Shown here: in pieces, positions 1 through 64,000 of the stretch
Numbering within the stretch: the first letter of the stretch is position 1
Layout: each line of letters starts with the position of its first letter
DNA from: Setoptus koraiensis
Lineage: Eukaryota > Animalia > Arthropoda
Length of the DNA stretch: 64,000 nucleotides
Assembly: GCA_048013815.1 (NCBI GenBank)
Contig: CM106586.1
Location: forward strand, 2,790,001-2,854,000
Reading direction: 5' to 3'
Program-made: the position numbers and the translations under genes
The notes under the pieces: model-generated
Seen by the model: only the letters and a program-made list of their open reading frames with translations
The model's database searches: none
Told to the model about the DNA's origin: nothing

Positions 1-1102
1 CAGCGGCCAGAGTGAGATTTTTCCGGCTGCCGATGCCAGCTGATGCCAGCTCAACCGGCAGCCGATGCTCGGGCAGCCAGTTTAGCGGTTGCCACAAGTT
101 GCACAGGTGAGCCACGGACAGGTAGCGAGAGGAATAGGTGATGGCCGCTTTAAAATTTTAATCTCTGGGGCTGGTTCGAGCCAGCCAACGGGAGAGATGG
201 CCGTTGTCGTTGTTGTTGTTGCCGCTGCTACTGAACAAACAGAATTGATAGATGGATTAGAGTTAGAAAGAGTCGAAAAGGCCAGTTGCAACTACAGTGA
301 GTGGACGTTATGCAAGGCAAAGTTCAACTGTGTGCCGTCGTTTTGTTTTATTTGCCTGGCCCCCAGCAACTGCAAACGGCGACTACCTGCAACGGCCACG
401 GTTACGCAATACTCGACAAGTATGACAATACTGAACAAATCCGTTACTCGTTGTTGTGACTTTTAGCTCGCACTGGCCATTGCATCATCGCGTGTTGTTC
501 TCACTATTATTTGGCTATTTATCTGGCGACGAGCTCGATGACTGGCCGGCAACATGTCAGTAGCTAACATGTTGTTAGTGCTCAGGTGAATTGAGTGTGT
601 GTGTGTGTGTGTAAGTGTGCAAATATGTGAGACATGCACTTGCGAAATAATGTAATAATGTTATAACATAATCATAATAATGTATTAATACAGCATTAAT
701 GTAATAGTGTTATAATAATATGATAATCATGACTCATTACATAATCGTATGATATTACATAATGATCAGCGAGCGCTGTGTGAGAATTGTGCGCAATTGA
801 TCATCTGTCTGTCATATAATTGACGTCAACGACGCAAACAGTTAGCACACAGAAGCTGGCACCTGAAGAGGCCAGCGTGCGCACCGATGGACAACAGGTT
901 GTTGTTACAGGTATACAAATAACGTTGCGCTTGCACTGCACTGCAACGCATTACGTAATGTGCGATGTCCACTACTTAACCATGTCCATACTATTAACGG
1001 TCGCCAATAAACATGTTGCTTTTTACCGTTAGCTGCCGTCGTAACTGCACTCTGTATAATACTGTATATTTATTGCCGGCAATTGTCGTACTGTTGACCT
1101 TT

Positions 1103-1116
1103 TGTTGTCGTTATCG

Positions 1117-1189
<73 letters not shown>

Positions 1190-1218
1190 CGTTGTTGTTG
1201 TTGTCGTTGTTGCTGTTG
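1103..1218. repeat. (GTT)n microsatellite
   Basis: Pure run 1116-1189 with degenerate flanks. Confidence 0.98.
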
Positions 1219-2483
1219 ATGCGCGCGAGCCGTCACTGTGGAGCGATTCAAAATTGAAATTGCCATGTTTGAAAACACCAGTGACTAAACAATTGTATTA
1301 GTATTATTATTATTATTATTGTTGTTGTTGTTGTTGTTGAATCGCTATTCGCTCACACTGGCGTTAATATGCAAATTTTATTATCGTAATGGCACATAAC
1401 GACGCAACGGCATACGCTCAGCGGGCAATAAATGCACAATAATGACTGATTTGGCTCGGCCGGCCCGCCAACGCTCACTCGCCGGGCTTGACAACAACAA
1501 GCACGACATGATAGTATATTCACACGAAGCGACAAATATACTCTTTCTGTCAATATTTCCAACTGTCAACATGCAGCCCCGTATGACAATAAATCACTGT
1601 GCGATCACCGGCGAAAATAAACTTCTCACACGAGCAGTTTTCGTTTGCACACTGTCATCGCTTGCGAGTCGCGACTCATCACTCATCCTGCCCGTATTGT
1701 CGAGACGATGCGCTATTTTTTGGGCCTGTCTGCTCATTGATATTTATCGTTCGGCTGTGCGATATGCCGAGGGCCAATTTTCAGGTAGGTGCAAATTGTG
1801 ACAAGAGGTACGAGAGCAGAATACATATTTGCATTGTTGACACGTCTCGCACGTTGTCAGTGACGGCGGCACGCAGCTAGACTTGAAAAAGACAAAATTG
1901 AGACAGAATTGAGCAGCAAAAAAGACAGACTCTTCGCATATCACTAACTTGCGTCAGCCCCGTCAGCATTGAGTGACAGTGCTGCATGTTTACACACTTG
2001 CCAAGACTGATTACATCATAATAGCACAGTAGTGATAATAATAACATTACGTAATGGTCAGTGACGGGCGACTGCTGCTGGCCGACGCTGGCTGACGCTG
2101 GTTGACGGTGGTCGATTGGCCAAGCTGGTCGGTTGGCTGGCTGCAGTAGTGGCGGCAGTGGCAGTGCTGGTCGCCGGGATAATATGCAAATTTTTTATCG
2201 CTCACAAATCGTTCTAAATGAGCGCACAAAAATGCAAACGATCCCGATAATTCGCACTGTCGATCTCAATTCGCTGTCCGGCAATTGTCCAGTTCGACAG
2301 TTCGGTTCGGTTTTCTTTTACTTTTTTGTTGCTTCTGACCAACGATTCCAACTTGGAGTTTCCAAGCAACGGTCCAGTCTTATTTTGGGTATTTTACTTG
2401 CGCGCACCGTATTGCCCAAAATGTGTCGTGTTGTCATTATTGTTGCCTGGCACACCGCCAGACGGCCGGACAGCTCGGCTGTG

Positions 2484-2520
2484 TGTCCGGCGCTGTCCGG
2501 CGCTGTCCGGCGCTGTCCGG
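2484..2520. repeat. 10-bp tandem repeat (CGCTGTCCGG)x3+
   Basis: Directly visible. Confidence 0.95.
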
Positions 2521-4948
2521 TTCGAAGCCGGCTCAATTGGCTGGCGTGATTTTAGCAACGCTAATTGATTGGCCAGTATGATGAATGGAGAATGGACTCG
2601 AATGAAAAGCCATTCAATATCGCAAGCAGACAACTACCATTGTGAAAAATGTGAAAAACCGGCCCGACATTGTGCGTGCCGAGCCCGCTGTTTGCAAGCT
2701 CGCCGTTGGCCGACGCTGAATCGGGCGCCGACTGCAGTTGAGTGGCAAGACCAATGCTTGAAATTGACCTCAAATGACCGTAATGAAGCCACTGGCATCG
2801 GCGTGGCCGCTGTCGCTGTCGTTGCTGTTGGCGCTCTTTGGTTGTGCTGGCAAACGATGATGCTACGAACAACAGCAACAACAACGACAACGACAGCAGC
2901 AACAACAACAACAGCCCGTGACCTCGCCGCTCGAGCGATCCGCGAGTGCGCGCCAGGCGCTCAGGTAACAGCGCACAACGGATCGCTAATCAGCGCGATT
3001 AATTGCAATCATCACTAATCAGCATATTATCTGATTGGCGTGTTTTGTTTTGTTGGCCGTCATCACGACATTCTGTGTTTAGTTTCTGGCTGGCCCGTCA
3101 GGCTGCTCGGTTCGGGGGCGGCAGACCGCAGATCGGCGGCGATTGCGCCCGTCCAGTGAGTGCGCTATTGTGGCCAGACAGTTGCCAGTATCGATATCGC
3201 CAATCGCGTCGATCGACATTGTGCATGACGGTGGCGCGCGTTTCAGTCTAATTATGCTCGAATTAGAGCGAAAAAACGGCAGCCAATCGAGTTACTGTTG
3301 CATACAGTCGGTTGCGTGCTCGCGGAATAATTAGGCGCGCATTAATTACTGGCCGCCTTACTTGCCTTGACTCAGCGGCCACAATTATCAAATCGGCCCA
3401 ACACAATGAATGATGTAATGTTACGTCATGTAATGTTATGTAATGCAGCGTGTCATGTGCACGCATATGGCACAACGATAGACGCAACAGGCAGCGAGAA
3501 TTTGCTTTGAGAAATCGCTCGCTCGCTCGCTCGCTCGTGATTATCGCCTCTCCATCCATGTCTCTGTGCCATTTTATCTGGCACAGAGATCTCTGCGACA
3601 GGTATTAGGCCGTTACAATAACGGTCTCGCTAATCGAATGCCGTAAAAGTGTGCGCGAATGGCGATTCGTGCCATTGCGTAACGGCATTGTAACGGCTGG
3701 CCATCAGTGGGTGATGATGAGCTTTTGTGGGAACCACTGTGACCAATTAGTTGTCGTCTGTTCTCACTTTCGTTCGCGTTGTCTCGCCAAGTGTCCGGCG
3801 AGCCGACTGACTGCGCGCAACTGTCGGTCGGTCGGGCCGACCAGATAACGGTGCCGAGATAAGCGAGATGCGAATCGCAGATAAGTGGCGCTCTAAGCGG
3901 CACTTGTGCGCGCATTAGCATAGGCGCCGGATCGGGTCACTGGGCCGCGCCATGCAAAATATCGCCGTACGGGCAGCGCGGCCGACGCCTGGCCAACCGG
4001 CTGGCCAATACAAAATGCCCGACGCCCCGACGCGCTAGGCAAGCCCGACAAGCCCGACATGCCGACAAATGCGGCCGTGTGATGGCTATATTACTAGTCG
4101 GCTGGCCAGGCGATATTCAGATAGAGGTTCGAGTGGAGATTCGAATAGAGATTCTGACGCAGATTCTAAGGCAGATTCAAATGGAAAGACGAGCGTCGGG
4201 CACGATGCAATCGCTCGGCGCGCCGTATGTGCAAACAACCGATCACAGGGCAACAGGTGAGTGGAGCATGAGCGAGAGAGCGCTGTCCGGCGCCTTACAT
4301 CGCCGGCAAATCGCCGAGAGTCGGCGTGAGCGGCGTATGGCACACGGAAGAGCAACAACAATGACGCCTTATCAATAACATTTGATTATTATCGAGTCAC
4401 GAGCACGACGACGCCAGCGACGCCGGCCGGACGGCGACCGTAACGCAACCGGGCGACCATGTTTTGTTTGCCCAAACGTTTGGTTCGACTTGGTTCGGTT
4501 AAGTTCAATCTGGTTCGGTTCGGTTTAGTTTGGTCGAGTGAGCGGCTTGACAGCGGCAAGGCAAGCCGGTTGCACAAGCGTCGATTGTGTGATTTATGGC
4601 TGTGTCGGCCGCGGTCAGTGTGTCAGATGATCTGTCGTTCGCACTGTCAAGTACGTTTTAACTATACTTCTACAGTGTAGGCGTTAGGCTACGTTGGTCG
4701 CTCGTAGAGTGGCGCTAGGACACTGTTTACTAGTCTTCTTGCGCTACTAATGGGGTCTCCACCAGCTTGGCATAAAACCAAGCAAACGTAAACGACAATA
4801 ATTTTATAGCTACTGAAATCATAGCTTCATTTGAATCACAAATCGTTAACCGATACATCATCAGTTATTACTTATTGAGTCTACCTTGGAAATGTTCACT
4901 CTATCTTGCCAAAACTAGACTGTCGATCTATTGATCGACCGGTTGCAT

Positions 4949-5173
4949 TTATACCATTTTTGACCATCGATGGTCTCCCTCCGAGAACCATCCGTCAGAA
5001 GTTATTTGATAGTTTTTAACTAGTAATTGTATGTGCTGTCTGAGTATTGTCTTAAATTCTTGATTGTTGAAGGCATCAACCCCGTTCATTTCTTTGACAT
5101 CCTCCTCCTTTGCGTCGACGTCTATGATGAGATTTCCGGTGCTCTCATCATCGGAGTGTTCTTCGAGCGACAT
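4949..5173 (-). CDS. Small 74-aa ORF in an AT-rich island (nested small gene or gene fragment)
   Basis: True ATG start, acidic N-terminus and non-repetitive, protein-like composition, unlike flanking DNA. LRQHIQLL weakly resembles the QQHVQLL motif recalled from GON4L/YY1AP1. Confidence 0.3.
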   Translation of the reverse strand: MSLEEHSDDESTGNLIIDVDAKEEDVKEMNGVDAFNNQEFKTILRQHIQLLVKNYQITSDGWFSEGDHRWSKMV

Positions 5174-8047
5174 ATAGAGGCGGGCTTGGGGGCCGTTTAG
5201 GCGCCGGCAATTGAGGCATTTGGGTGAGTGGGCGGCTGTTAAATAAGGCGATGGCCGGTGGTGGCGATACGAAACTGGCTGTTTGTTTAGCGCACGTCTT
5301 GCCGTTGACAGGTTTTAATTATGAGCCAACCGCTGGCTTGTTGTGGCTGGCTACAAGTAAATCACCAACGCCAAAAAATTACTCATTACAGCAACGCTTG
5401 TGCGCCGACAACTTTCCACAACCGCCGCCGCAACAGCGCACAGCGGTGCCGAGTCGAGACGAATAAACAAATAAATCGATAGTTGGATATTTCTACCAAT
5501 TAAGTATTAGTTAGATTACATTTTTAATTAGTAATCTTACAATCTTGTTAGTGCAACCGTGTATCAAGATTGATCACGAAGTGATCAGTCAGATCGCTAC
5601 AGCGCGCAATATCAAAATAATACCAGTCGGTTGGTTGTCAACGCTGGCCGCCAGCAGCGCCACTCGACGGAAGTTGACCAGTTGACCAGTTGAACGAACT
5701 GGCGCTGCCAAGTGTGTGATTGCCGCGAATTTCGTCGAGTGTGTGTCAGCTGTCAGCGCCGATGGTGACATAGTCATCGATGCCCTCGGGCGCCGCCAAC
5801 CGGACGCCCGATGGACGACAGATGACAGGTTAGTTGTGAGTGTCGGTTGTAGTGTGTGCAACAAGCATGCAAGTGGCCTGACTAGCGGCCCACTGGCACC
5901 GAGCGCAACAAGTGCAAAACGGGGCCATTAGCATGCGGCCAAAGTCAAGGTGAGCGCTCACCTGAGCCGGCCGCACCAAAAGCGACAGCTCGGTCTGTGA
6001 GAGAGAGAGATCGCTTAAATTAAAACAAAACTACGGACAGTCGGACAGTTGGACAGTTGGAGTGCACTGGTTGACCGGCCGTTTGCTCGAAACTGGCAGC
6101 AGTCCGATAAAAGCGCAAAACTAATTGGCGCAACATTGTTACTTTGTTCAGCGCACGACAAGTGCATTGGGCCGGTTGCGCAACGCACTGTGCCCAATTT
6201 ACAACGGTGAGCCGATTAGTGCGAGTTGCGACTCGCACAATTGTGAGATGCCGGCCGGCCGTCGCTGCAACCGGCGACCGGCCGACAGCAACACCGACAG
6301 CAACAACAACACCGACAGCAACGGCAACCACGTTAACAACGCCAGCGAGCTGGCAACAAGTTGTTGCTGTTGCTTGCCGGCCAACAACAACGAGCGATTT
6401 CTCCCACGTCGCTGTCAGCATCTCATGGTGGCAGTTGGTCCAGTTGTTGTCGTTATCATTAGCATTGGACCGTTGTTGTTGGCGGTTGTTGTTGCCGTCG
6501 TTGCCGTTGCTGCTGGCGGTCGCTGTTGTTGTTGGCGGTTGTTGGCGAAAAGAGCAAACATAATCAATTTAGAAAGTGATTGATCAGTGTGTGTGTGTGT
6601 GTGTTGTTTTATATCAGTTTTGTTCAGCTTGCTGTTGAATAATCATCAGTTGCGTACCGTGATCAAAATGAAAAATCTCGTCCGATTAAATGACAGCCGG
6701 CCATTGACAGGCTCGTTGCCGGGCATGCAACAAGTGTTGCAAAGTGCCGTAAACATGCGTGTACACTCATTACAGTCATATTACGTAACGGCCGCTTATG
6801 TTGCGCTGTGCCGTGCCGTGCCGTGCTGAGTTGTGGCAGCACACAAACCAACAAACTAACGGTCGACAAGTCGACCAAAGCGACACTGGCGACCAAAAAT
6901 AAATGCTGGCGGTGACCGGCATTTATTTTCGCTTGTAGCCGGCTAAAAGTAGACCGAAAGTAGTTGTGCAACCAAACAACAACAACAACAACAAAATAAA
7001 ATGCAAATTAAGCGCACTGTCATTTTGCAGCTGGCGGTCTGACAGGCCGGCACAACGAGGATCAATTAACGTACACATTCGCGCTGACGCAACAACAATT
7101 GTGAGCTGCCCAAAATGCCCCGCTGCTGGCTCTTTAACGCCTGGCCACTATCGGCTCTTAAACATGAACCGTTATCTCGCCCTCTGACGGCCAGCCAGCC
7201 GGCGAGCAACAACAACAACACCCAATTAGATCGCGAACAAACATCATATCAAACAACAACAACAACAACAACAACAAACATGTCGACAATTGCGAGTCAG
7301 CCAGCTAGTTCACAGTCCAGTTAGTTGTCGGTGCGTTCACTCGACAACATGAATGAGCGACAGTCACATTGGCAATCATCAGCACTATTTAATGCGACCA
7401 GCAAACAGGTAAATCACTCGCGACTCGCCAGCTGCCCACTGGGCATCTGGAGCGCGACAGTTGATGACGCCACCGCTAGGTGTCTCGTGTGGATTTTGTG
7501 CTCAAGCAAGTACATTTGCATGATTTATAATGCCAAAGATAGCGCCACGCTCTGGCCAGTGTCTGGCGTCGCCAGGTGCCACTTGCAGGTAACAATTTTG
7601 TGCCGGAAGTGACACTTGGCACAGGCTGAAGCTTGTTGGCCCAACAATGTTGGGGCGACGCTCACGAGAGGGCTCACTCGTCGGAATGGGCCCACTACAG
7701 GCTTTTGTGACTGACACACGATGTGTTGAGCGGCCTCAAGTGGCTCGAGCTAGCGAAAAGAGATTACGTAACGGTCGCTTATGTTGCCCTGCGACATGAC
7801 GCAGCCTCCAGTTCGGCGGCTGTGCGCGCAAGTGCTGACAGCATGAACTGATTCAGTTCAACTGAATCGCTGCTCTCAATTGTTTGCGCACTAACGGTGC
7901 TCGAACGCGAGATTCGCTTCGAGTCTTGCGTTCGTCGAATCGTGCGTTCGAGTGCGTTCGCCGAATCTTGCGTTCGAGTGCGTTCGTCGAATCGCCGTCC
8001 GCCGTTCGAATGGTGGCCAGGCGGCCACTCGAACGTTCGAAGCGGCC

Positions 8048-8104
8048 GCTCACCTGTGCCCACCTTGTGCCGGCCAAGACGGCACAAGGTGGGCACAGGT
8101 GAGC
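8048..8104. repeat. Perfect 25-bp inverted repeat with 7-nt loop
   Basis: GCTCACCTGTGCCCACCTTGTGCCG / gccaaga / CGGCACAAGGTGGGCACAGGTGAGC. Confidence 0.97.
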
Positions 8105-11089
8105 ACGGGGTGACACAAACTGGCACAGGCGCATGTTGCCAGCCACGCCAAGTGGCCGCGTCACGAGAAAGTGATGTGAGCATGCGAAACTGGCACTTGA
8201 GTTGCACAAGAACGCGATTCGAAATTGCTCATCAATGGCTCTCTAATTTGAGCGCCGATGCAATGGCACCGCAATAGCGCAAGTGGCTCGCAGCGCATCG
8301 TCGGTTACCTGTTGTAATTACCTGTTGCTGTGCCCGTTCGCTGGCCAACTAGCCGGCCTGCGTCTCACTGGCGCAACCTGGACGTTCGCTGCGAATATTC
8401 CGATCGTCGGCTTCGTGTCGAAGCTCGCATCGCTGTATCGCTCGCACGGCTCGCATCGCGTCCATGCACGGGCATTCGTTTGGGCAGTCGCTAATGATGT
8501 TTGCCCCGAAAGACAATGAAACAAATTCTCTCACACACGCATATCGCTGCGACTCGGAACGGCTTCGAGTCGTCGAATCGCCTAATCGCTGAATAGCCGA
8601 AACGCCGAATGGTCGCCGCATCGCCGGCCAACTCGTGGCTGCTCCATCGCGGCGCATTCCGTGTCAGCGCGTGTGTGTGTTCTCGCCACTTTGTGTGGCC
8701 ATTTCTGGCTCGGAGCCCGAGTTTTGAATTCGCAACTCGAGTCTCGAGTTCGAAATGCGAGTTTTGAGTTCGAAATTCGAATTTCGAGTTTCTGGATTCG
8801 GAATTCGAATCGCAAATTCGAATTTCGAAACATCAAACATCACACTCGGGCAGATATATCATAATTGAATAGAGACGACACACACAACAATCATCATGCG
8901 CGAATGTTTGCCACGCCACGCCCAACAAACACGCTCGATGGGCTTTGTTTGTGCGATCATATTCAATTGGCAGCATAACTCGAGAACTTGCAAGTAACGA
9001 TTCGCTGCAACGAGTGACCAGCGGTCAGTGTCGGTCGGCGTGCCAACACGCGCACCGCCACACCAGCGGATACCTGGCGTTTTGGGCGCAACATTCGAAA
9101 GCGGCTCTGGGTCTGGACTGGGTTTGCTCGGTCACGGGGTATTGTGGACAAGACATTCATTGTCGGATAGTCGGTTTGTTCGGTTTGTTCGGGCTGCTCG
9201 GGCAAGCGAACGCGAGGGAAATCGCATGAGATGTGTTCGTGAGACGTGTGTGCGTTCGAATGATCGAAATAAATATTTGCGAAATAAATTCATTGACCAT
9301 CGCAAACGGATTACCTGCACTGGCCGAGCCAACAATTGATTGGCCGCTGCTGCTCATTGACAATCGCTTTCAACAATCGTGTCCGTCTAGCGTATCATCG
9401 CCAACTGGCCACTGCTGTTGCTGCTGCTGCTGGCCAGGTGAAGCTGGCTAGTGGCTGGCCGGCTTCACCTGGCTGCTCTCGCTGGCGAGCTCGCCCGGCT
9501 TGCAGCCGATGATTACGTAATGGTCACAAATCATCATGAATGCAATGATCATTTCATTTCATTATATCGTTATTATTTTGTTACCGCTGCCATGGCTACA
9601 ACTCATTCAACTGTTGTTGTTGTTGTTGTTGTTGTTGTTATTATTATTACCATAGGCACCGCTGACACATGTGCGGCAACATTGTGTTATGCAACATTGT
9701 TACGCAACATGCGCAACTTGCCTTGTGCCAGCACTGTCCAGCTAGCGATAAGTTGAGCGTTAGTGTCAATGACACCTGTCGCTTTCAACTTTTTCTGCTC
9801 GCTCTCTTTGCCATTTGTATCATGACGCCAGCGATGCCACCAACCAAAGAACGAAACGAGCCAGCGAGCATGTTGCGTCACGCTTCACATTGTCGCTGGC
9901 ATCGCTGGAGCAAAATAGTTTTCATTTGTCTCGCCGTGCTAACCGTCGCCACCGTCGGCCGCGTCTCGGTCCGGTCTTGGCAGTCGCTGGCTGCTGCCGT
10001 TGTTGTTGGTTGTTGTTGGTTGTTGCTGGTTGTTGCCGTTGTTGTTGTTGTTGCTGCTGTTGTCGTCGATGTCGTTTTTGTTGTGTCCACTCTGTGTCCG
10101 GCGACAGTGTGTGTGTGGGAACAGTGCCGTTGCTATTATTAATATTATTATCATCGCAGTTGTCGATGATGCCATTGTATAATGTTGTTGTCGTTGTTGT
10201 TGCTGCTGTCGTGATAACAACTTGATTCGCCTCCAACCGACAACAAACGCTCCCATCTGCATGCGCGATTATGACCAATACTCGCCATTTGGTCGCGCAG
10301 TTTGCTATCCGTTGGATATTATCCAGGCATCCGATGCGCCATATCCGCTCACTAGAGTCGCTCGCCAGCCAACATCGCGCAACACTGTGCCCGAGGGCGC
10401 GCATGTGCCTGCGCAGCTCGCCAAAATGCTGGCCCATTGCCAATACTTCAATATTGGGGCGTCGGTCACTGACGGTCAGTGTGGCACATGACATTAGAGT
10501 GCAAGTATGCAAAGTATGCAGTCTCGCCTGGCTTGCCATATGATGGCGCGCGAATATTTGCTCACCTGAGCGAACACCGAATTCATCATGACAAGCCGCA
10601 TGACACAACAAGAGACAACGATTGAGAGAGATCTGTCTAGCCATTACAACGTCATCTCTGTCGCCTGTCTGGTCGTATTCCAGCACACACACACACACCG
10701 GGCCGGATATCAATTACACACAAACGGTTTGCGTGGCCGTTTAAAATAGAATAGCCATTGGTGGTGCTCACCTGTCTAGATTGTGCTCGCCGGCTAGCTG
10801 TGCGACTTGTGTGCCGAGACGATGATGATGCAACCAATTTGGATGCATCTCGTATCTGTTGTGCGATATTATGTGTTGCGTTGTGTTATGCGTTGGTCAG
10901 TCGGCCAGCCCGAGCCACAGACAGATAGTTGGCGTGGATAGATTGATGATTGTGGCGGTGGCCGGGCAGCATGATGCGCCGCCGACTGTCTCGGCTCGCC
11001 CGACGACCGGCCGTCTCAGCTGGCCAGACCGCGGCCAGCTCGCCAGACGGCCAAGCGGCCGGTCAACGAATTCGGGCGAGCGCCGGCCG

Positions 11090-11127
11090 ACAACAACAAC
11101 AACAACAGCAACAACAACAACAACAGC

Positions 11128-11168
<41 letters not shown>

Positions 11169-11169
11169 C
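11090..11169. repeat. (CAA)n microsatellite
   Basis: Directly visible, with a few CAG interruptions. Confidence 0.97.
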
Positions 11170-13450
11170 CAGTCAACTACCGGAGCCGCTCAATTGCGGG
11201 CAACAAGTGCCACGAACGACAAATATGCAAATATGATATCGCCGCTATGATTGCAATTTATTTTTTTCTCACTAGCTCACTACTGTCTGCTCGGCCTGTT
11301 GCGCAACAGCCTCCACGGTGCACTCCGCGGCGTGGCATGCTGGCCGCAGCAGCCATGATGCAACATGTATCAATAATCATACAGGTAAGACACGCCGGTG
11401 TGAGCGCAACAGAGAGAAGTGGAGTGATTGCTCGATACAAATCGAATGGACGAATATTGAAAAGTCGCTCGCTCGATCGCCTGAGTGAGCGGCCAGAGAT
11501 GACACGAGATGAGCGCTGGCTATTTTTGTATTCTTGCATTATTTATATTTCATTTATATTTGCCATTCTTCTCATTCTTATTTGTGCCACTTGTTGGCGT
11601 GTCTATTTTCGCCACTTGCTGCTGCCGGCGTCACTGCTGGCGCTAACGCCATGCCGGCCATATCTGGAGCTGGCTGGATGGCCGCCAGTGCAACTAATGA
11701 CTCGCCAGAAGAAGCCGCATGAAGTCCGGCGAGAATTGTTCGGCTGCAGCCGAAAAGAATAGCAACAGCAGCAAAAGAAGCAGCCAAATAAGCAGCCAAA
11801 GAAGCAGCCAGAGAGCAGCAGCGAAGCGCAACAAAGACCAAAGGGCCATGCACCAACTGACAGTATGCAGCCGATGCATGGATATTTATAGGTGGACGGT
11901 GGGCAAAAAACAAGCAACATTGGCCATTATTTGCTGGCTGCGATAGATGCGAGAATTGATTAGCATGAAGAAGATAATAACTAGATCAAACGGTGCCTCG
12001 GTTCTTTTGGCCATTTTGGGCCGGTCAAGTTCGTCGCACACACCAACAAAATATAATGCGATACGAGACGCCAATATTGTGTCAGACTCACAGCCGATCA
12101 ATTTGTTGCCGGCGGCGGCCAGTGGCGCTGCCAAAGGCGCCAAGCGCAACCAGCGTCCATACTCAGTGACTTACCTGTCGAAGCGATAAACAAATGTCTT
12201 TGGTTCTCGACGGCACTCGCCCGCCCTCGAGTGTGCGGAGCGGCCTTCGGTTGCGGGCGGCGGCCCGACGGCGCCCGCAACAGTGCGAGCCTCGAGCAGC
12301 CGCACAGCGACGCTCCGAGCTCCGAGCTGCGAACTTCAAGCTTCGAACGCAGCGACGCTCCGAACTTCGAACGCCGAACGCAGCGACGCTCCGAGCTGCG
12401 AGCTGCGAACGCGCCCGACACAGAATGCCACCAAAGAACGATTGCGCAAGAGTTGCATAATAGAATAGAGATAATAGATAATAGATAATAATGGCCGAGA
12501 GGAGCGCAGCGAAGAAGCCGCCACAACCAGACCCAGTCGCAGTCGGCCGTTAGTGTCTCTGGGCAGGCGCTACCAGCGGACAAAGGCGAGCAAAAAGAAG
12601 TTTCTGTTCGCATTCTTCTCTCCCGAAGCCGCCGCCATTGTTTGCGCAAGCACCTGTTGCAGCCCGATGCGCCGGCCATTAGTTTGGGGCATCCTGCTCA
12701 CCTGCGCCAAGCGACACTGTCAGCTGATTGTGAGCTATAATTAAATGGCTCGTGTCGCGTTCTGTTGGCCGCTTCTCTTCTTGTCGCAAACAAGATTCGA
12801 GCGGCTCGCTCAATCTGCAATGACGTAACTGATGCAGACATTACATAACATATCATATATAACATGTCATTGCCAACGCGACAACGGCCAAACGAGCGAT
12901 GCCCGTGTCACAGTGGCCGGCGTTGTGCCGCTCATTAGGCTAATTGAATGTCGTTCATGAGACGCGCTCGTTAATTTCCATGGCCGGCTTGTGAACGGTC
13001 CGAATCGATGCTGTTCCGAGGATCGCGCAGCGAGCGACTTGTCGTTTCCAAAGTTGTCGTCTCCGAAGTTGTCCTGTCCAATGCCGTCGCTTTCACGGCT
13101 GTCGTCGGCCGCCGGCGCCCAGTGACAACACCGACGACACTGGCGCCATAAACGGATGACGTATGAGCTGGGCAACATTACGCAACATAATTAGCATAAT
13201 AAACGTCATTATGTTGGCGTCGTTGTTTGCAGCTCGGCGATGAGCCGCCGCCAAACATAATCGCTGCCGCGACAAACAAACGCTCGCTCGCTCGCTCTGT
13301 CGCCGCGGCTCCTGTCTCGCGCTGGCCAATTTCGTCGCTGACTAATTTGCGCCAGATTAAACTGCAATCTGGAATCGCTGACCACGGTTTTCGCGCCATC
13401 GGCGGTGTCCGCGGACCAGTGGCCAGCGCGCAATGAATAGCTGCCGAAGC

Positions 13451-13545
13451 TCGCGAGAATATCCGAGACTCGCGTGAATATTTGAAACAGGCATGAATAA
13501 CTGGAACTGGCGTGAATGTCTGAAACGGGCATGAATATCCGAAAT
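13451..13545. repeat. Degenerate 19-bp minisatellite x5
   Basis: Units start at 13451, 13470, 13489, 13508 and 13527; consensus ~NNGCRTGAATATCTGAAAC. Confidence 0.85.
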
Positions 13546-16500
13546 TAAGCGAGACGAGCGCATTTGCAAATCGCCGGCAAACGCTGCCGAACGCTGCCAG
13601 CAACAACAGACATTATTATCTGTTTGTTGTTGTTTATGGCGCGGCCCTGCAGCGACAAGTGGCCACCATGCAACCACCATTGCACTACATTGTTGTTGCC
13701 AGCAACAACAACCTGTTGGCTCCGCGAGTGGCGGCCATGATCTTGTTGTTGTGGGCTGCGAGCCGCTTCGCAGTTGCGCAAACAAACGGCGGCGAGCAGA
13801 TGGCACTGCCGGCGTGCCGGGCGTTGCGGGCCGGCCCACCGGTCGCCGCGACACACACGAATCCAGTTTCGAGACACCGCCGACGCCAACAACAACCAAA
13901 GCGACGGCGGCAACAACAAGCGAGATCGGGCAACAGGGATGCTCGCTCCGGCCGGCGCGACAAGCCTCGGCAGCCCGACAGCCCGGCCGGCCGCTCGTCG
14001 AGCCGCGGCGCGCAGGCCGCATCGAATCGGCCCGCCGAGGCGAGCCGCAGCGAGCCGAGCGTCTGATGCGAGCCGGTTACGTAACTTGTTGCTGGCTGCC
14101 GGGCCAACAGCAACTAACTGCGCCAATCTGCAGTTAACGAGCGCCGTTTCGGTGCGGCAGCGGCCGAGCCGGCCATTGTGCCTGCCCCCATGACACAATC
14201 TGCGTGTGTCATGCGGCCGATAGGGGGCATTGGAGCGACAGAGTTTAACTGGCAGTTTAACTGATTGTTGGCGGACTCTGCCAACAATCAGCCAATTCGC
14301 AGCACTGGATATTTAGCGACTCGGGCGATTCCTTAGCGAACTCACCTGACTCACACCGAACAGCGACCGAGTGAGACACACACACACGCACACTGTGTGT
14401 GTGTGTCTTTCCTTGTTGGTCGTATGCCGTGCCGTGTACAGCACCACTGTGAGCTGTACAGGTGAGCCGGGTACCTGTGAACAGCTGATCGGCGAGTCGC
14501 AAGTTGTTTCTCGCTTTCTTGGCTGGCTGGCTGGCTCGTCTGTGCTGGCCAGGTATGGTTGTGTACCTGTTGCTGTTGGCAACGAACGCCAACGAGCCAG
14601 AGAAGCAGCGAACAAGCGAACGTACGCCTGCCAAAGCGACCAAGGTTCGAAAGCGGCCGCTGCAAGTCGCAGCGTTCGAACGCTCGAACGCTCGAACGCT
14701 CGAACCTTCGAATGGTCGAACGCTCGAACTTCGAACGAACGAGAGATAAGGAAGAGAGAATCGTGGATCAGTTTTAAGTTGAACTCGCTACCATCAACTT
14801 CGTGTGACTATCATGTGTGTGTATGTGTGTGCAAACAAGACCAACGAAGAAGCTTCTAAAATAAGTGTCCAGCGCACAATTCTTCGGCCTGTTGAGTCGC
14901 CGTCGCCGTTGTCATTATCATTTGTTCTGTCTACAATATTCAAATTATCAGATGCATGATTATCAAAAGCCAAGTGCACAAACACACCAGTCGACAACTT
15001 GGCAACATGCGGCCATCATAGCAGCGCTAGCACCAAGCCATAGGGCACAAAACAATCGACAATCAACAGCAGCAACAAATTTCGACAAAATCGCATCGTT
15101 TTATTTAAATGCAGTTTTGTCAGCGTGTGTCTCGCAATTGTCGTCCCAGTTGCTGACGAGTTGGCCGGCGAGCCGCATCGCACAAGTGAAATGCGCCACA
15201 GCGAACTGATCGCCACTGCAAACCATCCAAACTAGAAGAAACAGTCGCCGAAGAAACAGTCGAAATCTAAATCGAAGAAATTTTCATCAAAGAAATCTGA
15301 ATCGAAGAAATCTGAATCGAAGAAAGCCGTCGACCGTGAGCGAAGATCCCCAACAGCGAGGTCGTGCGAATGCGCAAAAATCCCGACCAGCTGACAGAAG
15401 AGGCCCAAAGAAGTGGCCATGCCCAAGAAGAAAAAGAAGAGGCCCTCGCGACCAGTCACAGATATTACATAATTGATAGTGCACAGTTATCGAGTGTTTA
15501 CAAATAATCCAGCACTTGGCAAATACTTGAGCGCTCTGCAAATAATGCACACACGCCAACGAGAAGCAACAAACAAACGAATCAAGAGCACATCTAATAC
15601 ATCTAATACAGCTAATATCCGATAGATACACCGAGATCAAGACGACACAGCACAGGTGAGTCACATGCGTGTTGGGCAACAACTCGTTGCTCACACATTA
15701 TTTTTGGCTTTTTGGCAGCGCCAACACTAGTATTAGGCAACTTGTAACTTGCCATCAGGCCGACTTGTGTTTACTTGCAGACAGTGCAGAGTGGAGTGGA
15801 ATTATCCAGTTTAGTGACTATTTCATTAGTGGAGTGGTCAGAGCGAGCGACAGACAGAAAAAGGCAGTAAAAAAGCAGCAAAAGGCAGCCAAGATAGGCC
15901 AGAAAGCGCCAATGCAGTTGTATGGCAATGCAGTATGGCCGGCCAATCAGATATGTCATCTTGATGCGACTATTGACTTATGATGCGGCCATAAATGATG
16001 ATGAATTGAATTTATTTCATCAATTATTATTCGTTCTTCAGATAACTTCAGCAAGTAGATTATTATTAACATACGACCGAGTGATATTATCCTATTACAA
16101 CGCCGCTGCCGAGTTGCATAATACACACATGCGTTGATGCCGCGCTGGCCACCATAGGCTGGCCTGGCCAGTGTTTGCGCCGAGCACAAGTGTCGAGCTC
16201 GACACACCGAGCTAGCCAATGCCGAGCCAATGCAGCCAGATAAGCCGGTGTCATGGCGGTGGCCATCATCGGCAATTGCAGATTGAACGGCGTCAGCGGT
16301 AGCTGATAATGATGACTATTTCCATACTTGGCTCGCCTGTGTGTGTGCCCTTTGCGATTTGCCAGTTTTGCAAATCTTTGCAAATCGCCAACTCTGCCAA
16401 CAACTGCTGCTCGGAGCCTGAATAGCGAGATAATAAGAAGAAGCTTCTTTATTCGCTTCGGCTCGCTTCTTGCGCTTCCACATCCAGCAACAACAGCGGC

Positions 16501-19500
16501 AGCAACGACAGCGCCAACAACGACAGCGGCAACAACGGCGCCAACAACAGCAACAACAGCCGGACACAGACCGACAACAACGCCGACGGAATCGTGTCGA
16601 ATTGAGGCGCTAAGCCGTCGTCGGCGATCAGCTCGCCCGTCGATAACGCCGACAGACAGCTGTGTGTTACGTCACGTAACCATTGGCCATTGGCCTGCAA
16701 CTGCAGAGATTTTGTTGGGCAAAAATTGTTTGCAAATATTTGCAAATATTTCCCCTGTTGTAAGGCTGCGTAAGATATTTCGCGAGCCAGACCAACCAGC
16801 CTGAATGCACCATTAGCGTCGATTGTCGATTGCATCATTTGGCGCCGCTCTATACTGCCGTTTAAACGTTGGCTGCATACCAAATAATTATAATAATTTC
16901 ATGCTATGGGCTCAACTCCATGCCATAGGCTCGGCTGTGCAGTATGGCCACGAATCGAGCTCGTGACAAGTGCGACGACAAGTGCAACATTTACAACAAT
17001 TTGTCGCCGCAAACCCGTGAGACACAACGCGCCAATAGTGATCAGGCAACCATAATTAATATATCCAATATCAACTTGATATTATCAAGTGGAGAATGCG
17101 ACACCGTCCGCGACACAGTTTAACTATTAACTATGAAAGTTATTAATATCTCAATGTGTATTATCGAGATATTCACGCGTGGATATCGCCATGATACTTG
17201 TGTCATCGCGATACTTGTGTCATTGAGCTGTTTTGCGAGCGTATTGTCGCTGCTTCCAGGAAATCGCTTGACAAACAAATGGTAACGGCCAAATAGACAA
17301 ACACGGCCCGCTATAATAACTCAAGATTTATAATAAGTCGTAAATAACTCGAGATGAATGCATGAGATATGAGCCCGCCATGGAGTATCCGCCATGTATC
17401 TGTTTGCCGTCTGCTGCTCACTGAATTATCCGCTGAAATTTCTGCCGTCTACAATTTCATCCGTCTGATCTGGCTCGTTGTTTGTTGCGACAAGCAACCA
17501 AAAAACACCAAACACCAACAGATACAAAAAACATAAAATGTTTCTTATACTTATAATGTATAAACTTATAGTGCAGCCAAAATTAACAACATCATCATCA
17601 TCAAATTTGCGTTCAGTTAGATAGCATTTCGGCTCGATTTTGCTCGGCTCTCTCTCTCTCTTGCTATCACACTACGACCAATACCATAAATAACAAAAAT
17701 AACAGAGCATAACTTGCACTTGTTGCCTGTGAACGTCGATTCGCTAAAAAGAAATACATTGTTGCAGTTGGCATGTTGAGGAAGTGACACTCACAACAAT
17801 ATTCACCAGTGATTCATAATGATGATGATACAGTTAGATTTATCGCCTTATCTGACAAGCCTTATCACTTGCGATATTCACTTGTGAATGGCGCTCACAT
17901 TTGCATTCACACTCGGAAACAATGAACACTTGCGAACAATGTGACAATGTGTAAACCAACGCGACCGTGTGTGAATACTATAGTATAAACAATCAATGTT
18001 TGCCAAGTTCATTCGTTTGGTGATAGTTAAATTGGTTGGGTGGCCAAACAATGCTGAATGCGCTCGACAGTGTCAAGTTGACAGTGTCAGTTATGGCGAG
18101 TTTGGCATGCCGTTCACTTTTGATTATAATTACGACTCTTTGGTCTTGTAATGCCGTAATTCATTAGATTAACAAGTGGCATTTGTGACGTCGATTTGCA
18201 TACAAACCGTGACGGCACGCTTGCTGTGATTGTTGTTTGCTGACGTCTCTATTAGCTGCTCACGAGTTGTGTGTGTGATTCGCAGGGAGTGATTCACTCA
18301 ACCTTCGGCCACTTTTTTTTTGCCAGCTTTTCCCGTTTACCTGGCCGCTCGGGTGAGCTCACCTGAGCTCAGGTGAACGGCGCTGGTTGAACGCACCGAT
18401 CAGTGTTAGCGGTTTCGATGGCAATTCAATGGCGATCACACCCATGGAATGGGACTATATCAGTATTTATCGACGCCACCCAATAACTCACAATATCTGC
18501 CTGCCCGTCTGTTGACTGGCAAGTCAGATATGCAGATAGGCAAATATGCAGATATGCAGTTGAGCAGATATGCAGAAACGGGCCACTATGCAGATCAGCC
18601 AGCTAAAACAACAAGTGCAACTGCTTTGCATAATAACGGCGGCTCAGATCGAAAACAATACGGCCATACGAGCCGCTTGGGCCCATCCCGTGCCTTTGTG
18701 GGTGCGTCTGGCGCGGTCGCCTTGCCAGCCAATCTCAGGTAACTCTCTTGTGAGAGTGTCAGGTCAGTGATTCGTTTGTGCCGAGTGGCTCGTTGCCAGT
18801 GACGGGTCCCATTGTAAGCAGCTATCACAGAGCCAGCATAATGAGCACAACGAGAACAACGAGAAACAGGTGAAGTGGCGCTCGCAACGGCACGCATTTC
18901 ATCGATTCGGTATCGATTTACGGTGCGCTGTAAACGAGCGATGTCATTGAATCGATGGCAATCGAGCCAACTGTTGCCATTGATTACCACTGGCAACAGA
19001 GCAGTCGTCATAAGTCACCCACGTTGGCGGGATTGCGCAACAACTCGCTGCTCACGTGTGGCAGCGCAACGAGCAAGCTCTCTATGTCCTCTGTGCTAAA
19101 CAGGCCGTAGTGTGGTCACCACAATCTGGCGTTACTGGCACGTTGCTCGCTGGTCACTAGTGGTCAGTAGTGAGCTGTTTGTGCGCGTTTGCTCGCCTTT
19201 GTGCGACTCGCCAGCTGACACATCGTTGACGGTTGGTGTCTGTTGACGAGTGAGTGACACACATCACAGACAGATAAGTGAAGAGTAACGGTCGCAGAGC
19301 GTGTCGATTGAATTGAATCGAATGGTCGGATGGGTTTGACGGGATGGGCCAACGTGACGACCAATCGCCGTCGATTGTTTGTCCTTCGCCGGGCGATTGT
19401 CAGCGCTTTCGATGGTTGTCACAAGCGGCTGTTGTGAGCATTTCGACAACTCGCTCGAACAGACAACAACAAACAATGTTGTCAGAGCAAATTTGATCGA

Positions 19501-19957
19501 TCAAATTTTAATTTTATTTCATCTTCTGTCACACAAGTTTTGTGTGTACGATCCGTTGCAAATCGAGTCAAGTGCATGTTTGTTGTAGCGCAAAGCTCAT
19601 GTCACTGTTCAACAGTGACTGTTCAACAGTGACTGTTGTTCACTCATCTGTGCCGGCCAGTTGTGTTGTGGGGCACGCGAATTTCGCATCGCGCGCGCGC
19701 ACATCAGACACACAATTGTTACAGTTGTGCGTGTGACATGGCACTTGTGCGGCACATGAATACCGGCATGTCGTGTACCGATTGCAGTGCAATGATTACA
19801 CGGTGCACGTAAGTTGAGCTAGTTGGTGACTAACCGATGACACAGATCGCAGCTAGAAACAAAAGTCTGACAACTATCAACAAACAATTGAAAGTTTCAA
19901 TTTAAAACAAGCAAGCGAAGCGAAAGTTATGCAACCTGTACACGCTGTTGCTTTGGG

Positions 19958-19988
19958 TGTTGTCGTTGTTGTCGCTGTCGTCGCCGTC

Positions 19989-20048
<60 letters not shown>

Positions 20049-20052
20049 GCTG
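19958..20052. repeat. (GTT/GTC)n microsatellite
   Basis: Directly visible. Confidence 0.96.
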
Positions 20053-20738
20053 CTCCTGCTGGAGGAATGCGCACAATCACCGTGACAGCTCGACAAGTGC
20101 AGTAAACAACAGCGACGACTGATCTCTTTATTATAGATTGGTGGCTGTCTTAGTCATTAGTCATGACAATTGTCATACTGTCAGTCAGTGTTAGTCATAC
20201 AAGTAAGTCGCTCGTTATACTTTGTGTCACCATGATGCAATGCAATAATGCCGTCGATTGATGGCTTGCTATGCTTCAATTGACTGACTTGCCATTTTGG
20301 CGAGCGCGGGCATCACTTGGTGACATCACTGCCACCGACACACACCAACCAGCAACCTGTTGTGCCGCCTGTGGCCAACTGTTGCATTAAGCTAGCTCAC
20401 AATTATCAGCCAGCGACATTTGCCGGCATTTCCGAATGCGGGCAAATGCCCCAACAGAGCAAACAGCGAGTGAGAGAGAGAGAGAGATTAGTGGTGAAAC
20501 AGATTTCACCCCAAATAATGTCAAGAGAGCGAGCTTAATTGAGATTGGATAACTATTGCCATAATGACTTTCGATCGCACTAGTCGCGCACAACAAAACA
20601 CCAAACCAAATAAGATAAAAGCTAACAACAATCTCTCTATCTGCTTTTACAGCGTCGTCACCGGCAGCTATCAGAATAGCTGCTTTATCGTCATATCGCA
20701 CATCATCCTGCTACTAGCAGCACAATCATCAGCATTAT

Positions 20739-20834
20739 AATCAGCATCATCATTGTCGCAATCAGCGTCATCGTCGTCACAATCAGCATCATCGTCGTCA
20801 CAATAAGCATCATCGTCGTCATAATGAGCATCAT
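20739..20834. repeat. 21-bp minisatellite x4.5 (AATCAGCATCATCGTCGTCAC)
   Basis: Units start at 20739, 20760, 20781, 20802 and 20823 (partial). Confidence 0.9.
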
Positions 20835-21031
20835 GAGAATGAGGCAAACATAATTGTAAATGTTTGTTTATCTGTGCAGTCAACTAGCACCACTATTGCA
20901 GCTAGCTAGACAGCGCCAGCGACACAACAGCAACCAAGAAGCCACTAGATGAAAAATGTTTAATCGTCGAGTCGTTAAGCAGATATACGTTCAGATATAC
21001 GTTCAGTAGAGTTTTTTCACGAGACAGTCTG

Positions 21032-23818
21032 ATGATAACAGACAGAACAAAGCGTCAGCTGATGCAGCCAGCCAGCGAGAGGGACGCCAATGGTGTGTCG
21101 ACGATGCACCGAGCCAGCACAAACAAAATCGCGACTACATCACCGACACCGGCAACAGCAACAACAGCAACGGCAACAACTACAGCAAATCACATCGGCA
21201 ATAAATTAGCAAGGGCCAGTTGCAGGGGAAAACTAGCTACAGCTGATGCATTTTTCGAAGAACCAGCACAATCAAAAGAAGAAGAAGAAGAAGAAGAGCG
21301 ACATGACGGGGATAGCAACAACAATTGCCGAGAGCAACAACGAGATTATTCAGTTTCGCGTGGCGCAGCTTTAAAGCACAATCACAGTCTCAGCAACAAC
21401 AGCAACAACAACAACAACAACATCATCGGTCATCAATTAATTGCGTCATCAAGTGATCGATTGGCGAGCCATCGGCAACTGGCAGCCACAACGAGTGATA
21501 ACCTTCGCAGCGGCACCGGTGGGCAGGTGTCAAACAACGGGCACAGAACAGCAATAGGCAACAACGGCGCGCCAGTGGACAATGCCAATGGTTTCACAGC
21601 AAACAATTGCAACCACATCACAGCAGCAACAACAGCAACAACAACAGCAGCAACACCAACAGCATCGACAACAACAGACAACGCAACAGGTCAAATCGTC
21701 GATGATGATGCAACAGCAATTGTAATTAGTAAAAATAGCACTGTCTCAGAACAACAACAACAACAACAAACAGGGCAACAACAGGATGACGCAATAACTA
21801 ATGAGCAAATTATGCCGACGGCGGCGCCGCAACTTTCAATTAGAGATAGAGCGCAATTGATACAGGGCAAGCTGCATCCAAATAGCCAAATTAGTTTGAC
21901 AAAACAAACAACCAAATTTAACAGCGACAGTGACACCAACGTAACTAGCAGCCGAGTGATTAAATCAGTGATTGATAGCGACCAACAACAACAACAACAA
22001 CAGCAACAACACAGACACAACAATAACAGTATCAATATTGCCAATAATCATCGGGGCAACAACGACGCCTTTGTCCAGTCAGTCACTGGCACGTCGTCGC
22101 TGCCACGTGCCAGTGACTGCGGCGAGCCCGACGATGTCAGGCCGCCCACGCCGCCGCCGCGCCATTCCTCGTTGACGTCGACAGCAAGCTCGTCGACCTG
22201 GTCCCTCGATCAACAGCAAGCAAGTGTCAGTTTTGCTGGGCCCGCTTGCCAACAAGCAACAATGCTGAACAATGTTGCTGATGTGGCCAGCGGAAGCCGA
22301 AGTTGCGGCTACGGTTCGAAGGCGCCCGCGCAACAGGTAAGCAGCGGCGAGCTCGAGCATCACAGGCCGGCCTCGTCGGCAGATTGTGCGGCAATGGGCG
22401 CCAACTCGTTGCACGGGTTTCAGCCGGCCCGACAACAACCACTATGTGCCAACAACTACCCCCATCACAACCATCAGCAACAACAGCAACAACAACAGCA
22501 ACAGCAGCAACAACAACAGCAACAACAGCATTTTTTGCCGAGACAGGCGCAGAGAAAACTGTTGCAACTGAACCAAGGATCTCAGCTAGCGGCCAATTGT
22601 TCGCCATTTTCCATTGACCAATTTTCAATGCATCACGCCAACTTGCAGCACCAGCAACAGCGGCAGCCCCACATGTTGCCCAGTCACATGTTGTTGTTGC
22701 ACAACCAAAATCACAAGCGCCAAGACCTGGACAACAGCGACAGTTTAATAGCGGCAAACCAAATAATGGCGGCACAGCAAGATTGTTCCTCGTTGTCTTA
22801 TCTAATCAGCTCGCAAGCGGCAGCAATGCAACAGCAACAACAACAGCGGCCAGACAAGACAATCGGCGCCACAACAACAACAACAACAACCACCGCCACG
22901 GCTGATGCGGCATCGCTTGCACCAGCAACCACAACAGTTGCGACAGCGACAGGTGAACTGGCGCAACTGATGCAGCGCAGCAGTTCCTCTGGTCAGCACA
23001 CTGCGTCACTGTCGTCGGCGGCGTCGGCGTCGTCGTTGTTGGCGTCGTCGTCGCTGGCCAACGCGATACCAACGACAACAACAACGGCAACAACAACAAG
23101 CGTGCCTGCGCCGGGCAATACGGGCAACGTTAACGGTCAGCAACACCAGCCACAACAACAGAGCCACAGGTCATCAACCTTGGCTTTTAATCCCTCAGTG
23201 ATAAGTAATAACGTTCTTCACAAGTCCGTTGCGTCACAGCCGCCGCCGTTGCAGCAGCATCATGTTGCGCAATCTCCTATTTTCGATCATCAGCAACAGC
23301 ATTATAAACGAGATGCCGCATTGGTCGCGCACGCAATGACCAACAACAACAACAGCAACAGCAACCTGCCAAGACAGCAACAACAACGAGCTGAGAATGA
23401 CGACATGACATCGACGGCGCAACCACAAGAAAACTTAAAACTAAATCCAGCAACAGCCGATGTAATTACATCATCAAATAATGCAATTACTGCATCGACT
23501 TCGATTCAGCAGCGGCAGCCCCACATGGCAGCGGCCAGTTCAGGAAACAATAATAATACTAGCAAGATTGCTTGCCATGCCAACAGCAACAGCAACAACA
23601 ACGACAACAACAGCAATGGCAATGGCAATAGTAATGTGTGTTCTAATTCTAGATTAATTGCCCGTCATCATCAAGCTCAATTATTGTCTTCGGCGTCGTC
23701 GTCGTCGTCGTTGTCCAACTCGACGACCAATCGCGCCGCATCGTCGATGCAGCTCAACTTGGCAAGCTCGCCCGCAGCCGGCCCAGCGTTGCTTGCCGCC
23801 ATCACCAATGGCAACAGC

Positions 23819-23861
<43 letters not shown>

Positions 23862-25726
23862 TTAACGGCAATAATAATAATGGTAATGACGTTATTAATG
23901 GTAATCTAAGTTGCGCAACAATGCTAAGTGCCAGTGGCCTTAATCGACAACAACAGTCGCCACTAATTAGCGGTCATCATCAAATGACGACGCAGACGTC
24001 GTTGCATCATCAGCAAATGCAGCCGTTTATTAATCATCATAAGCATGCCACAACTAATGGTGTTGCCGGCACTGCAAATAAATTAAACATGATGAGTCAA
24101 TCCGCGTCCACGCTAATTAATTTGCATCACCACCAGCAACAACAACAACAGCAACAACTGCAGCAGCAGCAGCAACAACAGCAACAACAGCAACTGCAAC
24201 TACAACAACAGCAACAACAGCGTCTTCAGCGTCACCCCTTGCAGTACCAGCAGCAACATACTCATTTAATTAGCCAACAGCAACATCATCAATCTAGTCA
24301 TCTCTTTGGGCGCCCTAATCTCGGTGCTAATCACCAGGCGGCGGCGGCAGCGGCAACAAGTGTACGCAACCAACAGCAACAACAACAACAACATCGCCAG
24401 TATCAACAGACCATGATGCAACAGCATGCTGTCTCGCCAAATGTTGTTGCTGCCGGTGCATCAAGTGACGCCATTAGAGCCATCAATCAGCCTGTGGTCA
24501 GTTTGCATCAGAGGCACCTGTATGAGCAGCAGCAACAACAGCAGCAACAACAGCAATTGAGCCAAAAACAAAAGCAGCTAATGATGCAATCGCGGGCCCT
24601 TCCACCTAAGCCTGGCAGCGCCGCATTCGCTGCGTCACGAAGATCGCCGCCGGCCCGGCCAATACCCATATCACGGCCCGTGTCGGCAATACCGGCGGCC
24701 GGTGCAGCTACGAGCCTGTGCCAAGCACGTCAACAACAGCATCAACTACAACAACAACAACATCACGAGCAGCAAATGGCGAGCGTTCAAGCGGGCGGCT
24801 TGCGTCATCAGTATCCGGCAACAGCGACTAATCAGGTTAGCCCTAGAACAACAAGCGGCCAAAATGCAGCAACAACAACAACAACAGCAACACAATCGCC
24901 AAATATGATAATGAACAACAACAGCGCACCTCTAACTAACTGTGCATCGGATGCCAATCATCAATCAACAGCGATTAGGCAACCGCTGCCGCTGAGTAGC
25001 AGCGGTAACAACAGTCAGCCAGCAATTCATGATCATCATTGCGTTGCGTCATCGTCGCCGTTAACGGTCAAGGCATCAACTTATGCTAATGAGATGGGCG
25101 AAGCGCCCAAATCAAGTCATAGCGGCAACAGCGCCCAAGCCAATAGCGGCTCAAATGGTCTCTCAAATCACACAGACCATTTCTTGGCGAGCGCTTGTTC
25201 GCGGCCTCGAAGCCTAGTGATGATGTCTAATGCTCAACAAATGGACAATTATGAGCTCTTTTTGAGCGCCGATCTCCGTTTGGCCCAATTAGCCAAACAG
25301 CAGCACCAGCAACAGCAATACTCTCATTCGTTGGATTACGCCAGCGGCGATCTAGCTCGCGCTTCTTGCGCTTCCGGTTTGAACCCCATGCCGACAGCAA
25401 CCGCAACAACAGCGACGGCGGCACCAGAAAACGATCCGTTGTGTTACAACAGCAACAGCAGCAACAACAACAACAACAGATTAATGAACGGCAACAGTGG
25501 TCATGCATCGTTGGCGCCCGTTGTTAATCGGAAGAGATTTTCGCATTGTTTCACCACAGGATCGCCCGGCGATTCTGCCTTTTCGCCCGTCCAACAACTA
25601 GTGCGCCATTCTAGTCGAGTCAATCCTCGCGCACCCTCATCCAATCGCAGTATCCACGACATCGATGCATCGGATCAGCCGCCGGCGCAGCAGCCAATCA
25701 AGTCACCGCAATCGAGACACCCAAAG
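21032..25726 (+). CDS. Very large low-complexity (Q/N/T/S/H-rich) coding exon, probably an upstream exon of the Shroom gene; 5' boundary uncertain (frame open from 20906)
   Basis: 1585-codon ORF, far longer than any shadow ORF here. Strong donor AAG|GTAAGC at 25726/25727 near its end (phase 0). Proline motifs PPTPPPRHSS and PPKPGS. No folded domain recognised; linkage to Shroom is inferred from strand and phase only. Confidence 0.82.
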
Positions 25727-25732
25727 GTAAGC
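25727..25732 (+). other. 5' splice site (donor) of the large exon
   Basis: AAG|GTAAGC; the frame closes 21 codons later in repeat-derived sequence. Confidence 0.7.
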
Positions 25733-26141
25733 CAAACGTCAGCTAATTATTTCTACTTGTCGATGATCGTCGATGATCGTCGACGATAGATGATCGTCGA
25801 TGATGATGTCCACTGTCAGTGGCTAAAATTATCATTATTCGCGACAGCTTTCTCGCTGCTCGCCAGCCCGTTCGTAATTTATCAAATTCGTCCAATGTTT
25901 CAGCTGTTCGCTCACGAAATTCGCGCGCTGTCTTACCGACAAAACTCGCGTTGTCTCAGAAAATGTCGGACTGTTGATTCGCGTAGAACCAAGTCGATTC
26001 TGTCGATGCTAATCTCTATTCGAATCTCAATTGGAACGGCGCTTCTATGCGCCGTTCCATGCCAATTAGCGGGTAATTAGCGCAATTAGCGCGCGCTAAT
26101 TGGCACGCGCTCGTTACCGCCGCATTGGTGGCGTAAAACTG

Positions 26142-26199
26142 GCATAGATGGCGCAACCTGTCTGTTTTCCTGAAAAGCGACCGCTGCGCCATCTAGCGT
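26142..26199. promoter_or_regulatory. Inverted pair of CTCF-like motifs (TAGATGGCGCA ... TGCGCCATCTA)
   Basis: 11-bp arms at 26145-26155 and 26185-26195. The minus-strand site ACGCTAGATGGCGCA matches the recalled fly CTCF consensus CCGCTAGATGGCGCC at 13/15. Confidence 0.45.
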
Positions 26200-26743
26200 G
26201 GGGCCAGCCCACTCTCATTGGTGGCTGGGTATGTTTGTTGCGCATGTGCATTATGCTGTTGAAGGTGTCTCGCCATGAGCAGACGCACTGGTTAGGGGGC
26301 TTGTAGCTTAGGTATTACGTGAGGGCGAGCGGTTAGCCGAGCAGTATTTGTTTGCTGACACAAGTTTGCTGTCAGTTTCAACTGTCAGTTTCAATTGTCA
26401 GTTTCAAGCAAGAAAAGAGAAGATTGCAAACAAGTTGTGGGCCCATTTTGCGCCCGTTGAACCAACAGAGCGCCTCAAGTTTGTAAAGTTAAGTTTGTTA
26501 ATTAGCAAGTTAATTAATACGTTGTGTTTGTGTCACTGGATAGATATTAATAATCTAGTGCAAAATGGCGCCATAGATAACAGAGAAGCTAATGCGCGAT
26601 TAAAAGTGTCAATATACTTTGCGTCGAATAACAATACCAGCGAGTGACAGTTTCAACAGCGAGATGCTGTCATATTTGCTGATAGTTTTCGGTTGCGGCT
26701 GGTGCTTCTGTTGGCTGCTCTTTTTGAATTATACCTCAAACAG

Positions 26744-27995
26744 CGACAACAACGGCGACGACAATCAGCAGCAACAACAACAGCAGCAGCAAGACGAGGG
26801 CGAGCAAGCGTCGACAACGGCGCCACAGCCACTGAAACAAGTTCAATCAGATTATCAATCGGATCAATTATTATCAGACGACAACAACAACGAACCCGAC
26901 AAAAAGACGCTGCTGAGCTGGTCGCAAGCGGACAACTGCAGCGACTGCTCGTCTTGCCAAAACTGTAACAGCTCGTCTTGCCAAAACTGCAACAACTGCT
27001 CGCCTGGTTGCCGGAGCTGCAACTACATTGTGCCCGCCAAACAGGATGTTTATGTGTCGCTGGACCTGAACAAGCAACGGAGGCTCCGTCTAGTGGACGA
27101 TTGTCGGACAAGGTCGCCGTGGTCGGCGTATGGTGGCCACGAGGGAGCCATGTCGTGCAAATCGCTACTTATCGACTTGCACGAGTTTGTTGCGCGAAAG
27201 TGTGTTGCGCAATATCGCTCATTCACCTGTCGACTGTACAGCAGCGGCAGCAACATAGGCGAGCATGGGCACAGTGCGGCACAGTTACGTCAATTCATCA
27301 CCGTTAACCAGCACAACCCTGGCGGCTGCACAGCAAGTGCAACTGCGCCGACAGGTGACTCTTGTATAATTGACACCACCGCACCAGGTGAGCCACTGAT
27401 AACAGGTGAGCGGGGGCTGGGGCGAGTGCGGACCAACCTGCATCAGGTGCCAGTGAAACGCCGACCCTTGGCGGCCAATTTTATTGGAGGAGGCCGGCAG
27501 CGGCGCCAGAGCAGAACTAGACAGGGCAGCCTGATAATAAACCCGTTTGAGAGCATAGCGGCCGCAGCGGAGGATCGTTGCGCCAATTGTTGTTGCCATT
27601 ATTGTTTGTGTCGAGGCATCGACTGCTCACAAGAGGAGCTCATAACAGCGACACCAACTGGACATTGCCACAAACTGCAAGGCAACAACTGCACCGCAAT
27701 TAAAGTAACAACTTGTGACGCAATAACAGTTCACGCAACAACAGCGCCCATGACAAGCGCCAGCAATAGTGAGCAGCAGCCATCAATCAGCTTGCCGTGC
27801 CAGCTTGCCAAGACAGCCAACAGCGCCGACAACAGCAGCAACCGCAACAGTGACAACGGCCACAACAGCGACAGCTTGTTAGCTAATATTTGCGAGCATC
27901 GTGCGGACGCCGCTAGCGCACCAGAGCGCCACCGCAACCGGCCACAAGCGGCCGCCGGCCCGACAGCGCCCGTGATAAAGGCTTTCATTAAAAGT
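26744..27995 (+). CDS. Candidate coding exon (Cys-rich, low complexity), possibly an alternative first or internal exon of the same gene
   Basis: 473-codon ORF 26619-28040 with a consensus donor AGT|GTAAGT at 27995/27996 (phase 0). Candidate acceptor cctcaaacAG ends at 26743 (phase 2); in-frame ATG at 26664. No homology recognised. Confidence 0.42.
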
Positions 27996-28001
27996 GTAAG
28001 T
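27996..28001 (+). other. 5' splice site (donor) of the candidate exon
   Basis: Consensus GTAAGT 15 codons before the ORF stop. Confidence 0.5.
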
Positions 28002-28814
28002 TGCATCTCGCTCATTTTTCGACCCGCTCGCCAACTTTAGACCGGCGGTGCGGCCGGCAGCGTGACCGACGGTCCGTCTGTTTGTTTGTTTGTTTGTTTG
28101 TGCTCTGATGTGGGCCCCATTGTTGTGTGCGATGTTGATTGTTGCGTTCAGCTTTTGGCCACTTTTTGCGCTGCTGCTGTCGGCCAACAACGGCAGCGGT
28201 CGGGCCCAGTGGCGCCCGACGAGTGGCGAGCGGAAACCGCTCACTGCGGTGCGGCCGTCATTGGTCGGCCACACTCAAGACTGCGGGGCCAATTGAGCCA
28301 AGTGAATTGCTGGAGGCGCTGTTGCCCAGTGGGGCCCACTGTGCGCGGGCCCCATTCAAACGGCCGCTCTGGTGGCAGGATCTGGCACGATGGCCGCACC
28401 GACAAGAATAGCTGGCGACTTGCTTCATTATGTGACTGTTCTATTCTTGTCTCTGAGGCACGACGAGGCACAACAAGACACGACGAGGCACAACAAGACG
28501 CGTCGGACAGCGCTCTGGCTAGGTGGTGGCCAGATAATAAAGTAGATTATAAAGCAGCGTTGAGCATAATAAATAAACTGCGCTCGCCGGCGCGCCGCTG
28601 TTATCTAATGATTGATGGAGTTAGTGTCACTTATTTTAGGCTTGCACTTCACTGGAATAGCGCGCGCAAACTGCCGCTCAAACTGCCAGCGACCAGCCGG
28701 ACCAAAGGTTGGCAGGCCCGAGAATGGGGCCCGGCCCGAAGAGAAGACAAAACGGCGCCAACGTTGCCACTGCACACTGTTCACTACAGTCAGCGCGGCC
28801 CCTTGAGCGGCACC

Positions 28815-28866
28815 AGACTCTGGAGTCTAGAGTCTGGACTCCAGAGTCTAGACTCTAGACTCTGGA
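28815..28866. repeat. Palindromic mosaic of AGACTCT/AGAGTCT
   Basis: 13-bp inverted arms 28815-28827 and 28837-28849, plus a 14-bp palindrome at 28843-28856. Confidence 0.9.
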
Positions 28867-29331
28867 GCGAAAGGGGGTGACGGGCCCCTTTCACCTCTCT
28901 GGCCTTTGTTGCGTCGCTGTGGCTCGATCATACGCGGCAGCAGTTTGGCGGCGAGTCAACTCAAAACAAAATGACCACAACAATGCCGTCACTGCCAGCC
29001 GCTCGCAAGACCGCTGCGGCCAACGGGCCAAAAGTCGACCAATCTCACGCTCTCGCCACGCACTTGCCAGAGATTTGGTGCGCCAACCTGACTGGGCACA
29101 AAATACCTCGCTGTTGCGATTGTCCGATCAAGTTCGCTTGAGTTCGTCTCAGTCTGTCGGGAAATCTCCGCATGTTCAGCATGTCGCCGCAGCCCTTTTT
29201 TAGCTTTGATCGCCGGGGCCCCATTGTGCTTGCGCTGTCGACCGGCACGCTGGCCGACGCGCCATGATCCCACTCGATGATTAAACGCCCCAAGCTGCGT
29301 CTCTATTTTTGGCTGGCCCGCTCTCTTTCTA

Positions 29332-29439
29332 TTTTTACACTTTTTATGCCTGTTATGCTTGTTATGCTGTTTACACTTTTTATACCTTTTATACCTTTTA
29401 TACTTTTCATACTTTTTGTACTTTTTATACTTGTCATAC
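29332..29439. repeat. 9-bp tandem repeat x12 (consensus TTTTTATAC)
   Basis: Twelve consecutive 9-nt units ending in YAC or TGC. Confidence 0.92.
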
Positions 29440-30306
29440 TTGCCTGAAAACGCAATTGGGTCCCCAAAGGTGGCGAGCTCTTTGACCTCTGGCGAGCTTG
29501 CCAGCAGTGCGTATTGCGTAATCCGCCCGATGGCGCAATAGGTGACGGGGGCTGGGGCGATATTAATATGATATAATATTAATATTAATACGAGGCGCAA
29601 TTGTGTCGCATACAATTGTGCAAAATGTAGTTGCGCAGCGCACAGTTGTGGCGCAGTGCAATCGCACGCGCCAAGCTCATATCTGTCAAACTGTATTTGT
29701 GATTATTTGTTATTTTCAATCAATTCGAGCCATTGGCCCATTGGCGGCCTCACTGCGAGCACACTGTTCAACAGTGACTATTGCAGCCCACAATTGTCAG
29801 TCCTTCGTCGGTGTTGCCTGTCATTGTTGCAGACAATGCGACGACATCAACAGCAACGGCAACGACAACGGCGCACGTAGCGCGTGCTGTTGCTCAATAC
29901 CTATTATTATTATGTAACAATAATAATGGCCCCCACACACAATGGCGTGCGCATCATGATAGTTTGTACCTGTCGGCGCCGGTGTCGGCGCTAGTCGACA
30001 CATACATACAAATGTGTATAAATAACTGTCATATGTGTTGCGCAACAACAAAAATCGTCACTATCATCATCATTATTACAGCTGGTCACAGTTGTACGTC
30101 GTTCACCTGTCGTATGCAAATGATCCCCTGCTCGCTGCACGACTGTTGCATAACTGTGATCATGGCACAGCGTAAGTGACAGCGGCCGCATAGCCGTGCC
30201 ATACTTATACGCCATACGCCATACGTTATGTTGTTGCGTTGCATTATTATGTAATGTGCTGGCTCGTGGCGCGCCGCCCTTGCCGGCAGCGGAATCCCGA
30301 CTGTCT

Positions 30307-30352
30307 CTGTAACGGCGACTGCCCCTGTGACGGCGACTGCCCCTGTGACGGC
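30307..30352. repeat. 18-bp tandem repeat x2.5 (ACGGCGACTGCCCCTGTG)
   Basis: Directly visible. Confidence 0.9.
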
Positions 30353-31262
30353 AAAAACGGACGCGCCGGCAGCGGATACGCGCCGGTAGCGGATTTGCCC
30401 GCGAGCGTCAACGGGGCAAATTTGCGACAAACGAGCGGGCAAAAAAACGAATGCAAACACCATTTTTGGCCCATCCACTCACCTGGTTCGGGGCAGCGGG
30501 GGGATCCGTTTTGCAAGACATGGCATATGTAGCGGTTAGTTAATTTAACCGCAACAACTGTCTGTCAGCGAGACAAACAGCCATTCGTGTTGGCTGAAAT
30601 TATCAAGGCGGCCTCTTGAAAAACATGGCCAGTGACAGGTCGTCACTTTTGGCTACTTTTAGCCGCTGCCGTTCCACTGTCAGGCACGCGCGCCACGACA
30701 GCCAGGCGAAACTTGTGCCCCCACGCCAACTCCAAATATCGCAAAATATCTGGCTCGCGGGGCACAAGAGGCGGCCCCAATTGCAACAAACAAACCCCAA
30801 CGTGGCGCCATAAAAATGGCGCACGAGCACAATTGCGGCGAACAGTTGTACTGTCATGCAAGCAAGTTTATTATTTTTGTAAAGTTGTCTCACTTGACGG
30901 CCCACTTAAAGCGATGAATTTGGGGCCGGTTTTGTGGGGCCTCTCGAGGGCATCGAGACTGAGCGCTGACGAACGCCCAGTTATCCCAGTGAGCCATAAT
31001 AAGCGCCAAGAGCGTTCGTGAGCGAGCACAGCGAGCAAATTTTGTGCGCCCCTGTGCTGTCCATCAATCATATTTGTACTTATCATAGAGATAATTCATT
31101 CAAGTCGGCGGCACGTGCCCCATTCTGGCGCAATTTTGAATTTTAATCATTTTATAGCTGCAATTCAATAGCTGCTGGCAATCATTAATTGGCTCGCTTG
31201 TCGAAGCGCGCGCCAGCCGGTCACGAGCTCACTGCTGCGCCTCGATGCATGTGCGAATCGCC

Positions 31263-31360
31263 AAACGGATAAACGGATGAACGGATAAACTGACGGACGG
31301 ATAAACTGACGAACGGATAAATGATAAACGGATAAATGATAAACGGATAAATGATAAACG
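31263..31360. repeat. Degenerate AACGGATAAA(TGATA) tandem array
   Basis: About 7 ACGGAT cores; the last three have a 15-bp period. Confidence 0.88.
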
Positions 31361-34300
31361 GGCCCATTCGCCGAGCATTCGATTGGCGGCTCTGTGTGCA
31401 CCGTGGGCCGCACATCGGCGCGGCCTCGCGTGGCCCGAAACTTCGGCCCGACGCGGTGGGTCGCATCTCTCTGTGCCATTGTATCCAGTTGAGTCCACTC
31501 ACGGCCAGTCGATCGGTCGTCTCGCCGAGGCCCGATGAGGCTCGCTATTGGATCGCATTGGAATAGCGGGCCGGATTGCAGTGGGAACGGCGGGCCGGAT
31601 CTCATCGGCAACAGCGGGCCGGATTGTGCCGTTTCGGGCGAGACATCGTGCGATATATCGTGCGAGAACAAGTGGACAAGTGGGCCACCATACGGCGCAC
31701 TTGTTTGGCGCGTTCGGGGGCCATGTCAGAGAGCATGTCGTTAAATGGCATGTGTATATTGTGCGCATCATATGTTAGGTATAAATAAATTAAATGCCCG
31801 CCAAAGAGACAAGTGCATCGAGCGTAAACTGGCCGCCAGCCGACCAAACGCTTTGAGCTGGCCACATCACCGGCGGTCGCACTCGAGGCCCGTTCGGGGC
31901 CCCAGCCTCTGCCTTGGGCCCATAAAAACGCGCGGCCCAGATAGCTCAAAATGGTGGGATAATATCTCTGTTTATCTCTGCACTTGTGTGACGATACAAT
32001 TATTATTATCAGTATTGTGTGCATGACACACGACAGCGTGGTCGTTGCTGTTGTTGTCGTTGCCGTTGTTGTTGCCGTCGTTGTTGTCGTGTGCACAATG
32101 TGTGCAATGTTATCGCCCAACGTTTGAGCTATTGGTCACATTTGTCGCATTTTATCATTGACAAAATAAGAATAACGAGCAAGGAGTAACTTGGCATTGC
32201 ATTGCGCGACCATTTTGCGCGCCAGTCGTTTATTCATGCGCTCGCCCATGATTGAATGACTTTGCACAGACTGTGCCCACTAATGGGCCCCATTTCGGGC
32301 CCCCTTCAACAACATTTATTTCTCTTTCTTATTTGTTTGGGGCCGCTCATTGGGCCGCAATTCAACTTTTAACGCAAATTCGCACTGTAGACTCTGCAGT
32401 GTAGAGATGCTCGTTTGTCAGCTCGCTGGCACGCTAACAAACTGACCATTTGGTTGCCATCAAATCACGGGCCCACATCCACGGCCAATGGTCAGTCCGC
32501 CGCCGTGGTCAGCGCTACGCCGACAGCGTTGTTGTCATCGTGTTGCGACAACAGTCGCACCAGAGTGGCACGAGTTTATCGATGCGAACCGAAAAATGTT
32601 TGCAAAAACAAGATTGCAAACGCAAACGATTATGCCCTCTCCGATAATTATTGTCCGTGCACTTGGCACTCTCACTCATCTAAGCTCGATCGGCCCACGA
32701 CCTGGCCACCGCACACTGCCAGCAGCCGGCGGAAGTAGGCCACGGGCCGGCGAAAGTTGACCCGACCGCCGGCCTAGTTTATAGCGGCTCGGTGGGCACG
32801 TGATCGCTTGTTTGCGGAGCACTCTGGCCTCGGGTCTCAAGGTCAAGTTTGGCGTGCTTGCGCAACTACGCACGCGGTTGACAGTTATGTCAATGTAAGT
32901 GCAATTTGCAAGTATGTTCATTGTTGTTGGGCGACGAAACAGGCGAGCGGCCTCATTTGCGTATTTGCATATTTCATTTCTCGTTTGCGAGCGCTGGTCG
33001 CGTCTTGGCGACACGTGACGCACCCATCGAATCGTGTCCGAACTCCGCACTCCGAAGTGCGGCCAAAATTAGAATCGGGCCAAATTTGAATCCGGCGAAA
33101 ATTGAAATTTCAATGGCCGAAAATTAGTTGCCAGTATGTGCCGGAGACTCTCTGGCGGGGGGTTAAAGTGAAAGTTTGAAAGTGTGAAAGTTGACAAGCG
33201 GCAACTTTTGTCACAGGCGGGCTCCACAACAATAGCACAGTCGACAACAATGGTGCCACGTCGGGAACGAGCCGGACACGGCGACAATTTTTCATCGCCT
33301 CCACTCACAATAAAGCACCCAAAACAAAGGCCCTAATGAATGGGGCCAACTATGGCGCGCCACTTAGCTTGCCAGTTGTTGCAGTTCTCGGTCAACAACT
33401 GTGAATGCGGTTGTTGCAATTGGGCGCTCGTTTTGTTTTGCTTGTTGGCCGATAAAATTAAATGGGTCACCAGCGACCCCGAGCGGCCAATGCAAGTTGC
33501 TCCGCTGTTTGGCCGGGCTGTTTAATGCAGATTTATGTCGATAGTGCCGCCTCAAACAACATATATAATAGTAATATATGATCATATTTGTTATTTATGT
33601 TTCATTTATTCTTGGCCTGTCAATTCTCTGCGAAAGTTGCCATTGTTTTGCTGCTCTCTCTCTCTCTGGCAAGATATGATATATGTTCAAACGATATATG
33701 TACGTTTGTATGTTTACATGCAGTATTCACAAGTTGCTCCAGTCGGCCGGAGCTCCCACAATGAAAATCGCATTTTCGCGACTTGAAGTGGCTCGCCTAC
33801 TTGTTCGGCTTCCCGTTGGCCTCGACATCTCGTGCCGCTGGCCAACGAAAATGCTAAATAAATAAGGCCCAAAAATGCCGGACAGCGCTCAGTGCGTGAA
33901 TCCAGTTTGTGTTTTCGGGTTTTTGCCCAACTTTCTGGCCCATCCTTTGGCCCAACGAAGGGGCATTTTGCTGGCGAAAATTCGAGAACAGTGTCATTTC
34001 AATTGAACAAACTCATTTCTCGCGCGAAATTGATTTCGCTCCGCCGACGCCGAAGCAATCGAAGCGACAATTCATCCATAATTGATTGTCGCCAACTGAT
34101 TTATTCGCTGTCTCAGTGCTGCCAAAAGCGCTCATTGGCCCATTGGCCCGTTTGCTCATTGGCCGACGAAAAGCGCTCGCTTTCCGCGCCCAACAGAGAC
34201 AAACGACAGCTGGACATATGCACCAACGTATCACAATGTGTAGCCAGATGAATAACAGGCAATGCGCGGCCCCAATCGCATATTGGACACCGTTACGGGC

Positions 34301-37300
34301 TTGTTGCAGTTGCTGTTCATTAATTGGGCCCCAGAGTCGCTCTGCCAGAGTCGCTCTAATTAGACAGCGCGCGCTTTTTGTCAGTCTGTTTTTGCCACCG
34401 TTCGGCCGACAAAAACAGCCCGACCACGCGAGGCGCCCACTGGCTGCGTACGGTGCGCTCGGGTATTTTGCGAAGAGCCTCGGCGGCTGACGAGTGCCCC
34501 CAGATTTCACAAATGAAGTTCATCCGGTTCGTCAGTTCGCGTCCAGCTGAATTGCTGGCGACACTCGGGCGACGATCGGGCGACATTTGCGCAACGAGAT
34601 CCCGGCTGTCACCTGGGCATTTTCGAAGATGCCCTGGCGGGGGCATTTCCAACTTGGGAATTCCAAGTGATGCCCGGGTTTGTGCCGTGCACTGCAGCTT
34701 GCAGGTATTCGCGCACCGAAGACAGCTTTTTCGCGCGCTACGCGAGCCAGCCGCTGAAGAATGGCTGGCGCTCGCGGGGCCTCCGAAGAATGGCGCCGTG
34801 CGCAAGATGCGAGAGTCTCGCAGCAAGACTGAAAAAGGTGCACGCAAAAGCGATTCCGTGGAACTGGCGAGTTGCACTTTCGGTGCAAAAGTTTTGCAGC
34901 TGGCGCAGCTCATTATTTTGGTCGATTTGGTCGGTGTGCAGCCACAAACTGGCCGAAATTAGTTGATTGGTCGGTTGAAAATTGGCTATTGCCAGCAGCA
35001 GCGGCTGTATCAATCTCTAGTCTAGTCTAGCCAGCGGGAGTTTGTGAGACTCTCACTGGGGTGAGACTCTTACTGGGGTGAGAGTTGTTGCACGAATATG
35101 CGAACCAGACGCAATAATCTCAACTTGTTAATTCGCTTATAATTGGGGCTCCATATATAAACAGTGGCTAATGGCGCGCCGGTGGCTCGAAGCAGAAGGG
35201 GCCCAGCAGACAGCAGATGAGCGAGCAGCATGGCGAGCACAGTTGGCCACGGGGGCGCCAGTTGTTTGCCAGTTGGCATGCATGCAGGCAAACAAATGGC
35301 AACAGGGATAACTGATAAGCGGCGCCGTCGATCACAATGCATTACCGCCCGACACAACGATGAATGGATAAATAGATGCCCCAAAAAAAGAATCGTTTGT
35401 CTGTCTGACGTGGGCCATGGTGCTCATCGGGCCCTCGGCATTCGCCGAGCACTGGCATTCAGCGAGCACCGGTATTCGCTGAATAATCGGTGAATAGCGG
35501 TGTTCAGGTAGACGGCCGACAGGTCGCGATGGCGAGCCAGTGGGGCCATTAACTCGGCATGCAGCGGCGCCAGCATCGCGCGTTCGAACTTGGAAAGCGG
35601 CAAGTCGGGCATAAATCGGGTTGGGGCCGCACCAAAATAGCGCACCAAACAGAAAGCGAGCAGCGCCGAAATGGCAAATCGAGCGGGCTTAGCAGGCTGA
35701 AGGCAAACAAAACGGGATTAGGCTAATCCCGGTTTGTTTGTGTCGCAACGAAACGGTGCCGTCCGCGAGCCAATTCATTTTCGCATGTTCCAACAGACAG
35801 ACTCTCTGACACAGGCACTCTGTTGAGCGAGAGGGGGCGAATCGTCTCGCCGACGCTCATTAACGGGCCGGCGTTCGCGCACCCAAGTGGCGCTCGGGAC
35901 CCGAAAGGGCGCTCTCGTTTGCATAGGCGCCCCACAACGGTCTCTGGCGTGCAATGATGCACACACTGCGCGATCGACTCGGCTGGGGCCGTGCAACTTT
36001 TTAGCGCGTATGGGGAATACACAGCGAGTGTGTGCCAGCGATTGTGTGCGGCGTAGGAGGCCCCTCGGCACTGGCACAACATACGCACAATATACGCACA
36101 ATGTTGCCTATTTGTGCCAGCAGTGGCGCAAAGTTGCCAGTGGCGCACAGTTGCCAGTCGTGCAAAGTTGCCGGTTGCTCGTGGCAGACTCGCCACGAGC
36201 AACTGTCAACGGTCGCTCGGCTCGCTCGGCGGCCGCTATTATTAGCCGGGCGCGTGACATTGCGACAGTGTTGCGACGCACGAGCGTGCAGCGCCGAGAA
36301 GCAGTTTATTTTATTTTATTTCATCTCGTTTCATTCACTGTTTCAGTTCATTACATCGGCTCGCCAGCGGAGATTTACTGTGTGTTTCGCGTACTTTACT
36401 TCGGGGGCCCTCGCCAGACTCGCCAGACTCGCCAGACTCGCCCTGCTTGCCCCCCTTGCCAGCGCGCCCGTTAGTTAGCATGCGCTGCCGTTGTCGCCAG
36501 TGTGCGCCCCTTTGTTTGGCGCAATGTTTTGAATTGGGCGGCGCCGCGGCGGGCCCCAACGGCGCACAGAGTCGCCATAGACTCGCACAGAGTAGACTCG
36601 CACAGTGTGGAGACACGGCTCGCCGTCTAATAGTTTTGGCGCTGGCTGACGCTGCAAGATGCATCGGTTTTGCATCGGCACAACAATGCCGGCTGAAGGG
36701 GGCCCGGCGCCATAACGCGCGCTTTTGGGATATTCTCGGGCAGTTTCTTGGAAACGCGCGCGAGTCGCAAAACCCGATCGAGGGCCCATCGAGCGAGCGC
36801 GCGAGTGTCTTGTTGCTGTCTATTAATCGCTGTCGTTGCCTTATATCCCAATTGATTCTTCGCCATTGATCGCTGGGGCCCGGGCGCCATTGGTGCTTAT
36901 ATCACGTCGCCGGCGTCGTCTATAGGCCGGCCCCTCTATCTCTGCCAGACTATGGCAGCCAGAGACTCTCTGACACTGGCAATATCTTCGCCATGCCACT
37001 CGCCAAACATAAGAGGCTGGCATTTGGGGGACGGGCCCCAATCGAACAGTGCGCAGGCTGTGTGCGGGCATCATTAGTGATAGTAGCGATCGAGCCGGGC
37101 AACAACAAATGCCACTACAAGTGCACCGCCGAGCTCTTGGCAAATTCTATTAAGAGCGCCCTCTCTCCATCTATCTTTAGCCCGGCCGGCTAGCGGGCTG
37201 GCTAGCGGAATAACGGGCTAACGGGCTGGCAAGCTCTATCTATCGATGTATTATTGTCTTGACGCATCTCGCTCAATCGGCCTTGTTTGAGCAGCGCACA

Positions 37301-37440
37301 TACTTACAGGGGGTACTTAGTTGCGATCGTGGGTCCTCTACATTCGCCGTGCAGCGGCCAAATGAAGCCAGCGAATGCCAGAGCGACACACACAAATAAT
37401 CCCGACACAACGCAACTAATGCCCACCGATCCGATCCAAC

Positions 37441-37479
37441 GCCCAATTCAATGCCCAATTCAATGCCCAATTCAATGCC
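37441..37479. repeat. 12-bp tandem repeat x3 (GCCCAATTCAAT)
   Basis: Directly visible. Confidence 0.93.
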
Positions 37480-37950
37480 AATACCCAGTCGAACGCCCTG
37501 CCCGGCCCAAGGCCGACACCCGGTCCCGTGCCTGGCCCGGCCCAAGGCCGCACCGACGGGGAATTTGCGAGCGAATATTGCCAACTTTATTCCTTTCTTT
37601 CAGCGACGTTCTTTCGAGGGCCTCGTCCCCTTCGCGCCCCCTCAACCCTGGGCGCATATCCCGGCCCCAACCGACACAGACACACAATATAGCGGCCATG
37701 TTGTCGCTGGCTGCATGTAGCATATGTAGTTGTAGCTTGTAGTTGCGCGCTGCAGCGGGGCCCCAACTGGAAACCATTGACATTGAGCCAGTGGTAATAA
37801 TGGCTGTAGTGTCAATTTCGACACACTCCATCTACTACTTTAATTCTTCATATAGGGCCCATATTTTTAGTGAGGCGCCCGCCGGGCCGCCGCTACAATC
37901 GCAATCAAATCAATTCGGGCCAAATCGCGCCAACGATCGGATCGGATCCG

Positions 37951-37993
37951 ACCGAACGGAACCGAACGGAACCGAACGGAACGGAACCGAACG
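37951..37993. repeat. 10-bp tandem repeat (ACCGAACGGA)x3+
   Basis: Directly visible. Confidence 0.93.
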
Positions 37994-40900
37994 AGACGCT
38001 GTGCGTTGTCGACTCTAAATAGAGCGCCCACCAGAGAGGATAAAGCAAAAAGAATGTCGCCTCCGACTGGCCGGCTCATCTGTCAGCGAAATAAAGTGCA
38101 CGCACTTTATCTCTTCTTCTTCGTCGTCTTCTATTCACTTGGCCCATTGGTGGCTTCTTAGGTCAATGGCGCGCACACGCACACGTCCGGCCGACGTCGT
38201 AATGGATTAAAATGACCCCCGGAGGCTGGGCCCAATTAAACGGGGGCACCAATTGCAGCGACAAGCGGTGCGGCTTCGTCGCTTCATTGTGTGGCTGCGA
38301 TGCGATGCGAGGCCGGCGCGACCTTGGCCCGGCAAACTGTTAAATGTTGCAAAGAACTGTCTGTGGTTGTTCGCGGGTGCCTCGTCGTTGGGGCTCGCCA
38401 GTGGCACTTGTCGCGCAGCGCCAGCGTCACAAAATATTCAATCGTTTCCTTTGTGGCCGCTCGTTTGCTTTTGTTTTGAAAAGTAATCTAAGAATTGATT
38501 CCCGCAGCAAATCAATTGGGCCTGGGCAATTTGCCCGGCCCCAATGGCGCCCAATTGCGCCCCCTGACAGAGTGGCCGCGAACACAAATTTCAACTGCCT
38601 TTGTGGGGCCCGTGGAGGAACAAAGGAGAGCGCGAGACGGGCGACGCCCGACAGACGCACGGACACAGAAAGGAAGAGACGGGCAGACACAGCAATGGAG
38701 AGACGGGGAAAATAAAGGAAGATAAAAGAAGAGAGGCAGCAGTGATAGAGCGGGGGCCCTATATTATTTTATTATATTATTTGCAATTGGCGCCATTGTT
38801 GGCCCCATTCTATTATTTTGATTGATTCTGATTATTGTTCGCGGGGCCCGGGCTCGAGACAACAAACAGACAGAGCGTGCATTGTGTTCGGGGCGCATCT
38901 TGCGAGACGCCCCACACACGCCACAGAATGGAAATGACAAGAATTTATCGATTAAATAGAGACTTTGTTTGCTGTTTGGGGCCCTTTGTCTATTGTCGAT
39001 AAACAGGCGGGAGCAATGCAATTGTTGTTCGTGGATTTCGTATTGACCCTGGCGAGCGCCATCTCTCTTGTGTTGCCGTTGTCTGCTCAAAAGACTGTGC
39101 TGCTGCCGGTTTGCAAGTTTCAATCAATTAAATAAATGATGAATGTGGGCGCAATTGCCCACAAACTGCCAGCACTGTCTTGCCAAGGCACTGCTGGCAA
39201 GACAGTGGTGGCAAGACGCCGGCTTGCGCTGACAAGCGCCAGACAACTTTATAACGTTACGTAAACGTACTTATATGTGTACAAATATACGCCAAGACAA
39301 GTTGTCGTGTGTTTTTTCTCTCCGTCGCGGCTGTTGTTGTTGCGCGAAGTGCGCGCACTATTAGCATAATAGTATTACGCAACCAGCCACTTCCGTTGTT
39401 GTCTGGCCGCAAAACTGTTTGTTTGTGTGCCGTGTTGTTCGTCACTTCATTAGCATTGTTGTGCCGCTCCTAATTCATTCATGAATTCGCGCACAACTGT
39501 GTCTTTTTTGCTTCCGTTGGCCCGGACGGCGACCGTCAGCCGTCGCAGTTTCGGCCCGTGCGGCTCGTTCGGCTGGCAACCGGGGCCCGACGCGGCCCGC
39601 AATTTGTTTGTGTGATACAGCAAACAAGCGGCCGGCTATCGCCGGCCGCTTGTGAATTGATTTCGACAACGGCCATCGCAACCACTAATCACCCATCGGC
39701 CGGTCGCCGTTGTTTGTCGCTGCACCTGAGCAATTTTAGATTGCGTCGTGATATGCGAACAATTGCGGATTGCGTCATTATGTGTGAGCAATTGCGAATT
39801 GCGTCATAAGCATTTGCAGATCGGGTCACGAGATTGCCGCATCGCGTCGGGTGGCGCGCGGCCCGTCGCTATGCGGCGTGCCATTTATCAGTGATCCAGT
39901 CAAAAGCAATTAATAGCGCCAACCAGTAAGTCAGCCGCCGCGCGAGTCGGGCCTCGAGATAACACCGCGCCCGGCACATCGGGCAACGGTCACCGCGCCG
40001 CCAATCAGCACACAGGCATCGCGATACGACCCAATTACATCGGCATCAGTTGCATCGGTCGGGTGTGCGCGGACGGGGGGGGGTCGCCCCCCAATAACCA
40101 GCACACCATATACTGATCAGTGGGGCCCCGCTCACACTGTAACAAGTTAAATAACGGGCACGTGATTTGCCTCTCGCGTTTGTTGGTCGATTGTTTTATC
40201 TCACTCTCATTATCCGGGGGGCGCCGGCGTGTATACGTGTTGGTACGTGCTGGCGGCGTACACGCACGAGCAAGAACGTGCAACGGCAAAATAAACTCTT
40301 TGCCAACAAAACTAGCCAGCAAATCCCTTCGTTAATGGTGATCCCTCGGAATTGGCCCCGGCGCTTTGCCGGGGCCAATTCCGAGCCGTGTTCTTGTCGA
40401 TAGTTGTTTAACTTGCGCCGCGCTGCTAGCTCGTCGTTAATTATACGTTGCGAAGGGGCCCGCGAGCCCCGAAAATCGACAATGCCAACGCACGGGTGCC
40501 GGCCAACGAGATTCGCCCAGCGTTCGACTCGAAGGCGCGTAATGAGACGGGCCCACGGGCAACGGCCGTCGCACCGGCACCAGGTGAACTGGCAACGCAC
40601 ACTCGGGGCAAAACGTGAGCCAGCTTGGGGCCAAGTCGCGATCTGGGCTCGCTCGGAATTTTTGCGCCAGACTCGGCCCACTCGGCCGACTGGAGGTCCC
40701 AGCGAAACAGCCGAAATTTCGCCCCCCTAATGACCCAATGGGGCCCGCTTCGTGACGTGTAACGTGTGAGCCGATGAGAAGGGACGGGCGCAAAAATCAG
40801 TGTCTATCTCGTGTGTGTGTTTTATTGGGCCAATTTCCGTTGGAATCGCGAGAACCAAACAGCGGTCATAGGGCGCCTATTGCGACAAACCAAACAAGCG

Positions 40901-41027
40901 TCCGGCCGGGGATTTAGTGTGGCCTCGCGAGCGTTCGTTGGCATTGTTTTGTGTTTGGGTGGCTGTTTTTGGTTGCTGCAGCTCGCCAATGAGTGATCGC
41001 TCAATCCTCGGCATTGGGGGCCCGAGT

Positions 41028-41073
41028 AGCAAAAACGAGCAGCAAAAACGAGCAGCAAAAACGAGCGGCAAAA
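41028..41073. repeat. 13-bp tandem repeat x3 (AGCAAAAACGAGC)
   Basis: Directly visible. Confidence 0.93.
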
Positions 41074-42024
41074 TTGTACACAATTGTCGTGTGCCGTGAA
41101 CTTGTCACCTTATATCGGCCAGCGATGAGCTCGTAGATATAATTGAAATCAATTATGTTTGGCTCATCAATCAGGCCTCGTCTCGCCATAAGCGATGCTG
41201 GCCCGCTCAAATGCACGGTCGGGATAAGTCGGGGTATGTGAGCAGCGCAGTTGTGAGTGTGGCTGGGCAATGAGTCTCATTGAATGAGAGCATGACAATT
41301 GGACGGTTGCACAATTGGAACGGTTGCGCAACGAGACGGGCCGTCACAAATTGTCTCATTTCATTGAGAAGTTGCCCTTGTCGCTGTTGTTGCTGGCCCA
41401 AGGTTGCCCTCAGCGGGCCGAGTCCGATAAATCTCATAAGTATAAATCTCTCTTCTCTCTTATGATTACAAGTGCACGATCAAAACAGTTGTTGTGTGTG
41501 TGCAAATAACGGCTCCCAGCGAGAAGCGGCGCGGGCCCCATTTCTCTCACTGTATCCTTCTCTGTCGCTGCTCGTCGCGTTCTCGGGCCTCTCTTTGTCG
41601 CTGCTCGACGCGTCCTCGGGCCGCCTATAAAACGCACCCATAAAGCACACAATTCCCTTTCTCGGCTAGACCCTTTCTTGGCTAGACTCTGTTGGCTAGA
41701 TAATAATATTGCTAAACAAATAATAAGCGAGCTCTCGGCTATCATTTCTAGTTAGCTTCTTCTCTCATGTCATATAATAATGATAACAGCAATAATTCAT
41801 TGGTGTCAGTTGTGTGTGAGTGTGTGTGAGCGGGCATAGTCAGTGATGGCCAGAATCTGTTGTTGTCATTGCAATTATTATCATTGTGCATCGCGACCAA
41901 TCTCTGGCTGTGTTGTCAGAGACAACACCTAGAGGGCACCATCTCACATCTCACGGCTTATCCGTTGGCCTATCCGCGCTATCCGTGTCGGCCTGCATGG
42001 CCCTAACTGGGTACATACATGCGA

Positions 42025-42099
42025 ATATATCGCGTATATATCGCGTATATATCGCGTATATATCGCGTATATATCGCGTACATATATTGCGTATATATC
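42025..42099. repeat. 11-bp tandem repeat x5 perfect (ATATATCGCGT) plus degenerate copies
   Basis: Perfect copies span 42025-42079. Confidence 0.95.
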
Positions 42100-43868
42100 C
42101 GTCCGGACGGCAGCAACAACAATGATAATTATAGCAATTGTCAGGCCATAATCATATATGTATAATGAGCGGATAATCTAGAATTCATTGGCGGCGAGTG
42201 CATGAGTCTCATACTATGAGACCCGCCGACAATTGTCGACATTCGCGCACAACAGCAACAACCGATTGTTTGCCGTTGTCGGCGACCAGCTAACAAGTTG
42301 CCACTTCCGACTCGAGTGACACCCGCCACAAATTGAATTGACAAAATTGATATAAATGACAACTGGGGCCCAGATAATCAATTTGTAATGGAGAAAAATG
42401 ATTGTCACTGGCGGGCCCCCCATTTCGCATTTGGGCAGCCATTTGAATTTTCGTCAAGTTTCGTTGTGTCGTCGTCGGCGTGTCGTCGTGCGGCGCGTGC
42501 CGTAAATGTTTGCTCGATTCGAGGGGCCAATCGAGAGAAACTGCCAGTTGAAACTACAGATTGTTCGCTCGTGTTTATACGGCCATTGTGTGTGTGTGTG
42601 ACGCCAAACAATTGTACGTGATCAGAATCAAATCAATCTTTCTGTCTGGTGCACTTGTCATGGCATTATTTTTGCGACTTGTTCTCGCCATTTTGCACGT
42701 ATTGGCGCTGTTGTCGGCGCTGTTGTCGCGCCAAGACACAACAAGCCTCTCAAGTTGCTAATGCCGTAATGCCGCCCACCAACTCGTGCCAAAAACATGA
42801 CACTGCCACTCTCAATGCTGGCGCGCGTTATTATCGCTCCGTCGTAAATGATATCTCATCACTGGCGCCCTATTAGCCCGGCTTGTCGGCCCCCAAATCC
42901 GCCTGTGAACAGCGCGATATAGGAGCCGATACAGCGAGGGAGGCGCACACAATGTGCGAGCATGGGACCAGATTAAATTGGTCTGGAAAACTCAATGGAA
43001 TGAAATGGGATCAAATGAGGATAAATTGATCCCCTGCTCCTTTTATTTGTGCCTGTGACGCATTAACGCGCGCGCTCGCGCGCCCCAATGTGATGTGATT
43101 ACATCATACATACAATATACATCATTACGTAACTGTTGTTGTTGCATTTCGCAGCACAACAAGCTCGAGCTGAGTGTAGAGCGTGTGCGTGTGTCTGGCG
43201 CGAGCTGCTGCCCGTCAATTTGAATTGATCTTATCGGCGATCTGGCCGCCGTCGAGCGTCGCAAATTGCTGGCGAAAAATGATATTTCCCTCAATGATAA
43301 CACAATTAAACGTGCCACGATACACGATGGCTGACCGAATGAATTTTACATAAACGCCTCGCCGTTGTGTATCAACGCCTGGCCAGCTGACGGCGCTTGC
43401 GGCGAGCCGACCACGAGTGCCGTCTATTAGAATCCATTAGAATCCGTTGGAAAATGGCTCATTGGGGCCCCGCTGCCAGTTGCCAGCAGCATACGCATTG
43501 GCCAGCTGTTGGCTGGCGAAAATTTCGCGATCTGTTTTACAAAGAGCTCGTTGTTGGCCGGCTCTCAATTGCTCTCATTTGCGCCCTCAACGATGCTCGA
43601 TAGGCCCGTTAATCGTTTTCCGGCGACCTCCAGACTGCGCCTCTCACTCCATGCCTCCACACACGATAATACTCGATAGTTTGCTTGGCCGCGAGAGATA
43701 TCCGGCTCACAGCCGGCACAAAATCGAGAAATAATGACTAGATGAATGAGCTCACTGGGCTGTGTTATCTCGCGTCGTAGCGAAATCGTCCTCACCCTGA
43801 CAGCCACTCCCGACTTGCGAGGGGCTCCTCGGTTGCAACCCTATCCAGTAAGCTATTCAGCGCGTGTT

Positions 43869-43935
43869 GCCAATATCCCACTGTAGGTGGCCAATGTCCG
43901 ACTGTAGGTGGCCAATATCCGACTGTAGGGGGCCA
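43869..43935. repeat. 21-bp tandem repeat x3 (GCCAATATCCGACTGTAGGTG)
   Basis: Units start at 43869, 43890 and 43911. Confidence 0.93.
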
Positions 43936-45843
43936 CAGGGCGCAAAGGGCTCGTTGATGCATTGATATTTATTGCGACACGAGCGCCCCCGTTGTCAACG
44001 GCAGGTCAACTCGAGCTTGCCAATTGGGCAAAATTGCCGCTATATCTGGCATTTCGTGTGCGCACTGGCCGGCGAAAATCGGCCTGATTGAGCCATCGGC
44101 TCTCAGCGGATTTGGCCGTGTCCGATCGCGAGCTAATCACAGTTGGCGGATAAGTCGCGTCCGTCTGCCAATCGGCAGCCATTATTGTGCAGGTGAACAG
44201 GTGAGCGGGTGGACAGGTAAACAGGCGAACAGGTGAGCGGGCAGTTGTCAGCGGGTTGTGTCATCAAGTGGTGCCGCGTCTCTGTCTATCTGTCAAACGT
44301 TTGTTGGCCGTTCGCGAAAAGAAGCGCCTCATTTGCATGATAAACGCCCGTGCGCTCGGCGCGCTAATCGTCTTAATCTCGGCCTGAAACTAATCGGCTT
44401 ACCTGTCTGGCATATTCAAATAAACGCGCAATTGTGTTGTCGTGGCGACTTGCAACCAGACTGCCAATTCGTGCCGGAATCAATCCAACTGGCCGGCATC
44501 TCGGCCGGCCAGTTGGATATTTAGTCGGCGATATGCTCGCTCGCCGACCAAATATCGGCGCCGCTCCGGCGTGTGAGTGTGCAATTAAACGAAAACAAGG
44601 CGACCTTTTGCATTAGTGTGCGCACTTTCTGCAAATCCTGTTTATCCGCCGACGGGTCAAGCATCGAGCGGCCGGCAGCATTAGCATAAACGCAACTCTT
44701 TTCGACCTTTCGCCGTCGCTACCTGTCGTCGGATAGAGCAGACAGATTGATAGTTGATGTTGGGCATATCGCCGTAATATACGCAGGTCGTGGAAAGTTG
44801 AGCGCCGATCGCTCTGCCCACTAGGCGGCGCGTATTCAAATGAGTCACTCATTACGAGTGCCGGCAACTCGCTGGCAGCAAGCGACAAAATAATCACGTC
44901 CGCATTGTTATTTTTGGGCTGTTTTATCATTGGGCGAAGCCCGCTTTTCGGCATCTCGGCATATCGCCACTCGAGCGCCGATTTATTCGGGCGGCCGCTG
45001 ACAAGTTTGGCTCTTTTTTGCTATTTTTAATAGAGAATTTCCGCGAAATATTCATCATTCATCTGGGCAAGAAATGTTGGCTCGCCAAAAAACAGGCAGC
45101 CGCCATTTTGCAGTTCTGACAGCCGACATTGAAGGGATGGGTGCTGCAGCGAGCCGCGCCATGGGCAAAAACAAATCCACAGGTACAACGATCTGTGACC
45201 GACTGATCGGTTCATTGGCTCCCGGCGAATGATTGCGCAGCATGCGCGAGAGGGCGCTCGTTTAGCGAAAATGGAAGACGAAGGAAAAAAACGACAGAAA
45301 TTTTTCGACAGAAAAATGCTTCTCGATTGCAGGTGACTCTCCGAGTCAATATTTCTCTGATGAACTTTTTCTCGCTTCTTTTTTCGGCCAGCCAGCAAAA
45401 AATGGCCGATCGAAGGGCCAGAAAGGTTGCGCTTGCATGCTTGTTTGCCCCACTAAACGGCATCACTTTTTCTCGATTCGTTCATTTGAACCATTTGCTT
45501 GGGCTCATTTGGTGCGGCAAGCGAGCGTTGCGCAAGTGAGAGTACTCCGGCCCGACTATAAATCAAACCGGCCAAAAGTTGTCAAGCTCGAGTGTGGCAA
45601 CGTTTTGCAGTTGCTGCTGCATCATAATCAGTTTCAGTTGCTCGGGTGATTAGGCGACCGAAACTAGTATCATTTGCGAGCCGAAAAGAGCCGATCCGCT
45701 CATTTTCGGTCCATTTACCATTCATAGTGTCCATTCATACTATGAATTTCATAGTGTGTCGCATGCTTGAAATTGCCGGCCGATTGAGCCGCCGCCGACG
45801 ACTGGTCAAGTTGGGCGAAGTTGCCGAGCGACCGAACGCCCGC

Positions 45844-45954
45844 CGTCATCATCGCCATCACCATCATCATCACCATCATCATCATCATCATAAATATAAT
45901 CATCATCATCATAAACATAATCATCAGCGTGGTCGTCATCTTCGTCATCGTCAT
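45844..45954. repeat. (CAT)n degenerate microsatellite
   Basis: Directly visible. Confidence 0.93.
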
Positions 45955-46740
45955 CAAGCGGCACAGCTAAATTAATTAGCATTAGCCAGCGATGACCAGA
46001 GGCGTTATTTGCGAGTGACTCATTGAGTAATGCGCACCGAAAAATAATCATTTGGCATTATTTATTATTGTCACTATTGTTGGTCATTATGCGCCGCAAG
46101 TGGCACCAGCCGCAAATGGCACCAGCGAGCTCGGCGGCCTAACTATTCAGTGGCGCCTAACCAGCGGCGATATGCGCCGACCGGTATGAGGTCAGCAGCC
46201 TGACAGCAACAACCTGCGTACCTGTGCAAATACCCTCGCGTACGGCCCGGTATACCTTTGTTTGTATCTTTGCGTTCATTTGTACCTCTGCATATGTCCC
46301 CTGGCTAAAGGTTGGCCAGACTGGCCACAGCGAGTCAATGTTGCGTAATTCAACACTCACGACTGGCCGCCCATTAAGCGCTGGTGCCCATCAAAGCGCC
46401 TAATGACTCAAATTCAACATTGTCAGCGCATTACGTAAAGGTATTTGTTGTATAAATATAATTATATTTATGCGAGTGCAAGTTGATATGTTTATTTGTC
46501 GTGCTGTTGCCATTGGCCGCCTGTCGAAATGAAGACAGTTATTACGTTATGATTATCAGGTAGCCAGTTCTGCGAACCTGTTCTGTCGCTGTTCAAATTT
46601 GCGGTGTCGTGTTCGGAGTGCATTTAGCAACAAAGTTGACAGTTGCACATTTGGCCAGCTAACCGCGTTTAATTTCATCACAGTTGCGTCAGTCAGCCAA
46701 CAGCGTTTAATTTCATGGTGGTTGCGTCAATGGTAGCGCC

Positions 46741-46790
46741 GATCAGCGCTGATCAACGCTGATCGCCGCTGATCAACGCTGATCAACGCT
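46741..46790. repeat. 10-bp tandem repeat x5 (GATCAACGCT)
   Basis: Directly visible. Confidence 0.92.
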
Positions 46791-48446
46791 GGTGAGATAA
46801 ACGGTGCGAGAATAACCTTCAATTGTGAGCACATCGACAGTTATGCGACCACAAAAGACCACCATACATTTATTATTTTTAATACCATTGAGCGGGCCGA
46901 ACTGGGCCAATTCTAAGCCGACTCACTAGTCAGCAGAGAGCTAATTGGCGTCGCTAATGCTAATTGTCATTGGCCATTGCACAATTTGCTCCATTTGATC
47001 GATTTGGCGTGCCACCATTCTAATTTGTTTGGCAACAATCTCGCCGAGCAGTGTCAAGCTGTTCACTAACGGGTCCCCATTGAGCTGACCAGCTGAGCCG
47101 ATCGAAGCCGAAACAATCAATTTGGCCAGGCCAAAAGAACACTATCGCTCGCTTGCCCGGCCAGCAAAGCAACACAAGCTGAGCGGCCAAGAATGCAATG
47201 GGCCAACAAGTGAAAGTTTCTGTTGGCTGGCTCGCTTCGGCCGGCCGGCCGGCCAATCAAGCCAGAGCCAGACAAACTAATCACTTTATGGCCGGCACTA
47301 ACTCGATCATTGAATTATCTTACTTTCTTACTCACTAAATAATGCCGGCCTTTCTCTGGCTATACAGTGTGTAAGTATTCTTTCATTTGATATGAACAAA
47401 CAAAGAGAGTGCAAATAACGGGCAACAGGTTTGTGTCGTCACCTTGGCCGCTCGTCGGCGCCACTGGTGTGGCTGGCCCGTTTCTTTCTCACTGTTGTTG
47501 GTTGTGTCATAAAAGAATTGGACGCAACAATGCATATGCATTTTCGAGAGAAAGTGAGAACGAGCAAGGCAGAGAGAGAGGGCACATAATGAGAGAATTA
47601 AATTAAGAATTGCAATGTGCGGATAGAGAATTGCCAATGGAAAAAGTTGCAACTAAATAATAACTTGCCAAGCTTGTTTGCTTCGGTCGGCGCACACACA
47701 ATGGACACAATAAGTTGCAAAAGGGGAATAACTGTGCCTGTTTAATCTCAATTTTTATCATCTTAATTCCTCCTTCTAATGCCACCTATTTGATTAACTC
47801 TTTCGCTGGTCTCGTTTGTTGCATAAACACAACAGCCTAGACAACAACAACGACCGGTTGCCTAGACGTTGCAACAACAATGACGTCACCTTTTGCGCGC
47901 GATACGTTAAGTGTGACGGAAACAATTTTAATTGCCACTTAATTAGCTAATCCGCTCTATGTCCGTCAGCTGGCGTCATGGTTCTGGCAGTGATTGCTGA
48001 AGTCATTGAGTGTCGCTACTATGTTGTCTCAATTGTCGAGCGGGGGCCCACTGTGCCCACTTATGCCGACTTGTGCCAACTTTTGCCGCCATATGACAAC
48101 TTGTGACTGACGACAGTTGCCCGGCACCAGATGGCGCCCAGCAGACTAATTAACAAGACGGCTAATTAGTATTCATCATTCATTGTTCCATGCTCAGTTG
48201 GTCACGGTGAACAGCTGACGAGCAGCTGATTGTGCTGGCCAAATGAGCGACAAGTGACAAGCGACAAGCGAGCGGCTGCCAAACGGACACAGGATGCACA
48301 CGCACAATTGAGATCCCCGATAAAATGTGTTAATATAATAATGTGCTGACGCAATATGCTTACTTGACATAATCTTCTGACGTAATATCGTACTGATATA
48401 ATACTGATTAATACGATATATCAAGGGGGCTCGCGCTGGGCGTCGC

Positions 48447-48512
48447 AGAAAAGAACGCGAAGAGAAGAACGCGAAGAAAAGAACGCGGAGAAAAGAACGC
48501 GGAGAAGAGAAC
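48447..48512. repeat. 14-bp tandem repeat x4+ (AGAAAAGAACGCGR)
   Basis: Units start at 48447, 48461, 48475 and 48489. Confidence 0.92.
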
Positions 48513-48603
48513 AAGCGTGAAAAAAAAATGGCGTTTGCTAAACGGGCTTCGCGTTCCATCGATTCGAGTGGCTCGCCGCGCGCCTCCGTCGCTCTGGCCC
48601 CGC

Positions 48604-48682
48604 TCACCTGTCTGCTGTTCACCTGTCTGCTGTTCACCTGTCTGCTGTTCACCTGTGCTCTGTTCACCTGTATTTTGTTCAC
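48604..48682. repeat. 15-bp tandem repeat x5, each unit carrying an E2-box (TCACCTG)
   Basis: TCACCTG at 48604, 48619, 48634, 48649 and 48664. Confidence 0.93.
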
Positions 48683-50638
48683 GGTTCGCTACGTGAGCCA
48701 TAGTGGCCGACATTGTCAGTTAGTGTGAGCGCAGTGGGCAAAGATGCGAGTCTGTCACACAGTGATACACTTGGCAGGGCTGGCTCACCTTGCCGGCCGA
48801 GCTGGCCGACGTCTGGCCAGGGCCGCTGGCTTGTCATCGGCGAGTCTGTCATGGCCGATGATTGTTTGTGTTGGTTGCGCTCGCTATCGCGCTCAACGGT
48901 TGCGCTCGCCATCGCGCTCAATGGCTCGGCGAGTTAATTCTTTTGGTCCGGGTTAATTCTTGCCAGTCTCGTCTGGCGATTCATTTTGGCTGCGATTCAT
49001 TTCGTTCGTTCGTTCGAGTCGTTTCGAATCGCTGCGAATCGCCGCTAATGCTTTCGATTCGTTCCATTGCAACTGTCGGCTGCGTCGGCAGTTGGCAGTT
49101 GGCCATTTGTTGCTGCGGCCATGGACGCAGCGCTGCGTCCATGGCACTGCAACGAATTCTGGATTCATGGGATACGACACGACACGACACGACATGATAT
49201 GATATGAATATTATCATTATATCATATCATATCGCGAATATCGTACGATCGCGCAATTCGTTCGTTCATACACACAATTTTGTTTTCGTGTGGTTTTCTC
49301 AGCGCCGGGCTGCTCACTGGGCACATGCCAGGCGAGCAGCCACGCAATCGCTTAGGAATTCGCAGCGAATTCGCTGCGAATTCATTGCGAATCGGCTGCG
49401 AATTCATTGCGAGTTGGCTGCGAATTCATTGAGAATTCATTGCCGGAGTCGCTGTATCGTGTGCGCATTGTCGGCGCCGCTGCAATGCCTGGCCGGTGAG
49501 CCGAGCCGAGTTTAGTCGGCAAACTCGTTTCTTGAAATGCTCTGCTTGTCAGCTCAATTACGTAATCGTCATGTGTCACACACACACACAGCAATATGGT
49601 GACAGAAACAGCGACGACCACGTCAACTAATGAAACGCCTGTTAGCCCGTCGCTGCTCACCTGTCTCACCTGTGCGCCTGTGCACCGAGCGAGTCACCTG
49701 TCCGGCCTGTTGTCTCGCCGATGCTTGATATTTACATTTGGCTGTTCATTTTCTTCACCTGTCGTGCGCGTTGTGTCGTTTGATGTGTGTGTGTGTGCCG
49801 GGCGAATTCATGGCCACCGCCATGCTCTGTTGTCGTTGTTGTTGACGTTGTTGTTGTCGTTGCTGCTGTCGTTGCTGCTGTCGTTGCTGCTGTCGTTGCT
49901 GTTGTCGTTGTCGCTGTTGTCGTCTGTTGTTGTCGTCTGTAGTCTGGTGCAAGCGCACGGCTGTCACACAAACAAAGATAACAAGTGTCTAGTAAGCCAC
50001 TCACCACTTTCACGTTGGTCATCACATTGTTGGCCGGCCGGCCGGCCGGCTAATTCATTAGATGTTCATCGCAGATAAACACCGTCTTGCCTTTTCATTC
50101 CTTCGGCCAGCCGTTTGGCCAGCTGCTTGTGCTGCCAACAACAAACATCGGCCGGCCCAAACAGCGACCAGCCAGCCTATACAATACAGCCTGTATGTTA
50201 CAGGTGCATACAGGTGAGCAGCCAACAACGGCGTGCGGGTTACGCAAGGGTTAAAGGCCGCCGATTTGTTATGTAATGCAGTCGCTGATCGAGACCTTGC
50301 ACACGATTAACAATGGCTTGCGATTGCTCTTTGCAACTGCCCAATCAGCGCCGGCCGGCATCTCTCGCCAGCTTGTCGGCTCACACAGCAAATCACAGAT
50401 TGCGGCTGGCTGGCTGGTCGGCTGATCTCGCCACGCTGACAAGTGAGAGCCAACAAAGCAAAGCGCCTGCGTTGCATGATGTAATCAGCACGCTAACTAA
50501 GAGATGTGTATCGCTCACCTGTCCGCTTGCAATTAGTCGCTGACCGATAAGTGCAGCGGGCTGTTGCGTAAGCAGTGCAACTTGTCGACACAGCCCGCTG
50601 TCCAGTTTTCGATTCGAATCGGCGTCTCGGCTCGTGCC

Positions 50639-50726
50639 GATATTGTGCCGATACTGAGCTGATATTGTGCCGATACTGAGCTGATATTGAGCTGATATTG
50701 TGCTGATATTGTGCCGATATTGTGCT
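50639..50726. repeat. 11-bp tandem repeat x8 (GATATTGTGCC / GATACTGAGCT variants)
   Basis: Eight units; the first four alternate as a 22-bp higher-order unit. Confidence 0.93.
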
Positions 50727-51355
50727 TGGCCAGGCTGGCCCGAAAAACTGACCAATGCGCAGCACACAGCCGGCCTGATGGTTGCCAGGCAACCACTGCC
50801 GGCCAGGGCCTGTTACGTAACAGCTGGCTCGCTACACACAGTCTATTTACTGTTACACTGTGACGGTTACAGGCAACAAAACGAGCGCACAAAAATACAC
50901 AGACAACAAACAATTGCTGACAAACAATCGCCCACAAACAATGGGCCCCTTGGCGAACGTAGCAGCGTCCATTGTGGCCTACGTTTATTACTGTGTAGTT
51001 ATCTGAGTTTATCTCGTCTTTATTTAGTCGTCGTGCAGCCTCACGTAACAGTTATAACGGCCACAAGTGATACAACATAAGCATACAATACAACTATACA
51101 TCATGAACAGTATTTGTGACAGCGTAATTATAGACTGCGTTAATTAATTTAATTAGCGCCAGATTGATCAGCAGCGGCAGCAAGCACCGTGATCGAGTGC
51201 ACTCAATATCAATACAATATCACGTAGTAGGGGCCGAGCAGTTTGTGGCTCATGATACCGTTATCGGGTGAGTTGCATGCAACCGGCCAGCACTGGCCGG
51301 TGCTCTATTCATATACTCGCCGAGCTCAAAACAAAACAATAAGCTCATATATGAT

Positions 51356-51425
51356 ATTCATATATGAATATAAGCTCGGCATTCGCATACGGATGTAAGC
51401 TCAGCATTCATACGTGAATATAAGC
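51356..51425. repeat. Degenerate 25-bp repeat x3 with palindromic core ATTCATATATGAAT
   Basis: Units start at 51356, 51381 and 51406. Confidence 0.8.
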
Positions 51426-51748
51426 AGTGTTTAGGGCTGACAAATCAGCCAGTCGCATCAGCCAACCAGAACCAGACCAAAATAGCTCACAGCTGATTGC
51501 GTTCAACTCGATCGTCCGATATGACGCCACGATGCTCCATTTGCGGGCCACTCTGCAAACAGTTTCGGCAAGCTAGACACAAGCCAGATACACGGCAGCA
51601 TCGCTAGCATCGCGATGCGTCGAGACTGTAGTCTTGAGTAGTCTTGAGACACCAGCGCAAGATACAGGACGCGAGATAAGGTAATGGCGCCGTCTCGCTT
51701 ACCTGGCCGTTGTCGGATAGGTGAGTCAGTGCCGGTCGGCCGGCCAAC

Positions 51749-51803
51749 GCACCAACTGGAGCACCAACTGAAGCACCAACTGAAGCACCAACTGAAGCAC
51801 CAA
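51749..51803. repeat. 12-bp tandem repeat x4.5 (GCACCAACTGAA)
   Basis: Directly visible. Confidence 0.93.
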
Positions 51804-53020
51804 TGGACACAAAAATAGCAAACACAAAAAGAGATCGGTCACGACACGGCCATTGCGACTGCAACCGCCAGTTCACTGGATCAGCGGCCCGATTGCGGCC
51901 TGATCGGCGGCCAAAGCGCTCCGATTTGCGTTGCGATTGGCCGCGTCAGCGGGCCCAATTTTACAATATTTCCTACTTGTTCGCTCGCAAATTCCGTATT
52001 TCGTATACGTTGCGATGTTGCCAGTCCCAAGTGCGTTCGCTGGTCACCACGGCAATTGGTCGGCGGATTCTCTCTCCTTTGTTGGCTGCTGAGATCACAA
52101 GCAAGTGCGATCTAAAATCGCACACAATCAATCGATGCGTCCATTGGCGGCCAGTCGTGGACCGAACGAGACACAACAACGCAGCAATCAGTGCTAAGCC
52201 AGGCCGGCATCATGACTGATTGCGTCACTCATGATGCCGGCCCACACAGTCACTTGTTGTGTAATGTGAAAGTGCCACATAGCCACTAATGACGATGAGG
52301 CTTTATTATAGCAGTTGGTCAGTTGTTGTTTGTGTGTTGTTGTTGTTTGCGGTGGCGCTGAGAAAGAGGACACACACACTGGCCGGCAGGCCACATCGGC
52401 CGCGTCGTTGTTGATTGGACAGCGCCGATATTAAATATTGTGCGAGCATAATCCGGCGGTGGCACAATCGATGAAGCCCATTTAAGCCATTGGTCTCACG
52501 AGCCAATGGCGCTCGAATCTTGCAGAGTTAGAGAGCGACCAGAATGCCAACAATTGATGATGATCGTTTTATCCGATCCGTGCCAAAACGATTGAATCAC
52601 CTGTTGTGTTTCAGCGCGGTGTGCTGGTCACTCACTCAGCTGGTCACTCACTCAGCTGCTCTCTCTCTCTCTCTCTCTCTCTCTCGCACTTCTAACAAAC
52701 TTCTAACAAACTTCTCACAAAGAGCTCGTTTTAGGTTAAGCTTGACTGACTCATAGGCAAACACCGACCGAACACTGACGGCTGTGAATGCACTTTGACG
52801 CAACTTGCCAAGCAAACTAAACTGAAAGCAAATGACAAGCGGCCCAAATGACCGCTCCACAACAACCACGATCAACAAACAAGCAACGCGCCCGATCCGG
52901 CAGCGTTAACAAACAATCGCCAACTAATTAGCTTAACTATTGCTAACTCTCTTTGTTTATTTCCATTGTCTTACATCCACTAATGGCCACTAATGGCCGC
53001 TCATATATTATATATGCTAC

Positions 53021-53052
<32 letters not shown>

Positions 53053-53090
53053 AAATAACATGTTTATTATGTAATACGCCGGTACTGTGT

Positions 53091-53106
53091 TATCAACTCA
53101 CTACAG
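53091..53106 (+). other. 3' splice site (acceptor) of the Shroom terminal exon
   Basis: tatcaactcactacAG, in frame with the ASD2 ORF; an alternative in-frame CAG ends at 53127. Confidence 0.6.
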
Positions 53107-56100
53107 GTATCAAGCGGATCAATTCAGTTGATTGTGCCAGAGTGGGGCCTAGGGGGCGCTGGTAGCACCTCACCGTCGGCCAGCAGCGCCAACAGCAACA
53201 ACAGCAGCAACAACAGCAACAACAACAGCAACAACAGCGACATCAACAACAGTAAGTGCGCCAGCTCGACAGCGGACACAAACAGCGCAACTAGCGGTGA
53301 AATTGCGTCAGCAGCAGTGTCAGGTAGCTGGCAAGTGAACCCAGTGGATTGCAACAGCAGGCAGCGAGCAACAGCAAACGGTGAGCAGCAAGCCGAGAGT
53401 CAGCAGCCGCATGAGAATCGGCAGCAACAACGGCAGCAACAGCAACAACAACAGCAACAACAGCAACATGCGTTGCGCAAGGTGATGCCGGACAGCAAGG
53501 GCTTGAACAGCACGCCAGAAGACGATCGGAAAGTCGCTCAGCAGCAGCAGCAACAGGCGGCCATAAATTCGGCTCTGGCTTCGAATGGCTGCAACTCGAC
53601 CGGTTGGCAGGCTAAGAAGAGTTCGAGCGTTGTTGCGCACAACCAGCAGCGACAACATTGCATAGAAGAAGAACAACAACAACAGCGACAACAGCAGCAG
53701 CAACAGCAACAACAGCAGCGGCCAGCCAGCAACAGGGCAGGCAAAGAACAAGCGAGCGAACAACAACAACAGCAACAGCACCAGTTGACAGGTGAACGGG
53801 CCATAGAGCGTCAGCGATCGCTGGCAAGTGTTGCGAGCCAGACAACGCCACGGCCAGGTGCAGTGAAGCGAGCACAAGAAGAACGCGACCACGATCGAGC
53901 CAGAGAAGAACACAACGAAGAAGAAGAAGAAGAAGAACAGAGCGAACGAGAAGAACAGAGCGACGAAGAAGAAGCAGAACAGAAGAACGAAGAACAGAAG
54001 AACGAAGAACAGAAGAACGACGAACAGAAGAACGGGGCACACAAGAAGGGACAAGAGGAAGCAGAAGAGAGCAAAGAAGGGCCTGCGAATAAAGAAGAGA
54101 AGGACAGTGGCAGTGGCAGTGGCCGACAGCAAGCAACACACCGGCTCTCAGGGTTGTTGCGGCACCAACACCGACCACCGTTAAGCGATCACACTCACAG
54201 ACGTGCCCAAGAATACCACCACCAAGACCAAGACGATGACCAAAACCAACAACAACAACAAATCGATAGCCACCGACAACGATATTTGATGCTAATAAAC
54301 GCCGGCAGAAGTGAGAACAACGATGACAACCAGTCGACAAATTCAACGCACCATCCCATAGAGAACATAGACAACATAGACAACATAGAGAAGAACCAAT
54401 CACAACAACAACAACTGCCAAGAAGTAGTAGCAGAAGCAGCGGTGCTGGTACCAGTAGCGTCAGCAGTGATGAACACGATGATAATAATAGTCATGTTGT
54501 TGCTATCAGTGATAAAAATAAACGAAATATCTACGACAACAATAATATACAACAACAATTAGACCAACATACACAACAACCGCATACCACCACCAGCATC
54601 AACAACCACAACAACAATATGTCTGGCAGCCACGCTGACAGCTTGATTATGGTCGACGAAGATCCTGTTGTTTTGATACCAAAACTCATATCTCGATTAG
54701 ATAGAAAATTGAGTGTCATGAAACAAGAACAGCTGAGTCTCATTGGCGATATTGAATCAAATGAATTGGCTGGCGAACGTTTGTTTGATTCCATGAAACA
54801 ATATCTCACTGTTAATGAATTTGACAAATTAATGGTACACTCACAGGAGATTGAGCAAGTGACAAAATTGATTTTAACACTAGAGGCTCGCTTACAACAG
54901 ATTGAGTGTGATATCAAAACAAACAAGGATAAACAGCTGCAATTGCAACAGCAGCAACTGCATCATTCCACCACCACCACCAACAACAACACAACTGCTA
55001 CTACTGCTCCATCTAATACTCAAAATACTCAAAGTATTATTAAATCATCTCAACGACAGATTAGTGATAGCCAAGAATTGACCAACAGAAGCAACCATTA
55101 TCAAAGGGTTGGCTATAATTGCAACAAGTCAGCAACTATTGACAACTTTTGTGAGGCCAGCAGCAGTAACACAACAACAAATAAATACCTGAATTTGCGT
55201 GGCATTAGCGATCCGACGGCCTCAACAGGTAAAACGAGCAGGGGCCAGCATCAGCATCATCCGTCGTTGACACATTTGGAGACACATCATACGTTCCATA
55301 AGACAACCAGCAGTTGTGGCAAGACAACTGGCTTGAGTGCCACATCGGCTGCCATTCCGAACAGTAGCAGCACAACCGGTTCGGACAATGACCAAAAACA
55401 CCTATCCAATGGGGGGCACGAGGATCAACATTGTGACACCATTAGCACCGGCAACAATATTAGCTCGAAAAGATATAGAGCAAACAAATTGATTGCCAAC
55501 AATCAATTGTCGCCTAGATCCAGGCATCAACAGCCGCACCATCGTCACCAGCACCATCAGAGTCAAAGCAAAATGGACAGGGACAATGCCGGCAACAACA
55601 GCAACAATTGTGGAAATGCTACCGATCAGAGTATGAATAGCAGTAACAATGATAGCAATTGCTGCCATAAGGGCTCATCCAGTGATTCGATATTTAATTC
55701 AACCGACTCCGCCATTGGTAGCACTTTGACAGGTAGCATTAGTGCAATTAGTCAGGATGGCGACGAATCGCCTAGCTGTTCGCCGACGCCCCAATCGCAC
55801 CTCTCGTCGACATTATCGGTGGCCTCCTCTTCCTACACCAATCAACAGAGCCTATCGGTGGCAAGTAGCTCGCCCAGTTCGCCGGCCTCTGTATCATCGT
55901 TGCACAGTTGCTCAACAACAACAAACACAACTATCACTCCCAACATTATTGCTGCCAATACTAATGCAACTACAACCACCACCTCAACCACCACACCACC
56001 ACCACAATCAATAATGACAGAAACAACGAAAACATCAGTCATTGATAGATCAGACCAGAATTGTCAACACAATGTCGGTACGATAGGAACACCAACATCG

Positions 56101-56772
56101 GAAAGTGGCAGTATGAGCTTTCAAACGGACAACAGTGACCACGTGATAGGCTCCAGGAATCTCTTAATCAAAAACAAGCTTGCCATGTCTCTCTACCAGT
56201 CTCACCCGTCGCTATCGGCGTTGGTTTCGGCACCCTCGTCTATGCCCGATTTGTTTGTGTCAAATAACACTAGCAACAGTAATAGTTTGGTGGCCAAGTC
56301 CTCGAGATCAAACACAAACTCAAGCTCGGCTTCTACGAGATCTATCAACCAATACGGTCCAATTGCATCCAAGTCGATCAATAACACCAATCAAGTCACT
56401 GCTGATATGCTAGAGCTTTCCTCGATGGATATCAACTCTGAGCTTGTGTTTATGCTCACCGATTTGGACATATTGCTGTCGAAACGTGATAGATTGCGTA
56501 CACAAATTGAGGAGGCCAAACAATTGGATGAGTCTATCACAAAAAGGACAGAGACCATCATACAAAGGATATTAATGAAATATTACGATGAGACACACAA
56601 TGAAGAAATTAAAGAATTTCGTCAATATACAAGACTAAAATCTTTGTTGATCAAGGAAACTAAGGATGTCGCAGATAGAATAGACAATGCCGAGAAACAG
56701 TTGGCTCAATTGAAGAAAAGCAACGAAACACCGGCCTCATCGAATAACGAACGCTTGATAGTGAACGAATAA
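53107..56772 (+). CDS. Shroom: Shroom-family protein, terminal coding exon with a split ASD2 (SD2, Rho-kinase-binding) domain
   Basis: LISRLDRKLSVMKQEQLSLIGDIESNELAGERL...NEFDKL...EQVTKLILTLEARLQQIE (54673-54918) and LLSKRDRLRTQIEEAKQLDESITKR...FRQYTRLKSLLIKETKDVADRIDNAEKQLAQLKKS (56461-56721) match the two halves of recalled ASD2 sequences. In-frame stop at 53056-53058 with no ATG near the ORF start. Candidate acceptor tcaactcactacAG ends at 53106 (phase 0). AATAAA lies 23 nt after the stop. Confidence 0.88.
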   Translation, partial: VSSGSIQLIVPEWGLGGAGSTSPSASSANSNNSSNNSNNNSNNSDINNSKCASSTADTNSATSGEIASAAVSGSWQVNPVDCNSRQRATANGEQQAESQQPHENRQQQRQQQQQQQQQQQHALRKVMPDSKGLNSTPEDDRKVAQQQQQQAAINSALASNGCNSTGWQAKKSSSVVAHNQQRQHCIEEEQQQQRQQQQQQQQQQRPASNRAGKEQASEQQQQQQHQLTGERAIERQRSLASVASQTTPRPGAVKRAQEERDHDRAREEHNEEEEEEEQSEREEQSDEEEAEQKNEEQKNEEQKNDEQKNGAHKKGQEEAEESKEGPANKEEKDSGSGSGRQQATHRLSGLLRHQHRPPLSDHTHRRAQEYHHQDQDDDQNQQQQQIDSHRQRYLMLINAGRSENNDDNQSTNSTHHPIENIDNIDNIEKNQSQQQQLPRSSSRSSGAGTSSVSSDEHDDNNSHVVAISDKNKRNIYDNNNIQQQLDQHTQQPHTTTSINNHNNNMSGSHADSLIMVDEDPVVLIPKLISRLDRKLSVMKQEQLSLIGDIESNELAGERLFDSMKQYLTVNEFDKLMVHSQEIEQVTKLILTLEARLQQIECDIKTNKDKQLQLQQQQLHHSTTTTNNNTTATTAPSNTQNTQSIIKSSQRQISDSQELTNRSNHYQRVGYNCNKSATIDNFCEASSSNTTTNKYLNLRGISDPTASTGKTSRGQHQHHPSLTHLETHHTFHKTTSSCGKTTGLSATSAAIPNSSSTTGSDNDQKHLSNGGHEDQHCDTISTGNNISSKRYRANKLIANNQLSPRSRHQQPHHRHQHHQSQSKMDRDNAGNNSNNCGNATDQSMNSSNNDSNCCHKGSSSDSIFNSTDSAIGSTLTGSISAISQDGDESPSCSPTPQSHLSSTLSVASSSYTNQQSLSVASSSPSSPASVSSLHSCSTTTNTTITPNIIAANTNATTTTTSTTTPPPQSIMTETTKTSVIDRSDQNCQHNVGTIGTPTSESGSMSFQTDNSDHVIGSRNLLIKNKLAMSLYQSHPSLSALVSAPSSMPDLFVSNNTSNSNSLVAKSSRSNTNSSSASTRSINQYGPIASKSINNTNQVTADMLELSSMDINSELVFMLTDLDILLSKRDRLRTQIEEAKQLDESITKRTETIIQRILMKYYDETHNEEIKEFRQYTRLKSLLIKETKDVADRIDNAEKQLAQLKKSNETPASSNNERLIVNE

Positions 56773-56794
56773 CTAGCAGCAGAAGCTACAATCA

Positions 56795-56800
56795 AATAAA
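56795..56800 (+). terminator. Polyadenylation signal candidate for Shroom
   Basis: AATAAA shortly after the stop, in a 508-bp gap between the convergent Shroom and MED24 genes. Confidence 0.5.
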
Positions 56801-57280
56801 TTGTTCACAACGGAGACTAAGTCTCTTCTTATCTTCTATTATGTAATTAGCAAACATCTGTCTATATATGTTGGATGATTGTAGCTACCAACAGAAGCAT
56901 TTGTGATAAAGAACTCATTCATAAAGGAGTCTCAGATAACAATTAAACAAACTGGTAAAAATACAGAGATAAAACAATAATTGTATGAGTTATTGTTGGT
57001 ATTGGCGAGAAGAAATAATTGTTTATTGTTCAATTTTTACTGGTGTTATAAAATGATTGTCCTAGAATATTAGAGATTTACTCTGAATATCTATATATAT
57101 ATATTTATTTGTATATCTATCTTTCTGATCCATCGTAAATAGTTTGAATTTACATAGAAAATATTGATTTGAAATTTCAATTGCATGTCATTCCAAGAGA
57201 GTATCCATTCAGTTCTATGATATAACTCTTTGAGGGTGCTAATATCAATCAGAGCAACAACTCCCTAATGTGTGTCTAAC

Positions 57281-60200
57281 CTATCTAGCTCCGAGCGTCA
57301 TTTTTTGCTGTTGCTGCGGCTGTTGCTGTTGTTGCTGATATTGACCCGTAGACGACGATATGTTAGGCATGGTCCCACTTGGCGAGCTACCAGAAAATCG
57401 AATGAGTTGCGGACCCTCACTCTTCACCGAGACTGAAATGTTGTTAGTGGGGTTGGAGAAGTTATCATTGATGTTGTGAGACGCCTCAAATGAATCTGTT
57501 TCGTTGGTATTGCGATTTTGGCTAGATAAAACTGATCGCTTTGAAGCTAGCTCACATATGGCGCGTGCTGTGGCCCAACGGCTCTCAGTAGTGGACAGAT
57601 TGCTGATAGCTAAAGCGAGCTCAAAAGTAAGCTCATTGGAAAATAACTTAATTATATCCATGAGTATGTAGGGAGGTGTTAATTTCGTAATATCGTGAGC
57701 ATCCTTACCAGCACAGATTACAGTTTGTTCGAGAAATAATACAGGGAACAGCGTTCTCTGGCTCATACAGGTGTCTGACATAATTCTTTTGAATAATCTC
57801 ATCAAAGTCACCAGGCTGGACTCCAAATTCGCTAGAGGAGCCTTGCTGTCTCTTTTCGGCACAAAAATCGGCAGCTGATCTGCTTTAGGAGCTTTCGTTG
57901 GCTCTTTATCAACACCATTGGTGCTGATCGATTGACTGTCAATCTTGGATTTTTTATCAATATGACCCAGATCGATGGCAGGGTCATCTGACTCAGTTAT
58001 CATCATAAAATCTGATTCATGTCCCATCATAAGCATACCATTATTACTCGCAGCATCAGTGTTATAGAATCCAGGCTCTTCCTTTATTTTGACTGATTGG
58101 GGTGGTTTATTCTGATTTTGTTCATTCTCTTGACTACCAAAAGGAATATAACTCGTTGAAACGTACTTCAGGTGTCTTATAGCCTCGATGATGGTCATGA
58201 CAGACAAACGAGCCAGGGCATAAGCTCTAGGTTGTATTAAATTTGATTGTTTTTGCTCGCATATCAGGTTATCAACTATGGTATCTTCAATCAGTGCCAG
58301 AGCGAATTCCTCAATGTTCAAATGGAATAGACCAAACACTATGTCGACAGCTCTGTTTAGTTCGCTGGGTGATTCTAGTAATAGTATTCGTTCGACGATG
58401 ATATTAGCGAATGATCTGTAACCAATCAATTTAGTCAAAGCCTCGAATGTGTGCAGAGATTTTAAATCTGTCCAGCCACGCTCTAAGCTGTGTCCGAGTT
58501 CGGCAGCTAAAATTTCATTGGTAGACAATGTAGTAAAAAATCGCTTATTATTGGGCAAGTGGATTTGCTGAGAACTGCTTTGAGATCCTGATGTCACTGT
58601 GTCGCCAGTCTGCGATTCACCTGCATCGACAGAAGAAGATTCATTATTGTTGAATGAAGCTGAAGCTTGATGAGAGCTGATAGAATTAGGTGAGGGCGCT
58701 AATTCATTGTATATCTTCTTAATAATATGACACATGAGAGAAGACCTTTCTCGGAAACTTTCGCAGGCCTGACTGATAGAATCCTTGTCTTGGGTTGATT
58801 GATTATTGTTTCCGCTATCACTATTGCTTCTTTCTGCAGACAAGGGTGCAGTAGTTGGTGCCGTCTGATTGGTGACATCAGCTTCACTATTCTCAGTAGA
58901 CGTCTTTAAAGGGCTATTATTGTTGCATTGACTATTCTGTTGATATTGTTTTGTGGAAGAATTATATCTCATCAATTCTTGGAGCATCGCTAGAGACTTC
59001 TTCCTGTCTTGCGATCCTAGAGTTTTGATGTGCGCTCTAAGCCACGAGGCAATAACAAGTCCCAAGAAGCACATCTTAGATTTAATTTTATCGACAATCA
59101 TCTTTATCATGGCATCCGATATTAATTCATGTTGCCAGGCGTTGAGAATCTCGCTCACTGCCGCGGGTATATTTTCGCAGACTTCGTGCCAATCAATGTT
59201 GATTGTCTGAAAAGTATTTTGTTCTGAAGTCAGATTCATCAACTGTTTTATCAGAAGATCAACTTTCTTGCTATCGCAATGAATTAGTAGTTGCTTGGGA
59301 CAATTCAATCTCGTAGAACTGTTGTAGAATTTCAAATACCAAGATGCGAACGCAGAGTTTCTATCTTTTGGAGCAATAACATCACATCCATAGTTATTCG
59401 CGATGTGACATAACATGAGAAAAGTAATATCAAACAATAATGAGCGCAAAAGTGATGATCGACTATTCTCTTCACTGAGGCGTTTGTTTGTCTCATTGAA
59501 TTCAATTAACTTCGAAGTGAAGGCTTGTAATTTCCCAGATGCTGCAGCTGCGCTCAAAATAAGTTCGAAACTCTTTCCATTTACCATCTGACATAAAACT
59601 CGGAGCAGCTGAGCTTGATCTTTTGAATAGTCTGTGTCCAGAGTACGCAATATACTTATCATGGTAGGTTCAGCTTTAAGAACTGTATGTAATCCGGAAT
59701 GACCCGATTCTTGAGTGCCCATAGTTGGTCTGGATTTGATGATTGCCTGTCTAGCACTTACTAGATCATGTAACCTACTTGAGAGGCTACTTTCTGTCTT
59801 GGAAAGTTCCTTGACGAGGCACCCGAGAAAGTCACAGTTGCATTTGGTGTCAGCTAAGTCTAACAAAGGTGTATATCCGTTCAACTTCTCGATCGCTTTT
59901 GTGAGATCTAGAGCGTATTGAGAGTGACTCTGATCGTGAGTCGGTTTTGTGTTATTATTATTAGTTCCGTTGCCCGATAAAGTATCCGCGTCGAAAGAGT
60001 TGTGGGCTGTAGTAATTTTCGGGGGTGAATCGTTACAAATTCTATTCAGTTCCTTCAGTAGATGAGGCATTTTTAAAAAAGTGAAAACTGCCCATTTTCC
60101 ATCTTCTGTTGTTTTTTTAGCATCTATGGATCCAGTAAGGCATATTCGTATTATCTCACAATAAACACTGGATAGGGGTAAATTATAGGAATCTTTGATT

Positions 60201-61408
60201 GTAGCTATTTGGTTTGCGACTAGTCTAATATCTCTGGCTGGCCAAAACACGACATCAAATGCAATCAATGAGTAGAGACAAGCAAATAATGCCTGACTTG
60301 GTGATGAGTCCAAGCTCACGCCACTGAGGTGGTGAGATAATTGCCCTAATACATCCATCATTACTGACTTGTGATAACTATTCATTTTGTTATTATGATG
60401 TATACCATGATTGATGGAGGAATTCCTAAGTTGTTTTGCGGCTACAACAGAAGGATGAGAATCTAATGAGTTCATTCGACGACTAAAATTTGCTATAACA
60501 TCTAAATGTTCTCGGCCTTGAATAGAATTAACAACAGTTGAATCTTTGATAGTATTCTCAACCATATCGAATGTCTTGATTGTTTCCTGAAATTTTTGTT
60601 CATATTCTAGTCTAAAAATGTATAATAAGGCCATGGTGAATGGTCGTCCTATCAGGTACGCAATTATCTCAGTTGCTAATATAATAACTTGATGATATTC
60701 ACTCGATGGATGGTAAGTACCGACGCCACTAAATACATTGTTAGGATTGTTGATACCAAATAGGCTGTTGTTTGGATTGTTGGGGGTCGGATTGTTATTA
60801 TTACTATTGTTGTTTCTATTAGTTGGTCCGCTAACGAATCCGCCAACATTCTGTTGGTTAATATTGTTAGTTTGTTGTTGTTGCTGCTGTTGGAGTTGTT
60901 GAGCGACCAATGTGTTGGCAGTTGATGTTATCGATGAATTTGAGCATATCTTTTGAATAGAATTATAAATACATTTTATGAGCCAATGCAATATATCACC
61001 CACTGCCCTACATAGATGAATGCAGTCTTCCTCGGAGCCTGAACAAGAGATGTGATCTCTGAAGGCCTTAACAAACTCCAATAGGCATATCATAGCTAAA
61101 GGTTTGTTTTGGGTGAGATTATCATCACAGGAACGTGCGATGGCGGCTAGGACTGAGCCATGTGATACAAGCTTCGTTTTAATAGAGTAATTTAGATAAG
61201 ATATAAACAATTCATTTGGTGCCGGTCCAATCAAAGCTTGTTTCAATATACAATCGGCTAAATCGTACACATCGCCATTGACACCACGGGGTAAAACTTT
61301 CCTTATGCCGTGAGCCCATTCCGCCTCTGACCATTTACATCTCCAGGCGTTTAATAATAGAGACTTTATTGCGGAGGCTTTGCTATTTATTATTGAGGGC
61401 CCGTCCAT
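57281..61408 (-). CDS. MED24: Mediator of RNA polymerase II transcription subunit 24 (TRAP100), single coding exon, 1375 aa
   Basis: The N-terminus LLLNAWRCKWSEAEW...LADCILKQALIGPAPNELFISYLNY matches recalled MED24 (ILQAWKERWSDYQW...LADALLEQAMIGPSPNPLILSYLKY). The central LKAEPTMISILRTLD...GKSFELILSAAAASGKLQAF...LLFDITFLMLCH and the C-terminal LALAISNLS...ATARAI also match. Uninterrupted ATG-to-stop ORF. Confidence 0.96.
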   Translation of the reverse strand: MDGPSIINSKASAIKSLLLNAWRCKWSEAEWAHGIRKVLPRGVNGDVYDLADCILKQALIGPAPNELFISYLNYSIKTKLVSHGSVLAAIARSCDDNLTQNKPLAMICLLEFVKAFRDHISCSGSEEDCIHLCRAVGDILHWLIKCIYNSIQKICSNSSITSTANTLVAQQLQQQQQQQTNNINQQNVGGFVSGPTNRNNNSNNNNPTPNNPNNSLFGINNPNNVFSGVGTYHPSSEYHQVIILATEIIAYLIGRPFTMALLYIFRLEYEQKFQETIKTFDMVENTIKDSTVVNSIQGREHLDVIANFSRRMNSLDSHPSVVAAKQLRNSSINHGIHHNNKMNSYHKSVMMDVLGQLSHHLSGVSLDSSPSQALFACLYSLIAFDVVFWPARDIRLVANQIATIKDSYNLPLSSVYCEIIRICLTGSIDAKKTTEDGKWAVFTFLKMPHLLKELNRICNDSPPKITTAHNSFDADTLSGNGTNNNNTKPTHDQSHSQYALDLTKAIEKLNGYTPLLDLADTKCNCDFLGCLVKELSKTESSLSSRLHDLVSARQAIIKSRPTMGTQESGHSGLHTVLKAEPTMISILRTLDTDYSKDQAQLLRVLCQMVNGKSFELILSAAAASGKLQAFTSKLIEFNETNKRLSEENSRSSLLRSLLFDITFLMLCHIANNYGCDVIAPKDRNSAFASWYLKFYNSSTRLNCPKQLLIHCDSKKVDLLIKQLMNLTSEQNTFQTINIDWHEVCENIPAAVSEILNAWQHELISDAMIKMIVDKIKSKMCFLGLVIASWLRAHIKTLGSQDRKKSLAMLQELMRYNSSTKQYQQNSQCNNNSPLKTSTENSEADVTNQTAPTTAPLSAERSNSDSGNNNQSTQDKDSISQACESFRERSSLMCHIIKKIYNELAPSPNSISSHQASASFNNNESSSVDAGESQTGDTVTSGSQSSSQQIHLPNNKRFFTTLSTNEILAAELGHSLERGWTDLKSLHTFEALTKLIGYRSFANIIVERILLLESPSELNRAVDIVFGLFHLNIEEFALALIEDTIVDNLICEQKQSNLIQPRAYALARLSVMTIIEAIRHLKYVSTSYIPFGSQENEQNQNKPPQSVKIKEEPGFYNTDAASNNGMLMMGHESDFMMITESDDPAIDLGHIDKKSKIDSQSISTNGVDKEPTKAPKADQLPIFVPKRDSKAPLANLESSLVTLMRLFKRIMSDTCMSQRTLFPVLFLEQTVICAGKDAHDITKLTPPYILMDIIKLFSNELTFELALAISNLSTTESRWATARAICELASKRSVLSSQNRNTNETDSFEASHNINDNFSNPTNNISVSVKSEGPQLIRFSGSSPSGTMPNISSSTGQYQQQQQQPQQQQKMTLGAR

Positions 61409-61410
61409 GT

Positions 61411-61440
61411 CTAGAGACCAAATATTGATGGGTGAAATAG
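61411..61440 (-). other. Candidate 3' splice site of a 5'-UTR intron of MED24
   Basis: Minus strand reads ...tttggtctctAG|acATG, with the AG 2 nt upstream of the start codon. Confidence 0.35.
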
Positions 61441-63826
61441 GGTAGAGTGTTTTTGTATACTATTCGCGCTCATTGGATTAATATTTTTGATAGATATTTT
61501 AATAGATGTTGTCTCAATCCAATAATTTTTCGGCGATCTTTCCGGATGCTATTTAAAAAACAATATCAAATGATCAATTACGAAGTTGATTGAAATTTTA
61601 AGAGGGCGTAGAAAAAATATACCGTACTTTTATAATCTAAACTGTTTGATTTCTATTTTATTTATCTCTTCGAAGCGGCGGCGGCGGCCAACAAAATTGG
61701 ATCGGAGCATCAGCATGAAAAAAAAAGTCCGCACAGTTTCTACTGCGATCCTGCACCACAGAAGCTGCGACGCTACACGCCTCCGCGACAGACCCGGGAA
61801 CGGCAATGACACGCCCAAAGGTAGTGGGCACACCAACGGCCATGTGAATGACGTGCTGTGTATTCACGATCGGAGGCCCAAGCACTGTGCAAATGTCCGG
61901 GGACACGTGGGTACAGATGGTAAAGCCTGGTGCACACAAGCCTACTTCAGCACTTGATGGATCAGGATGTATGGACTTTTGCTCAGGTTGATTATGAGAT
62001 GGTTCAACACGAAAACAAATTCAGGTACGAATAGAGAGACAGTCAAGAGAGTACGGAGTTCGAGGGTTCTACTCAATGAATAGAATCTTTATTTATGTAG
62101 CAAGATAGGCTGACAAAATGGAAAATGAACTGCAGTTCAATATTATACTGATTTGAGTGACTGTTGAAGGTTCCAGAATTCGGTGTTCCAAATTGAGTAG
62201 CTGTTTGCGCTGGTGGGTGGCTGCGGAAAATTTGGGAGAAAAAGAAGAGGTAACAAAACCATAAGTAATCTAGAATCCTATGATGATATGATATGGTTAA
62301 TATGAGTAATCTCGTGGATAGCATTTATCAGCTGAAGAAATTTTAGAACTCAACATGTGGAATGGAATGAGTTTTCAGTTGTCCCTATCTATGTATTTGT
62401 CATCATTCTACCCTTGAAACGAGACACATGGAATGAAGTATGTCTGCTTTGTTTCCCAAATACTTACATTAGGGAACTGTCCAAGCGTGATACGATATTT
62501 GTGTCTAACTGTGAATTTTGAGCAGCTCCTAATAAAATGGGGGATAAAATTGAATTAGTGACTGAGTGGAAACTGGAGATGATGGACCAATAGTAGTATT
62601 TGTCATCAGTGAATTAAAGCAGTAATCATTGAGATCAGAGATCTTGGTGATTTTTTTCATCATGTTACAGAATTGGTCAGTAAAAATGGTCTGATATAAA
62701 AAGGTTTCTTACCTGAATTATGTTTGTGAATTCAGTTCCTTTTGCGACTTTTTAGACGACACTTGCCTTTTAATAGCAATGATAATTTGTCATTAATATG
62801 ATAGACAGTTAACAAATACTATTGAAGATTACTAGCCGAGTAGTCATGCTCGAAAGAAGCTCGAACAGTGAATGTAGGCATGAAGATGGCAATTGTAGGT
62901 CAGCAAACTCAGCATGGACCGATGTGGCATTCGTGAACCGGAAAGTTGTGTGCCCTGCGCGCAGCATGCCCAAATGGAGGTGCACTGAGCACGCCTGTTG
63001 CCGGAGACGGTTCGCTCAATGTGCTGGCGTGCATCTGTGCTTGTGCTTTGTGAAAAGAGGTGTTTTCGAGCTTGAAAATTTGTATTTTCCTTTTCCCTAT
63101 TGGGAGGCGTGGTAGAGGGAATCGTTTTTCCGCCTGACCGGAAATGTATGCCACAATACCGGCTCTTTAATTCTGTAATTTTTTACGCTGTTTTCTCGAC
63201 TCTGCTTCTGGCATAAACTATCTAAATACCACAAATAGATCTAAATTATCCATTCATAAACTTGATAGAAATTGAGATAAAACATGGCCGCTATGCTCGG
63301 AAGCGCCCGGAAAAATACCCTAGCCGGTATCCCGCTAAACAAATACAGCGGCAGGTCGTTGTATCAGCCGCGATAATCTTATAATTCGCAAGTTGTGAAG
63401 CGATGTGTTAGAAAGGTTAATCCTATTTTTACTGTGTGAGCTCCTCACAATGCACCAGAGCCAGTTTATGAAAAAGTCCGCTAGAGACGCTGATATCGCT
63501 CAAAATATAGACAGCCAAGCGTAGGCTGTTTCGATAAATGTTTCTTCTTTTTTATTGCGTGTCTAATATAGTGAATTGAATCAAATAAATGTACGCGCTC
63601 TCCAACGCAAGGGGTGCGTTGCACTCTGCTTGATGGGGATTCTGCATAGCCCCAGCTTATGGAAAGGTGAGCAGCGCCGCCCTCTCGGAATTTTTCTTAA
63701 ACCGGTGTAGATTAAATGAAAACAGCTCACACAATACCGAGTAATGGAATGGTCATCGCGTAACCATTTGGCCATAAAAAAATAAAATTATTTAATCAAC
63801 ATTCACCCAGACATATCACCTCCACA

Positions 63827-64000
63827 ATGTCCTCGGAGAATGGCGTTGATTGCCATCTTAGCGTGGAACATTTTCGGACAATATTAAGCCAAAAAACAAG
63901 TCAACTAACACAACTATGTAATCACTGGTCAAAGATAGCCATAGTTATTGAGAGCGATAACGATGATGTCGCTGGCTCAATTAGATCAACAGTTGGACAA
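63827..64000 (+). CDS. GKAP-homology-domain protein (HURP/DLGAP5/Mars-like), partial, runs off the window end; not in the supplied ORF track
   Basis: Manual translation gives MSSENGVDCHLSVEHFRTILSQKTSQLTQLCNHWSKIAIVIESDNDDVAGSIRSTVGQ. This aligns with recalled HURP YFRNILQSETEKLTSHCFEW...DLIRTAVGQ. Frame is open to base 64000; in-frame TAA upstream at 63761-63763. Confidence 0.78.
   Translation, partial: MSSENGVDCHLSVEHFRTILSQKTSQLTQLCNHWSKIAIVIESDNDDVAGSIRSTVGQ

Follow-up and report, generated by a model that had tools for sequence, protein, structure and literature searches.

The window analysed in this study, a stretch of 64,000 nucleotides from contig CM106586.1 of Setoptus koraiensis, contains the terminal coding exon of a Shroom gene. 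The features of this exon and its immediate surroundings are collected in Table 1. No match to PDZ or ASD1 was found in the 1214-residue open reading frame (ORF), nor in those upstream ORFs that were scanned. Likewise, most of the invertebrate Shroom proteins among the profile hits matched ASD2 alone. In seven species, Shroom was adjoined by a convergent Med24 gene, which was confirmed with Pfam in three of them and recognized in the others by an ORF that agrees in size and strand. The neighborhood of Shroom was different on the contig of relative P0002, and the contig of relative P0131 stops just beyond Shroom.

Table 1. Features of the Shroom terminal exon, with positions counted from the first nucleotide of the window.
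Feature	Position	Strand	Description and evidence
Probable splice acceptor of the last Shroom exon	AG 53105/53106	+	Preceded by a 175-nt AG-free zone, 52930-53105
Shroom terminal coding exon (ORF)	53128..56772	+	1214 aa; ORF list, Pfam ASD2 65.2 bits
SD2 helix A	54664-54798	+	AlphaFold helix 49-93, pLDDT 75-90
SD2 helix B	54811-54969	+	AlphaFold helix 98-150, pLDDT 75-90
SC2 equivalent	54877..54897	+	TLEARLQ (fly SLSERLA); alignment to 3thf
Arg codon equivalent to fly R1474 / mouse Shroom3 R1838	54889-54891	+	Alignment to 3thf
Hinge insert, B-C turn of SD2	54919..56460	+	~510 codons, S/T/N/Q/H-rich, predicted disordered
Island 1	55198..55269	+	R-G-I-S-D-P-T ... H-Q-H-H-P-S-L; conservation scan; contains GT 55229
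Island 2	55678..55734	+	SSDSIFN-x-x-DSAIGST-x-T-G; 12/12 clade members; conservation scan
Island 3 (weaker, Ser-rich)	55792..55833	+	QSHLSS-x-x-SV-x-SS; alignment consensus
SD2 helix C	56431-56583	+	AlphaFold helix 638-688, pLDDT 75-90
SC3 equivalent	56524..56547	+	LDESITKR (fly LKSDIERR); alignment to 3thf
SD2 helix D	56590-56727	+	AlphaFold helix 691-736, pLDDT 75-90
Shroom stop codon TAA	56770-56772	+	Read from sequence
Candidate polyadenylation signal AATAAA	56795..56800	+	23 nt past the Shroom stop; pattern scan

When the whole ORF was compared with the Pfam ASD2 model (PF08687), the score was 65.2 bits (cut-off 26.4), and the match fell into two stretches. The N-terminal piece (54682-54909) covered model positions 118-193 (E = 8e-14, 52.4 bits alone) and the C-terminal piece (56467-56721) covered model positions 208-288 (E = 6e-12, 46.3 bits alone). 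Similarly, our own ASD2 profile was matched at positions 118-238 and then at 252-332, and each of the solved SD2 chains 5f5p, 5f4y and 3thf showed two matching stretches against the ORF. In the solved chains, these stretches abut, the first ending at 97/102 and the second starting at 106/108, whereas they are ~515 residues apart in the mite ORF. The connection between helices B and C takes a few residues in these chains, and the hinge excess of the window, as measured with our own profile, is 507 residues. The original prediction, made from the sequence alone, held that two ASD2 halves lie in one frame and are separated without a stop codon, and it called for a Pfam search in which two partial matches were expected. 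Both points were confirmed, as frame 1 of 54673-56721 is open and the two partial matches occupy consecutive model segments. The halves represent successive segments of the ASD2 of a mite Shroom.

The 1542-nt insert between the halves contains no in-frame stop codon, compared with 15-45 stops in the other five frames, and the chance of finding zero stops given its base composition is 6e-12. Ser and Thr account for 32% of its residues and disorder-promoting residues for 75%. In addition, short codon repeats occur in the insert. In the AlphaFold model, it is without secondary structure, with pLDDT values of ~30-45.

Eleven relatives, all represented by genomic contigs, are likewise interrupted at this point of SD2, by in-frame inserts of 150-375 residues. 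The reading frame across the insert is open in all eight species with DNA. Within this clade of twelve sequences, the hinge excess ranged from 148 to 507 residues and the insert length between fixed anchors from 177 to 536 residues, which is an approximately threefold spread. The excess was taken from the domain tables of the profile searches, because hmmalign gave 0 for the long-insert clade. In other acariform mites, the hinge excess was 13-131 residues, including 128 residues in Brevipalpus obovatus (XP_074603433.1), 53 in Oppiella nova (CAG2159591.1) and 45 in Oppia nitens (XP_054154094.1). Elsewhere, it was 0-14 residues in 120 mostly named Shroom sequences and at most 19 residues in 182 sequences from insects, crustaceans, other chelicerates, vertebrates and unnamed sources. 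The question raised with the original prediction, whether similarly long inserts are standard in arthropod Shroom, thus has a divided answer: they are not standard across arthropods, as the 182 sequences from elsewhere have 0-19 extra residues, but they are the rule in this mite lineage, and inserts of in-between length occur in other acariform mites. Our literature search found no description of hinge inserts in acariform Shroom.

A gene tree was built from the profile-aligned columns of the two ASD2 halves, with the hinge columns dropped. The clade of twelve was supported at 100/100 and was nested with all six named Acariformes, also at 100/100, and Drosophila-type sequences clustered with those of mosquitoes. 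A dipteran origin, considered in view of the Gln/Asn repeats, was rejected on this tree, which places the source among mites and not insects. The stem branch leading to the clade was long, with 1.06 changes per site. The identities between the ASD2 halves within the clade were 51-67%, and those to non-mite SD2 were only ~30-43%. The Shroom proteins of other acariform mites resemble those of the clade in the location of the insert within SD2 and fall into the same well-supported group of the tree, but their inserts are shorter. The loop has probably grown by stepwise, in-frame expansion of low-complexity sequence at a permissive hinge. Exonization of an intron was also considered as the origin of the insert. 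It was not indicated and was rejected, because Oppiella and Dinothrombium encode the whole SD2 without an intron at the hinge.

Most of the insert consists of low-complexity sequence that could not be aligned within the clade, and only 77 of the 648 columns of the alignment were at least 75% identical. Inside it, however, lie short islands of conservation. Island 1 has the consensus R-x-x-S-D-P-T...HQHH-x-S-L across the clade, of which R-x-x-S-D-P-T is found in all twelve members. Its first part, R-[GN]-[IVL]-S-D-P in 12/12 sequences, lies in a region with pLDDT below 50 and fits the 14-3-3 mode-I motif R-x-x-(pS)-x-P as a pattern match only. The third island was not flagged in the strict conservation scan; in relatives, it is followed by S-P-x-L-V-S-P. 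Among five species, 11 of the 14 invariant residues of island 1 and 12 of the 13 invariant residues of island 2 are encoded by at least two synonymous codons, so these islands are conserved at the amino-acid level. The two islands were absent from the inserts of other mites, which comprise 40-160 residues and are free of the motifs. Over the aligned insert, pN was smaller than pS in 28 of 28 pairs; synonymous sites were saturated, and therefore these values do not provide a proper dN/dS estimate. At the level of genomic sequence, these comparisons establish the insert as an open, selectively maintained coding sequence common to the twelve related sequences. Given that the insert and its motifs are shared with eleven relatives, the loop is very probably translated and used.

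The variable part of the insert raises the alternative that a permissive hinge has simply gathered low-complexity sequence, in which case the loop would be functionless and SD2 would work despite it. The threefold variation in length within the clade, the predominance of unalignable columns, the short codon repeats and the motif-free inserts of other mites are all consistent with such a neutral expansion. The near or complete invariance of two islands in 12/12 sequences despite synonymous saturation argues against it, as does the lower pN in every pair, and we regard it as unlikely for the loop as a whole. The filler between the islands may nevertheless be neutral, and much of the 130-360 residues by which the insert of the window exceeds those of its relatives is likely to be neutral filler.

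Another alternative is that part of the insert is removed as an exitron or by other alternative splicing in some transcripts, so that a short-hinge isoform would exist beside the long one. The original prediction had pointed to a donor-like CAG/GTAAAA at 55228/55229, and this site is present as described. With a crude matrix, its score places it at about the 98th-99th percentile among the GT sites of the window, and one GT of such strength is expected by chance among the ~100 in the interval. A possible in-frame partner is the AG at 56019/56020, 792 nt downstream, which follows a 113-nt AG-free zone, the longest in the insert; a second possible partner, the acceptor at 56413 (1185 nt), is weak. 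The AG-free stretch, however, is a run of Thr/Pro codons with ACC repeats. Moreover, GT 55229 falls in the codons T-G-K-T of island 1, within a peptide motif that is kept in 12/12 sequences, and at the corresponding codon pair the relatives have GGC, GGA or GGT followed by CTA, without the GT. An exitron that uses CAG/GTAAAA is thus not supported. Excision would also take out islands 2 and 3. Both are under selection on their amino acids in this lineage as well, and constitutive removal is therefore excluded. Similar to exitrons, the mite insert is a long, stop-free, low-complexity stretch in a coding exon, is a multiple of three in length and has at least one donor-like site; different from them, it is without a conserved splice signal and has conserved peptide motifs inside. 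Splicing of part of the insert in some transcripts appears quite improbable.

Previous results defined two patches of SD2, SC2 and SC3, that are needed for Rock binding, and a hinge was proposed at the "symmetry point" of helix B (PMC3364177). The residue R1474 of fly Shroom, R1838 of mouse Shroom3, is required for Rock binding and was described as being the same in every SD2 motif (PMC4163662). A further report describes a four-helix ASD2 with ROCK1 bound on helices B and C (PMC10626209). In the mite protein, the B-C turn with the loop sits between the two experimentally defined Rho-kinase-binding patches. The Arg of SC2 was invariant in the alignments of 7 and of 12 clade sequences. The conservation of SC3 was partial: the canonical motif is L-K-x-x-[IL]-x-R-R and that of the relatives is L-E-E-C-I-V-[KR]-R, and in the window the first Leu and the last Arg are kept, the Lys is replaced and the other Arg is changed to Lys.

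Two AlphaFold models, for which the input alignments were shallow (7 and 12 sequences), both contained helices A and B, the disordered loop and helices C and D, in which A packs with D and B with C. When superimposed on human Shroom2 SD2 (5f5p_A) with VIA-align, the model of the window matched over 181 of 181 residues with a Z score of 12.0 and an rmsd of 3.9 A, and the second model gave a Z score of 11.4 over 181 residues. As generic helical hairpins also score Z 10-12, this structural match alone is not discriminating. A Foldseek search of the PDB aligned only one half, with E above 0.6. The flanking helices are thus predicted to pack as the four-helix hairpin of human Shroom2. Overall, the mite SD2 has the same order of helices, the same Arg and, with SC3 only partly conserved, the SC2/SC3 frame of the canonical SD2 of Drosophila Shroom (3THF), human Shroom2 (5F4Y) and the Shroom2-Rock1 complex (5F5P). 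That the domain has decayed or taken on a new function, with its halves serving as separate coiled-coil segments on a linker and without canonical Rock binding, would fit the long stem branch, which could mean changed function, the low identity to non-mite SD2 and the changes of SC3, which affect two of the four residues altered in a binding-defective variant, but this is very improbable, as the halves have remained 51-67% identical in the clade over saturated synonymous divergence, the clade has preserved the heptad leucines, the invariant SC2 Arg and the L...[KR]R frame in SC3, and the modeled packing of the halves matches that of human Shroom2.

The most probable explanation, in which we place considerable confidence, is that this locus encodes the SD2 of a mite Shroom with a lineage-specific, translated and disordered loop of ~510 residues that emerges at the B-C turn. 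The suggestion in the original prediction that a functional SD2 tolerates a very long disordered loop is supported by the shared open insert, the islands, the retained Arg and the predicted hairpin; Rock binding itself we infer. Two arrangements of SD2 have been published: the fly crystal shows an extended dimer in which helix B is long and continuous, and human Shroom2, free or on Rock1, shows a folded-back four-helix hairpin. Which of them acts on Rock is debated. With the loop in place, SD2 would still fold and use helices B and C to bind Rock. The long unbroken helix B seen in the fly dimer, known as the "body segment" (PMC3364177), could not exist in the mite protein, and the domain would act in the folded-back, hinged form. 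The loop would project at the tip of the coiled coil that binds Rock, ~12-30 residues away from both patches, and could provide a flexible platform on which conserved short linear motifs are displayed. By pattern match, island 1 is a candidate phospho-site of the basophilic-kinase and 14-3-3 type (R-x-x-S-D-P). Island 2 is acidic and rich in Ser. Either of them could regulate or scaffold the Shroom-Rock module.

Vertebrate SHROOM3 was reported as a binder of 14-3-3 (review PMC10722951). The likeness between its 14-3-3 site and island 1 is confined to the R-x-x-S-x-P pattern. The vertebrate site is located outside ASD2. A more specific and rather doubtful version of the loop reading is that the loop arose as a regulatory module beside the kinase-docking site. 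A kinase held by SD2, either Rock or another basophilic kinase, would phosphorylate the invariant R-x-x-S-D-P-T, and a reader such as 14-3-3 would then bind and switch the hairpin from a Rock-competent to a Rock-blocked form or back.

This mite lineage keeps 150-510 disordered residues at the proposed hinge of SD2, between the Rock-binding patches. Across acariform mites, a structured coiled-coil domain appears to have gained a disordered region stepwise, from ~13 to 50, 130 and 150-500 residues. The motifs of the loop lie next to a kinase-docking surface and are candidates for regulatory sites, a hypothesis that can be tested. If the mite proteins still bind Rock, the continuous helix would be dispensable and the B-C turn would be freely engineerable. 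Should the loop also act as a switch, these mites would provide natural proof that Shroom needs only the folded-back SD2 hairpin and not the extended dimer of the fly.

The Shroom ORF of S. koraiensis was read in frame through 683 stop-free codons across 54673–56721 (+). Pfam ASD2 (PF08687), the Rho-kinase (Rock)-binding SD2 domain, matched it in two stretches, scoring 65.2 bits (cut-off 26.4). The two domain halves of the original prediction corresponded to model positions 118–193 (E 8e-14) and 208–288 (E 6e-12), respectively, and by this profile match are consecutive parts of one ASD2 domain, as had been expected. Each of the solved SD2 chains, 5f5p and 5f4y of human Shroom2 and 3thf of fly Shroom, also matched the window protein in two stretches, which adjoin in the PDB chain (one ending at 97/102, the next starting at 106/108) and are separated by ~515 residues in the window protein. 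The halves were confirmed to lie in one frame: the 1542 nt between them, termed the hinge insert, contained 0 in-frame stops and 15–45 in the other five frames, and the probability of zero stops is ~6e-12 from the base composition of the interval. The window protein belongs genuinely to the Shroom/ASD2 family, and its domain architecture is new.

Features of the Shroom terminal exon (window coordinates)
Feature	Position	Strand	Basis or conservation
Shroom ORF, 1214 codons	53128–56772	+	ORF listing
SC2 equivalent, TLEARLQ	54877–54897	+	3thf alignment
Hinge insert	54919–56460	+	
Island 1, R-x-x-S-D-P-T...H-Q-H-H-x-S-L	55198–55269	+	conserved in 12/12 sequences
Island 2, S-S-D-S-I-F-N-x-x-D-S-A-I-G-S-T	55678–55734	+	conserved in 12/12 sequences
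SC3 equivalent, LDESITKR	56524–56547	+	3thf alignment; partly conserved only

A 175-nt AG-free zone (52930–53105), which includes (AC)15 at 53022–53051, ends at the AG directly before the terminal ORF. The antisense ORFs of 269–273 aa at 53320–54421 (−), opposite the Gln/Glu-rich stretch of the exon, mirror its CAG/CAA/GAA codon repeats and are not likely to be genes. An ATG-started hydrophobic N-terminus, MLSYLLIVFGCGWCFCWLLF, was found at 26664–26723 (+) inside the ORF 26619–28040. It shared 50% identity (E 1.5e-4) with residues 1–20 of Brevipalpus obovatus Shroom isoform X2, so the gene may start ~30 kb upstream of the last exon with a membrane-anchor-like leader. The ORFs 21032–25789 (+, 1585 aa) and 28062–28880 (+, 272 aa) had no Pfam match.

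Word-based and exhaustive protein searches identified 11 relatives whose SD2 is likewise interrupted by an insert, in frame and at precisely this position. The relatives exceeded the canonical hinge by 148–375 residues and the window protein exceeded it by 507; the insert length between fixed anchors was 177–406 and 536 residues, respectively. The coding argument is comparative, and every relative's contig fetched was genomic. The insert stayed open in frame in 8 of 8 species with DNA compared, and pN was lower than pS in all 28 species pairs, with synonymous sites saturated (pS 0.45–0.94). Moreover, among five species at least two synonymous codons were used at 11 of the 14 invariant residues of island 1 and 12 of the 13 of island 2. 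Peptide-level selection leaves just this signature of invariant residues with synonymous codon turnover. Because the islands bear this signature, the hinge insert is very probably translated in at least some transcripts.

It is improbable that a portion of the insert is spliced out as an exitron for alternative use in some transcripts. The proposed donor, CAG/GTAAAA at 55228/55229 (first intron base 55229), is present. It was the top-scoring GT of the interval with a crude matrix and near the 98th–99th percentile among all window GT sites, although this generic matrix may not suit the S. koraiensis genome and ~1 GT of such strength is expected by chance among the ~100 GTs of the interval. Its in-frame partners are a weak site at 56413 and the AG at 56019/56020; the 113 nt before this AG, a run of Thr/Pro codons, are the longest in the insert to lack an AG. 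The GT falls in the T-G-K-T codons of island 1, where relatives carry a GGC, GGA or GGT codon and then CTA; thus, the donor signal is not conserved. Excision from 55229 would also take out islands 2 and 3, which are conserved by the window's own lineage, and constitutive removal is therefore excluded.

Similar to the window, the Shroom ORF lay beside a convergent Med24 in seven species; this neighbor was Pfam-confirmed in three species and elsewhere was an ORF matching in size and strand. Among the collected contigs, the pairing was Pfam-confirmed in L001, L004–L006 and L009 and in L007 and L010 it rests on an ORF of the right size and strand. In L004–L006, a POU-homeobox gene is found on the far side of Med24. 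The contig of P0002 carried RRS1 and TCTP genes instead of Med24, and that of P0131 stopped just past the Shroom gene. The Med24 of the window is one uninterrupted 1375-codon ORF (57281–61408, −) with Gln/Asn-rich inserts (Pfam Med24_N, E 2e-217), separated from the convergent Shroom by a 508-bp AT-rich spacer.

The hinge was measured in every collected protein with an ASD2 profile built from 63 arthropod sequences. The excess did not go beyond 19 residues in the 182 proteins with one-piece matches, and 172 of these had 5 or fewer; in a first set of 120 mostly named proteins it was 0–14. The 182 included Collembola, cockroach, Orthoptera, beetles, Hymenoptera, Hemiptera, Odonata, mayflies, mosquitoes and Drosophila-type sequences as well as crustaceans, ticks, spiders, horseshoe crabs, a centipede, amphioxus and vertebrates. 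Two-piece matches with an excess of 25–131 residues included the named acariform mites B. obovatus (128), Oppiella nova (53) and Oppia nitens (45), and the rest were mostly metagenome or Logan sequences. The hinge of Halotydeus destructor was somewhat lengthened, and the excess was ~13 in Leptotrombidium and Dinothrombium. The sole non-mite outlier was a fish ASD2 protein (P0182, Pogonophryne albipinna KAJ4920440.1), whose 74-residue hinge gap probably reflects misannotation, for instance through a retained intron.

In a maximum-likelihood tree on the helical columns, with hinge columns dropped, the window and its 11 relatives formed a clade (support 100/100) nested in a 100/100 group holding all six named Acariformes. 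The window was sister to the remaining eleven, and the stem branch of the clade was 1.06 changes per site. Drosophila-type sequences clustered with mosquitoes. Thus, similarly long inserts are not standard in arthropod Shroom but are standard in the window's mite sub-lineage; the long insert is the extreme of an acariform-mite trend. In Oppiella and Dinothrombium the whole SD2 lies within one exon, which gives no indication that a hinge intron was exonised; the simplest account of the insert is stepwise expansion of low-complexity sequence. The shorter Brevipalpus insert is annotated as coding in RefSeq, and a literature search yielded no publication with any mention of mite Shroom.

Fly SD2 crystallized as an extended dimer whose long helix B makes the "body," and the authors of that structure proposed hinging at a central "symmetry point" of that helix (PMC3364177). 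The human Shroom2 ASD2, as described in a passage of PMC10626209 citing Zalewski et al. (2016), has four helices forming the pairs A–D and B–C, and helices B and C bind ROCK1. The insert mapped to approximately fly residues 1488–1492 in the 3thf alignment, between SC2 (fly 1470–1476) and SC3 (fly 1509–1516), two surface patches on which Rock binding depends (PMC3364177). The arginine of TLEARLQ, kept in 12/12 sequences, is the counterpart of fly R1474/mouse R1838; when this residue is mutated, Rock binding and neural tube closure are lost (PMC4163662). AlphaFold2, with a shallow 7-sequence alignment, predicted helices at residues 49–93, 98–150, 638–688 and 691–736 of the window protein (pLDDT 75–90), and residues 151–637 were disordered (pLDDT ~30–45). 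A second model, built for the relative with the shortest insert (shallow 12-sequence alignment), had the same four helices. The window model superposed on 5f5p_A over its full 181 residues (Z 12.0, rmsd 3.9 Å) and the second model over 181 residues (Z 11.4). As generic helical hairpins score similarly, these predicted folds only corroborate the sequence homology.

The SD2 hairpin probably still forms and offers helices B and C to Rock. Since a fly-type continuous helix B could not form in the window protein, the hinged, folded-back SD2 would have to be the working arrangement, if function is kept. The loop, with a Ser/Thr content of 23–36% across the clade and 32% in the window, would depart from the tip of the predicted Rock-binding coiled coil. 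The R-x-x-S-x-P pattern of island 1, found in 12/12 sequences, suggests at the pattern level only a candidate basophilic-kinase or 14-3-3-type site. Vertebrate SHROOM3 was reported to bind 14-3-3 (PMC10722951), whereas the likeness of the mite island is one of sequence pattern only. Two Brevipalpus-type sequences carry R-S-Q-S-S-P...H-[AG]-S-[LI] in their N-terminal regions (P0155 residues 74–100, P0146 residues 9–40), loosely like island 1 (R-x-x-S-x-P...H-A-S-L). Within the collected set, this pattern occurred only in these two and the window clade; the resemblance may be chance in Ser/His-rich sequence. The split SD2 would put the hinge model to a natural test, and its loop is a candidate regulatory element.
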